From Octopus vulgaris (Eukaryota), in the NCBI GenBank assembly GCA_951406725.2, contig OX597825.1, positions 62,496,001 through 62,560,000 of the forward strand: a stretch of DNA of 64,000 nt, in the 5' to 3' direction. Of the stretch, positions 1 through 64,000 are shown one piece after another. A model generated the notes under the pieces. That model searched no databases, was not told where the DNA came from, and saw only the letters and a program-made list of their open reading frames with translations. The first letter of the stretch is position 1. Each line of letters begins with the position of its first letter. A program made the position numbers and the translations under genes.

Positions 1-764
1 ACACAATATACATACATACAGTTAGCTTGTGCATAGATTCTTTCAACTTATTGGCATCGTTTGGCCTGGGTCTGTGATAGAAAACACTTGTCTACAGCAC
101 TACATAGTAGGGCTGAACTCCAAATCATATGATCATGAAGCTTAATTACACAGCCATATCTGTGCTTATAGTGTATATTTTATATTATATATTCTTTAAC
201 TTATACATGTCTAATTTTAATTACTGTTAAACAGTTATGGCTCATCTTGAAAAAACTTAGTTGTTAACTTAATAATTAAGTATGCAGTCATACAATCTTA
301 TCCTTATGTATTGTCAAGCTCAGTTATAATGAAAAATAGAAGAAAAAATACAAACAAAATCAGTAGAAGCAGTATTTTCCAAGAATTAATTACTCAAGCC
401 AATGAAAACAATTTGGACCTGAAATAGGGTTTTTATTTATTTATTTATTTATCTATTTTTTGTTTCACTCAGAACCTGAGAATGACATCCATTTATTACC
501 CTCATGTCAAGATTTTAAGATCCGTAGAATTTCCTGGTTTTTTCCAATAAAACAGCTCATGAGGAACGAGGCATTACTTTCAAAAATACATAGAAACTGG
601 GTTTTTTTTCTTCAAAATCACAATATTTTCTTAAAATTCTTCTGAAAATCTAATAAAATCTCAAAACTTCTGCTGACAAGTTACATCATTGTTTATGCCT
701 AATTTTCCATGAATTTGTGCTTCAATGATTTTCTTGAATGCTAAATCACAGGAAAATCAGAAGC

Positions 765-1340
765 TTAAGTTCCAATGATAATCCACTATCATAGGCAAGA
801 CCCATCTGCCTTAATAATTTTGTTCCATTGACATTATGTTCTGATGGAAACGTTCAGCCAGCTCATCACTTGTGTCTCCAAGACTTCCAGAGAATTTATC
901 AAAGTGCCTTTGGAGATAGTGCAGTTTTATGGTCATATTTTCTCTCAGCTTTTGAAAGTCCTCCTGCATATTGTTAACTATTTTGGCATGGATGGTTGCT
1001 TTCTTGTTGCCCAGAAAGTCATTTACAATTACTACAAATGTCCAATTACTACAATTACTACAATTGTCCAACTCCGTCCAACCGGTGCTAGCATGGAAAA
1101 CGGATGTTAAACGATGATGATGAGGAAGAAGAATACCACGCTGCTTCAATGCAGCACCATGGTATTCTTACAAAAACCCCATCTGTTCCCTATTCCAAAA
1201 TCCCCATTCTTACAAAATCCCCATCTTACAAAATCCCCAACTTACAAAATCCCCATCTGTCATCAATTTTATGATTTGAGACCCTTCAAATACTCCATCT
1301 TTTATCTTTCCTTTGCTCAGACTGAGAAATGTACTGCAGT
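765..1340 (-). mobile_element. Decayed Chapaev3-like (CMC superfamily) DNA transposase, C-terminal part, interrupted by an RTE tail (~1075-1125) and short local duplications
   Basis: Minus-strand translation gives ...FLSLSKGKIKDGVFEGSQIIKLMTDGDF..., then FLGNKKA...MTIKLHYLQRHFDKFSGSLGDTSDELAERFHQNIMSMEQNY*GRWVLPMIVDYHWNL. This matches the recalled family pattern 'KIKEGIFVGPQIR...KIHFLHSHLDFFP.NLGAVSDEQGERFHQDI..MEKRYQGRW...M.DYCW'. Confidence 0.7.
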
Positions 1341-1362
1341 TACAGTGTTAGCATAGCCCATA

Positions 1363-1882
1363 CCATAAATCTTCGAGTAAATTCTGCCCTTGAGTATAAC
1401 ATGCAGAGGATTTTTAGGGGGCTGTGCCTCTGAAAAACCTAAACCTTGTGTATAATATGCACCCCTTCTCGCAATTGAGTCAAGGAGGTCTATATAATGT
1501 CCTTGGTTTGTAAAAATGTATATGGTAAAATCCTTTATTATTATTATATATATAACATAATGCAAACTTGTAGCTTTTTTGTGTATTTTGTTTGCAGAAA
1601 ATAAAGAAATAACAGTAATAACAGTAATAACGTTTAATAAATGTTGCTTGCTGTAAGTTATGGATGATTCTTTTATGACTTCATTGCTTTCAGGCTTAAG
1701 TTAAGGTATGTTTGCACTCGACATCACAAAATGTGTCTGAATAAACATAGCCAGATAGCAAATAGAGACTCGCACATTGCTTAGAAAATAATTTTCATTT
1801 TTAACCTCGTATTTAGTATGCATTAGAGATTTTGACCTTTAAATTTTGGGGAAAAATGCGGATTATACTCGAGGATTTACGG
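1363..1882. mobile_element. MITE of Tc1/mariner-pogo type
   Basis: Terminal inverted repeats CCATAAATCTTCGAGTA (1363) and TACTCGAGGATTTACGG (to 1882), flanked by TA on both sides. No ORF. Confidence 0.7.
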
Positions 1883-2087
1883 TATTTATCCAGAGCTTTA
1901 ATGAAGTGCTTAGATATGGAGTGGAGGTAGGATGATTTTTTCCCATTTGAGCTAAAGTTTCTTTAAACACATTAAAAGATCCTGGAACTAATGTTCACTG
2001 CAGCTATTCTTTGATCACTCAATGTTTAACCCTGTTCTGTTGTCCCATATACATAAAAACCATGAGTATTTGGTGCATCCTCCTCAT

Positions 2088-2378
2088 GTGGAGGCACATG
2101 GCCTAGTGGTTAGAGCAGCAAACTGGCGGTCGAAGGATCGCAGGTTTGAATCTCAGACCGGCCGATGTGTGTATTTATGAGCGAAACACCTAAGCTCTAT
2201 TTGGCTCCGGAAGAAGATAATAGCGAACTTCTTTTGCCACAACTTTCTCTCACTCCTGTATCTTGCAGCTCACCTGCAATGGACTGGTGTCCCATCCAAG
2301 TGGGGAACCTATACGCCAAGGAAACCAGGAAACCGGCCTTTATGAGCCAGGCATGGCTTGAGAAGGAACAAACAACAA
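2088..2378 (+). mobile_element. tRNA-derived SINE, group B (head GGAGGC(A/G)CA(A)TGGCC(T/C)AGTGGTTAG)
   Basis: A box TGGCCTAGTGG and a B-box-like GGTTTGAATC. Near-identical copy at 10157-10455. The same head with other bodies occurs at 50829 and 55460. Confidence 0.8.
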
Positions 2379-3337
2379 CATATCCACCTCATTCCCCAGG
2401 AGAAAAGTAACCATCTTAAAGCGTATGCATGTCACCCACTGATGACTGAGAGATTTAGGTATCTTGAAATCTAGACATGATGATAAAAAACGGGTTCCAT
2501 TTTGGTTTCAGCAGATCAAAACCCCTTCAAATCAGGTAAAAACACCTTGACAACAAAATACCTGTTGGGTTGTGTTACGTTAATAATAATGTTGCAATTC
2601 AATTTCTGTTAGATTTTCTCTTAAACATTATTATTATTTGTTGCAAAGAACAATTCATTATTAGATAGCTTTCAGAAGTCAATGGTGTGAATAAAAAGCA
2701 GCTTAATTTCTAAATATTGTTTAAAAAATTCTTATTCATTGTAACAAACGATATGGATACTTCATGTTAAAGGAGCCATTTTTTTTTTTTTTTAATCAAT
2801 TATTCAAGATATTTAGAGCTTTGAATTTGCTGTTGAATTCCTCCTGAGTAGAATATACAAAAGCTGGAAATATGGTAAAACTAAAAGCAGAAACAAAAAT
2901 AAAATTGTAAAGAAATTCAGTAAATTAGCAATTCAGCTATTTCTTGCCTTTCCATATGCATAACAATAACAAGAGATGATGAGAGAAGTGACTGGTAATG
3001 TCATATTCCATATAAAAAAAAAATTAAATAAATAATGTTTTCTGCCTGAATAGCAACTTGAAATTTATTGTGTAAACTAAATGCCTGAATGGGTGGACAA
3101 AATAAATGGTTTAACAATGAATGAGCTCTATCTCAAGCTTACAGCACAAAAACCATCAAAAATAAATTTTCAATAGGATAGGTGTACGCGTGGCTGTGTG
3201 ATGAAGAAACTTGCTTCCTAAGCAAGTGACTTGAGGTTCAGTTTCAATGCATGTTACTTCTACATGAACAAATTCTTGTGAATAGATTTTGTTGAAAGAC
3301 ACTGAAAGAAGCTCATTCTATCTGTCTGTCTATCTGA

Positions 3338-3958
3338 TGAGTCGGTTTATCAGCCAAGTCTATCGTCAATATCGTCACGCCTCCTTCCTTCAAACAGGAA
3401 GGAAGAGCTATTTTCATCATCCTTGTGGCTATGGCAAAAGAATGTATCTGGTGGACGCGTCTGAAAGGATTAGAGACAAACACTTTCCTCTCTGGTCAAT
3501 CTCTCATCAACTTCTTCAAGTATCACTTGTAAAGGAAAGTGAGAGTAGAGAGGCAAGTTTTGTCTAGCAAATGTTTCAAAAAAAGATGGGTGGATGTAGC
3601 AAGGATGGCACATATGAATGACGAAGCCACCTTGTGCATAATCCTATGAACCCGGAAAAATTTAAAACAGAGAGTTACTTACTTGCAAATAAATGTGTTA
3701 ACATGTGACATTATTGACTGAGGTTACCGTGGTCTTTTCCGTAGGCTTTTCTTTCCATGGATAAACCTCATCTGTTTCCCCCTTTACACTTTACATCATG
3801 ACATTTCTGTGATACCCGATCCCTATTGATCGTTTTTTTTAATGATCCCATTTGATTGAAAACCTACCCCTTGTTTTTTTTTTTTTCTCCCCCAAAAGAA
3901 AAGTTCCACTTTGTAATTTGTCCCCTCTGTGTTCAGCCTTGTGTGGCTGATAAAGAAG
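3338..3958 (+). mobile_element. 5'-truncated Tx1/L1-clade non-LTR retrotransposon (ORF2 C-terminus plus 3' UTR), inserted in the central microsatellite of an old group A SINE (3180-4437)
   Basis: Frame reads LSAKSIVNIVTPPSFKQEGRAIFIILVAMAKECIWWTRLKGLETNTFLSGQSLINFFKYHL*RKVRVERQVLSSKCFKKRWVDVARM...IIL* (stop 3647-3649). This resembles the Tx1 ORF2 end ('AK..IW.TR...F...R.R.E...F..RW'). The 3' UTR ends at TAAAGAAGCA, directly before (TCTA)n. Confidence 0.65.
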
Positions 3959-3960
3959 CA

Positions 3961-4049
<89 letters not shown>

Positions 4050-4079
4050 ATCTATCTATCTGTCTACCTACCTACCTAC

Positions 4080-4152
<73 letters not shown>

Positions 4153-4185
4153 CATCTATCTATCTATCTTTCTATCTATCTTTCG
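3961..4185. repeat. (TCTA)n tetranucleotide microsatellite
   Basis: Directly visible. It produces the spurious YLSI ORFs. Confidence 0.98.
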
Positions 4186-4599
4186 ATGTGAGTGGTCATT
4201 GTGTTTGTGTCTGTGTATGGATATGTATGTGTGTGTTTGTCCCCATACTGCTTGATAATCCATGTTGTCTGTTCACATTCCTGGGACATAGTGGCTTGCC
4301 AAAAGAACCCATGTGCCGAGTGACAGATTTAAGCATCAAAAAAGACTAAGCACAAATTTTTCACTATTCATTGAGGTTGTGCTCCTGCATGGCCACACAA
4401 TAGTTCAGTCACTGAAACAAGTACAAATAAAAGAATGCATGTGTGTCTGATAATTGGATATAGTTAACCAAATTCACTTGAAACTGAGTGCTTTATTGAT
4501 ATCTGCCTGGATTTTTTAATCCCTTCTTTCTTCTGATATATATATAAATATATAGATATGTCCCCACATACAACATACACACACATATATATGTGTGTG

Positions 4600-4634
<35 letters not shown>

Positions 4635-4662
4635 TTGTGTGTGTGTGTATATATATATATAT

Positions 4663-4714
<52 letters not shown>

Positions 4715-4747
4715 GCATGTATGTATGTTTGTCCTGCAGTGTGTGTA

Positions 4748-5301
4748 CACTGCAGGGCAAAATCTTAAGACCAGGGCAAAAACTACTGAAATTAATTCCA
4801 TGCAGACCGATATATTCCACTATTTTTCATTATAGATTCATTATTGGCAAATAGAAAAGGATATACAGACACCTAAAGAAATGTTTAATATTTAATGCTC
4901 AAAATATGCATTGTTTGGAAACTAGCAATATTTTACCTGGTCAAAAGTTTAAAACCATAACAAATAATAAAAAAAAAAAACAATGAATAAATAGTAAACA
5001 AAGGGGATCAATAGTTTGTAGCTGAGGTGAAGACTGCCTGATGAAGAGTATCCACAATCTCAAATTGCATTCCATTTTTGTAAACATCTCTTGCCATCCA
5101 TCCCCGAGGACTTTCGATGGGATGTAGGTCAAGAGAACATGAAACATCATTCAAATGATAAATGTTATTTATTCTGAAGAAATCCTTTGGCTTACAAGCA
5201 TTATGGATTGTAGCATTATTTTGTTGATAAATCCAGTCTTCTCCACACAAACGATGTATTCTAGCCATGTTTATTTCATTTTTCTGGCAGTTGTATTGCA
5301 T
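4748..5301 (-). mobile_element. Tc1/Tc3-like transposase relic (C-terminal catalytic region and 3' end)
   Basis: WIYQQNNATIH...SLDLHPIESPRGWMARDVYKNGMQF corresponds to the Tc1 motif 'FQQDNA.IH...SPDLNPIENLWG.MAR.VY.NG.QF'. Putative terminus TA|CACTGCAGGGCAAAA at 4748. Confidence 0.8.
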
Positions 5302-6846
5302 CCTGGACTATTTTATCCAATGTTCTCAAGGCCAAAAGTGTGATGTTTGGATAATATTCAATATCTTAGGTGGTCAAGCTCAGGAAACCAGCTGGTATGC
5401 CTAATAATATTACATATGGTGATAGGACGTTATGAAGAAGCTGCTTGAGAACTCAACCACCATTCCTTGCAGGAATAATGGATGGAAAAGATAAATTGAT
5501 GAATTATTGTAGACTATAACTTAAGGAAGATTTCTAGTATTTTGAATGAGTGTCTCATATGTAACAACTAGTATTTATAGATGATATACATAAATATATC
5601 TTTAAAAATATCTATTAGATATACAGTATGTATTATGGTGATACTAACACTTGAAGTAAAGTGCAAAAGTGTTGCCGCACTTAGCGTTAACTTTAAACTT
5701 ACTAATCTTCACTTTACGATAAGTTCTTCTTGCATTCACAGAAATTATATTAACTGATCCACAACGCTTGTCTTGTGAATTTTAAGAGAATATACCTGAG
5801 GTTTTTCAACCAATATATTTCCAGACAATATATTTAAACCAATGATCTTCAAATCTTTCACCTATGCAGCCAAGATGTCTCTTCTATATATGTTTCAGTA
5901 AGATAAGCATATTACATTTTATTTGATACATAATTGTTCTCTTCTTGCAGCTGATATGTAGATAATAGTACATTACGTATAGCAATTTGTTCTACATATA
6001 TCTTATAAAATATTAAGATTTACAATTAATAAATCCATTTATTTTGGAGATCTACATGTCTGATAAGTGATTTGATCTGAGACTATAATGAAACTAAAGC
6101 AATTACAATGTAGGAGACACATATTAAACATCTAAAGCCACACAAAACCTGTAAATTTTATTCAATCATTTATCTTCTCGTGTCAAAAATCTTAGTGAAA
6201 CTAAACAGCTTTTGTGTATGTTTAAATGCCATGTATGGGTTTACCATACTGTAATTGCAATCCGTTTGTTTCTTTTAAAACTTTGATACAGAGATTTGAT
6301 TCTTGTAAGAGTTTCTTAATCTGATTATTTATAACACTCTTGGCTACGACTCCTATATACATAACATTATAGAGTTTAACACCATTGTGTTTTGTATAAA
6401 CCTCAAATACCTCTATTCCCAAATTTGTTTACAGACACAACTTACATTTTATCGATGTCATGATCTAACATGTTGTCAAACCATTTCTTCAGTTTTACAG
6501 TAATACCTTGAATTCATTAATAAAATTTTGGAGCTATTTCCACTGTTCATGGGTTGAGAGAGCTGTGATACATTCCTTGTTACTGTTCCAAGATTAGATA
6601 TTAAAATGTTCATTTTGATTTATTTCTTTATAAGTTGTACTTAGGGACAGATAGGTAAATATTAAATAGAAGAGATATAAGACATATTCTATGCAAATTT
6701 TATAGACTCAGGAATGGTTGTGTGTTCCAAAATATAGTTTTGGGTTCAGTCACACTGTACAGCAGCTCAAGCAAGCATCTTCTATTTTGGACACAGGGGA
6801 AACAAAGACTTGTGATTAGATTTGATAGATGGAAACTGAAAATGTC

Positions 6847-6916
<70 letters not shown>

Positions 6917-6937
6917 GCATACATATATATACATACA

Positions 6938-6983
<46 letters not shown>

Positions 6984-7109
6984 CATGCATATATATATAT
7001 ATATTTTAGAATTAAGGATAAAATCACTGACAGTTTTATCAAGTGGCCAACATGAAATAAAAATCTTATAGGTAACATTTTATACTAAATTATAATTATA
7101 TAAAAAATA

Positions 7110-8040
7110 TTAAAGGGTGCAGATTAACCCCACCATCACGTTAGAAATAGACACCAAATAGTTTTAAAACCACTTTAATACTCCATTAGCACAGGCTGTA
7201 GGTGGACAGATGAAAAAATGAATAAGATTTTCTGATTAAATGTAAATCGATTTCAAACTTAGTGTTATAAAACACCCTGTTATCATCAGTACAATATGTT
7301 GAAATATATATATGTAAATATCTATACATACCCATATGAAAACCATAATTACATAACCATATACATACATTTACATGTATACACTAGTAAAAAGTACAAT
7401 TTTTCATCTCATCTCAACCAGGTGTATTTTTTTATCAAAATAATCTCCCAGCAAATTCAATTTGATCAGGAGCAAAAAAATATATATTTTTGATATGGAT
7501 TTAAGGATAAAATCTCTTTAAAGATTTTATCAAGTGGCCAGAGTGAAATAGAAACCTTATAGTATAAAATATGTTACCTATAAGGTTTTATTTCATGCTG
7601 GCCACTTGATAAAATCATTATAGTGATTTTATCCTTAATTCTATATTAAAAATATATACTTTTTTGCTCCTGATCAAACTGCATTTGCTGCGAGATTATT
7701 TTGATAAAAAAAATGTATGTGTTTGATATGAGAAGAAAAATATTTTTTTTTTACTAGTGTCTACATGTAAATGTATGTACATGGCTATGTGAATATTGTG
7801 TTTGTATGGGTATGTATAGATATTTGCATATAAATATATATATATACTTCGACGTATTCTACTGATGATAACAGGCTGTTTTATAACACTAAGTTTGAAA
7901 TAAGTTTACATTTAATCAGAAAATCTTATTCATCTTTCATCTGCCCGTCTACAACATGTGCTAATGGAATATTGAAGTGGTTATAAAACTATTTAGTGTC
8001 TATTTCTAGCATGTTAGTAGGGTTAATCCACAGCCTTTAA
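7110..8040. repeat. ~930 bp imperfect palindrome (two ~450 bp inverted arms, 15-nt spacer), plus a third partial copy at 7007-7086
   Basis: 7108-7562 is the reverse complement of 7578-8043, e.g. TAGAAATAGACAC/GTGTCTATTTCTA, TTTGATCAGGAGCAAAAAA/TTTTTTGCTCCTGATCAAA and ATCAAGTGGCCAG/CTGGCCACTTGAT. Both outer ends read TTAA|AGG. Confidence 0.92.
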
Positions 8041-8184
8041 TATAATTATATATATATATATACGTATTTCTTTTACTTGTTTCAGTCATTTGACTTCGGC
8101 CATGCTGGAGCACCACCTTTAGTCAAGCAGATAGACCCCAGAGCTTATTCTCTGTAAGCCTAGTACTTATTCTATCAGTCTCTT

Positions 8185-8485
8185 ATTGAACACCTCTGGG
8201 GCATGATGGACAGGAGACTTCATAACAAGAACAAGAAAGCATCTTCAAAGCCAGATCTTTTGAGATTATTGCATGAAACTTGGCAAGAAATTCCTCAAGA
8301 GAATATTCACCATCTGATCAGTAGCATGCCTAATAGGGTCCTTGCATTGAAAACTGTAAGGGGTATATCTACTAAATATTAAATATTCACATTATAGCAA
8401 TTAATAAATAATTTTAATACATAATTTCAGATTTATATAAATTCTAATGATTATAAGGGTGTCTATTTACTTCTGTCACGCCTTG
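8185..8485 (+). mobile_element. Tc1 transposase C-terminal fragment and 3' end
   Basis: 8185-8382 translates uninterrupted as IEHLWGMMDRRLHNKNKKASSKPDLLRLLHETWQEIPQENIHHLISSMPNRVLALKTVRGISTKY*, a typical Tc1 'IENLW...W..IP...I..L..SMP.R...G..TKY' end. Confidence 0.88.
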
Positions 8486-8499
8486 TGAGTGTGTGTGTA

Positions 8500-8725
8500 T
8501 CATCATCATCATCATCATCATTTAGCGTCCGCTTTCCATGCTAGCATGGGTTGGACGGTTCAACTGGGGTCTGTGAAGCCGGAAGGCTGCATCAGGCCCA
8601 GTCTGATCTGGCAGTATTTCTATGGCTGGATGCCCTTCCTAACGCCAACCACTCCGTGAGTGTAGTGGGTGCTTTTTACGTGCCACCCGCACAGGTGCCA
8701 GACGGAACTGGCAAACGGCCACGGA
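8500..8725 (-). mobile_element. 5'-truncated RTE LINE 3' UTR. Further copies at ~22955-23175, 30835-31020, 36425-36480 and 41725-41895 (minus) and ~52010-52200 (plus)
   Basis: Shares GTGGTTGGCGTTAGGAAGGGCATCCAGC...CATGCTAGCATGGAAAGCGGACG(T/C)TAAA(C/T)GATGATG with the 3' UTR of the RTE fragment at 24585-25240. Confidence 0.8.
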
Positions 8726-8827
8726 CGGATATATATATATATATATGTATGTATGTATATATGTGTGTGTATGTGTGTATATGTATGAATATATAAGTGC
8801 ATGTCTCTATATGTATGTATATATATA

Positions 8828-8864
<37 letters not shown>

Positions 8865-9095
8865 GTATGCATTATACACATCTGTGTTTCTCTGCGTGTT
8901 TAGTTTGTTTTTCCTTGCCTGACATTACATGGTAATGTCATTTATTTCTAGTGTTCTGGGAAACATATCTAGCCATAGAAAATTATTTTTATGCTTGGAA
9001 ACAGGTGAGGGTTGGCAACAGCAAGGGCATCAAGTCATCGAAAATTTACATTAACTCTGTTCAGCTCATACAAGCATAGAAAAATGTTTGTTAAA

Positions 9096-9425
9096 ATGAT
9101 TATGTTGCTAATGATGACTGTAATGATGGCTGTGATGATGATAATGATGATGATGACGACGATAACGATGATGACGTTGATGGTGATGATGATAATGACG
9201 AGGATGTTGATGATGAGATGGAGGAGGGAGAGGAGGAAATTTACGATGATGGTGATATCAGTTGTGGTATTGATGGTGGAAGTGATGTAATTACGGTTGT
9301 ATAGTGATGGTACTGATGAAGGTGATATTGATGATAACAATGATGATGATGATGATGATGATCATGATGATGATGATATGATGATGCTGATGATGATGAG
9401 ATGATGATGATGATGATGATGACAT
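9096..9425. repeat. Degenerate (GAT)n array following an RTE-type tail
   Basis: Begins right after CAAGCATAGAAAAATGTTTGTTAAAATGAT. Confidence 0.9.
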
Positions 9426-10156
9426 CACCAAACATCATTCACATTACATATTCTTTCGTATTTACGTATATAATTTGCCTATTTGCTGAACAATTTACAG
9501 CTGATCTCTCCACCGAAAATATCTTCCTCAAAACCATTCACCAAATATAGCAGTCTGATACTTACCAGGCATGGTTTTGCTATGGACATCACTGATGTCA
9601 TCCATCAAATTGCATGTGTTACCTGATCAATAAATATAATTGATGGCTGCTCACTTTCTATGTTCTTCTATCTAAATGGTCCTCTTCAAAATATTCCATA
9701 GCCAGCATTTTTATAGTTTTTCAAGTTGTAACTGTAGATTTCATAGCTCCCTTATGAGATTAAAGAAATTTGCCAGTATAACTTGATTACATCCATATCT
9801 GTAAAGTTTATCACATAAGAGCACAGCATTCTTGGCTATTTTATTTAAATTATCAGCGAAACTAATAACAACAGAAGCAATGAGAATACAACAAAAATGA
9901 TGATAATGTTTTCAAATTTAGATGCAGTTCCAGCAATTTTAAGGAGAGAGTTCAGTTTATGATATCAACCTCAGTACTTGAAAGTAGCATTCAAGTACTT
10001 TCTTTTGTATCTTTAGAACTGAAAATACAGCTGAAGCACAAACTGTAAGTGTCAGACAAGCTACTGGCTATACATTTATGCTCCAGTGCATAGGTCAACG
10101 AAACACAGGCGTGTCAATAAGAGACATAGTAAACAATGTAGAGCCAAAGCTAGTAG

Positions 10157-10455
10157 TGGAGGCACATGGCCAAGTAGTTAGAGCAACGGACTCGCAGTGG
10201 AGGGATTGTGAGTTCAAATCTCAGATCAGGTGATGTGTGTGTTTATGAGCGAAACACCTAAGCTCCACGCGGCTCCAGCAGAAGGTAATGGCAAAACTTC
10301 TGTTGACTCTTTTGCCACAACTTTCTCTCACTCTTTCCTCCTGCATCTTGCAGCTCACCTGCGATGGACTGGCATCCCATCGAGGTGGGGAAGCTATATG
10401 CTAAGGAAACCGGGAAACCAGCCCTCATGAGCCAGGCGTGGCTCGAGAAGGAACA
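10157..10455 (+). mobile_element. tRNA-derived SINE, group B
   Basis: Colinear with 2088-2378 (GTTTATGAGCGAAACACCTAAGCTC...GGAAACC...GAGAAGGAACAA). Confidence 0.8.
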
Positions 10456-11681
10456 ATAGCAAGTAGTGACTTTTGTGTCCCATTATAGGACAGTGATCAA
10501 GGAAGGATCACCATCGAGGGTAGTCAGAATGGTCTTGGCACTCAAAGTTCACAGAGTCATACTGAAACTGTGCCTCACAGAGAGCATTGAGATTAATGGC
10601 ATGAAATTAATGGCACAGAGTAGAAAATTTAGATATTCCATTTGTCAAAGTAGAAGACTTGTTAGATCTGAAATTTGGACGAACTAGAAAGATAAAGCAA
10701 AACATGGAAAACAAAAATAATGGAAAATTAACAGTAATAATTATAACAAACTCCATATTCAGAAGTGCCATCAGCCAAAACTTTGAGGAAGACAAATGAA
10801 GATGCAATAATAAAACTATGAAAATAGAAAAAATAAGATTAATTTTTTCCAAGTGAAGATGGCACCCTTCCTCTGGGGAATAATGAAGAAATTTTACAGA
10901 ATGATGATAGACGAAAATTCAGTCCTCCAAAAATCAAGCAAGCAAATGCATCTTCAGTGTCAAGAACATTCCAAAGCTAGAACAAAAAAAATGTGGTTAT
11001 GTTTAATACATAAAGAGCATGCAAAAGATAGATTATGAATAAAAGTAAAATTAAGATTTTGCATTAAACTTGGGAAAGGTTACCCCCAAGATAATTTCTT
11101 TTTCAGCTCCAAATATCTAGGTGAAATGCCTGATGACGTATTCGGTTGCACTCGATCCTAAATTTGAAGAGAGCAAACTGAACTGAACTAGTAACAATTC
11201 ATGTTTAATTACCTGTAATTAAATCATGTTTTAATGTTTTATGTATTATTGTATATTTATTATTATTTGCATGCAAAAATGTGTGAGTGTATGTACACAT
11301 ATGTACAAGGTGGTATCAAAAAGTATCTGGAGAAGTTATTTTAAAAAATAATTTATTTACATAAGTTTTAACATAATCTTATTCGAAATAATCAGTTGCA
11401 CAGCAATACACTGGTTCCAGCATTTCTGCCACTTTTGGAATTTGGCCTGGAAGTCGTTTTCTGTAAGCAAGCCAAGGACCTTCTGTGATTCATTCAGGAT
11501 TTTGACAACGGGGAATAGGGCAGGTGTGGAAGCAATGCCATGTATTTTGGAGAGAAACTCACAAGTGAGGAGAGTTCAGTGAAGAATCCAGTTTTTGGTG
11601 CTCCACAGATTGGGTCACTTTCACCAAATGTTAATATTGATTGAATTCTGCATTATTTCTATTATTATTATCATTATTATT

Positions 11682-11885
11682 AGGGCAGAAAGCTGGCAGA
11701 ATTGTGAGCTTGCTGGATGAAATGCTTAGAAGTATTTCACCTGAGTTCAAATTCCGTTGAGGTCGACTTTACCTTTCATCCGTTCGGGGTGGATAAATTA
11801 AGTACCAGTTGAGTACTGGGGTCAATGTAATTGACTAGTCCCTTCCCCCAAATTCAGGCCTTATGCCTATAGTAGAAAGGATTAT
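11682..11885 (+). mobile_element. Group C SINE with the alternative tail (CCCCAAATT...GGCCTT(A/G)TGCCT...TAGAAAGGATT)
   Basis: Core GAGTTCAAATTCCG..GAGGTCGACTTT.CCTTTCATCC.TTCGGGGT.GATAAATTAAGTACCAG. Similar older copies at ~20545-20760, 29355-29560, 49535-49730 and 59815-60030. Confidence 0.75.
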
Positions 11886-11889
11886 TATT

Positions 11890-12080
11890 GTTACCTCTGC
11901 CTTAGTGAAGGCAGAGGTATTGTTTTCAGTCGTGTTTGTTTGTTTGTCCGTGGACAAGATATCTCAAGAACTGCTGGATGGATTCAGATGGAACTTCCAA
12001 TGATGTTTGGCCTTGTGACTGGCACGAACTGATTAGATTTTGGAATCGATCCGGTACCAGACAAAGATTCTGGATTATTT
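11890..12080 (+). mobile_element. DINE-1/HINE-like non-autonomous (Helentron-associated) element, 5' part
   Basis: TTACCTCTGCCTT-AGTG-AAGGCAGAGGTA hairpin, then (GTTT)n-GTCCGT and ATATCTCAAGAACTGCTGGATGGATT...GGAACTT. This is the architecture I recall for DINE-1-like elements. Confidence 0.55.
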
Positions 12081-12989
12081 ATTATATTTATCCTCAAATG
12101 CTTCAAAATATCACTGTAGAATTCTCGATGGATGGTCTGACCCTGGGGGAAAGAATTCTTGATGCACCGTACCATATCTCTGGAAGTGACTCTCGTGGCA
12201 CGACTTCCAAATTGCTCATCGTGTTCTAGGAACAGCCCTCCACTTTACAAAGTGCCCGTGGCACTTAATACATTGCGTACAACCCATTGTCTCATTGCCA
12301 TAAGCTTTCTGAAGCATGCTCAATGTCTCTGTGGCAGATTTCCCAAGTTTAATGCAAAATTTCATGCTGGCTCTTTGTTCCTGTCCATGACAAAATCACA
12401 GACTACAGCATACATGTGATCACAAAAGCAAAAATTTCACAATTTGTGAAGTAAACATGGTGATGTCACTTGGCACACTGGCTCATGAAGGTCACTGCTA
12501 ATTATCACTGTGCACACAACCGTATATTGCCATTATTGACATACTACTGAACTAATCCAAAAAATTTTTGATACAACCTCATATGTGTATATACAAGCAT
12601 GTGTATATATATATATGCATTTATATATAATTGTTTGTGTCTTTGAAATTCTTATAACAACCTTCCATATATTGTATAACATTTCTCGTCCTACCTTTTA
12701 TAGCTGCAGGTGTTTTTCCCATTCTGTATTCTTATTTCATTTTTTTTGTAATTCCTACTGAAAGTCTTATATTATTAATATCGTTATATAACTGTTACAT
12801 GCTATATTAGCGAGCATGATATTTTCTTACAGTTTTAGGACAAGTCCATTCAAATCACAAGAATTTTTCTTTGGATTCTTATTGCAGAATACTTAATGAC
12901 ATTTTTCTTTGCAGGTTGACGATGCAAGTCTCATTTACAATATTCTTCAGCCTCTTAGGTAACAGTTTGGTAGCAGTACTAATTGCAAC

Positions 12990-13048
12990 AATTATTATTA
13001 TTATCATCATCATCATCATCATCATCATAATCATCATCATCATCATCG

Positions 13049-13086
<38 letters not shown>

Positions 13087-13179
13087 GGTATTATTATTAT
13101 TATTATTATTATCATCATCATCATCATTATTATAATTATAATTATTATTATTATTATTATTATCGTTATTATTATCATT

Positions 13180-13217
<38 letters not shown>

Positions 13218-13270
13218 TATTATTATTATTATTATCATCATCATCATCATTATTATCATCATCATCATCA

Positions 13271-13323
<53 letters not shown>

Positions 13324-13339
13324 CTCATCATCATCATCA

Positions 13340-13385
<46 letters not shown>

Positions 13386-13398
13386 CATCATCATCATT

Positions 13399-13442
<44 letters not shown>

Positions 13443-13471
13443 CATTATTATTATCATCATCATCATCATCA

Positions 13472-13517
<46 letters not shown>

Positions 13518-13570
13518 CATTATCATCATCATCATCATCATCATCATCATTATTATTATTATTATTATTA
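12990..13570. repeat. 580 bp compound (ATT)n/(ATC)n microsatellite
   Basis: Directly visible. It is the source of the poly-I, poly-M and poly-N/D ORFs. Confidence 0.98.
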
Positions 13571-14400
13571 ATGCCTTGTTCTTTCAATTTTGTTTTCATT
13601 TCTTGCCGAGTGTCTTCCCAACACCTAGAGCAAAGAAACTCACTGTATACATTAGTAGGCCATTAACATAAACACACCAAATTGTTAATTTACAGAGTTA
13701 TGTGACAGAAAGAAAAGGAAGAAAGAAAGAGGAAAGAAAGAAAGTCTGCATATTATGCATGAACTCATTAGTAAATTATTTGTTCTCCTTCATGAAGCTT
13801 CTTACATCAGTCATAGATTTTAACGAGTCTTAGCTTTCAGTCATTAGATGTCTCAAGATATTTGGCCAGTCCAATTGTCGTGGTTTTATCAGAAGTTTCA
13901 AATTGGATCAAGCCTCGACCTCCTTGAACTCTGGGAAGGTAAAGACAATTTGCATCTGCCTTTTGGGTGGTGCATCTTATTACAAGTCAGCAGCTCACAG
14001 GTTTTCCTGTCAATCTTCCCTATTTCGTTCATATTCCAGTTCAACACATTGAACTAGAATATGAACGAAATTTTGCTTTGTCTATTTCTTTCTGTTTAGC
14101 TTAACCCAGTATTTGCCATGAAGGGGCTTTTCTTGCCATTCTTTTATCATAACATGTCGCTGTTCCAGTTTTAGTTTGGATTTCAGTTGTTTTACAACTT
14201 TTCTTGTTAATTTTTTTTTCTACATAATTCATAGTTGTTAGGTACTATGACTTCTGTTTTTGTATTTGTCAGCTTCTCAAAGACAGAAAACAGATTTTGT
14301 TTTTCTCGTATTTTGTGGCTATTTGTATCAGTTTTCCTTGCTTCTGAAGTAGGTATTTCTGTAATTCTATGGTAGTTATTTTGTAATAGATTTCTACCAC
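13571..14400 (-). mobile_element. Rearranged fragments of an R4/Dong-clade non-LTR retrotransposon, with its 3' end abutting (TAA)n
   Basis: Minus strand VLNWNMNEIGKIDRKTCELLTCNKMHHPK (cf. 'IDRKTRKLLT...HHPKADV.RLYLPR..GGRGL'), TIGLAKYLETSND and EWQEKPLHGKYW. The 3' UTR-like end runs into TAATAATAA at 13570. Confidence 0.7.
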
Positions 14401-14428
14401 TTTCGATACATTGTATGTACAGTATATA

Positions 14429-15330
14429 CAGGGTGGGGCAGAGAGGATGGATGTTTTTGAAATTACTTTTACTCAGCCCCAAGGAGAGGGTCATATGTCT
14501 GACAGGTACCATTCCATTTGTGGAACCATAGAATTTTTTTCTTTTCAGGAGAAGCCATGGTGCTGTGGACGATAGATCATTATGTGTTTGCCTACGAATT
14601 TACATGAAGAATAACGAGTCTGTCACAGTAGTTCAGCGTGAGTTATGGCACCACTTCAACATTCACCGAAAACAAGCAGTTCCCACCCATAACACAATTT
14701 TACGTTGGGTGAATGCACTTCGTACACGAGGTACACTAATGAATAAAAGACCAATGAAGGTGCCAAAAATGGTATGGACTCTGAAAAATGTGGAACGCAT
14801 CAGTAAAGCTTTAATACAGAGTCCAGATTGCTCTGCTCGGAGGCATTCCACTGAACATGACTTTGATAATCGATCAGTAAGGTGTATTTTGCATGAAGAC
14901 TTGCATTTCCACTCGTAGAAATCGATCCTTGGGCAACAGTTGAAACCATGGCACTATGCACTTTGCATGTCAGATGGAAGCAATTATTGAGGCAAACGAC
15001 AAACTCATTTTGTTAATGAGTGGTGAAGCTCATTTTCATCCCAATGGCATGGTGAATCAACAGAACTGTCGTTATTGGGCTCTTGAAAATCCGTGAGAAT
15101 TGCACGAAAGAAAACTCCACAGCCCAGATGTGATGATCTGGTATACTGTTGGAAAAGCTGCTGTTATTGGTCCTTACTTTTTTCAAAACAATAATGGAAA
15201 TGCTGTTATTGTGAACTCTGAGCATTACATTGAGATGGTAAGCAATTTCTTTGTTCCTGAATTATGACAAAAACATGCCTATTCGATGTGTGAGGTTTCA
15301 GCAGGATGGGCCACTGCCTGGTACTGCATA
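14429..15330 (+). mobile_element. rosa/DD41D-type Tc1/mariner transposase relic with 5' terminus
   Basis: TA|CAGGGTGGGGCA start. N-terminal HTH NNESVTVVQRELWHHFNI...PTHNTILRWVNALRTRGT. Catalytic region SGEAHFHPNGMVNQQNCRYWALENP...VIGPYFF...FQQDG with stops and frameshifts. Confidence 0.85.
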
Positions 15331-15410
15331 AGGGAATCCTCCTCCTCCTCATCATCATCATCATCCTTATTATAATTATCATCATCATCTTTATTGTTAT
15401 AATTATTACC

Positions 15411-15643
15411 TATTTCTTTACTACCCACAAGGAGCTAAACACAGAGAGGACAAACAAGGACAGACAAATGGATTAAGTTGATTAAATCGACCCCAGTGTG
15501 CAACTGGTACTTATTTAATCGACCCCAAAAGGATGAAAGGCAAAGTCGACCTCGGCGGAATTTGAACTCAGAACGTAGCGGCAGACGAAATACTGCTAAG
15601 CATTTCGCCCGGCTTGCTAACGTTTCTGCCAGCTAGCTGCCTT
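15411..15643 (-). mobile_element. Group C SINE with Tx1-like tail and 22-bp TSD
   Basis: Full copy, flanked by CTTTATTGTTATAATTATTACC (15389-15410) and CTTTATTATTATAATCATTACC (15644-15665). Confidence 0.85.
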
Positions 15644-15701
15644 CTTTATTATTATAATCATTACCACCACCATTATCATCACCTTCATCTTTATTATTAT
15701 T

Positions 15702-15922
15702 ATTCAGTAGTCTTATTTTTATCACGTGTTTTCACTGCATTACCAAGCACAGCTCTGTGTGCCTTGGGTATGGGCTGTGGTTTGTTGTTCTGCTCATATT
15801 TTCACTGTATTGAAAGTGCTTTATATAGGATGCGTGCGGTTCCTAGTAGTGTTATTTTCTGTATGTTATATACATTTTTAAGTCCTGGTGTTTGTATATC
15901 ATATAGATTATTTGGCCTGATG
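15702..15922 (-). mobile_element. R4/Dong-clade retrotransposon 3' end embedded in (TAA)n
   Basis: Minus strand TPGLKNVYNIQKITLLGTARILYKALSIQ* matches the R4/Dong C-terminal 'IQK..LLGTA.IL'. ATT/TAA repeats lie on both flanks. Confidence 0.8.
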
Positions 15923-17170
15923 TTTTATTATTATTACTACCGTTACTGTTATTGCTATTATTATTATTATTATTATTATTATTATCATCATCATCATCAT
16001 CATCATTATTATTATTATCATCATTATTATTATTTTATTAACAATACAAATATGTTTTACATAACTTCTGGATCTAAATAAGCTATTCAGCAAAATTGCA
16101 CTTTCACATGCTTCAAATCTAATTAAATTTACTCTGAAAAAGAAGCAGCATCTCAAATTTGGTGTTCCTATTGACTGTATTTTACACTACTCTCTTACAC
16201 AAAATCAGAAAAATATATCTATTTTTTCCTAGTAACAAATAATAAAATATAATAATGTGTCAAAATAAGGAATCATGTTCAAAATAAAATGAATTCTCCT
16301 TTTGCATTTATTGCTGATGGACTACAAAGAGCAATTATCTATAATTTCCTTAGAAAGTGCCATTAAGAATAAAAATCTACATAAAACGTTCCCATAAAAT
16401 TGGAACATGAAAACATAAAGAGTAACCAAAATGGAAAAAAGAAAACGGCAAAAATGTGTTTAATTTATTTCTAACTTTTGAAGAACTTTAATACAATATC
16501 TTCGAAACAACTTTTAGGAAGACTATTTTGGGAAATGGTTAACCAAGTTATTCTGATGTAAAATACAAATTAAATGTGCTCCGAATATATGACTCAATAA
16601 CAAGACATTATGTTATTACATATTTGCTAGAAATATATAAAAATGTAAAAAGTCATTGCACATGTATTGTAGATTGGGACTGACTAAAGAATTATGTTAT
16701 TCACAATAATCTCTTTAGTTTGCAAATGTCTACAACATTTCCACTATTGAGACATTTCTAACCTAATTTCACAAGTATGTTTTCGAATTATTATAAATTT
16801 GGAAAGATTACCTTCATATATGTTTATATGTTTCTTTTTTATTTCATAGAAAGGGAGCAATGACTTGGCTTTGTAATTGCTTTGAAATTGCTGGCTTGAA
16901 CTTTTGGTAGCTGGTGTGTATAGAGGTAGCAAAATATTTCAGAATGGTTGCTTTATGAAGAATGAAAGACTAGGAAGAAAAAAAGTTTAACATAGAGGTT
17001 AATGTTTTGAAACATTAAAGAAAGGAGTATTGGTATGTTTGGTGAAATTTCGAGGAACAAGATCTGTAGGAAAAGTAAAATAGATAACTGGAGAATGTAA
17101 TGTACGAAATCAATGGTTGAGTGATTGGACATGTTAAATACAATGTATGATATCATATAAGGCTTTTTAA

Positions 17171-17391
17171 CCCTTTAGTGTTCAGATTACTCTGTTAAAT
17201 GTAATACTTTTTTCACACAAATTGTTTTGAATTAATCATACATTATCTTACAGCTTTGAAGTTTCAATGGTGTGATAGTTTATTCTTAGAATGTCAATGT
17301 AGGTTAGGTGTAAGGGGCTAGATATGGCCAGTTTGAGTGTAAAACATGTAGAGTATTTGGGCCGGATATGGCCGGCCTAAACACCAAAGGG
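17171..17391. mobile_element. piggyBac-type MITE; a related partial copy lies at ~54790-54905
   Basis: TTAA|CCCTTTAGTGTT ... AACACCAAAGGG|TTAA: TTAA TSD with CCC/GGG termini. Confidence 0.85.
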
Positions 17392-17414
17392 TTAAACACA
17401 GCCTAAAACCTTTC

Positions 17415-17720
17415 CATGGCCCAAAATGTGAAATAGCAGCAACGTATTATAAATGAATGCCTTTATGGAAACCCAGCAAAAGTTAGAGAGAAGATCAGGC
17501 AAAGACGACTGCAACTATATGGTCATTGCATGCACCACCTTGAACTGGAAGCTTCTAAACTAATCATGTGGGACCCACTTCATGGTGATGTAAGAAGAAA
17601 ATGTTGCCACATTTAAATTAGCAACTTGATTGCAGACACTGGCCTGGAATGTACCCAGAACTTCAAGACAATAATGATGGACTGAAAAGTGTGGCAGGTA
17701 GACTTTCTTGGAACTCAGCC
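17415..17720 (+). mobile_element. RTE/RTE-X LINE ORF C-terminal relic
   Basis: INECLYGNPAKVREKIRQRRLQLYGHCMHHLELEASKLIMWDPLHG, cf. 'N..LYG..P.V...IR.RRL..AGHC.RH.E..A..L.LW.P.HG'. Confidence 0.75.
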
Positions 17721-17844
17721 TTGATGATAAAAAAAATTTAACAGCTGTGCCATTCCTGATATATAAACAATATCCACTAGTAAGGAACATTGTAATTTAC
17801 AAGAAAATCAGCAATTTTACTTTTCTCCTTACTTTTTTTTAACA

Positions 17845-18065
17845 TTTTTACTTGTTCCAGTCATGTGACTGTGGTCATGCTGGAGCACCGCCTTTGGTCG
17901 AGCAAATCGACCCCAGGATTTATTCTTTGTAAGCCTAGTACTTATTCTATCAGTCTCTATTGCTGAACCACTAAGTTACGGGGACGTAAACACACCAGCA
18001 TCGGTTGTCAAGCGATGTTGGGGGGACAAATACAGACACACAAATATATACACACACAACCATAT

Positions 18066-18112
<47 letters not shown>

Positions 18113-18272
18113 TACGACGGGCTTCTTTCAGTTTCCATCTACCAAATCCACCCACAAGGCTTTGGTCGGCCCGAGGCTATAGTAGAAGACACTTGCCCAA
18201 GGTGTCACGCAGTGGGACTGAACCCAGAACCATGTGGTTGGTAAGCAAGCTACTTACAACACAGCCACTCCT
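17845..18272 (-). mobile_element. Group A tRNA-derived SINE with internal (TA/TG)n microsatellite, the most abundant family here. Other copies at ~21175-21938(+), 23690-24400(-, two), 29085-29340(+), 29720-30150(-), 36497-36918(-), 41945-42510(+, two), 44343-44718(-), 47050-47230(+), 49975-50315(-), 54540-54780(-), 57250-57640(-) and 62595-62975(-)
   Basis: Head AGGAGTGGCTGTGTGGTAAG...GGTTCAGTCCCACTGCGTGGCACCTTGGGCAAGTGTC (A/B boxes). Tail GGCGGTGCTCCAGCATGGCCACAGTCAAATGACTGAAACAAGTAAAAGAG. May belong to the published octopus OK/OR SINE set, but I cannot assign which. Confidence 0.9.
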
Positions 18273-19859
18273 ATTCCTAAAAAAATATTTTTCTAGTCTT
18301 GAAGAATCTCACTTTGCCATTTCTTTCTAAATGCATCTCTTTCCAGCTTTGATAGAATTCTTCAAAATATTCTAAACACCCAACACTTAGTCTGGTCTAA
18401 TTGCCAACCTTTTAAAACACACTTGAAATCTTCTTCAATTTATAATCCTGTCCCTTTTAAAAAGTTCATTGAATCATTGTTTGGTTAAAGTATTTCACTT
18501 ACTACATTAAAACAAGCCAGATGTTTCTAATAATTGTATTAATCTTCGCAAATATATTTCCCTATAAACACATATGAAATAGCTGACAGTATTTTGGAAA
18601 AATAATCCTGTATTTTATAATTCTCAAAACTTCTACTTCTATTTGAAATTTAGTGTCTCTGTCAGCAGTATTTTCAAGTGGCTGTGCTGCAACTATAAAA
18701 GAAAACCAAGTTTACAAGTATTAGATGAAATATATTCACACATTCATGCTCAACATTACTTACCTATGATTGATTGACACTATCCATGAACAGACGCTGC
18801 CTAATTATAGGTCTTTCTCTCTGCTATATTTGAATCTTCAAAAAGAGAAGTTAACTATATAACATCTAATAAAAACAAACTTTAAAATATTAAATTCTTT
18901 ATGCTAAGTTCAACAAAACTAATAAACTGTGACTTAGAGAAGGTTTACGACTTCAATACGTAAATTATAAAACTTAATCACATGTAATTACGTTTTCATA
19001 TTTAACTCTTTAAAGAAGCCAAAATATTCCAAAAATGCCCATGTTACATAAAAAAGCTAATTATTGAATATATTAACAATAAATTAACTTTATATTATTT
19101 TTATTTGCATACTTTCATACATGATAATAAAAAAAAAAATGTCAAGTTGGTTAAGAAAAAAAAAACAAAAACAAAACTGCATGTATTGCAGACAGATATA
19201 TTTATACATAGGTACAAATAGTATATGTGTTTCTGTGAGCATTTGTATGCATGTACTATACATAGGTGTAATGCATTTTACTGATGTAGCCTTTGAAAAC
19301 AAAAATTTCAAAGTGAAATCAATTTTGTTAGAATGAGAGTCCAAATTAAACTCATTAAGTCTAAACAATCAGTCAGCTTTTCTAATGAACCATCTTTCAT
19401 GTTATTTGAAATCAGAATTTGCGTGGGTATATGCTTTCATTAGAGTTTGAGAGTTGTAATTTTAAAGTTGTTGTTTCATGTAAATTTTTTTAATGATTTA
19501 ATTTAGATAATTCGATAATTTTCTGCAAAGTAAAAAAATAGCCTCTACTGAGCATTAAACAACAGCAGTATATATATTTTATGTTGTTATTTAATATGCA
19601 TATAATAAGTAGAAATGAAACTGTGACGTAATGAGATACAAGAAAGAGTAAGTTAACAACTTTCATCTTTGATACATATTTTCAACTTATGATATAAGCA
19701 AAAAAAAAATTATTAAAAATATTACAATTACACATATAAAATATAATTTATTAATACAAAGAATATTTTTTTTTTTTCAATATTAAGGGTAGAAAATTGT
19801 CAGGAATAGGAAAGAGCCATTAAATTGTAAATAGCTTTGAATATTTAGCCTTATTAAGG

Positions 19860-20530
19860 TAACAAACTGGCAGAATAGTCAGCATGCCGTGAGCTGGCAG
19901 AAACATTTGCATTCCAGGCAAAATGCTGGCAGAAACGTTAGTACGCACGGCGAAATGCTTAGCGGTATTTTGTCTGCCGTTACGTTGTGAGTTCAAATTC
20001 CGCTGAGGTCGACTTTGCCTTTCATCCTTTCGGGGTCGATAAATTAAGTACCAGTTATGCTCTGGGGTCGATATAATCGACTTAATCCATTTGTCTGTCC
20101 TTGTTTGTCCACTCTATGTTTAGCCCCTTGTGGGCAATAAAGAAATAAGAAATATTAGCATGCCAGGCGAAATGCTTTGCAGTATTTCATCTGCAACTAC
20201 ATTCTGGAGTTCAAATTCTACTGGGGTCGATTTTGCCTTTCATCCTTTTGGGGTTGATTAAATAAGTACCAGTTATGCACTGGAGTCAATATAATTGACT
20301 TAATCCGTTTGTCTGTCCTTGTTTGTCCCTTCTGTGTGTAGCCCCTAGTGGGCAGTAAAGAAATAAGTATAGTAGTTCATGTCGAACAAAATGCTTAGCA
20401 GCAAATGTTGCTAGGGTTCAATTTGCCTTTCAACCTATTGGGATCGATAGAATAAGTACCTGTTGAGTATTAGTTTCGATGTAATTGACATTCCCTGAAA
20501 TTGCCAGTCTTGTACCAAAACCAGAAACCA
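19860..20530 (+). mobile_element. Triple-nested cluster of group C SINEs
   Basis: Three heads (CTGGCAGAA at 19867, 19894, 19926). Two Tx1-like tails end AAAGAAATA (20147, 20365), each followed by resumption of the interrupted host copy. Confidence 0.8.
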
Positions 20531-21594
20531 ATATCTAGTTTTCTTAAGGCAGTAAGCTGGCAGAAACATCACCATGCTCAGAAAAATGCTTTGTGGTTTT
20601 TCATCCCTCTTTACATTCTTAGTTCAAATTCTGCTGAGGGTGATTTTGCTACTCATCCTTTCAGGGCTGACAAAATCACTACAAATTGAGCACTGGGGTT
20701 GATGTAATCAACATACCTCCAATGCTGAAACTGCTGGCCTTGTGCCAAAATTTGAAACCAGTATTGAGTCTTGTCCTTTTAAACTCTATGTCCTAATTTA
20801 AACAAACAGGATTTTGTTATCCCTTTTATTAACATAATTCTAATGAAATACTATATTGATGTATTACAATTACTTTTTAAAATTATTAACTTACACTTGT
20901 TTAGTAAAATAACTAATCCAGCTATATTATTAAATTGGTGTTTGGAACACAAATCAACAAAAGGTTCTTCTATAAAATTATAATAGAAGGTTTCAGTTTG
21001 AATGTAAACTCTCTAAAACAGTTAGTTTCTTACTAATCTAAGGTGAGTAGGTTTTAAAAGAGATAAAGAAGTATTAAATATTCAACAAAGTAGTTGAACT
21101 AATAAGAGGAAGAGTGGCAATGCTCATGATATATACAGACCCTTACAGAAAGCTAAGGTCACGGTGGCCACAGCAGGAGTGGCTGTGTGGTACGTAGGTT
21201 GCTTACCAACCACATGGTTCTGGGTTCATTCTCACTGTGTGGCACCTTGGGCAAGTGTCTTCTACTATAGCCTCGGGCCAACCAAAGCCTTGTGAGTGGA
21301 TTTGGTAGATGGAAACTGAAAGAATCCGTCGTATATATGTATGTATATATATATATATATATATATATAATAAAATAATATATAAATATATGCATATATA
21401 CATACATATATGTACATACCTACATCTATATGTACATATACATGCATAAATGGGTGCAGGACATCAAAAAAACGTTGAACACAATGAGAAACGAAAACAT
21501 AAAAACAAAACCATGGAAACGAACTTGTTTCCAAACAAGACATACAACAGTAGTCTTTAGTTGTCCCTGTTTCGTCTACTCCACATTTCAAAGG

Positions 21595-21677
<83 letters not shown>

Positions 21678-22524
21678 TGTATGTATGTATGTATGTATGT
21701 ATGTATGTATGTATGTGTGTGTATATGTTTGTGTGTCTGTATTTGTCTCCCCAGAATCACTTGACAACCGATGCTGGTGTGTTTACATCCCCATAACTTA
21801 GCGGTTCGGCAAAAGAGACTGATAGAATAAGTACCAGGCTTACAAAGAATAAGTCCTGGGGTTAATTTGCCTGACTAAAGGTGGTGCTCCAGCATGGCCA
21901 CAGTCAAATGACTGAAACAAGTAAAAGAGTAAAAGAGTACATATTTTGGTGAACTGCTTGCAAGAGACTAAACATAACTAATGGACCCACTGGTTCTTTT
22001 GCAAAACTGATGGAATTTTGAAACTACTACCCACCCAAAGCACTGTACGTAGGTCAAATAGAAAGATATCAGAGTTGCTTTATGCTAATGAGCAACGATG
22101 CAAGATAATTTATAACTTGAGAAGAGACTGCAAATGTTTAGTAAATATCCCTTAAATATTTGGAAAGTTAACTTTATATTTTGATGAACAAAGTAATAAA
22201 AACAAATGATCTAAAACTAGAACACATTCAATCACAAATGCTTAAGATATAGAAATATTGAATTTTAATTGCAAATGGATAGAGATAATTATATTTAATC
22301 TGGACTATATTTTCCAGTCAAATTTTTCAGACTAAAATTTACGGCAAAAATAGTAGATGACTTATACACCAAGATGACTTTGGATGCTCAAAAATTCCCT
22401 GTGAAATGCAGTAGGATTTGGAAAAATAATGACAATATTTGAATGTTTACATAATATACTACGTCAGTTTGTATGCCTGAAAATAAGGTATGCCCATTTT
22501 ATATTGATATATGAAGGATTTATA

Positions 22525-22717
22525 ATTCGTTTTTGGATTTGGTTTGCAAGATTCTTTATATGAGTTCGTGTGTTGAAGCATATTCTATTGTGTCTGGGGA
22601 GAGTAATTTTCGTTTTGTGCCTTATAATGTAGCACACTCACTGGTAAAATTTCCACTTATTTCTTAATTTTATTTTCCTAAAATTTTTGTTGCATCTTGC
22701 AACCTTTTCAATAGTCT
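22525..22717. mobile_element. Unclassified ~190 bp insertion with a 13-bp TSD
   Basis: Perfect direct repeat TGAAGGATTTATA at 22512-22524 and 22718-22730. Small hairpin GTTGCATCTTGCAAC near the right end. Confidence 0.6.
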
Positions 22718-24111
22718 TGAAGGATTTATACTTTCTTGGAAATAGTTTAATGAAAATCGACTTACGATAGAGAATAGATTATATTAGTAATTATAGTCCC
22801 TTCCTAATTAATAAATAGAATGTTCATTGATTAGTTTACAGAATAAATTTTTCCAAAAGTAGAACAGAACAACTGCGAACTTGTCCTATCCATTATTGTG
22901 CAGGATAGACTCTTTTAAATGGTAACAAATTTAGAATAATCATTTCCATAATAATCATCATCATCGTTTAACATCCACTTTCCATGCTAGCATAGGTTAG
23001 ACGATTTGACTGAGGACTGGCAAACCAGATGGCTGCACCAGGCTCCAAGCTTGATCTGTCAGAGTTTCTACAGCTGGATGCCCTTCCTAACGCCAACCAC
23101 TCCGAGAGTGTAGTGGGTGCTTTTACATGCCACCGGCATGAGGGCCAGTCAGGCAGTACTGGCAATGGCCACGAAAAAATCGTGTTTTTTTTTTTAATTT
23201 CCAATAATGGTATGCCATTAATGAACTTGCAATCAGTTTTTCCCAGCTTGCCACCAATTCTTTCACTTCTAGCCTAAAAACTAAAACTTACAAGCCTGAT
23301 CCTTTTATTACCATATATTGCATATCACTCACCCTCCCAGTTCTTTAAATGTTTCTTTAACTCCTTCCATTTTGTTTATTTCTTAAGAAAATATTTCGTT
23401 TCTATGAGAGATTCTGTTATATTTTCATACAGTACCATACATTTAGCATATGCTTACCTCAAGTAAACTGAGATTTATATAAAAAGAGGAATATTTGGTT
23501 TCTGAAAGTGATAGTAATTCCCATTAACCCTCCAAAGCAACCTTTTACTTTGGCCAGTGTGATTTCATGTGATATTAGAGTTTTGCTCTCTTTCCAATTT
23601 ATACCACCTAGATATATCCTAAGATTTCTATTGTGTACATATAAATTTTATTGACTAGAGATATAGAGAGTAATTCTTTGTTTTTCTTTTTATTTGTTTC
23701 AGTCATTTGACTGCGCTCATGTTGGAGCACCGTCTTCTTAGTCCAGCAAATCAACCCGAGGACCTATTTCCTTGTAAGCCTTGTACTTATTCTATCAGTC
23801 TCTCATGCCGAACTGCTAGGTGATGCACCAGCATTGGTTGTCAAGCGATGCTGTGGGGACAGACACAAGCACACAAATATATACATACATATCTATCTAC
23901 CTATCTATCTATCTATATATATATATATAGATAGTTTCTTTCAGTTTCCATCAACCAAATCCACTCACAAGGCTTTGGTCGGCCTGAGGCTATATTAGAA
24001 GACACTTGCCCAAGGTGCCACACAGTAGGACTGAGTAACTTTTTTGACAAACTGTTATGTTACAGGTATGTAAACACACCAACTCTGGTTGTCAAGTGGT
24101 TGTGGGGGACA

Positions 24112-24245
<134 letters not shown>

Positions 24246-24584
24246 TACAATGAGCTCTTTGCAGTTTCCATCTACCAAATCCACTCACAAGGCTTTGGTC
24301 AGCCCAAGGCTAGAGTAAAAGACACTTGGCTAAGGTGCCACTTAATTGGACTGAACTCATATGGTTGGAAAGCAAGCTTCTTACCACACACCCATAACTG
24401 TGCCTATAAATATTTCAAATTAGTGACTCAGTTTATCTTCAGAAATTTTATGGAATTCAATTTTCCAAGAATTCATTAAATTTTGCAATGACAATCAGGC
24501 TGGCAGTATATTCAAGTTACCAAAAAATTTCAGTTCTGAAATAATTTGCAAATAACATGAAAACAAACAGGGTTTCTTTTTCAA

Positions 24585-25240
24585 GAATTTAGATATGTTA
24601 TGTCAGTGTACATGCACAACAGCATGTAAGTGCCCTGAGAGAAATGTTGGACATATGAAGCATCGGATGTGGTGTGCAGGAGAGACGTTTGCATTGGTAT
24701 GGTCATGTAATATGGATGGATGAGGAGAGATGTGTGAAGAAGTGCCACTCCAAAACAGTTGAAGGAATCCGGGGTAGAGGTAGATCCCGGAAGACATGGG
24801 ATGAAGTGGTCAAACATGACCATCAAACATTGAGCCTCACAGATGCAATGACGAAAAACTGAGACATTTGGAGATATACTGTGACTGTGAAGACCCAAAA
24901 AATGAAGTGAGTTCATGGCTTGCAAGACGGCCTGCTGTACTAACCTTGGATCGTAGGGTGACCAGCTGTGCTTGAGGAGACCTGTTGAGTCAAGTACATC
25001 AACATCAAAATAAAAATCAAATGGAAATTGTTGTTGTGATACCCGTGCTGGTGGCACGCAAAAAGCACCCACTACACTCAAGGAGTGGTTGGCATTAGGA
25101 AGGGCATCCAGCTGTAGAAACACTGCCAGATCAGACTGGAGCCTGGTGCAGTCTCCTGGCTTCCCAGACCCCAATCAAACTGTCCAACCCTTGCTAGCAT
25201 GGAAAACGGACGTTAAACGATGATGATGATAATGATGATA
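24585..25240 (+). mobile_element. 5'-truncated RTE LINE (ORF C-terminus, 3' UTR, (GAT)n tail)
   Basis: VQERRLHWYGHVIWMDEERCVKKCHSKTVEGIRGRGRSRKTWDEVV is the RTE 'RLRW.GHV.R....G.R.RGRP.KTW' motif. Ends GGAAAACGGACGTTAAACGATGATGAT. Confidence 0.9.
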
Positions 25241-25877
25241 CTATATCCACATTTATAAATCCATTTACACAGATGCAGTCCATCATGAATCAGCACATCA
25301 GTTACAGTGTAACTATAAAATTGATTGTTAATATAAAATTGTGAAACTAAAACGTTAGACTAAGATTATTTCCTCCCAAATATTATATAACTGAGAGTAA
25401 TCAGTGATGTTATTCGATAAATATTTAAAAGAGATTACATGCAGACATTGTATGAACTGGGACCATATTGTGTAATGGCAAATACGTGTATTATTTATTA
25501 AACATCTTTCATTTGCTTTGTCTATTAATTAATGAAAAGCAGACCCTAGAATTACTAAAGACACCGTTTTTTATTTCTTACCAAAACAAAGTTTCAAAAA
25601 CTTTCCTCTGCATATACAATATGTGTGTGTGTGTGTGGAGTTTTGTCACCTTATCTTGACATAGTGTGATAGTTGTAAATAAGCATGGATATCACACAAG
25701 CAGTGGTCTTTGTTTCCAGTTTCCTGTTTCATGAAAACATGTCCAGCCAGGGGGAAATATTACCTTCTTTCAAAAAAGCATGAATGTTGGCAACAGAAAA
25801 AACACCATTCTAAAGAAAATTTGCCACACTGACTGCCATCTGATCTAATCAAGCATGGAAAAGTAGACATTAAAACT

Positions 25878-26005
25878 ATGATGTCGATGATGATGGTGGT
25901 GGTGGTGGGTAGTGGTGGCAGTGGTGGTGGTGATGATGATGATGATTATGATGAGGATGATGACGCTGATGCTGACGATGATGATGATGATGATGGTGAT
26001 GATGG

Positions 26006-26097
<92 letters not shown>

Positions 26098-26112
26098 GTG
26101 ATGATGATGGTG

Positions 26113-26144
<32 letters not shown>

Positions 26145-26297
26145 GATGATGATGATGACGCTGACGATGACGATGATGATGATGATGATGATGATGATGG
26201 TGGTAATGATCATGATGATGATTATGGTAGTAAGGATTATGATGATGATTATGGTGGTGTTGGTAATGATGATGATGTTGATGATGATGATGATGAC
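25878..26297. repeat. (GAT)n/(GGT)n array following an RTE-type tail (25640-25877)
   Basis: Starts directly after CAAGCATGGAAAAGTAGACATTAAAACT. Confidence 0.95.
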
Positions 26298-28479
26298 TAG
26301 TAAGTTAGACATTATGTAACCTTCAGTTTCACCAATTCACAAAAATAGTTAGATAGGTAAGAAATCACAAACTGTTAATGTCATGTCCATATTACGCTAC
26401 CAAAGGTGAGTTTGTCAAAAGATAAGGTAATTATTCTATTTACCTCAGACTGTCACTATAGATACAGAGGGGTGGACTCTGCAATTAACCGTGTAGTCTG
26501 TAAAACAAATAAAATTTTAAAAGTAAATTGCTTAAATATTGGTTCACCATTGATTGTAAGCAATTCTTTGTTGCGTTTCGTAGGTAATGTTAAGTAAATG
26601 TACCAACTTTAAACAGAATAAATTCACAGCTCTTTCTAAAGACTTTAAAATGCTGAAAATGTTTTTCTGTGTTACATGACTTAATGCTCTGAACCACTCA
26701 AGTTTTCTGACAACTTATAGAGAAATCTTTTAACCATTCTTATTTCAATAAAATATTTTGACGTGATAGAAGCGAGTAATTTTCCAAAAACCTGTTGCGT
26801 CTGCATTAAGGTAAAAGTTACATGGAAGTGCAATGGTTTAATGATCCATGACAAGTTACAAGCCTGTACACCGATGGAAGAACTGAACGAAAAGAGAAAA
26901 GAAAATCTGATATATATATATGTATGTATTGTTTCTGATTAAAATCCTTAAAGAAAACTGGAATTCATTGATAGGTAAATTAACTTGTTGGGTTAAAAGG
27001 TGGCAGCTGACAAAACAGAAACGTTGTGGTAAGCAAATTCACTTCTTGAGGTGAAACATTTGTAAGAGATATTTCATTCATTCTTTCGCGTCAGACATTC
27101 ACAAAATGATTGCATATAGAGAAATGTAAAGTGCATTTCATCCTTCAAATGTTTCATTTATCAGAAGCTTTTGATCTTTGTATATCATGCAGCAGAAATC
27201 CTCTTGGGAAATGGTAGTCACAACTGAATAATATCTCAATGATATATTTTTATTCAACGTGTAATTTATTCATGACATGATGTGCTAATTGCAAAACAAT
27301 ATATACTTGTAAAGAGGCAAAGCCTACTTTCCTTAGAAGCCATTCATACAGCACCTTTGCCTAGCTTGCTACATAATAAAACTCCATTTTTCACAAGTCA
27401 ATAATGGATGTACTCGTCCAAACAAATGTAAAATTGGGTATTGAGACTGTAGAAGATACTGTACATTAAATGCAATGCTTGACTTGTTTTTCCAACAGAT
27501 TTCAAAGAAAATCTTTCAAATCTGTTGTAAAACCAGCCACTAACTCATTACTGTAGAGTCAGCAAATACTCATCGTAATAAGAGTTGAATTTTGGTACCA
27601 GATAACCAAGCCAACAATGACAACCAACAGCTATCATTAAAATGACTCAGATTATCTCATGTGATATCCAATTGATTTCCAACAAATGGAATGGGATAAT
27701 ATTCAATGTAGTAAATGTGACTGAATATCTATGAAGAATCAAATGTATGGGAAAGAAAGTGTCTTCTCTCAATTCAATTAATATTGATATACAATAGAAA
27801 ATATTCTGAGAATTTTCTCACAAAGACACAATAATGTATTGTAGAGAGGAACGTGGAGTGAACTACGTGCCTGACTCAGGTAAAATTGGATAAAATATCA
27901 AATTACAAGCAATCCTAATAATTATAAGTTAAGCAATGCACAAGCAACTTGCAGAAATTGAGATGAGATAAGTTTTTAAAGTTATACTAATATGAAAATT
28001 GAATCAGAAATCAGAGATATTGCTAAATTTAAATATCAATGATGAATAATAGGTCAATACATTAAGCATGCACTGTTATTTAGAAATAACTTGTGTTGCA
28101 TTCACGGAAGTCATTTATTCTTTCCATGATAATATTCCCAAAGAAACAAAACTTGTTATTCTGAACTTCACAAGTAATATGAAGTATATTTAGAATGGCC
28201 ATGTTTTGATCCATCATATATATCTGTGTAAGTTTTGTAGATTGGCTTCTATTATTTATTTGTATTATTATAATCGTATCTTTTCAGTGTCGAAAAAAAA
28301 TTTATCAAATGAGCACTCGGATTGATGTAGTTTATCTAAGCTTTCCTCTTGCTTGTTTGTGCCAAAATCAGAAACCACTTTTACCTTCAAATTTCACCAT
28401 GATAGTTTTTCTTCTTTTCAAGGTTGTTAAAATAAGTACCGGTCAAGCACTGGGGTCGATAATTATACAATAAAGTTTT

Positions 28480-28805
28480 GCATTTATAAAGACCAAAATA
28501 CTACAGGACTGCATGAAATGCTCCACATTGTTTATGGATTAACTTGTTCACTAGCACAAGAGGGTCAAGGATGGCAGAAAGGAAATGAGAGATGATGAGA
28601 GGGTTGGCAAAGAGAGGAATGTCAGAACATCAAGGCAGGTTGAGAAAATTCACAATTCTCCAGATAAAGACTATCATATGTCTATAAAGACAATAAGCAA
28701 ACAGTTTGCAGTTGGTATAGTGGCGGCTGCACACAGAACATTTATGAAGATCAGAACAAACACAAAGTTTGTGCAAGGTTTGTTCCCAGTGTGCTCAGTG
28801 ATGAG
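28480..28805 (+). mobile_element. mariner transposase N-terminal relic
   Basis: HKRVKDGRKEMRDDERVG...RTSRQVEKIH...MSIKTIS, then in a shifted frame KVCARFVPSVLS (WVPHEL-type linker). Confidence 0.75.
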
Positions 28806-29945
28806 TCTCCTGGTAACCAGCTACCTATTATAGGTAAGTTCACCACCATCAATTCACTGTGAAGAACATTCACCATGAGACAAGTTCACTGTGAGGAAAG
28901 ATCACCACGAGGAAAGTTTATTGAGGAAATATATCCGTAGTATCTCACCATTAATAGGTAAAAACTATTTTATTGAAAAAAGAAAAGAAGCAGTGAATTT
29001 ACTGGACGTGACTTGACAGAGAAGGACATCAAAACTGTCCCTAGCACTACCTACAGTCCAGACTTTACTCCCTCTAACTTTATATATATATGTATATATG
29101 TATATATATATGTATGTATATGTTTGTGTGTTTGTGTTTGTCTCCCCAACATCACTTGACAACCGATTCTATTTGGTTTACGTCCCCGTAACTTAGCAGT
29201 TCGGCAAAAGAGACCAATAGCATAAGTACTAGGTTTACAAAGAATAAGTCCTAAGGTCGGTTTGCTCGACTAAAGGCTGTGCTCCAGCTTGGCCACAGTC
29301 AAATGACTGAAACAAGTAAAAGAGTAAACAGGTAAAAGAGTATCTCTCCAATGATCTGACAGAATTGTTAGCATACTGGAAAAAGTGCTTGATGGCATTT
29401 CACCCATCTTTACATTCTGAGTTCAAATGTTGTCAAGGTCATTTTTCCCTTTCATCATTTCTGGATCAATAAAATAAGTACCAATTGAGCTTTGGGTTTA
29501 ATGTAATAGACTCACAAACACCCCACCACAAAACTACTGACTTTGTGCCAAATTTTGAAATCAATACATGTCACACCTGAAAATGTTCGAAAACTTCTGG
29601 AATGCACATTTTATATTGCATATAAAATGACATGTGTTACATTAAGGGAAACATCGAAAATATAATAACATCAGGATGAAAATGCATAAAACAAAATACT
29701 AAGTTCTAACCTTACACTTTTTTACTCTTTTACTTGTTTCAGTCATTTGACTGTGGCCAAACAGTAGCACTGCCTTTAGTCGAGCAAATCGACCCCAGGA
29801 CTTATACTTTGCAAGCCTAGTACTTATTCTATCAGTCTCTTTTCCTGAACCGCTAAGTTACGGGGACATAAGCACACCACCATCGGTTGTCAAGCGATGT
29901 TATGGGAACAAACACAGACACACAAACATATGCACACACACACAA

Positions 29946-29992
<47 letters not shown>

Positions 29993-30688
29993 TACGACTG
30001 CTTCTTTCAGTTTCCATCTACCAAATCCACTCACAAGGCGTTGGTTGGCCCAAAGCTATAGTAGAAGACACTTGCCCAAGGTGCCATGCAGTGGGACTGA
30101 ACCCAGAACCATGTGGCTGGTAAGCAAGCTACTTTACCACATAGCCACTCCTGTGCTTATACAGCTTGTGTATTTCTAATTTCTAAATGCAGTCTATTTA
30201 AATGCAGTCACCTGGTTTTCTGATGGAAAGTGTGCAGAAGTACCAAACAGATATTATAGAGTGAGTTACAACATAGAATGGTGTCTTACTTTTGGCATAT
30301 CAGCAAACGGATTTATGAAATCATGTCTCAGTAAAATTTTAACTTGTCAAATCATTTGTCAAAGAGTCACTTAATTATTTATTGAAACAAAAGTTTGTCT
30401 GACACTGTTATTCTACTTATAAATCTCATTCTTGGAAAAGAACTTGACTTAAAAAGCATAAAATAGTTTTGACGCAGTTATAAAAGCAAGCATGTTTTGA
30501 ATTGTCACTGTAACTACTAATGATCAGGTTGACTGCCTTGTTTTTTTATTTTCATTTAATTTTTAATCAGTTTAAACAAACACCATTGCTTGCCTCACAA
30601 TGATGCGTATTTGTTTATCACATGATATCAAGACAAGGACACACATGCACATACATATCTCTTTCTGTCTGCCTGTCTGTCTCTCTCT

Positions 30689-30742
<54 letters not shown>

Positions 30743-30782
30743 ATACATATATATACACATGTATGTATGTATGTATATATTA

Positions 30783-30815
<33 letters not shown>

Positions 30816-31244
30816 CACATATGCACACATACACACATCATCATCATCATCATTATCATCATTTAACGTTCGTTTTCCATGCTGGCATGGGTTGGATGGT
30901 TTGACAGGAGTTTGCCAGCTGAAGAGCAGCCCATGTTCCATGTCTGCTTTGGCATAATTTCTACAGCTGGATGCTCTTCCTAGTGCCAACCACTTTTCAG
31001 AGTGTACTGGGCGCTCTTATGCAGCATCAGAACCCATGAGCCCACAAGATTAGAAATGCTCAGTTGGAGAGGAATGCAGGGGATCAACTGGTGAAGAATA
31101 AATATCTATCTATCTAGAATATGTACAATGCTTACAAAGAATAAGTCCTGGGGTAGATTTGTTTGACTAAAGGCAATGACCCAGCATGGCCGCAGTCAAA
31201 TGTGTAAAACAAATAAAAGAATAAAAGAATATATATATATGAGT

Positions 31245-31580
31245 AGTGACCCCCTTCGGTCAGACACTGACCATGGGTTTGCACCTAGAGAGTTACCCTC
31301 TGAGGCACAAGTCTGGGCAAGATTGTTTTATGGAAGACCAGCAGTCGCCCATGCATACCGGCCTCCCCTCTCCATGTCACCGATGTTGTCCAAGGGAAAG
31401 GCAAGGGCCAATACAGCTTGGCACCTGTGACGTCGAAACTCATTTCTACAGCTGAGTGAACTGGAGAAACGTGAAATAAAGTGTCTTGCTCAAGAACACA
31501 ACACGCAGCCCGGTCTGGGATTTGAGCTCACAACCTCACGATCATAAGCTCGACGCTCTAACCACTGAGCCACGTGCCTT
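31245..31580 (-). mobile_element. tRNA-like SINE with a distinct body
   Basis: Minus head GAAGGCACGTGGCTCAGTGGTTAGAGCGTCGAGCTT...GTGAGCTCAAATCCCAGACCGGGCTG...GTTCTTGAGCAAGACACTTTATTTCAC. The same head block recurs at ~33545 and ~55915. Confidence 0.7.
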
Positions 31581-31583
31581 CAC

Positions 31584-31618
<35 letters not shown>

Positions 31619-32194
31619 TTCACACACATACACACGCACATGAATATAAGGACATAATCATGATATTTAGTTATGGAAAAGTCTGCATAAATGCATAGAT
31701 ACATGAGGATGCTTGCCATGTTGTGTAATCTGCGAGCATATGATTCAAAAGACAGCATCAAGAAAGTTGTGTTCACATAAACTTTGATGGCTGAGAAGAA
31801 AAGCCTTTTATCAAAACAGCACTTCAAAGTTTGGCTGACAAATCCTAAATTTAGAATAGTCTGCAGTATTCCTAAATTGCAGCATTTATTTTTAATTCAG
31901 CAATACTCATCATTACCGACTTTTCATCCTTCGCCATTATTCCTAATATGCCATCGCTATAAATCTTTATCATTGGTAATGATAAAGCAGAATCATTTGA
32001 AGTAAATTTACTGAAAGGATGACATTTTAAGCATTTGTATAATTTTAAATTATTTAATACAGCAAAATGTATTGTATTTTAGAACTTGCTGAGAAGTCAT
32101 GCAATCTAGTTATAAATGCAATTCATATGTTAGTCTGTTGTGTTAATGTGCTGTATTTGCTCCAAATGTATTGAATAATATATCTATCTATCTA

Positions 32195-33200
32195 CAGGGT
32201 GTCTGGGCTAAGTTTGACAGTTTGCATAAAAGGAAAAGGAAAAAGAATTATTCCATCCTGAAATGAAATTATTTTTAAAAATTATAAAATATCAACTAGA
32301 TTTTGGCAGGGAGATAACAGTTTATTCAAAGCAGCCACATTCAGCTTCTACTATGGCATCAAAATCGCTTCAGTATTGAGTACATCCTTTCCTTACAGTA
32401 TCTTTGGGAAGATCTTCAAACAACTCCTTGATCTTAGCCACCAACTCAGCCTTAGCATTGCAGGTAGAACACTTGGTGTCTTCTCCTTTATGGCAGCAAG
32501 TCATGGCCGATGAGGGTGGAAGATACTAAGCGACTGGAATCCTTTGATCACCTCAGTCTACACCACATCCTTCATGTCTCCAACAATTCGGTGCGACACC
32601 AGTGCAGAATTACCTCCCTTCGACAAATCATCCTAACAAAACATCTGCATTGGCTGGGTCATTCCCTCCATCGTCAACCAGGAGAATTCATCTAGGAAGC
32701 AATTGTCCCAGCTCCCCTTCAGGGTTGGCAAAAGTGATGTGGTGGACAATGAAAAACCTGGCTGATGACAGTCAAGGCTGATCTGGAACCCAACCTAGGC
32801 TCCCATATCTACATTCGTTGCTGGAAAAAGGGAGTGGTTGGAGATCACACGGTCATTAGCCTCAAATCGCCAGGCCTGGTCAGTGTTTGTGAGAGATGCA
32901 GCATTGAGGATGAATGAAGCTAGCTCAACCCACCCCGGGTGAATGCTGCCTCAATACAAGAAGACAGCCATGCCCTGCACGTAGTAATCCATGGGTTTAC
33001 AATTAAGGGAATTAGGAAGTTAGAAACTGGGGCTGGGGAAGTCTTAGAAATTCTCCAACAACCACCTCTGAATCTTTCCAGAGATATGGCAGGAGCTGAA
33101 TCCTGTTATCACATATTTGGCCTTCTAGCAACAACCCTCTACAGACAGGATTTGACCACAGTTTCCAGCAGCCATTTGAATTAAGGCTAAGGCCTTGTGC
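32195..33200 (-). mobile_element. maT/DD37D-type transposon 3' half, interrupted by an RTE LINE
   Basis: Terminus TA|CAGGGTGTCTGGGCTAAG. Minus strand QQDSAPA...RWLLENF...PNSLNCKPMDYYV [RTE insert] EDTKCSTCNAKAELVAKIKELFEDLPKDTVRKGC...AIVEAECGCFE*. Confidence 0.8.
32485..32965 (+). mobile_element. 5'-truncated RTE-clade LINE (second family) nested in the maT element
   Basis: LYGSKSWPMRVEDTKRLESFDHLSLHHIL...LHWLGHSLHR...GGQ*KTWLMTVKADL matches 'LYG.E.W......L..FD..CLR.I...RLRWLGH..R...GGQ.KTW...K.DL'. Confidence 0.85.
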
Positions 33201-33384
33201 ATCAGTTGTTGGATAAATTCTGGTTAGCTATCGCAGTCAGAACACCTGCTCTGTCCGTTTCTGCTGACCATGGTTTTGTAGTCGATGTTGCAGCCATCCA
33301 TGTCATGTCTTACAGCATTTAGTGTTCACAGAGTATTGAGAAACAATCATATCAGCATTTTGATACCAGGTGTGAATCATCCTG

Positions 33385-34770
33385 ATACATCATCATCGTC
33401 ATCATCATCGTCGTCGTCGTCGTCATCGTCATCATCATCATCATCATCCCCATCATCATTCAATGTTTGTTATCCATTCTGGCATGGGCTGGACAATTTT
33501 ACCAGAGCTGGCAAGTAGGAAGGCCGTACCAGACTCCAGTGACGTGTTGTGTCCTTGAGCAAGACACTTTATTTCATGTCGCTCCAGTCCACTAAACTGG
33601 CAAAACTGAGTTGTACCAGTAATTCAAAGGGTCCAGCCTTGTCACATTCTTTGCCCTGCTGAATCTCCTTGAGAACTATGTTAAAGGTACACATATCTGT
33701 GGAGTACTCAGCCACTTGCACGTTAATTGCATGTGCAGGCTGTTCCATTGATCGAATCAAACAGAACCCTCATTGTCATAAGTAATAGAGTGCCAGTTGC
33801 CACATTTATGTGGCACTGTAACAGGCACATGGCTTAGTTCTTATGGCATAGTTTCTATGACTGGATACCCTTCCTAATGCCAACCACTCTGAGAGTGTAA
33901 TGGGTGCTTCTAAGTGCCACCAGCATGGGTGCCATTTGTGTAACACCAATATCTGCCACAATTGCAATTTTACTTAGCTTGATGGGTCCCCTTCTCAAGC
34001 ACGACATTTATGCAAATGGTCTCAGTCATTCATCATTGCTTCTGTGAGGCTCAACACTAAAAAGGTGCTTTTTCTGTGCCACCATCATGGGTGCCAGTTA
34101 CATGACACCAGTATTGATCATGAATAAGATTTCACTTGGCTTGACAGATCTTCTCAAGCACAGCATATTGCCAAAGGTCTTAGTCAGTTGTCATTGACTC
34201 TGTCAGACCCAAAGTTTGGAGATCATGCTTCACTACCTCGTCTTTCTCTAATATGTTATAAGCTATAAAAATTTGAGAGAAAAAGTTTCCAGTAGCTGAA
34301 ACATGGGAAATTATAAGGATTCCTTTCAACTTAATAGAATGCAAATATTTTCAGGAAGGGAACATAGTAGATTCAGTCAGTTCTAAAACATAACTAGCAA
34401 TTTGTCACATTCTGTGTCCTGCTGAATCTCCTTGAGAACTATGTTAAGGGTACACAGGTCTGTGGAGTACTCAGCCACTTGCATGTTAATTTCATGAGAA
34501 GGCTGTTCCATTGATCAAATCAACTGGAACCCTCAATATCATAACCAATGGAGTGCCAATTGCCACAGTTATGTCTTCCTGGGTCTACCTCTACCACAGG
34601 TTCCCTCTGCAGTTAGAGATCAGCACCTCTTTACACAGTTGTCCTCATCCATGCACATCACATGACCACACCAGCACAGTCATCTCTCTTGCACACCACA
34701 TCCAATGCCTCTTATGCCCAACTTTTCTCTCAAGATGCTCACACTTTGTCAAAACAAACACACTGACACA
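33385..34770 (-). mobile_element. RTE LINE 3' part, broken by a SINE piece (33540-33810) and a templated insertion (34243-34573)
   Basis: 34570-34770 and 34150-34242 align with the reverse complement of the 24600-24900 RTE ORF. 33840-33930 and 33450-33540 align with its 3' UTR. Confidence 0.75.
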
Positions 34771-35110
34771 GGTAACTAATAATGTTAGACAGATGAATTT
34801 TGAATCCTCATGTAGCTAATCTTTTGTAGTTTTCCATTAACAATTATCATTTGGACTGGTGCACACTGAACCGAATGAATCTGTAATATTTTTACTGACC
34901 TTTGTAGAACAAACTTTATTTTCCACTCTCTGACATACATAAAATCATAACAAATTGCTAGTTATGTTTTAGAACTGACTGAATCTACTATGTTCCCCTC
35001 CTAAAAATATTTGCATTCTATTAAGTTGAAAGAAATCCTTATAATTTCTCATGTTTCAGTTACTGAAAACTTTTTCTCTCAAATTTTTATAGCTTATAAC
35101 ATATTACAGA
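34243..35110. repeat. Local inverted duplication of ~163 bp (34243-34405 vs 34950-35112)
   Basis: About 7 mismatches by eye, e.g. TAATATGTTATAAGCTATAAAAATTTGAGAGAAAAAG vs CTTTTTCTCTCAAATTTTTATAGCTTATAACATATTA. Confidence 0.95.
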
Positions 35111-38100
35111 AAATGCTTTTACAAGCGAATGTTGGTTAGTAACCAGTAAACTATAAAAGAGATAGATCACTACTAATGCTATCCTCAAAACTATACTTCA
35201 AATATATTGTTGAATGAGAATTTTATTTTAGTTCATGTGATGTCATGACTGTGTGATTAAGAGGTTTGTTTCATAACCTCATGGTTTCAATTCTGCTACA
35301 CTGTATAGTAATTTAGAGAAGTGAGTTCTACTGTTGCTACAAGACAATTAAAGCCTTATGTATTGATCTGAAGGCTGGAAAAAGAAGATTGTTATGTATG
35401 TATGACAGTTGACTGTACACCAGTGCCATACCATTATGATGTTCACTTTCCCATAGCTAGGCATGAAAAGCACGTTTAGCCTTGGAAGATATTATCATGA
35501 TTGGTATTAGAAAGGGCATCTGTCTATAGAAAGTCTGTCTCAGCAAATTCTGTCTGACTCATAGAAGCATGGAAAAGTGGATGCTAAATATGGCAATGAT
35601 GATAATGATGATGATGTTATGCATGAAGACTTTCAACTGTAGATATAGATACTGTTACCCACTGTATTACCAATACTTTTTCATAATACATGCATTGATA
35701 TAATTTAACAGTCGTCAATTAATGTTTCCATGATAATTTAGAAGTGTTTTCAAATAAAAGTGAATTGAGATTTAACAAAAAGAAAAATAGCTAGAACATT
35801 GAATATAGAGGAGTAAGAATCATAAAGTAAAATGCAGAAAATAGATTAAAAACCAACTGGTTGTATCTAAATGGCGTAGTTTTTCTATTAGGTTCTAATT
35901 AACTAATTACAAAGATTAAAGAGATTAAATGTAAAAATTCAACTATGTAGCTGATTTTGTTAGGTTAGCTAGATTAGTTAGATAAAGTAAATTAGCTGTA
36001 TTACTGAAATCATAAATAAATTAAATTTTAAAAAATCTGAAATAAACTGTTTTTTACATTAAAAGAATTTTAGAAACATTGAGTGGTATGAAATAATTTT
36101 TCTTTCTAATGGTGAAACATAAAGTAGATAAGGCTGTAAATAGTGGCATAGGGAATATTGTGTTAGAATCCCCTTTGGATTATAAATGGTTGAAGTCTGG
36201 CTATGAGACTCAAATCCTCATTTTCTGTAAATATGGTAGATATTCTGATCATTATACCGAAACAACATTTGCCAAAGACTCCATTGATTTAGAAGGTTTA
36301 TTTTTACATGCAATAATTTGAAGTTGTTTTTACATTAAAAGAATGGAAGTGGTGCCTGAGGATACTACACCCATAAGCTTCCTGAGAAGAATGTGTGGAA
36401 AAGATAGATGAATGGAAATGCAAACATCATCATCATCATCGTCGTTTAACGTCCGCTTTCCATGCTAGCATGGGTTGGACGTTAATTAATAATAGTCTTT
36501 TACTTGTTTCAGTCATTTAACTGTGGCCATGCTGGAGCACTGTCTTTAATCAAGCAAATGGCCCCCAGGGCTTATTCTTTGTAAGCATAGTACTTATTCT
36601 GTCGGTCTCTTTTGCTGAACCACTAAGTTACAGGGATGTAAACACACCAGCATCTGTTTTCAAGTGATGTTGGGGGAAGGACAAACACAGACACACAAAC
36701 ATATACACACACATACATACATATATACATATATATATATATACATACATATATACGATGGGCTTCTTTCAGTTTCCATCTACCAAATCCACTCACAAGG
36801 CTTTGGTCGGCCTGAGGCATTGTAGAAGACACCTGCCCAAGGTGTTACACAGTGGGACTGAACCCGGAATCATGTGGTTGGTAAGCAAGCTACTTACCAC
36901 ACAGCCACTCCTACGCCTATAGGGTGAAATACCTTAAGTTAAGTACTCAGCATATTTAGTTCTCTGGAGTGTTTAGCACTCATCTCTTCTAGCATCTCTT
37001 CCCCTTTCTTTAATCCCAATTTCCTGAATATCACCTTCATTACACCAAAGACACTTTACACTTTTACTTTCATTTCAGAACCATAAACCATTTTAGCGCC
37101 ATGTCACAATTTTTTCTCACTACAGACTTATGTTCTCTGTAGCAAAGATGACGAACCTTTTCCATCACTGAGAATCCAAGATCCCATCCGGAAGGATGTT
37201 TAATTTCCAAAACTGCTATGGAAAAAAGCATATCTCTGGTATTCTACAATACATTTCCCTTCTCAAATCTTTTCTACTGAATTATAACAGGATTTTTTTT
37301 GTATTTAATTGTTTTTGGATATACATTAAAGGAACATAAACCAACGAAATATATTTCATACCGTTTATATTTTTTCTATAGATAAACTTTATATTTTTTC
37401 TTTATTCCCACATTGTATGCACTCTTTCATTTCAAGGAATAGAAGCCAAGTAAAGAAATCTTTTATCATATAGAAACCTTGTATTGTGTGCATAAAATGT
37501 CGCTGTTTTTAACTTCTCTTGAAATATCCTTCCATTTAGAAATTTTAGAGAAAATTAAGTCTGTCTTTTTATATTTCTACCTCATAAAAATATACCACAT
37601 TTCTATTATATTTTATCACATTTATTTATTTTTTTTTCAGACAATCTGTCATTTGAAACAATTTGAATTTCTCCATATCTGCTTTTGTTTACATTTCAGG
37701 TTTTGATGGAAAAGCATAAGCTGTTGTTAAAAAAGAAAAGAAAACACTCTACAAGTCATCAATGTATATGACAAGTGGATGGAATGAAAAAAAGAAATAA
37801 GAAATAAACTGCTCTAGAAACTATTGTGGAAGTCTTCCTGGTTTGGAACATTAACAAAGTAACCAGTGGCAATTTTATTTTAATGAGAACAAAAGCAAAT
37901 AGAAAATAGAATGAAATGAAAAAAAAATAGAATAATATTTTATGATAACAACAAAAATATAAACACGAAATTTCAGTTTAAAGAGAACAGCCTTTATATA
38001 AACTCATTTTAGCAGAAGAGAAAAAAACTGTTTCTTCAAACAATGCTTGAAAAAAAAGGAAAGAAAAAAATATGTCTGGCCAGAGGTTTCTACAAATAAC

Positions 38101-38480
38101 CAAATAACCGTCTTTGAATTACCAGAGACCATCTTACAAAAAAGAAAGAAGGATAAAAAACTAAAAAATTTCTACACAAAAATGGGAAAAAAAAGGTTGT
38201 TTTTTTTAGGTAAACAAAGACATCGCTCATTGGAAAGTTGATTATATTAGGACATTTTTCTTGGAATTTTTGAAGGTTAAAAATAAATTACTGAAGATTG
38301 TGAACATCCTTACTACAATTTATTATCAAATGAGAGCTTGATGAAGAAGTTTGTTAAAGGACAAAACAAGTCACAAAAATAATTAGAGCTGTAGTATACA
38401 TTTTTGTTTCTTTTAGCACTAGGAAGACAACAAAATTTGATAAGATGATGTAACTTTAATAAAAAAAGGAAAGAAAAGTT

Positions 38481-39365
38481 GGATGATGATGATGATGATG
38501 ACGATGAAGTTAATGATGATGATGGTGAAGGAAAGAATGATAATTATGATGATGATGATGATGATGATAATGAAAAATGCAATGTTGATAGTGATGAGGA
38601 TGGTGATGGAAAGAATAATAATGATGATGATGTCGTTGTCATTGTTAACATGACGATCATCATAATTGTCGTTTTCATTGCCGCTTTCATCATTGTCGTT
38701 GTTTTAATTATTATTGCCATCATTGGCATTGGCATTATCATCATTGTTGTCATCACTGGCAATGATGGCAATGATGAAAATGATGGTGATGATGTTAATA
38801 GTGATGATGATGTTGACAATAATGATGATGAAGAGGAGGACAATGTAGCACACTATGGTGATGATGATGATAATGACGATGACGACAACTATGATGACGA
38901 TGATGACAGTGATGACAATGATAATGATGATAATGGTGATGATGGTGATGATGATGATGATGATGATAATGGTGATGGTGATGATGATGACGATGATAAT
39001 GACGATGATGACAACAATGATGACGATGATGACAATGATGACAATGATAGTGATGATAATGGTAATGATGGTGATGATGGTGATGATGATGACGATGATG
39101 ATGATAATGATGATGATAATGGTGATGGTGATGATGATGACGATGATAATGACGATGACGACAACAATGATGACGATGATGACAATGATGACAATGATAG
39201 TGATGATAATGGTGATGATGGTGATGATGATGATGATGATGATGATAATGATGATAATGGTGATGATGATGATGATGATGATGATAATGATGACAACAGC
39301 GATAACGAGTATGATGGTGATGGTAATGATGAAAATGATGATGATAATAAAAGGTGTAATGATGA
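38481..39365. repeat. ~880 bp degenerate (GAT/GAC/AAT/GGT)n array with an inverted internal block and higher-order repeats
   Basis: GAT-phase runs flank an ATC/ATT-phase block (~38630-38760). A ~105 bp unit is duplicated at ~38959 and ~39109. Confidence 0.9.
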
Positions 39366-40748
39366 ACTAATTTGGTAATGAAGATGACTACTGCAAAAAT
39401 TTTAATATTTGAGTTTTGCTGCACAGATAATTGTTTCCATAGAAGCTTTTAGGATGCCTTATGGTATCTGCACTTGCTATTCTGATATTGAATATCATCC
39501 ACGTTAGACTGATACTTTGTCTCAGCTGCTCACTAAACTAAGTAGCATCAAATCCATAGGGTTGATTCAATAATTTACACCTTCCTTTACAAATGTGGAT
39601 TTCTTGCTTGCAAAATTAGCATAAATTTTGATAGAAATAAAAGCATAAAAGACTAATTTAAAATATTACAGAATTTTTTTTTTCCTTTCTGCAAGTAGGT
39701 TATTAAATTTAGTTGCTAAGTTACCAGGGATAGTTTTTACAAAACACCTACTCACATTAACAGAGTAAATACAGGCTGGAATTCTTTCCATATATTTCCA
39801 ACATTTTTGTTACAAATTTCAACACATCAAAAATATTATTGTAACAAAAGCAAAATACCAAAATCAAATAACTTTCATTAAATTTTAACTTGTTCATCTA
39901 CTGCATCTGGAGTCTTCTTCTACAGACTATTTTCTAATCAATAACTTTACAATTTCATTTTCTCATCACAATTGCACATGTATTTGTAGTTCATGGACTG
40001 ATATATACAACTTAAACTTTTCTATCAGAAAGTATTTCATGTTAACAAATAACAAAATCTTTCATCCAGAAGTAACTTGAAAGCTTTCAAACTCTTCCTC
40101 AGCTCATCAAAAGTTTCTAGAATAGGAAAAACCACCCATATTTCAAACTAAATATCTCAGAAACCACCTATTACTATTTTTAATTCTATTATTTAAAATA
40201 CACTGACTACATTTATTTTCTAAAAAATTTATATTTCAGGGAAGATTTTAATCTAAATCAAATTTGACATTTCAAATTGTAGTTCAGTTTTATGGCAAAA
40301 ATGTTCTAAATGTCAAAGGGGCCATTTTCCTGACTGATCTCATAATTTTTGAAAGCAACAGATTCTATGGATGTAGTTGACTTTCATAACACCACAGTTG
40401 GAAGCAATATAATGGAAGGATTTTGAGCAAGGAAGAAAAAAAATGTCTTTTAGAACAATAAAGGATGATTTCAATTTTAACAAAAAGTATCTAAATACAA
40501 AGAAAATAGATATGGAACTATACACATATATAAATGTCTTCACACACACATTTGCATATATGTATGACAGTGTACATAGACACACACACACACACACACA
40601 TATATATAGATATAGATATATACATATATATACATATTTGTGTATATATATGTATATATATCTGTGTACATATATATATATCTATACATACATGTATATC
40701 ATTATAATATATATATATGTATACATACAAACATATATTATATATATG

Positions 40749-40825
<77 letters not shown>

Positions 40826-40943
40826 TTGTGTATATATGTATATATATATCTGTGTACATATATATATATTTATATACATGTATATCATTATAATATATAT
40901 ATGTATACATATATATAAATATATATGTGTGTATATATACATG

Positions 40944-40993
<50 letters not shown>

Positions 40994-42519
40994 CATATAT
41001 ATCGTATATATAGATATCATACAAATAACATATATATTTACAACTATCATATATCTAAGTTAGAAAAACCGAAGACAGATTCCATTACAGGATTTGGACA
41101 ACCCATCTATCACTTGCTGGGTGATCATTTTGCTAATTGTAAAAATGGCCTTCAACAAATTCTACTGATAAATTAACACCCTGAACTGAAAATTAAAATT
41201 AAAATTAAAGCTAAATGTCGTTTGTTTTCTATGAAGCTCAATATAGTCTTCTCTTCTAAAGAAAATCATGCCCTTTTCTCCTTTTACAATTTGTTGTTCT
41301 CCACATGATTTGTATAAAACAATGAAATGTTTAAGTTCTGGTGCTGAATTGAATTAAAACATGTTTATTATTAAAGGCCAGCAAAAGCTATCTGAAACAT
41401 TGAGTAAACAAGTAAATACATATAGCATATCTATTATATTGACGCTGAAGATATCAGACAAATATATATGCTATATAGTCATACATGCATACACACATAA
41501 ATACATACTTGCACACTCAAATACAAACATAGACAGAAGCACCCACACACATGTGCACAGACACACAGACACACAAACACACACACACACACGTTATTTA
41601 TGGTGTGACTGGTTAATGGTGAGGTGAAAAGTATGCAGATGTCTTTATTACACCAATGTTGGAATAGATATGTATAAGATATATGTATTAAAAGAAAGGT
41701 GTGTGAGTATTTTGGGCACATACCTCATCATCATCATCATCATTTAACGTCTGCTTTTTATGCTGGCATGGGTTGGCCAGTTTGACTGGAGCTGATGGGT
41801 CAGAGAGCTGCACCAGGTTCCGGTTTGATTTGGGATGGTTTCTAAAGCTCAATGCCCTTCCTAATGCCAACCACTCCAAGAGTGTAATTGGTGCTAATTA
41901 GAATACTTTATGTAGAGGAATATTTTATTTAGCAATTAGAAATATCAGCAGTGGTTGTGTGGTAAGAAGTTGCTTCCAAACCACATGGCTTTGGGTTCAG
42001 TTCCACTGCATGCCACCTTGAGCGGGTGGTTTCTACTCTAGCCTTGGGCTGACTAAAACCATGTGAGTAGATTTGAAAGATGGAAACTGAAAGAAGCCTG
42101 TTGTATATATATATATAAGGCGTAGGAGTGGCTGTGTGGTAAGTAGCTTGCTTACCAACCACATGGTTCCAGGTTCAGTCCCACTGCGTGGCATCTTGGA
42201 CAAGTGTCTTCTACTATAGCCTTGAGCCGACCAAAGACTTGGGAGTGGATTTGATAGACGGAAACTGAAAGAAGCCCATCGTATATATGTATATATATGT
42301 TTATGCATCTGTTTGTCCTCCCAACATCACTTGACAACCGATGCTGTTGTGTTTATGTCCCCAAAACTTAGCGGTTCGGCAGATGAGACCGATAGAATAA
42401 GTACTAGGCTTACAAAGAATAAGTCCTTGGGTCGATTTGCTCGACTAAAGGCAGTGCTCCAGCATGGCCACAGTCAAATGACTGAAACAAGTAACAGAGT
42501 AAAAAGAGTAATGAGCATA

Positions 42520-43127
42520 TATTTTAACTGCATCAGTAAACTTAAATGGACCTGTAATGTCTCCTCCATCTCTACCAGCCCGAAACATGATTCCTCCACC
42601 ACCCTGCTGTCTTCTTAATCGTGTCGGTTGACTTTTTCCATGTAGCACCCAGCCTCTTGCCCATCTATCAGGTCTGTCTAATGTTGCCCTGAACTGGTCA
42701 GTAAAAATTATATTTGTAAAGACTTCATATATCTTTTTACTCATATCACTCTTTTTTTTCTTTATGTACTTTATTTAAAGGAAGCAATTTTGCAAAATTT
42801 ATGACTTTGCTTATGTCTTTTAGTATTGCGCAACGTTTTTTTCCTTTGTACGTTAGAGATTCCTGCTTCTTCAAAGATTTGTTTGCTGGTTAACCCACTT
42901 TTCTTGCACATAATTCTTTCGAGTTTTCTCTTATCTCTATTTTTGATGTTCTTGAAACCTGTTTTCTTCCATATTTTTACTCTCTCTACGATTTGTACCT
43001 GTTTTTTTTTTTATTATTGCTCTGTGATCTTTAGCGTTTTAGAAATTGCAATTCTCGTATCCCCTTCTCCCGGTAGTTTCACTATTTCTTTCATCTCCTT
43101 TGATGTTATATCTTTACTTCGACCCAT
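42520..43127 (-). mobile_element. Tc1/Tc3-like transposase relic, N-terminal half
   Basis: Starts MGRSKDITSKE at 43127. IIFTDQFRATLDRPDRWARGWVLHGKSQPTRLRRQQGGGGIMF corresponds to 'FTDE.R..LDGPDGW...W....R..RQQGGG.VM.W'. Confidence 0.85.
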
Positions 43128-45188
43128 TTCTATATTTCCTGTATCTGAAATTAAGAAAAAAACATTTCAAACTCACATATTACATGGGGGAAAGCAGTAT
43201 CATGTTAACTTGCATAATAAAAAGAAACACCCTATAAACGTGTTTTTCTTCATTTCCTCTTTAAATGTACTCTGATTTAGACAAAAAGTACACAGACATG
43301 GGATATATAAAGGGCAACTGGAAATATTTCTTTTGCAAACCTTTGTAAAGTTAGGCATGGTAATATGGTTAACAAATTCACTTTACAAAAACAAGAATTT
43401 AGAGGTTATTGTTACTCATTGTCATTTTAGGCAAGTTGTTTATATCCAAGTCTTAAGTCAACCAATTCCATATGAGCAAAATTTGACAATCAGAAACTTG
43501 GTGAAAGTATATCCGAGGGATGCTGTTGCTTCGGGAGGATAGTCTACTCTTTGCCTTGTTTACCATTCTAACTGGCTCTTAGATGATTTGAGTGGTTTTA
43601 GCATTTGAGTGGTTTTAGCATTCTCTTGTAATCATTTCAGCCAGACATTAAGTCTGGGAACAACCTCATTCATTCAACTTGCCAGCTTTCAGAGCCTTAA
43701 AAGTATCACAAATACTGTCCCACCTTTGAGTCTAAATTTAAAAGTTTTATGTTAATATTTATGGACACGATCTATTTAATCATGGAGTACATTTTGTTTT
43801 GTGTTCTTTACCATTAAAAATACTTGTCATGTTCTATTGTTTGACTCGACGTTCTTGTATAAAACACAAGACATTAAAAGATATGTATTGAATAAAAACC
43901 TTTTCTTTTTGAGTGTGTGAATAATTTTCCTGTCATGTCTTTTTGTATGTTCTTTCAATTTCCCATTACTGAATTCATTCACAAGGCTTTGGGCTGATTG
44001 AAGTTTTAGTAGAAGGCATTTGTCCAAGGTACAATAATACTGAATCAAATCTACATAGCTTTGGTTCCATTCCACTGCATGGTACTATGGGCAAGTGTCT
44101 CATACTACAGAAACCAAAAGAAAAATCATATAAAGAAATGCAATTCATTTCATTGATTAATCATATTTGGATTCACTTTTAATTTTCAGATTGTTTTATG
44201 AATGTGTACCAAAGAACATTTAGAAATGAATATGAAAGAAGCAAGAAAGTTATGTAATAATAGGTAATATTTACTCGAGAGATTCATATTGTTGATATTT
44301 GCTTGGTATAATAAAGTAGAGAGATGGCAGAAGTGTTAGCACACTCTTTTACTCTTTTACTTGTTTCAGTCATTTGACTGTGGCCATGCTGGAGCACAGC
44401 TTTTAGTCGAGCAAATCGACCCCAGGACTTATTCTTTGTAAGCCTAGTACTTATTCTATCAGTCTCTTTTGCTAAACCACTAAGTTACGGGGACGTAAAC
44501 ACACCAGCATCGGTGATGTTGGAGGGGGGGGAACAAACACAGACACACAAACACACACACATATATATCGATACATATATACAACAGGCTTCTTTCAGTG
44601 TCTGTATACCAAATCCGCTCACAAAGATTTGGCCAGCCCAAGGCTATAGTAGAAGACACTTGCCCAAGGTGCCATGCTGTGGGACTGAACCCGGAACCAT
44701 GTGGTTGGTTAGCAAGCTAGGCAAAATGCTTAGCAGGATTTTGATGTTCAGACTAACCAAAGTCATACAAGTGGATTTAGTAAACAGTAACTGAAAGTAT
44801 CTCTTAGTGTGTTTGTATATACGTGTGTATGTGTTTGTGTGTGCAGTTTTGTTCTGACATTATGAGATGGTTCTATACAAGTGCCATGGTCATTACATGC
44901 AATGTTATCTATTTCCAATCTTCCATCAAAAACATGTCTTGCCATGAATATATTTTATCTTGCTTAGAAACAGGTGTAAGTTGGTCAAATATTTACTATA
45001 GGAATTGCTATGGCTCTGTGCCTTTCTGCAGGAAGAACACATGGTTGTAGAGAGTCTGCATCTGCAAATTCTGTCTTCCAGTATGGAAAAGTGGTCATTA
45101 AGACAAGGTAATGTACAGTAAGCATAAAAAGTACTGCCCCTCAAATTCTAGAATCCAAAATGATAATTAAATGTGGATCTGATAAATA

Positions 45189-45755
45189 TTGGGTTGTCCG
45201 GAAAGTTCGTGCCGATTTACAATAGCTTACATTTCAACTTATTTTAGAACATGGTTGAGTCCATAAAATAGGATTTGACTACATCTCCATTTAGAACACA
45301 GTTTAAGCTATCTTTTCTTGGAGCAAGGTTTATGTTCCTATAACCTGTGTTCATTCTGTAACCCTTTAAAGTGGAAGATAAGAAAGTTCCTTTTCAGCAC
45401 TTGATGCTTTGGGAACCATACAAAAATTTCTGAAGCTGGGCTGGGATGTGTTATCCCACCCTCCATATTCACCAGATATTGCTCTTTCAGATTTCCACCT
45501 ATTCAGGTCTCTACAGAATAGTCTTAATGGTAAAAATTTCAATTCCTTGGATGACGTAAAAAGATACCTTGATGAATTCTTTGCCATAAAACCATCTCAA
45601 TTCTGGAGAAGAGGGTATTTTCAAGTTAAAGGAAAGATGAAGACGCATTGTGCAACAAAATGGTTCATGTTTGGTAGATTAAAAATGTAATGGCAAGAGT
45701 TTATTGACCTTTTTCTTTCCTTTAAGAATCAGCACGAACTTTCCAGACAACCCAA
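45189..45755 (+). mobile_element. Internally deleted mariner (DD34D) element with intact TIRs
   Basis: TA|TTGGGTTGTCCGGAAAGTTCGTGCCGATT ... AATCAGCACGAACTTTCCAGACAACCCAA|TA. Coding remnant LGWDVLSHPPYSPDIALSDFHLFRSLQNSL fused to a short N-terminal stub. Confidence 0.93.
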
Positions 45756-47223
45756 TATAATTGCCTTACATGTGTGTGTGTGTTTTTTTGTGTGTGTGGG
45801 TGTGGTGTATGGGGTGTGTGTATATATATCTTCATTTTTTAAATACATTGTCTTACTTTAACGGCTTTACATGAATGAAAAAAGGTATCATTATACCACC
45901 TTTAGCTTAGTAAACAAAGCATTTGATGAGTGAAATCAAAATATTTTCATATCATCAGTATCGACACATTTAAAACCAAATTACTCAAGTACTTCTCTTA
46001 TTAAGATAAAGAAAGAACTTAGCAAAATATCAATAAAAAGGAAAAATTTACAGAATTAATTCTAATGACTTTAGTTTGAAAATTAATTCATATTAGATCA
46101 GCATTCTATTACATATTGTTAAACTCTATGATGTAATGGCTTTTAATGTTTAAAGTGCTTCAGGAATTATTTGGAAAATATAAAAGCTAATTGTTTAAAT
46201 AAACAAAAGAAAAGTCACAAATAGAAATGCTATTAAGTTCATTGGTTAATTATATTTGGATGTATTTTAAAATTTTTTAAAAATTCTTTTATGAAAGAGT
46301 ATCAAAGAAAATTTATAAGTGAATATGAATGAAGCAAGAAAGTTATATTCCATTTAGAGAAATAGAATAATAGACAAACATTAACGTGTTAAAAGATGAC
46401 TCAAGTGAATAATTGCCAAGTGTTGGCATAGAAAGTATTGCCCTTGTAATTCTAGAATCCACACGAATGAAAGATTTAATTGCTATAACAACAGAAAATT
46501 ATCTGGTAACCTCTTGGTAGTCAGATACAAAAAAAAAACCCAAAGAAAACAAAAAGAAAAAAATTAAATTCTTAATATACTTCTTAATTAACAAACTAAT
46601 TATAAAATGTAATCATATCAGTTGATTGGCATTGAAGAAGTTGGTTAGGCTGAGTTGGCTGTTTGAAGTAAACGTACGTCAATATTCCTTTTTATTTACA
46701 CCACCAATGCCACTGCCACCACCACCACCACCACCGCCACCATCACCACCGTAAGGGTTATCTCAATGTTTTAGTTTAGAATATATATATCTTCTATGTT
46801 ATAAATTCTTAATCCTACTGGAAACCACTTAACAAGTCTGTAACTGTAATGGTCCACAGATAGAGTTTTGAAATATTTTACCAAAATTGTAAAAACAGTT
46901 AGATGAGAAGTTGGCAACATTCCATAAATGGGTTATTGAGATTTTTTTTTTTGTTTTTTTTTTTCAGTTAGCCTCAGACCTTTCTGAAAAGGTTTCAGCC
47001 TTAAGTATTTGTCAACCATCAAATAACTAGTTTATGATTTTTAGATAGTAGGCATAGGAGTGGCTGTGTGGTAAGTAGCTTGCTTACCAACCACGTGGTT
47101 CTGGGTTCAGTCCCACTTAGTGGCACCTTGGGCAAGTGTCTTCTACTATAACCTTCTACTATAACCTCAGGCTGACCAAAGACTTGTGAGTGGATTTGGT
47201 AGATAGAAACTGAAAGAATCCCG

Positions 47224-47260
<37 letters not shown>

Positions 47261-47804
47261 GTTGTGGTATCAAAGCGACGAAAATAGTTTGACAAATTAA
47301 ATTTAAATGTTGAAGTGAATCTAACAGTTTTTGTGTGTTTCTTAAATGGCTTATAAACACCTTCCACACTGCAATTGTTTTTATTTTCACTTTTATACAT
47401 ACTTTTATTACTTGGTTTTGGATCATAATTCGTTTCCTTTTTTTTATGCTTCAGTATTTGTTGTTGCAAAAGCCAGCCTCTCTTTTGTACCTACAAAGAT
47501 CCAACAGCACAAATTAGCAGCAGGAAAACCACAGACCAGTCCAGCCCAGCCCAGTGCAGTGCAGCAAGCCAGTCTGTTCAAAAAGAAGTCAAGCATAGCA
47601 AGGTGTCTTCAAAACACACATCTCATGGAGTGTAGTTCTTTGTTAATTGGTTTCACTCTGACTGACTTCTACTAACTATCAGGTCATCCCATAAGTTCTG
47701 TCCGAATTTTGAATAAAGAAAATAAGCGATCAAATGTTATATTTAATTGAAATTTAATCATCAGTGTACTTTCCCCTGATTATCTATGACTTCCAGTTTG
47801 ATTA

Positions 47805-48198
47805 AAGCAGCGAGCTAGCAGAAACGTTAGCACGCTGGGCGAAATGCTTAGCGGTATTTCGTCTGCTGCTATGTTCTGAGTTCAAATTCTGCTGAGGTCG
47901 GCTTTGCCTTTCATCCTTTCAGGGTCAATTTAATAAGTACCAGTTATGCACTAGGGTCGATATAATTGACTTAATCCGTTTGTCTGTCCTTCTTTGTTCT
48001 CTCTGTGTTTAACTCCTTGTACGTAGTAAAGAAATAGGTATTTTGTCTGTCTTTACATTCTGAGTTCAGTTTCCGACTTTACCTTTCATCCATTTGGGGT
48101 TGATGAATTAAGTATCAGCTGTGTGCTGCGGTTGATCTAATCGACTGGCCCCTTTCCCCAAAATTTCGAACCTTGTGCCTAGATTAGAGAAGAATATT
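47805..48198 (+). mobile_element. Group C SINE dimer (Tx1-tailed unit followed by an alternative-tail unit), interrupting a mariner end (47678-47795)
   Basis: The first unit ends TAAAGAAATA (48036). The second resumes at GGTATTTT (48037). Confidence 0.8.
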
Positions 48199-49126
48199 AC
48201 AGTCCGATTACACAGAATAATTGAACAATATCACTTAATTATTACACAGAAAATAAAACAACCTCACAAATTTACCATAGAAAATGATAGTCAAGTTAAC
48301 ACCAACATAACTTATTCTCTCCTTCAGAATATTATGTATAATTGTTAATCCACTATTTACTTCTAAGTGCTTACTTTCACAATTTATTTGAGCACAAACC
48401 ATTTGTGCTGCAAACTGTATAACAATTATTAATATGCTATGTCATATATCAGAAACAACAATTGCCAATAATTTTGGTAATGAGATAAAATAATTATCTA
48501 TCGCTTTATATAATAACCTATTTAAAAAATTAATACTGATGCAATTGTCTTCATTTTCTGTAAATAAACAGTTATTTTTTTCCCTTTTCAAAGTAATTGT
48601 ACAGTTTTTATATTAGAATTTTTTAAATGTTGTTTGTTTCATTAACCACTAAAAATGAAAATCAGAATATTCCAGGAAGAAAATTTAGCAGACAGCTTAA
48701 TGTGACCTTCCTTTCTTAAAGTTATGCTATAGAAAAATCTGGTGTTGGTGTGTTTACATCTCCATAACTAAGCAGTTTGTCTAAAAAGATAATATTAGAA
48801 GTACACAAGTAAATCTTGTATTCACCATAACAGAAGGTACTGTGATTACTATTCACATTACAATGGGCTCGGCCCCTAAGACTTAAGTTTATTTGTGACA
48901 AATGCTGCACAGTTTTATAATATGAACAGCCAAGCATAAATAATTGTTAGCTGCTTTATCAACTCTACTGAACACAACTCTGCAAGATTCCCGTATTTGT
49001 GTTTGAAACTGAGGTGCAATGCAATATCAAGTAGATAGCATGACAGCAAGAAATATAATCATTATTGTTAAGGTAGCAAGCTGGTAGAATTGTTAGCATG
49101 TTGGACAAAATGCATAGTGGTATTTC

Positions 49127-49353
49127 CCGAGCTGGCAGAATCGTTAGCACGCTGGGCGAAATGCCAAGCGGTATTTCGTATGCCGTTACATTCTGAGTTC
49201 AAATTCCGCCGAGGTCGACTTTGCCTTTCATCCTTCCGGAGTCGGTAAATTAAGTACCAGTTACGCACTGGGGTTGATATAATCGACTTAATCCGTTTGT
49301 CTGTCCTTGTTTGTCCTCTCTGTGTTTAGCCCCTTATGGGTAGTAATGAAATA
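49127..49353 (+). mobile_element. Group C Tx1-tailed SINE inserted in an older group C SINE, with an 8-bp TSD
   Basis: GGTATTTC at 49119-49126 and 49354-49361. The host copy spans ~49070-49522. Confidence 0.88.
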
Positions 49354-50109
49354 GGTATTTCGCCTGTCACTATGTTCCAAGTTCAAATTATGCCGAGGTC
49401 AACTTAGCCTTTCGTTGTTTTGGGGTTGATAAATTAAGTACCAGCGAAGCATTGGGGTCGATGTAAACGACTAGCCTCTACCCCCATTGTTTCAGGCCTT
49501 TTGCCTTTGGTAGAAAGGATTATTATCATTATTGTTGAGGCAGTGAGCTGGTAGAATCATTAGAGCACTGGACAAAATGTTTAGGGGCATTGTGTTCGTC
49601 TTTGTTCTGGGTTCAAATTCCATCAAGGTTGACTTTGCCATTCATCATTTTGGAGTTGATAAATTAAGTACCAGTTACGTACTGGGGTTAATGTAATCCC
49701 CCTTTTGCCAAAATTTCAGTCCTTGTGCCTTTATCATTGTCGTCAACCTTCTCCATCATCATCATCGTCATCCTTCTCCTTTTTCTCTTTCTGTTCTTCC
49801 TCCTCCTCCTCCTCATCATCATCATCATCTCCACCTTTCTCATTGTTTTAATGTATGTTTCACATACTTGCAAGGAACAGATGACCTTGTATGGGTGTTT
49901 ATACATCCATGTCTGTTAACGGTTATTTTTAATACTTTTCTTGTTGTATTGTGTGTTCATTTCTTTTTTGCATACTCTTTTACTCTTTTACTTGTTTCAG
50001 TCATTTGACTGCGGCCATGCTGGAGCACCGCCTTTAGTTGAGGACGTAAACACACCAGCATCGGTTGTCAAGCGATGGTGGGGGGACAAACACAGACACA
50101 CAAACATAT

Positions 50110-50142
<33 letters not shown>

Positions 50143-50588
50143 CATATATACGACAGGCTTCTTTCAGTTTCCGTCTACCAAATCCACTCACAAGGCATTG
50201 GTCGACCTGAGGCTATAGTAGAAAACACTTGCCCAAGATGCCATGCAGTGGGACTGAACCCGGAACCATGTGGTTGGTAAGCAAGCTACTTACCACACAG
50301 CCACTCCTGCGCCTATGCATCTGTGATTTTATTTTTCATCTTCTATGTAAATCAAGATATTTCCTTTGTTTTGCTGCTTTTCTTTCTATGAAAGGAGAAG
50401 ATACATTGCAGAGCTGTTATTTTAATAAGTTGTATATATTTATCACCTGATGAAAGGCATCTGCATTGCCAAATGCTCCTGAACCAGTTGTTAAGTGTCC
50501 CACCCATGAGGGATCAATGCTAGAAGTGCCAAAACAATTGTTGTGATTAATGAACATTTTTGTATATTCTGTTTTCCATCTTTCATTT

Positions 50589-50628
<40 letters not shown>

Positions 50629-50647
50629 AAAAGTAAGATGGTAGATG

Positions 50648-50724
<77 letters not shown>

Positions 50725-50828
50725 TAAATATATATATATGCATACATATATATTTATATACATACATATATTTATACATATATATATATATATACATACA
50801 TATATACATATATATATATGTATATAAG

Positions 50829-51130
50829 TGGAGGCGCAATGGCCCAGTGGTTAGGGTAGCGGACTCGCGGTCGGATGATCGCGGTTTCGATTCCCAGACC
50901 AGGTGTTGTGTGTGTTTATTGAGCGAAAACACCTAAAAGCTCCACGAGGCTCCGGCAGGGGGTGGTGATCCCTGCTGTACTCTTTCACCACTGTTTCTCC
51001 CACTCTTTCCTCTGTTAGCCTGCTCACTTAGCCAGCGGGGTGGTGTCATTCAAAGGCTAAAACAATGTGAATGCATTGTGACCTGCGATGTGTAACAACA
51101 TCTGATGGTCTGGTCGGTCACGTGAACACA
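50829..51130 (+). mobile_element. Group B SINE, body variant 2
   Basis: Head GGAGGCGCAATGGCCCAGTGGTTAGGG...GGTTTCGATTCCCAGACC. The 3' part GCGATGTGTAACAACATCTGATGGTCTGGTCGGTCACGTG also occurs at ~56480-56525 and, in reverse, at ~60900. Confidence 0.8.
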
Positions 51131-51179
51131 TGATATGTATATATATCTATATATATGTATGTATATATCTACATCTATC

Positions 51180-51215
<36 letters not shown>

Positions 51216-51900
51216 GGTATATATATATATGAAACAAGGTTCTGTTTTCACCTACTAATTTCATTCACCTGCAGTTAGTATAGGAAATGTCAGTTGACAA
51301 GTTCCACACACTTATGAAATAAAAGAAAAACCATCTTCTCAACCATACAGCACCTTGTCTGCAATTATTCTTTGCAATACAAAACAATTGGTAGAGGATA
51401 ATATATTATGCACTTTATTTCATCATGTTACATATTAGAAATGTAATTACAGATGTGAACATTTTGAGATATTGAATTTCAATTTTCAGTGATTCTAATA
51501 TCAAAATATACATAAATCTTCCCTTACTTCACAAGTGATCTCTAGAAATAGATTCCAATCTATTTCCATCTTGATGGCAAACTAAATAAGGATTCATTTG
51601 AACTTTTATGTGAGAGTAAGACTGCAAAAATTAATCCCATATCTTAAACCAATCAATAGTCTTATGCAAAGATTATATTTCACTTTTGATGTGTGTGCAT
51701 GTGTGAGTGTGTGTGTGTATGTGTGTATGTGAGTGAGTGAGTGAGTGAATGTGTGTGTTAATGTAGTTACATGTGTATGTTGCACATATGTGTAACATAT
51801 ATATATATGCACACACACACAAATATAGAAATATATATAAATACACATGTATGTATGTGCATGCACAAAGACATGCAAACACACACTCACACACACAGAC

Positions 51901-51947
<47 letters not shown>

Positions 51948-52197
51948 TCATTTATAAGGTTTTATTTGTTTCATTTATATATATATATATATATTTGGTG
52001 CCATATACAAAACACCCAGTGCACTCTGTAAAGTGGTTGGTACTCGGATGAGCATCCTGCATCCTGCTGAAGTAACCATGTCAGAACAGACAACAGAGCT
52101 TGATGCAGCCCAGCCTAACCAATTCCTATCAAACCATCCAACCAATGCCAGCAAGGAAAGCAGATGTTCATTGATGCTGATAATAACAATGATGATG

Positions 52198-52271
<74 letters not shown>

Positions 52272-52295
52272 CTATCTGTCTGTCTGTCTCTCTCA

Positions 52296-52337
<42 letters not shown>

Positions 52338-52338
52338 G

Positions 52339-52404
<66 letters not shown>

Positions 52405-52689
52405 TATAATTCACAAAAAACAAAAGACAAAGACTGGTAGTGTAGACAGCAAACAGATGTATTAGTTTAACGCTCAGGAAGTGAAAAAGAATTTAACATT
52501 TCGAGCCTACGGTCTTCCACAGAAAGGAACATGGAAAGAAAATAAAGATTGTGAAGTGGCTAGCAATGTTGCGATGGGTAAGTTTTTACCTTTTTATATT
52601 TTCAATATTGCACAAGTTTTTGATTTTGTCACCTACACAGTATAGTAGGGTCAGTTGGACACTGTTTGTGAAAAAAACAGCACCACCAT

Positions 52690-53309
52690 GCAATTCACTC
52701 TAACAGGAATTTGGAAACGACTTGTTGTACTGCTTGGCATTCATGCTGGAAGCCCCATTACGAACATTTCAGAGTGTTCGGGTGTCAATCTGACACACAA
52801 AACATGTACTGTGAGTGATAGAAATGAAACATCCAGTCAACAGCATAGCGTTTGGTGTGATCACTAGTGATGGTGACGTTATGCTTCCATTCATCTTTCC
52901 ACACGGCCTCAGAATCAACATGGAAGCCTACATCAAGTACCTGGAGATGGTAGTGCTGCCCTGGGTCAAGAGGGTGGCCGCAGGAACTCCCTGTGTCTGG
53001 CAACAGGATTCTGCACCATTCCACACAAGCAGGAGAACCCAGTCATGGGCTGTGAGTCAATTTCTACAACCACATCACCCCTACCATCTGGCCACCTAAC
53101 TCTCCAAACTTCAACCCCCTTGATTATTATGTGTGGAGTGTAGTTGAGTAATAGACCAACAAAACTCCTTGTATCACCAAAGATGAACTGAAGGCAAGGA
53201 TTATGGCAGCATTCAGCACCTTAAACAAGGAGATCATCCAGAAGAGTTCCAAGCGATTCCAAAGTCGTCTGGAGTCTGTGGTTGAATCCAATGGCGATTT
53301 TATTGAATA
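52690..53309 (+). mobile_element. maT/DD37D-type transposase relic
   Basis: KHPVNSIAFGVITSDGDVMLPFIFPHGLRINMEAYIKYLEMVVLPWVKRVAAGTPCVWQQDSAPFHTSRRTQSW...WPPNSPNFNPLDYYVWSVVE...KDELKARIMAAF...VVESNGDFIE*. Confidence 0.9.
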
Positions 53310-53343
53310 AATTTAGTAGAATTTAATAGAATTTATTGAATAA

Positions 53344-53700
53344 AGTAATAGAAAGTCCTGGTGCCCCCATAAAATCTCTGATCTGAAGAACTTATCCCTT
53401 CAATAGGACCCTATGTACAGAGAACAATTGTAAAGATGAATCCACAGGTTAACTGCATGTTTATGAATATAGTGTACAGCTTATGATGTTCTGAAAGACG
53501 GTGCGGAAATATGACAACTACTTATATTGGAGAGTGTATAGGTAAAACTAGTGGGAGCTCAAAGAGAAAAAAGGCTCATCCATGCTCTACCAGCATGTTG
53601 AAGCAGAACATCAGCTTTCTTTTGTGGACCAATACCAACATTCACTGTGGTTAGCCAGCATACAAAACTGATTTAAAAGGAAATACAAAACTGATTTAAA
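53344..53700 (+). mobile_element. Penelope-like element GIY-YIG endonuclease relic
   Basis: VIESPGAPIKSLI*RTYPFNRTLCTENNC...NCMFMNIVYSL*CSERRCGNMTTTYIGE...MLYQHVEAEH contains the 'NC...N.VY...C..C....YIGE' motif. Confidence 0.7.
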
Positions 53701-53733
53701 AAGCATTACATATCGCTTTGAAGTCATTTTTGG

Positions 53734-53799
<66 letters not shown>

Positions 53800-53829
53800 G
53801 TATTACAGTTATGTTGAAACAGGTGATGC

Positions 53830-54320
53830 AGAAAAGTGCAGCATTAATGACAAAACATTTGTGGAGTAAACTTCAAAGCTTTTCAGAAACAACAATTTGA
53901 GTTTAGCAAACCAATTTGGACAGAATTATGGTTTTTATAACAATGGGAAAGATCAGATCTGAAAGCAGCTCCAGGAGTTGGGAAGAACGAATTTGTTCGT
54001 GGTCTGCTTCTGAGAACTATTCTACTGGACCTCTGTGCAATCTGGCATGCTAAATGTTGTTTTAAGGATTCACCATTGTGCTCCAGCATGCCTTTGCTGA
54101 TTTGGGGGTAAGTCTCATTTCCCTTCTCTCTTGAGACTCCATCTGATGTACTGAAGCATACCTTTGCTGATCATGAGAAAGTCTCTTCTTCCTGCTATCT
54201 TAAGACTCCACCTGATGTACTGCAGCATGCCTTTGATGATCTTGAAAAAGTCCCATGTCCCTTATCTCTTGAGACACTCGCATCCTGTTTTCTGCTATCT
54301 TCCTTGCTTGATAGATGTTT
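53830..54320 (-). mobile_element. Helitron RepHel N-terminal relic: STPR-like 23-aa repeats plus Cys-rich zinc-finger segment
   Basis: A 69-70 bp tandem unit (54084/54154/54223) reads ESQERREMRL/DQQRYASVHQ-like on the minus strand. It is followed by GAAFRSDLSHCYKNHNSVQIGLLNSNCCF*KALKFTPQMFCH*CC, cf. Helitron 'AAF.YDP..DY..H..V.IG.M...C..C.ALKF..E....CC'. Confidence 0.7.
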
Positions 54321-54366
54321 CTGGACATACATACACACACACACACATATATATATATAACAAAAC

Positions 54367-54404
54367 CTGTTACTCTGAGTTTCACGGTCCCGTTCATCAG
54401 ACAG
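54367..54404 (-). ncRNA. Minimal type I hammerhead ribozyme motif (Penelope pLTR type)
   Basis: Minus strand CTGT-CTGATGA-ACG GGAC CGT-GAAA-CTC A GAG-TA-ACAG: intact core, stems I, II and III, and a GUA cleavage triplet. Confidence 0.75.
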
Positions 54405-54417
54405 TTTTTGCTAGAAT

Positions 54418-54455
54418 CTGTCTGACGAACAGGAATGTGAAACTCAGAGTAACAG
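54418..54455 (+). ncRNA. Minimal type I hammerhead ribozyme motif (inverted partner)
   Basis: CTGT-CTGACGA-ACA GGAA TGT-GAAA-CTC A GAG-TA-ACAG, with AATAAA ~30 nt downstream. Confidence 0.72.
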
Positions 54456-54564
54456 GTTTTGTTGAATTTTTTCTGCTGCTTTTAAATAAAGCATATATAT
54501 ATATACATATATATATATGTATGTATGTATATATGTATGTGTATATATATATGTGTGTGTGTGT

Positions 54565-54615
<51 letters not shown>

Positions 54616-55459
54616 ATGGGCTTCTTTCAGTTTCTGTCTACCAATTCCACTCAGAAGGCTTTGCTCAACCCAAGGTTATAGTAGACAACACCTGCCCAAT
54701 GTGCCATGATCCTGGGACTGAACCTGGAAGCATGGGGTTGAGAAGCAAGTTTCTTACCACACAGCCACTCTTGTGCCTACGATTCTAAAAATAAACAACC
54801 ATGTCCCTGAAATCTCAAAGCAATAAGGTAATACATGACTATTCAAATCAATGTAAGTAAATAAACTTTATATTTGGTAGGGAGATCTGAATGCTAAAGG
54901 TCTAAACCTCAGGAGCAAGTAAAACAAAGAAACTAGTGTGACTGGAACTCTTATACCCTTTGTTGACACTTCAGAGAATTTAAGCCATAGAAGAATTTAC
55001 TTTTTTATACATTGACACAGTAAATATATAACCATTTTGATTTTTGGCAATAAATATATACAGTTGCACTTACCTTGATTCTGCCCTTCAGTACTATTGC
55101 AGATTAAACGAAAAATTATTTTGCTATTAAATCTGCTTTAACATAGAAACATAGAAAGGTTGAATCAAAAGAAATACACATAAACACATAAAGGATTTAA
55201 AATTAATACAGGTATGTGAAAAAGTATTTGCATATGAACAAATATTTGTCAGATGAAGTTTATATAAATACCAAACATTGAAAGAAAGTCTAATGATTTA
55301 ACAGATCAAATAGAAAAAATGAAGTTTCAAAAGAAGCTATAGACTATAAATATCAAAAAAGTGTAAATACTGTCAATGTGAAACCTTAAAATATATTATG
55401 CAGTTGAAAAAGACTCAACCCTATTGAATTGAATATTATAGAATACTATGAGATGACTA

Positions 55460-55832
55460 GTGGAGGCGCAATGGCCCAGTGGTTAGGGCAGCGGACTCGC
55501 GGTCATAGGATCGCGGTTTCGATTCCCAGACCGGGCGTTGTGAGTGTTTATTGAGCGAAAACACCTAAAAAGCTCCACGAGGCTCCGGCAGGGGATGGTG
55601 GTGATCCCTGCTGTACTCTTTCAGCACAACTTTCTCTCACTCTTACTTCCTGTTTCTGTTGTACCTGTATTTCAAAGGGCCGGCCTTGTCACTCTCTGTG
55701 TCCCCGAGAACTATGTTAAGGGTACACGTGTCTGTGGAGTGCTCAGCCACTTACACGTTAATTTCACAAGCAGGCTGTTCCGTTGATTCAGATCAACCAG
55801 AACCCTCGTCGTCGTAACCGACGGAGTGCTTC
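55460..55832 (+). mobile_element. Group B SINE, body variant 3 (young, CpG-rich)
   Basis: Same head as 50829. The 3' part GAGAACTATGTTAAGGGTACAC...CCCTCGTCGTCGTAACCGACGGAGTG is shared with 33640-33800 and 34402-34560. Confidence 0.82.
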
Positions 55833-56039
55833 CCTACGTGTATGACTCTAGTGGTTAGGCTGTTGCACTTATGATTGCTAGATTGTGGGTTCAGTTCCAT
55901 GGCTTGGTGGCGTGTGGTGTTCTTGAGCAAAACACTTTATTTCATGTTGTTTCAGCCTCCCTTTTGATCAGTAGGGGATGCTGGCCTGCTCTCCTAGCTA
56001 ACTGGATGGTATCATTTGAAGGCTAAAACTATGCAAAAG

Positions 56040-56458
56040 CAAGGCAGCGAGCTGGCAGACACGTTAGTGTGCCGGGCGAAATGCTTAGCGGTATTTCGTC
56101 TGTCGTTACATTCTGAGTTCAAATTCCGCCGAGGTCGACTTTACCTTTCATCCTTTTGGGGTCGATAAATAAAGTACCAGTTTCGCACTGGGGTCAATGT
56201 AATCGACTTAATCCCTCTGTCTGACCTTGTTTGTCCCCTCTATGTTTAGCCCCTTGTGGGTAATAAAGAAATAGGTATTTCGTCTGTCGTTACATTCTGA
56301 GTTCAAATTCCGCCGAGGTCGACTTTGCCTTTCATCCTTTCGGGGTCGATAAATTAAAGTACCAGTTGCACACTGAGGTTGATGTAATCGACTTAATCCC
56401 TCTGTCTGTCCTTGTTTGTCCCCTCTATGTTTAGCTTCTTGTGGGCAGTAAAGAAATA
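56040..56458 (+). mobile_element. Group C Tx1-tailed SINE dimer with a 16-bp TSD, inserted in an older group B SINE
   Basis: TSD TAAAAC(T/A)ATGCAAAAG at 56024-56039 and 56459-56474. Internal junction AAAGAAATA|GGTATTTC at 56273/56274. Confidence 0.88.
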
Positions 56459-56595
56459 TAAAACAATGCAAAAGTGAATTGTAACCAGTGATGTGTAACA
56501 ACATATAATTGCTTGGTCGGTCACATGGTCACTATTGATTGATTGATTCTAGTTTCAGCTTACGAGCTGTGGCCATGCTGGGGCACCGCCATTTG

Positions 56596-56603
56596 AAAAT
56601 AAA
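56596..56603 (-). terminator. Pol III terminator of tRNA-His
   Basis: TTTATTTT on the minus strand, 11 nt after the discriminator base. Confidence 0.6.
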
Positions 56604-56614
56604 CTAGCCGGTAC

Positions 56615-56686
56615 TGCTGTGACCAGGATTCGAACCTGGATTACCACGGCCACAACGTGGGGTCCTAACCACTAGACGATCACGGC
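56615..56686 (-). tRNA. tRNA-His-GTG: tRNA-His (GTG); possibly a mildly decayed copy
   Basis: Minus strand GCCGTGATCGTCTAGTGGTTAGGACCCCACGTTGTGGCCGTGGTAATCCAGGTTCGAATCCTGGTCACAGCA, 72 nt, full cloverleaf with GTG anticodon. It has a C3:A70 mismatch in the acceptor stem. Confidence 0.93.
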
Positions 56687-57892
56687 CGAGAGACCAGCTA
56701 CTATTAGATACTATATGTTAGAACTTTTAAGTGTTACAATGTTAATTACAAGAAACTAAATTCAAAGTAGTATATATGTAAATTAACCTCCAAATATTCC
56801 ATTTGAATTGAAGGTAATCTGCATTTTTGTCAAGGTGTGTTTTAGCAATACGAACTGATGTCTTTTGAAACATTAAATCTAAAACATCTGACTCAGCATT
56901 TTTGTCAGCAAAAATTTTTTGTAATATGTTCAAAAATGAGAATGCCAATTAACCTAGAAATATTTGCTTCTTAGATATAACCATTATAAATTTTGCAGAG
57001 AATCACTAGATCAATCATTGCCATTGTAAAATATTAATTAACACTTGTGGTTGAGAAAAATTAGCCAGCAATCTTATTACATATGGTGCAGTTTTATCTG
57101 GCTTATCTAAAAACTAAATACATTAAAAGACATTCTGCAGAATGAGTCAAATGGGTTTAATGAATTGGGAGTAATTATTGATTTGGATAATGCTGGATAA
57201 TTATCGCTAAATTTAGTTACCATTCACATCATTACTCTTTTACCCTTTTACATTTTTACTTGTTTCAGTCATTTGACTGTAGCCATGCTGGAGCACCGCC
57301 TTTAGTCGAGCAAATCGACCCCAGGATTTATTCTTTGTAAGTCTAGTACTTATTCTATCAGTCTCTTTTGCTGAACCGCTAAGTTACGAGTATGTAAACA
57401 CACCACCATCGGTTGTCAAGCGATTTTGGGGGACAAACACAGACACACAAATATATACACATAAATATACATATACATATATACAACGGCTTCTTTCAGT
57501 TTCCATTTACCAAATCCATTCACAAGGCTTTGGTCAGCCTGAAGCTACAGTGGAAGACACTTGCCCAAGGTGCCACGCAGTGGGACTGAACCCGAAACCA
57601 TGTGGCTGGTAAGCAAGCTACTTACCACACAGCCACTCCTACTAGAAAATATATATAAAAAATATTTAGTTTATTATTTTTTATGTGTTGCCAATTCTTT
57701 AGTGACCTCACTAATACTGGTGCAATGAAAAGAGCAGTCAGTATATTCCATAAAGTAGTTAGCATAAGGGAGGACATAAAGCTGCAGAAAACAATGCCAA
57801 AGAGGATAAAGAAGATGCAGTGCAGTTCTCTAGCTTGTTGGATACTGATGGATCTTCTAGGCTATGCCAATATTGAAGATGCCTGCTAAAGG

Positions 57893-57896
57893 ATGG

Positions 57897-57930
<34 letters not shown>

Positions 57931-58231
57931 AATGATGATGAAGAAGATGATGATGATAATGATGTCGATGAAGATGGTGACAATGATGATGATGATGATA
58001 AGGAGGAGGAGGAGGAAAATGATGATGATAACGATGACAATGATGATGACAACGATGGATATAAAGATGATGATGATTATGATGATGAGGATGATGATGA
58101 AGATGATGATAATGATGACGACAATGATGATGACAACAATGGCGATGAAGATGATGATGATTATGATGGTGATGATGATGATAACGATGACGGCAATGGT
58201 GATGACAGCGATGGATATGAAGATGATGATT

Positions 58232-58268
<37 letters not shown>

Positions 58269-58400
58269 CAACGATGGAGATGAAGATGATGATGAGTATG
58301 ATAAGGATGATGATGATGATGATGATGATAACGATGACGACAATGATGATGACAACGATGGAGATGAAGACGATGATGATCATGACGATGATTATGATGT
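57893..58400. repeat. Degenerate (GAT)n array with internal higher-order repeats
   Basis: Recurring unit GATAACGATGACGACAATGATGATGACAACGATGGA(T/G)ATGAAGATGATG. The array follows a decayed RTE-like tail. Confidence 0.9.
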
Positions 58401-58646
58401 TGTTTTACATAATCACAGAAGAAGGCTTTAAATTTATCAATAAATATCGACTTCAAGTGTCCATACTAGTATTTTCAGTTCTTTGTATTTTAGTAATGTA
58501 ATTGAGAATCTTTTCCACCATGCCAGCAATTTCGTAACTGTCATCATAAATCCTATTGTAAGAAACATTAGAAATTCATGATATCAGTCATTTCAGAAAA
58601 GTATGTCACCCAAGTGGTTAATGGTGTATTTCTACAGATACACACG

Positions 58647-58678
<32 letters not shown>

Positions 58679-58730
58679 TGCATGCATAATATAATATTTA
58701 TTCATATATACATATATATATATACATATG

Positions 58731-58783
<53 letters not shown>

Positions 58784-58844
58784 GTATATATATGTATACA
58801 TATATTTTCCTCGAATGTATGCATATATATATAATATATATATG

Positions 58845-58880
<36 letters not shown>

Positions 58881-58986
58881 AGTATATATATATATATATA
58901 TATATTGAAAGATAAATAGATAGATAGAGAGATAGATAGTTAGCTGGCTAGATACAAAGAGAGATAATGCGTATGTGTGTGTGTGT

Positions 58987-59019
<33 letters not shown>

Positions 59020-60734
59020 CTGAAACAAGCACATGCATATACACAATTAAATAATTGTATAAAAACAAAAAAAAACTGATAAAAGCAGAAAAGTACAATC
59101 ATATTCTATTTTATATGGAAATCAAGAAAGTTAAAAGACATTTTGGTCAATAGTCAATTCTGCATACTGGCAGCATTTCATTTCAGTTACAATAAATGAT
59201 AACAATATCAATATGACAAGTTTATGAAAATATACTGTTTAACCGAGCCAAAATATTACTTTCCATAAAGTTAGTTATTATATTTTTTTGGCTTCAATAT
59301 GCTTTTGTGCTAGTTATTTCAATATCTAACCTAAAGATAAGAGTTTATTGAGTGAAAGTACGATGGCATTAAAAAAGACTGTAGAAATTCGGTAAAATCA
59401 TTCCATAGATTGAAAACAGTGCAAGTAAGATGCTAGACAAAATGCTTATTGCATGAAAGAAAATTTGTGAATGTGGCATTTGAGCTTCAGTTGTCCATAT
59501 GTGTCTGTGCTGGAATGTACTATCATTATTGTCTGTTGACTTTACCCTCTGCCTCATTTCTATGATCACCATGGCATCCACTAATGAAAAAATCCACACT
59601 GGTTATTATAGCTTCCCTTAATATTACTAAACGGTTGTATTTTTGGTTATATATTTTTTTATTATTACTGTTTACTGCCATAACCAAGTCCTTTCCCTGA
59701 GGTTGAAGGTTTTTTTTAAAAAAATAGTTGAAATACATCCTTTACAAGGGACTGAGGAACTTGTCTTTAGCTAAAAAATAATACTGAGGTACATTACCAG
59801 TATTACATAGTTTGGTAAGGTGGCAAAATGGTAGAATCTTAAGCACACTGGTCAAAATGCTTAGTGACATTTCGTCTGTGTTTATATTCTGAGTTCAAAT
59901 TCTGCTGAGGTCGATTTTGCCTTTCATCTTTCAGGGTTGATAAATTAAGTACCAGATGTGTACTGGGGTCGATCTAATTGATTGAGCCCCTCCCCCAAAC
60001 TTTTGGGCCTTCTGCTTATAATAGAAAAGTAAAAAAAAAATAGAATTCCTAGGGTGTTTGAATATGCTTGGCAATGTTTCTTTTAGTTCCGTACATAATG
60101 ATTTCAAACCTGGAGATCGATAGAATGATGTTCCTGGCATTGATAAGATTGATATTATGGGGTAAATTTAATTCACTCAACTCGTGTACTGAAAAAACTC
60201 TTGTCTTGAGCTTAAATAAGAAATCATTATATAGTGGTGTAATAAAACACAGCAAACCTAACTTAAGAGTACAAGAAATAAAGATTCACATTGCATAAAT
60301 GTTGATATCAAGTGTACTAACACATACACAACTCATATATACATATAGAGAAATAGATAAGTTTTTATAAATACGACCTTTGCTTGTTTAACACAATGAA
60401 ACTACTATATTTAAATAGAATTTTTTCTTTCAACTGCTTCAGATCGGTTTATTAAATTTGTAACATCTCAAAAGTAAGACTGAAAGGAAATGATATAAAT
60501 AAATTTAATTTTATCCACTGGCTTGCAGATAAATTTCTGTAACACCATTCTCCTTGATATATATTGCATAGTGGTTTTCAAAAACAAGCAATGGTTTTTT
60601 TCTAAATATACCAAACTATCATCATAACTGTTATCATCATCCTTTACATAATAGTGGGTGTAGTTGCTGCATCATTTATTGTCAGATTAATTTTGGGCAT
60701 CAGAATCAGTACCAACATCACCATCAAGTTGTCG

Positions 60735-60802
<68 letters not shown>

Positions 60803-61889
60803 GGTGGTGATTGTAGCCTTTATTATCTTTGTTGTCAATGTTTTAAAGTTTATAGTTTCTATTTCAACATAGTTTAGGCAAATGTCTTCTTCTTCTTCTG
60901 ACCAGGCTATCAGATGTTACACATCACTAGTTACAAAGCACTTTGCATCATTTTATCCGTTGAAAGACTCCACCCCACTAGCTAGGCATGCAGGCCAACA
61001 TTCATCCCCTGATCAAAAGGGGGATTGGGGCAACAGGAAATAAAGTGTTTTGCTGAAGGACACAAAGGGCTGCCTGGTTTGGAGATTGAATCCACGATTT
61101 AGCAATTGTGAGCACAACAGCCTGAACACTAGGCCATGTACCTTCATTAGACAAATACACCTCACAAAATAAAGCTATTATTCAATGTTCCTTTTCATCC
61201 CATTTATAACATTCAGTGTTCCCCTTATCTGACCTCACCACTTCTTTGTATTTCTTCCTTGGTTTTTACAAGCATAACCATTCTAAAAAAAACAAAAGGA
61301 CACAACACCTATTCACCTTTACTCTACACATTAAGTCAAGCTGTTAACACTCAACTCCTGTGTGAATGAACCTTTCATGTATGTTAACACTATTCATCAC
61401 ACAAGCGATGAATTTCTTATCTCTTTCAAGCTCTTCTGATCTTATATTCAAAGCCTCTCTCTAATTGTCGTGTAACAATGAATCAACACAATATTTTTTT
61501 CACAGTTGAATTACTTGTTACAAATAACAGCCTCTTCTCACTTAATTCTTTCCAGGTATGCTATAGTCAATTTGGCTACTGCATACAGAGGAGCAAAACC
61601 TACACTATGTCCATGCAACATCACAGTTTGCAGTAAATAAATAATGTACTAGTCTACTATTTGAGATTTATTCTTCTACTTTCTGGAGAAAATCAGATTT
61701 GTTCAGACCTCAAGAGATGATACTCCCATACCTGGGTTGCTTACAATTCAGCTTATATAGCAACACCTTCGCTTCTGCATTAGGATAAAAATGCCTTTCA
61801 CATTAGTGAGTTTCTTTGTATTACCAACTTCCTAAATGATTCAGGATATCTGTTGATAATAAGCCTATAAATAAATCGAACTGAGGAGA

Positions 61890-62270
61890 GGGAAAAGACA
61901 AGAGCTCTTGAAGTGAGTAGCTTGTATGTCAGAGGCTTAGTGGAAGGGGAAATTAATAAAATTGTCTAAGATGTCTATGAGGGGGAGGACAGATATAAAG
62001 GCATCAAAGCAAATGAATAAATTCTGTTTATTAAATACAATGAATGGATTAGAGACATCAAAGAGAGCAGAGACACTGGGGAACATAAAGGTGAGAGAAA
62101 AGAAGAGGCCGACTAACTAAAATGGACATGTATAGAAACTGGGCTAAACAAGTGGTCAAGATTAATCTATAAGGGTCAGCTGTCTTGTTATAAGAAGCTG
62201 AGTAGCAGATTAGGGAGCAATATTCACAAATACAGTTTATGAATTTAGGGAATGTTCTGACAACATTGAT
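61890..62270 (-). mobile_element. Very decayed CR1/L2-group LINE C-terminal fragment
   Basis: FINCICEYCSLICYSAS resembles 'IRP.LEYCS.IW..AS'. The rest is only weakly similar. Confidence 0.4.
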
Positions 62271-63401
62271 TAAGTAAAATATAATACAAAAGTATATTCC
62301 ATATATTGTTGCCTTATTCCTGTTGAAATAAAGAAATTTTGTTTCAATTCGCATTTAAATTAAAACAAATTAAAAACAGAAATCATCAAAATAACTTCTT
62401 CATTAGTGAGTTTGTGAGGTAGCAGAACCGTTAGCACACCACACACTTTATGGTATTTCTTCTAACTTTAGGTTTGGAGTTCAAATACCACCAAAGTCAA
62501 CTTTGTTTTCATTATTTTGGGTTCAATAAAATAAGAACCAGTTGAGTGCTGGAGTCAATGGAATCAACTAGTTGCTGTCAGGAAAATTTCAGTCCTTTAC
62601 TCTTTTACTTTTTTCAGTCATCTGACTGTGGCCATGCTGGAGCACCGCCTTTTAGTCGAGCACATCGACCCCAGGACTTATTCTTTGTAAGCCTAGTACT
62701 TATTCTATCAGACTCTTTTGTTGAACTGCTAAGTTACGGTGACGTAAACACATCAGCATCAGTTTTCAAGTGATGTTGGGGGGGGGACAAACACAGACAC
62801 ACAAACATATATATATATATATATACGACGATCTTCTTTCAGTTTCCATCAACCAAATCCACTCACAAGGCTTTGGTCGGCCCGAGGCTATAGCAGAAGA
62901 CACTTGCCCAATGTGCCACGCAGTGGGACTGAACCTGGAACCATGTGGTTGGTAAGCAAGCTACTTACCACACAGTAAGTAGCATATGCCTATATCAGAA
63001 AGGATTATTAGTTAAGTGGGTGTTTGAAACAAATTACCTCAAAATTCAAAGGAATATTTTAATCTAGATCCCTTTAAACAGATAGTTTGAGTCAGAACAA
63101 AGAGACAGTCCCAAGCATATCAATATCAAATAGGTTAAGAGTGTATTGAATGGTTAAAAATATTAATTGATTTCCTCTACTTTGGTACTACTTTTCTTCA
63201 CACTTTGGGAAAGAATATTTCAGTATATGAACCACTTACAAATTTAGAACAAGTAGCATGCTTACTTAATATATATAGCTTCCTTATTACAATAAATTTG
63301 ATCGTACTTTCTGCAATGTGTACATACCAAACACAGATATTATTTCTGTTCTATAAATGATATCTTGTATAAATAGTGAAGCAGTATATGCAGACATCTG
63401 C

Positions 63402-63690
<289 letters not shown>

Positions 63691-64000
63691 TTGCACAAAA
63701 TTTTTAATTAAGAACTATATAACTTGTGCGTCTTCATGGCATCTTCAATATGTGTGAAAGTAATATACATTGGTTCACTTTCTTTTGTAAGGTAAATACA
63801 ATATATGGAGAGAATATCAATGCAAATCTCTGTTTAGAGAGTTGATGTGTAAGATATTTTCAGCTTCTAGAGCAGGGTGGGTCCTTGCGAAGTTTTCTAT
63901 CGGCCTCAGACGTAATCTAGAAAGCATTCAGATTTAAGGTATTTGTGAGCCACAGAGTAGCTTATAGGCTTTCACATAGTTTTTTATGTCGTGGTTATTT

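What the first reader, a model, noticed from the sequence alone, without database searches (positions are those of the whole stretch)
3905..3958. SINE-LINE partnership visible in one window: the group C SINE tail matches the 3' end of the Tx1-like LINE
Seen: the LINE ends TTTGTCCCCTCTGTGTTCAGCCTTGTGTGGCTGATAAAGAAGCA. Group C SINEs end TTTGTCC(C)CTCT(G/A)TGTTTAGCCCCTTGTGGG(T/C)A(G/A)TAAAGAAATA (15411-, 20147, 20365, 48036, 49353, 56273, 56458). Known: SINEs borrow the 3' tail of the LINE that mobilises them. Most described partners are CR1/L2/RTE, and Tx1/L1-clade tail sharing is uncommon. Inference: this SINE subfamily swapped an older tail for a Tx1-like tail and is moved by that LINE, which fits its long TSDs (8-29 bp).
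Basis: partly seen in the sequence, partly recalled or inferred. Interest (0 to 1): 0.8.

Follow-up and report, generated by a model that had tools for sequence, protein, structure and literature searches.

The report
Octopus SINE borrows L1-group LINE tail
In an octopus-like genome, seven copies of a younger SINE subfamily end in the same 41 bases as a broken L1-group LINE nearby, so the SINE likely took over that LINE lineage's tail and is likely moved by it, a pairing that the papers searched report only for plants and algae.

Summary
The match is real but starts at 3917, not 3905. 34 of 41 bases (3917-3957) equal the majority sequence of seven SINE tails, and both elements stop there without poly(A). 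Upstream lies a 5'-truncated LINE remnant (3339-3960). Its closest full-length relative has an endonuclease, a reverse transcriptase and a zinc knuckle, and hits human L1 ORF2p far better than R2. So L1 group is shown; the Tx1 branch is inferred only. The tail swap is well supported: one head and core carries the new tail in 7 copies (8.6% diverged) and other tails in 9 copies (23.8%). The decisive test, a second LINE copy ending in this tail, could not be run. Public contigs confirm the LINE family only to 3862. That the tail is the LINE's own end rests on position, divergence (P 0.007-0.2) and a 6-bp hairpin (P 0.015-0.05). Long TSDs do not single out this partner. Extra: five of seven copies are followed by the rest of a related SINE head, cut at one of two sites, hinting at target preference. 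SINE-LINE tail sharing is a known kind; I found no animal L1/Tx1 case in the papers searched, but Repbase and Dfam were not searchable.

The parts
3339..3960 (+). 5'-truncated L1-group (likely Tx1-type) LINE remnant; 3' end uncertain by up to 9 nt (3952-3960)
   Evidence: contigs of 3 of 4 runs (among the loose ends shown) continue upstream of 3339 into more ORF2 sequence, and family contigs cover up to 3862..
3341..3649 (+). C-terminal 102 codons of ORF2 with one in-frame stop at 3530-3532, then the stop codon
   Evidence: 71% identical to residues 1047-1148 of P0159; 95% over 37 aa to an Octopus bimaculoides gene model
3650..3916 (+). LINE 3' UTR with T-rich tracts; family membership confirmed to 3862 only
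   Evidence: depth and piece 24 (3711-3862, no gaps)
3917..3957 (+). 41-nt tail shared with the new-tail SINE subfamily
   Evidence: 34 of 41 identical to the majority of 7 SINE tails
3933..3950 (+). Predicted 6-bp stem with 6-nt loop inside the tail
   Evidence: -12.5 kcal/mol, z -2.9, 3 of 200 shuffles
3305..3335 (+). Left copy of a possible ~30-bp target duplication (right copy 3952-3981); low-complexity, so weak
3178..3336 (+). 5' half of an old host SINE (group A) into whose internal microsatellite the LINE inserted
   Evidence: 60-65% to other window copies
3961..4185 (+). (TCTA)n microsatellite of the host SINE
   Evidence: Sequence
4186..4440 (+). 3' half of the host SINE
   Evidence: 59-65% to other window copies
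15411..15641 (-). New-tail SINE, full length, 23-bp TSD
19925..20147 (+). New-tail SINE nested at head position 14 of another new-tail copy, 26-29 bp TSD
19888..20365 (+). New-tail SINE split by the nested copy (body 20148-20365); itself inserted at head position 14 of an old-tail copy
47806..48036 (+). New-tail SINE followed by an old-tail copy starting at head position 47 (48037-48195)
49128..49353 (+). New-tail SINE nested at head position 47 of an old-tail copy (49068-49520), 8-bp TSD
56043..56458 (+). Dimer: full new-tail copy (to 56273) plus a new-tail copy from head position 47; 16-bp TSD around the pair
11685..11885 (+). Example old-tail copy with the same head and core; others near 20366, 20549, 29357, 48037, 49354, 49540, 59822, 62410

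Best explanation
A tRNA-type SINE family in this octopus-like genome carries two kinds of tail, and the younger kind matches the last 41 bases of an L1-group LINE remnant, so the SINE likely gained that LINE lineage's 3' end and is likely copied by its reverse transcriptase. Shown: same head and core with different tails; new-tail copies younger; LINE is L1-group; both end without poly(A). Inferred steps: (1) a template switch or recombination joined the SINE core to the 3' end of this LINE family or a close sister; (2) the LINE protein recognises the tail by sequence and a small hairpin (stringent type) and starts reverse transcription at a fixed base, which would explain why 7 of 7 SINE copies end at the same nucleotide with no poly(A); (3) the LINE endonuclease picks the sites, with a possible taste for other SINEs; (4) the LINE is on the Tx1 branch.
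For: Match 34 of 41, P about 1e-13, at the 3' end of both elements; still 25 of 32 without the first nine bases. Tail swap: 7 new-tail copies 8.6% from their leave-one-out majority, 9 old-tail copies 23.8%. LINE identity: P0159 (1148 aa, 71% to the remnant) has Exo_endo_phos, RVT_1 and zf-RVT and hits human L1 ORF2p at 1.5e-53 against R2 at 2.7e-19. Family contigs run through the UTR to 3862, 55 nt before the tail. The LINE copy differs from its family at roughly 3-8% (14 majority-different places in run X2 among the 40 rows shown, 42 places in all), yet its tail differs from the SINE majority at 9 of 44, P 0.007 at 8%, more than a SINE fragment younger than the LINE should. 7 LINE letters occur in none of 7 SINE copies; three of them (3934, 3947, 3949) pair in a perfect 6-bp stem, reached by 1.5% of 5000 simulated decayed SINE tails. 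All 7 SINE copies keep 185 nt or more, none is a 41-nt stub.
Against: One LINE copy only; no second copy with the tail was read (skipped 3867-3965; searches found none). The loose ends behind 3840 that end in TTCCAC fit the sequence just before the tail, but one X2 contig places a similar motif before 3844, so they are ambiguous. Divergence test weakens to P 0.04 if the last three letters are target-derived, and to 0.07-0.20 against the SINE tails' own spread of 11.7%. By folding energy 5.4% of simulated decayed tails do as well as the LINE tail. The SINE hairpin is weak: a 4-bp stem in the minimum-energy fold of 3 of 7 copies, z from -2.5 to +1.2. The first 24 nt of the new tail match another SINE family at 21 of 24, so the tail may be a mosaic. 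Tx1 branch not resolved.
Confidence: 0.72

Rival explanations
1. 3917-3957 is a separate, heavily 5'-truncated and decayed SINE copy that landed at the LINE's 3' end; the LINE family ends in another sequence.
For: The SINE often sits in other repeats (5 of 7 ends abut a related SINE). The tail's divergence is not significant against the SINE tails' own spread (P 0.07-0.20). Loose ends behind 3840 in run X15 read a different T-rich then A-rich sequence (26 contigs, agreement 0.48).
Against: Needs truncation to 41 nt (0 of 7 copies are under 185 nt), the same strand, exact abutment and loss of the LINE's own end; no TSD between UTR and tail; one duplication-like flank surrounds LINE plus tail; the LINE version folds better than any SINE copy.
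Confidence: 0.12
2. The tail is shared, but the flow went the other way or came from a third element: the LINE picked up a SINE end (3' capture), or both took it from another repeat, and the SINE is moved by another LINE.
For: The new tail's first 24 nt match the group A SINE middle at 21 of 24 (1 of 500 shuffles), and the LINE sits inside a group A copy, so sequence does move among these repeats. O. vulgaris holds many LINE clades (PMC13282606, supplementary table 1).
Against: The older SINE copies lack this tail, so it was new to the SINE. LINE 3' UTR and tail are contiguous. Known tail swaps run LINE to SINE (PMC5786205, PMC11481361; passages).
Confidence: 0.09
3. The tail came from this LINE lineage but is a passenger: the LINE protein is relaxed about its template, as human L1 is, and the swap mattered for another reason such as RNA stability.
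For: SINE hairpin weak and not clearly conserved; L1-clade LINEs rarely share tails (PMC3472496: 3 of 58 pairs; passages).
Against: 7 of 7 SINE ends stop at the same base with no poly(A) or tandem repeat, unlike poly(A) priming.
Confidence: 0.07

Closest known systems
Maize ZmSINE2/ZmSINE3 with LINE1-1_ZM, and Chlamydomonas SINEX-3_CR with L1-1_CR (Ohshima 2012 PMC3472496, passages; Ohshima 2013 PMC3747384, passages and Table 1)
   Same: tRNA-type SINE sharing a short 3' end (about 45-80 nt there, 41 here) with an L1-clade LINE; predicted hairpin in the tail
   Different: Those are plants and algae and were the only 3 L1-tail SINEs among 58 pairs; they end in poly(A) or poly(T). This one is animal, has no terminal repeat, and its LINE is likely Tx1-type.
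Crocodilian SINEU with Tx1-Mar (Kojima 2015 PMC4494074; passages and section 16)
   Same: A Tx1 LINE as likely mobiliser of a SINE; both prefer to insert in another repeat
   Different: That link rests on shared targets and age; the paper says no Repbase LINE resembles the 3' half of SINEU-1. Here the link is tail sequence. SINEU heads are U1/U2-derived.
Bivalve SINE-LINE partnerships with CR1, CR1-Zenon, L2 and Nimb (Martelossi 2024 PMC11481361; Nishihara 2016 PMC4824008; passages)
   Same: Mollusc SINEs that keep head and core and exchange LINE-derived tails
   Different: No L1/Tx1 partner among the four clades named; cephalopods not mentioned in Martelossi 2024's main text
Octopus SINEs OK, OR1, OR2 (Ohshima and Okada 1994; not read, seen only as cited) and O. 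vulgaris 'tRNA-Deu' and 'L1-Tx1' repeat classes (Bonar 2026 PMC13282606; parts 1-2 of 3 and supplement)
   Same: Same kind of genome; 80 L1-Tx1 and 17 tRNA-Deu families are listed there
   Different: The parts read describe no SINE-LINE pair. I could not compare sequences, so which named SINE this is remains open.
Microsatellite-targeting Tx1 elements Kibi and Koshi (as cited in PMC4494074)
   Same: The LINE here sits in a (TCTA)n tract
   Different: Target repeat differs; preference rests on one copy plus two weak contig joints

Membership tests
L1 group of non-LTR retrotransposons | ORF2 with N-terminal AP endonuclease, RT and C-terminal zinc knuckle | tested here: met
   On the relative P0159, 71% identical over the remnant; the window holds only the last 102 codons
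L1 group of non-LTR retrotransposons | RT closer to L1 than to other clades | tested here: met
   Human L1 ORF2p 1.5e-53 over residues 5-883, R2 2.7e-19; only L1 and R2 ORFs were among the 15 PDB hits, so CR1, L2 and RTE were not compared
Tx1 clade | RT groups with Xenopus Tx1L, Keno, Kibi, Koshi | tested here: inconclusive
   Tree of 136 RTs puts P0159 in a 6-row clade with support 100 but holds no named reference; 30 look-ups gave no Tx1 or L1 name. P0159 reads DQSKAFDRVDH and SAYADD where human L1 reads otherwise; that these are Tx1-like is recalled, not tested
Tx1 clade | Frequent target preference for repeats | tested here: inconclusive
   One copy in a SINE's microsatellite; two X2 contigs join the same SINE half to other truncation points (shorter side 21 nt in the one listed)
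tRNA-derived SINE | [quoted passage not shown] | tested here: inconclusive
   A-box-like TGGCAGA and B-box-like GTTCAAATTCC seen by eye; ARAGORN and Rfam called no tRNA in the head
tRNA-derived SINE | Short, dispersed, non-coding, TSD-flanked | tested here: met
   About 231 nt, 16 copies in 64 kb, TSDs at 5 of 7 new-tail ends
Stringent SINE-LINE pair | SINE tail homologous to the 3' end of the LINE | tested here: met
   For this one LINE copy: 34 of 41
Stringent SINE-LINE pair | The tail is the end of the LINE family, not of one copy | tested here: inconclusive
   One search confirms to 3862 and skipped the rest
Stringent SINE-LINE pair | Conserved stem-loop in both tails | tested here: inconclusive
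   Strong in the LINE (z -2.9), weak 4-bp stem in 3 of 7 SINE copies
Stringent SINE-LINE pair | Overlapping activity periods | tested here: inconclusive
   SINE 8.6% (7 copies) against LINE 3-8% (1 copy)
Stringent SINE-LINE pair | Tail needed for retrotransposition | not testable with these tools
   Needs a cell assay
Deu/Nin-DC or CORE SINE superfamily | Shared central domain | not testable with these tools
   Domain sequences could not be read. The CORE motif CCTTGGG quoted in PMC5786205 is in the group A host family and not in the aligned head and core here; a Deu/Nin likeness is recalled only

The most novel reading that the evidence does not exclude
First animal SINE with a tail taken from a Tx1-type LINE that recognises its template stringently, without poly(A), and whose endonuclease steers both partners into other SINEs (RGY before the nick; two fixed sites in the SINE's own head), extending stringent recognition in the L1 clade from plants and algae to animals.
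Probability: 0.35. Interest if true: 0.72.

Novelty: new variant of a known kind. Interest (0 to 1): 0.52.

Why it matters
Ohshima (PMC3472496) proposed that L1-clade LINEs once recognised a specific 3' end and that mammals and most plants lost this, but his only three tail-sharing examples were plant and algal. An animal L1/Tx1-type pair with a 41-nt tail and no poly(A) would test that idea directly and give a small RNA element for asking how an L1-type ORF2 protein picks its template. It would also name a driver for part of the SINE expansion in octopus, where SINEs cover about 12% of the O. vulgaris genome and most families are unclassified (PMC13282606).

Tried and rejected
No own genome is held. 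Second LINE copy with the tail: metagenome scans gave 0 of 103 stretches and 5 distant loci at 24-37% from 191 stretches (not analysed further); prokaryote genomes 0 of 328 and 0 for the tail pattern; viral contigs 0. Laying contigs of 4 of 24 listed runs skipped the last 99 letters as repeat, so zero depth there means nothing. No RNA holder was on record; two runs guessed to be RNA hold the LINE, which does not show transcription. A protein search with the read-through UTR and tail found no candidate. The O. vulgaris transcriptome supplement of PMC9115989 was too large to read; motif searches gave 0 in the files read, and files 5-8 were not searched. Pfam found nothing in the two remnant pieces. 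ESM Atlas gave only RT family names. Text search for four sequence motifs: 0 papers. Literature searches for a described pair gave no octopus SINE-Tx1 pair; one search returned only the SINEU paper. SINEBase supplements and Albertin 2015 were not available; Repbase, Dfam and the Zenodo library of PMC13282606 were not searchable, and they may already hold this pair. Rejected: chance match; TSD length as proof of partner (old-tail copy 49068-49520 has a 14-20 bp duplication-like flank); start of homology at 3905. Earlier scan notes held nothing for this genome or these sequences.

Full report
Setting. The window is repeat-rich animal DNA with no whole genome held. The remnant upstream of the finding is 95% identical over 37 residues to an Octopus bimaculoides gene model and has relatives in Argonauta, so the source is octopus-like.

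The observation. The quoted string lies at 3917-3960; homology starts at 3917, not 3905. All 7 cited SINE ends are present and stop at the same base with no poly(A). Against their majority sequence the segment matches 34 of 41 (3917-3957), P about 1e-13 at a fixed position, and 25 of 32 when the first nine bases are left out. It is the best hit in the window once SINE tails are masked (47 against a maximum of 31 in 60 shuffles).

The LINE. 3341-3649 encodes the last 102 residues of an ORF2 with one in-frame stop. It is 71% identical to the end of P0159, a 1148-residue protein with endonuclease, reverse transcriptase and zf-RVT domains, whose best solved relative is human L1 ORF2p (1.5e-53; R2 2.7e-19). 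Contigs of 4 public runs pile up on 3339-3862, and loose ends before 3339 continue the reading frame, so this is a 5'-truncated copy of a high-copy family. L1 group is therefore shown. Tx1 is inferred: my tree of 136 RTs (of 137 proteins of 700-1400 aa offered) has no named reference, and 30 cluster look-ups gave no clade name. O. vulgaris has both L1-Tx1 (80 families) and L1 (60) in PMC13282606's supplementary table. The copy sits in the internal microsatellite of an old SINE of another family (halves 3178-3336 and 4186-4440). 3305-3335 aligns with 3952-3981, so the last 3-9 letters of the 'LINE tail' may be duplicated target.

The SINE and the swap. One head and core occurs with the new tail in 7 copies and with unrelated pyrimidine-rich tails in 9 copies; the tails part right after the core. 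Over the shared part, new-tail copies lie 8.6% (6.6-14.2) from their leave-one-out majority and old-tail copies 23.8% (17.7-37.3). The new tail is 62 nt; only its last 41-44 match the LINE. Its first 24 nt match the middle of the host SINE family at 21 of 24 (1 of 500 shuffles), overlapping the LINE match by nine bases, so the tail may have been built in two steps.

Is the tail the LINE's own end? This is the open point. One search skipped 3867-3965 as repeat, and every other route to a second copy came back empty. Loose ends behind 3840 in run X2 (37 contigs, agreement 0.5) end in TTCCAC, as the window does just before the tail, but one contig puts a similar motif before 3844 and run X15 reads differently, so I do not count this. 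Indirect support: no SINE copy is shorter than 185 nt; the segment is contiguous with the UTR, on the same strand, inside one duplication-like flank. The LINE copy is about 3-8% from its family (53 rows of differences were not shown) while its tail is 9 of 44 from the SINE majority (P 0.007 at 8%; 0.04 for 7 of 41; 0.07-0.20 against the SINE tails' own 11.7%). The LINE version folds a perfect 6-bp stem (z -2.9, 3 of 200 shuffles) that 1.5% of simulated decayed SINE tails reach by stem length and 5.4% by energy. The SINE's own stem is only 4 bp and appears in 3 of 7 copies. Each line is modest; together they put me at about 0.8 that the tail is the LINE's.

Insertion sites. TSDs were found at 5 of 7 ends (8 to 29 bp), none at 48036 or the 56273 monomer. 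An old-tail copy has a similar flank, so length does not identify the partner. More telling: 5 of 7 new-tail ends are followed at once by the rest of a related SINE head, cut at position 14 (two) or 47 (three), and all 5 resolvable TSDs are preceded by RGY (background 0.042). The motif is post hoc, two cases are the same homologous site, and two of the position-47 cases may be dimers moved as units. Target preference for other repeats is a known Tx1 trait (PMC4494074, passages), so this fits but does not prove the pairing.

Mechanism. Most likely the SINE core was joined to the LINE's 3' end by template switching, and the LINE protein then copied SINE RNA from a fixed base, recognising the tail rather than poly(A). 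The 17-20% difference suggests the donor was an ancestor or sister of this family; at least three related families exist. All mechanistic steps are inferred.

Against what is known. Tail sharing and tail exchange are standard for SINEs (PMC5786205, PMC4824008, PMC11481361; passages). For the L1 clade, Ohshima found 3 of 58 pairs, all plant or algal (PMC3472496 passages; PMC3747384 Table 1 lists no mollusc and no Tx1 pair). Kojima linked SINEU to Tx1-Mar by shared targets without tail homology (PMC4494074). Eight keyword searches and one motif search found no octopus SINE-Tx1 pair. Also seen as passages only: PMC4758252, PMC9115989, PMC8967140, PMC11203168, PMC5804259, PMC3531059. Ohshima and Okada 1994, Albertin 2015, Repbase, Dfam, the SINEBase supplements and the unread supplements of PMC9115989 could hold a prior description or the missing LINE end.

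Verdict. Observation confirmed; interpretation partly supported and likely right in the main. New variant of a known kind, interest 0.52, limited by a single LINE copy and unsearched repeat databases.

Noticed in passing
window 20147, 20365, 48036, 49353, 56273: Five of seven new-tail SINE ends abut the rest of a related SINE head at position 14 or 47; position 47 lies at the loop edge of a predicted 12-bp hairpin in the head. Possible self-targeting or dimer formation.
   Followed up: partly
window 56215-56238 and group A copies such as 50081-: First 24 nt of the new tail match the middle of the group A SINE family at 21 of 24 (1 of 500 shuffles); low-complexity caveat.
   Followed up: partly
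window 3335-3336 (table 5c): Two contigs of run X2 join the group A SINE 5' half to the LINE at other truncation points (3495, 3688), hinting that this LINE family repeatedly inserts in that SINE's microsatellite.
   Followed up: no
window 3699 (loose ends): 26 contigs in X2 and 2 in X14 carry an A-tract ending in the same nine letters as the SINE tail just before 3699; unexplained, perhaps another subfamily's UTR.
   Followed up: no
window 3706-3840: Depth rises again in the distal 3' UTR, with different loose ends before 3706 and 3718, suggesting several subfamilies share a conserved distal UTR block.
   Followed up: no
window 56615-56686 (-): tRNA-His(GTG) gene or pseudogene 160 bp from the SINE dimer (57 bits).
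   Followed up: no
window 11685-62600, nine old-tail copies: The old tails themselves fall into at least two end types, so this SINE family may have changed partner more than once; their partner LINE was not looked for.
   Followed up: no
window 811-1167(-), 14532-14918(+), 42445-42774(-), 45382-45690(-): Short ORF remnants that look like DNA-transposon transposases (likeness recalled, not tested).
   Followed up: no
window 14022-14071 and 54359-54463: Short self-matching or inverted-repeat segments in the self-BLAST, possibly small non-autonomous DNA elements.
   Followed up: no
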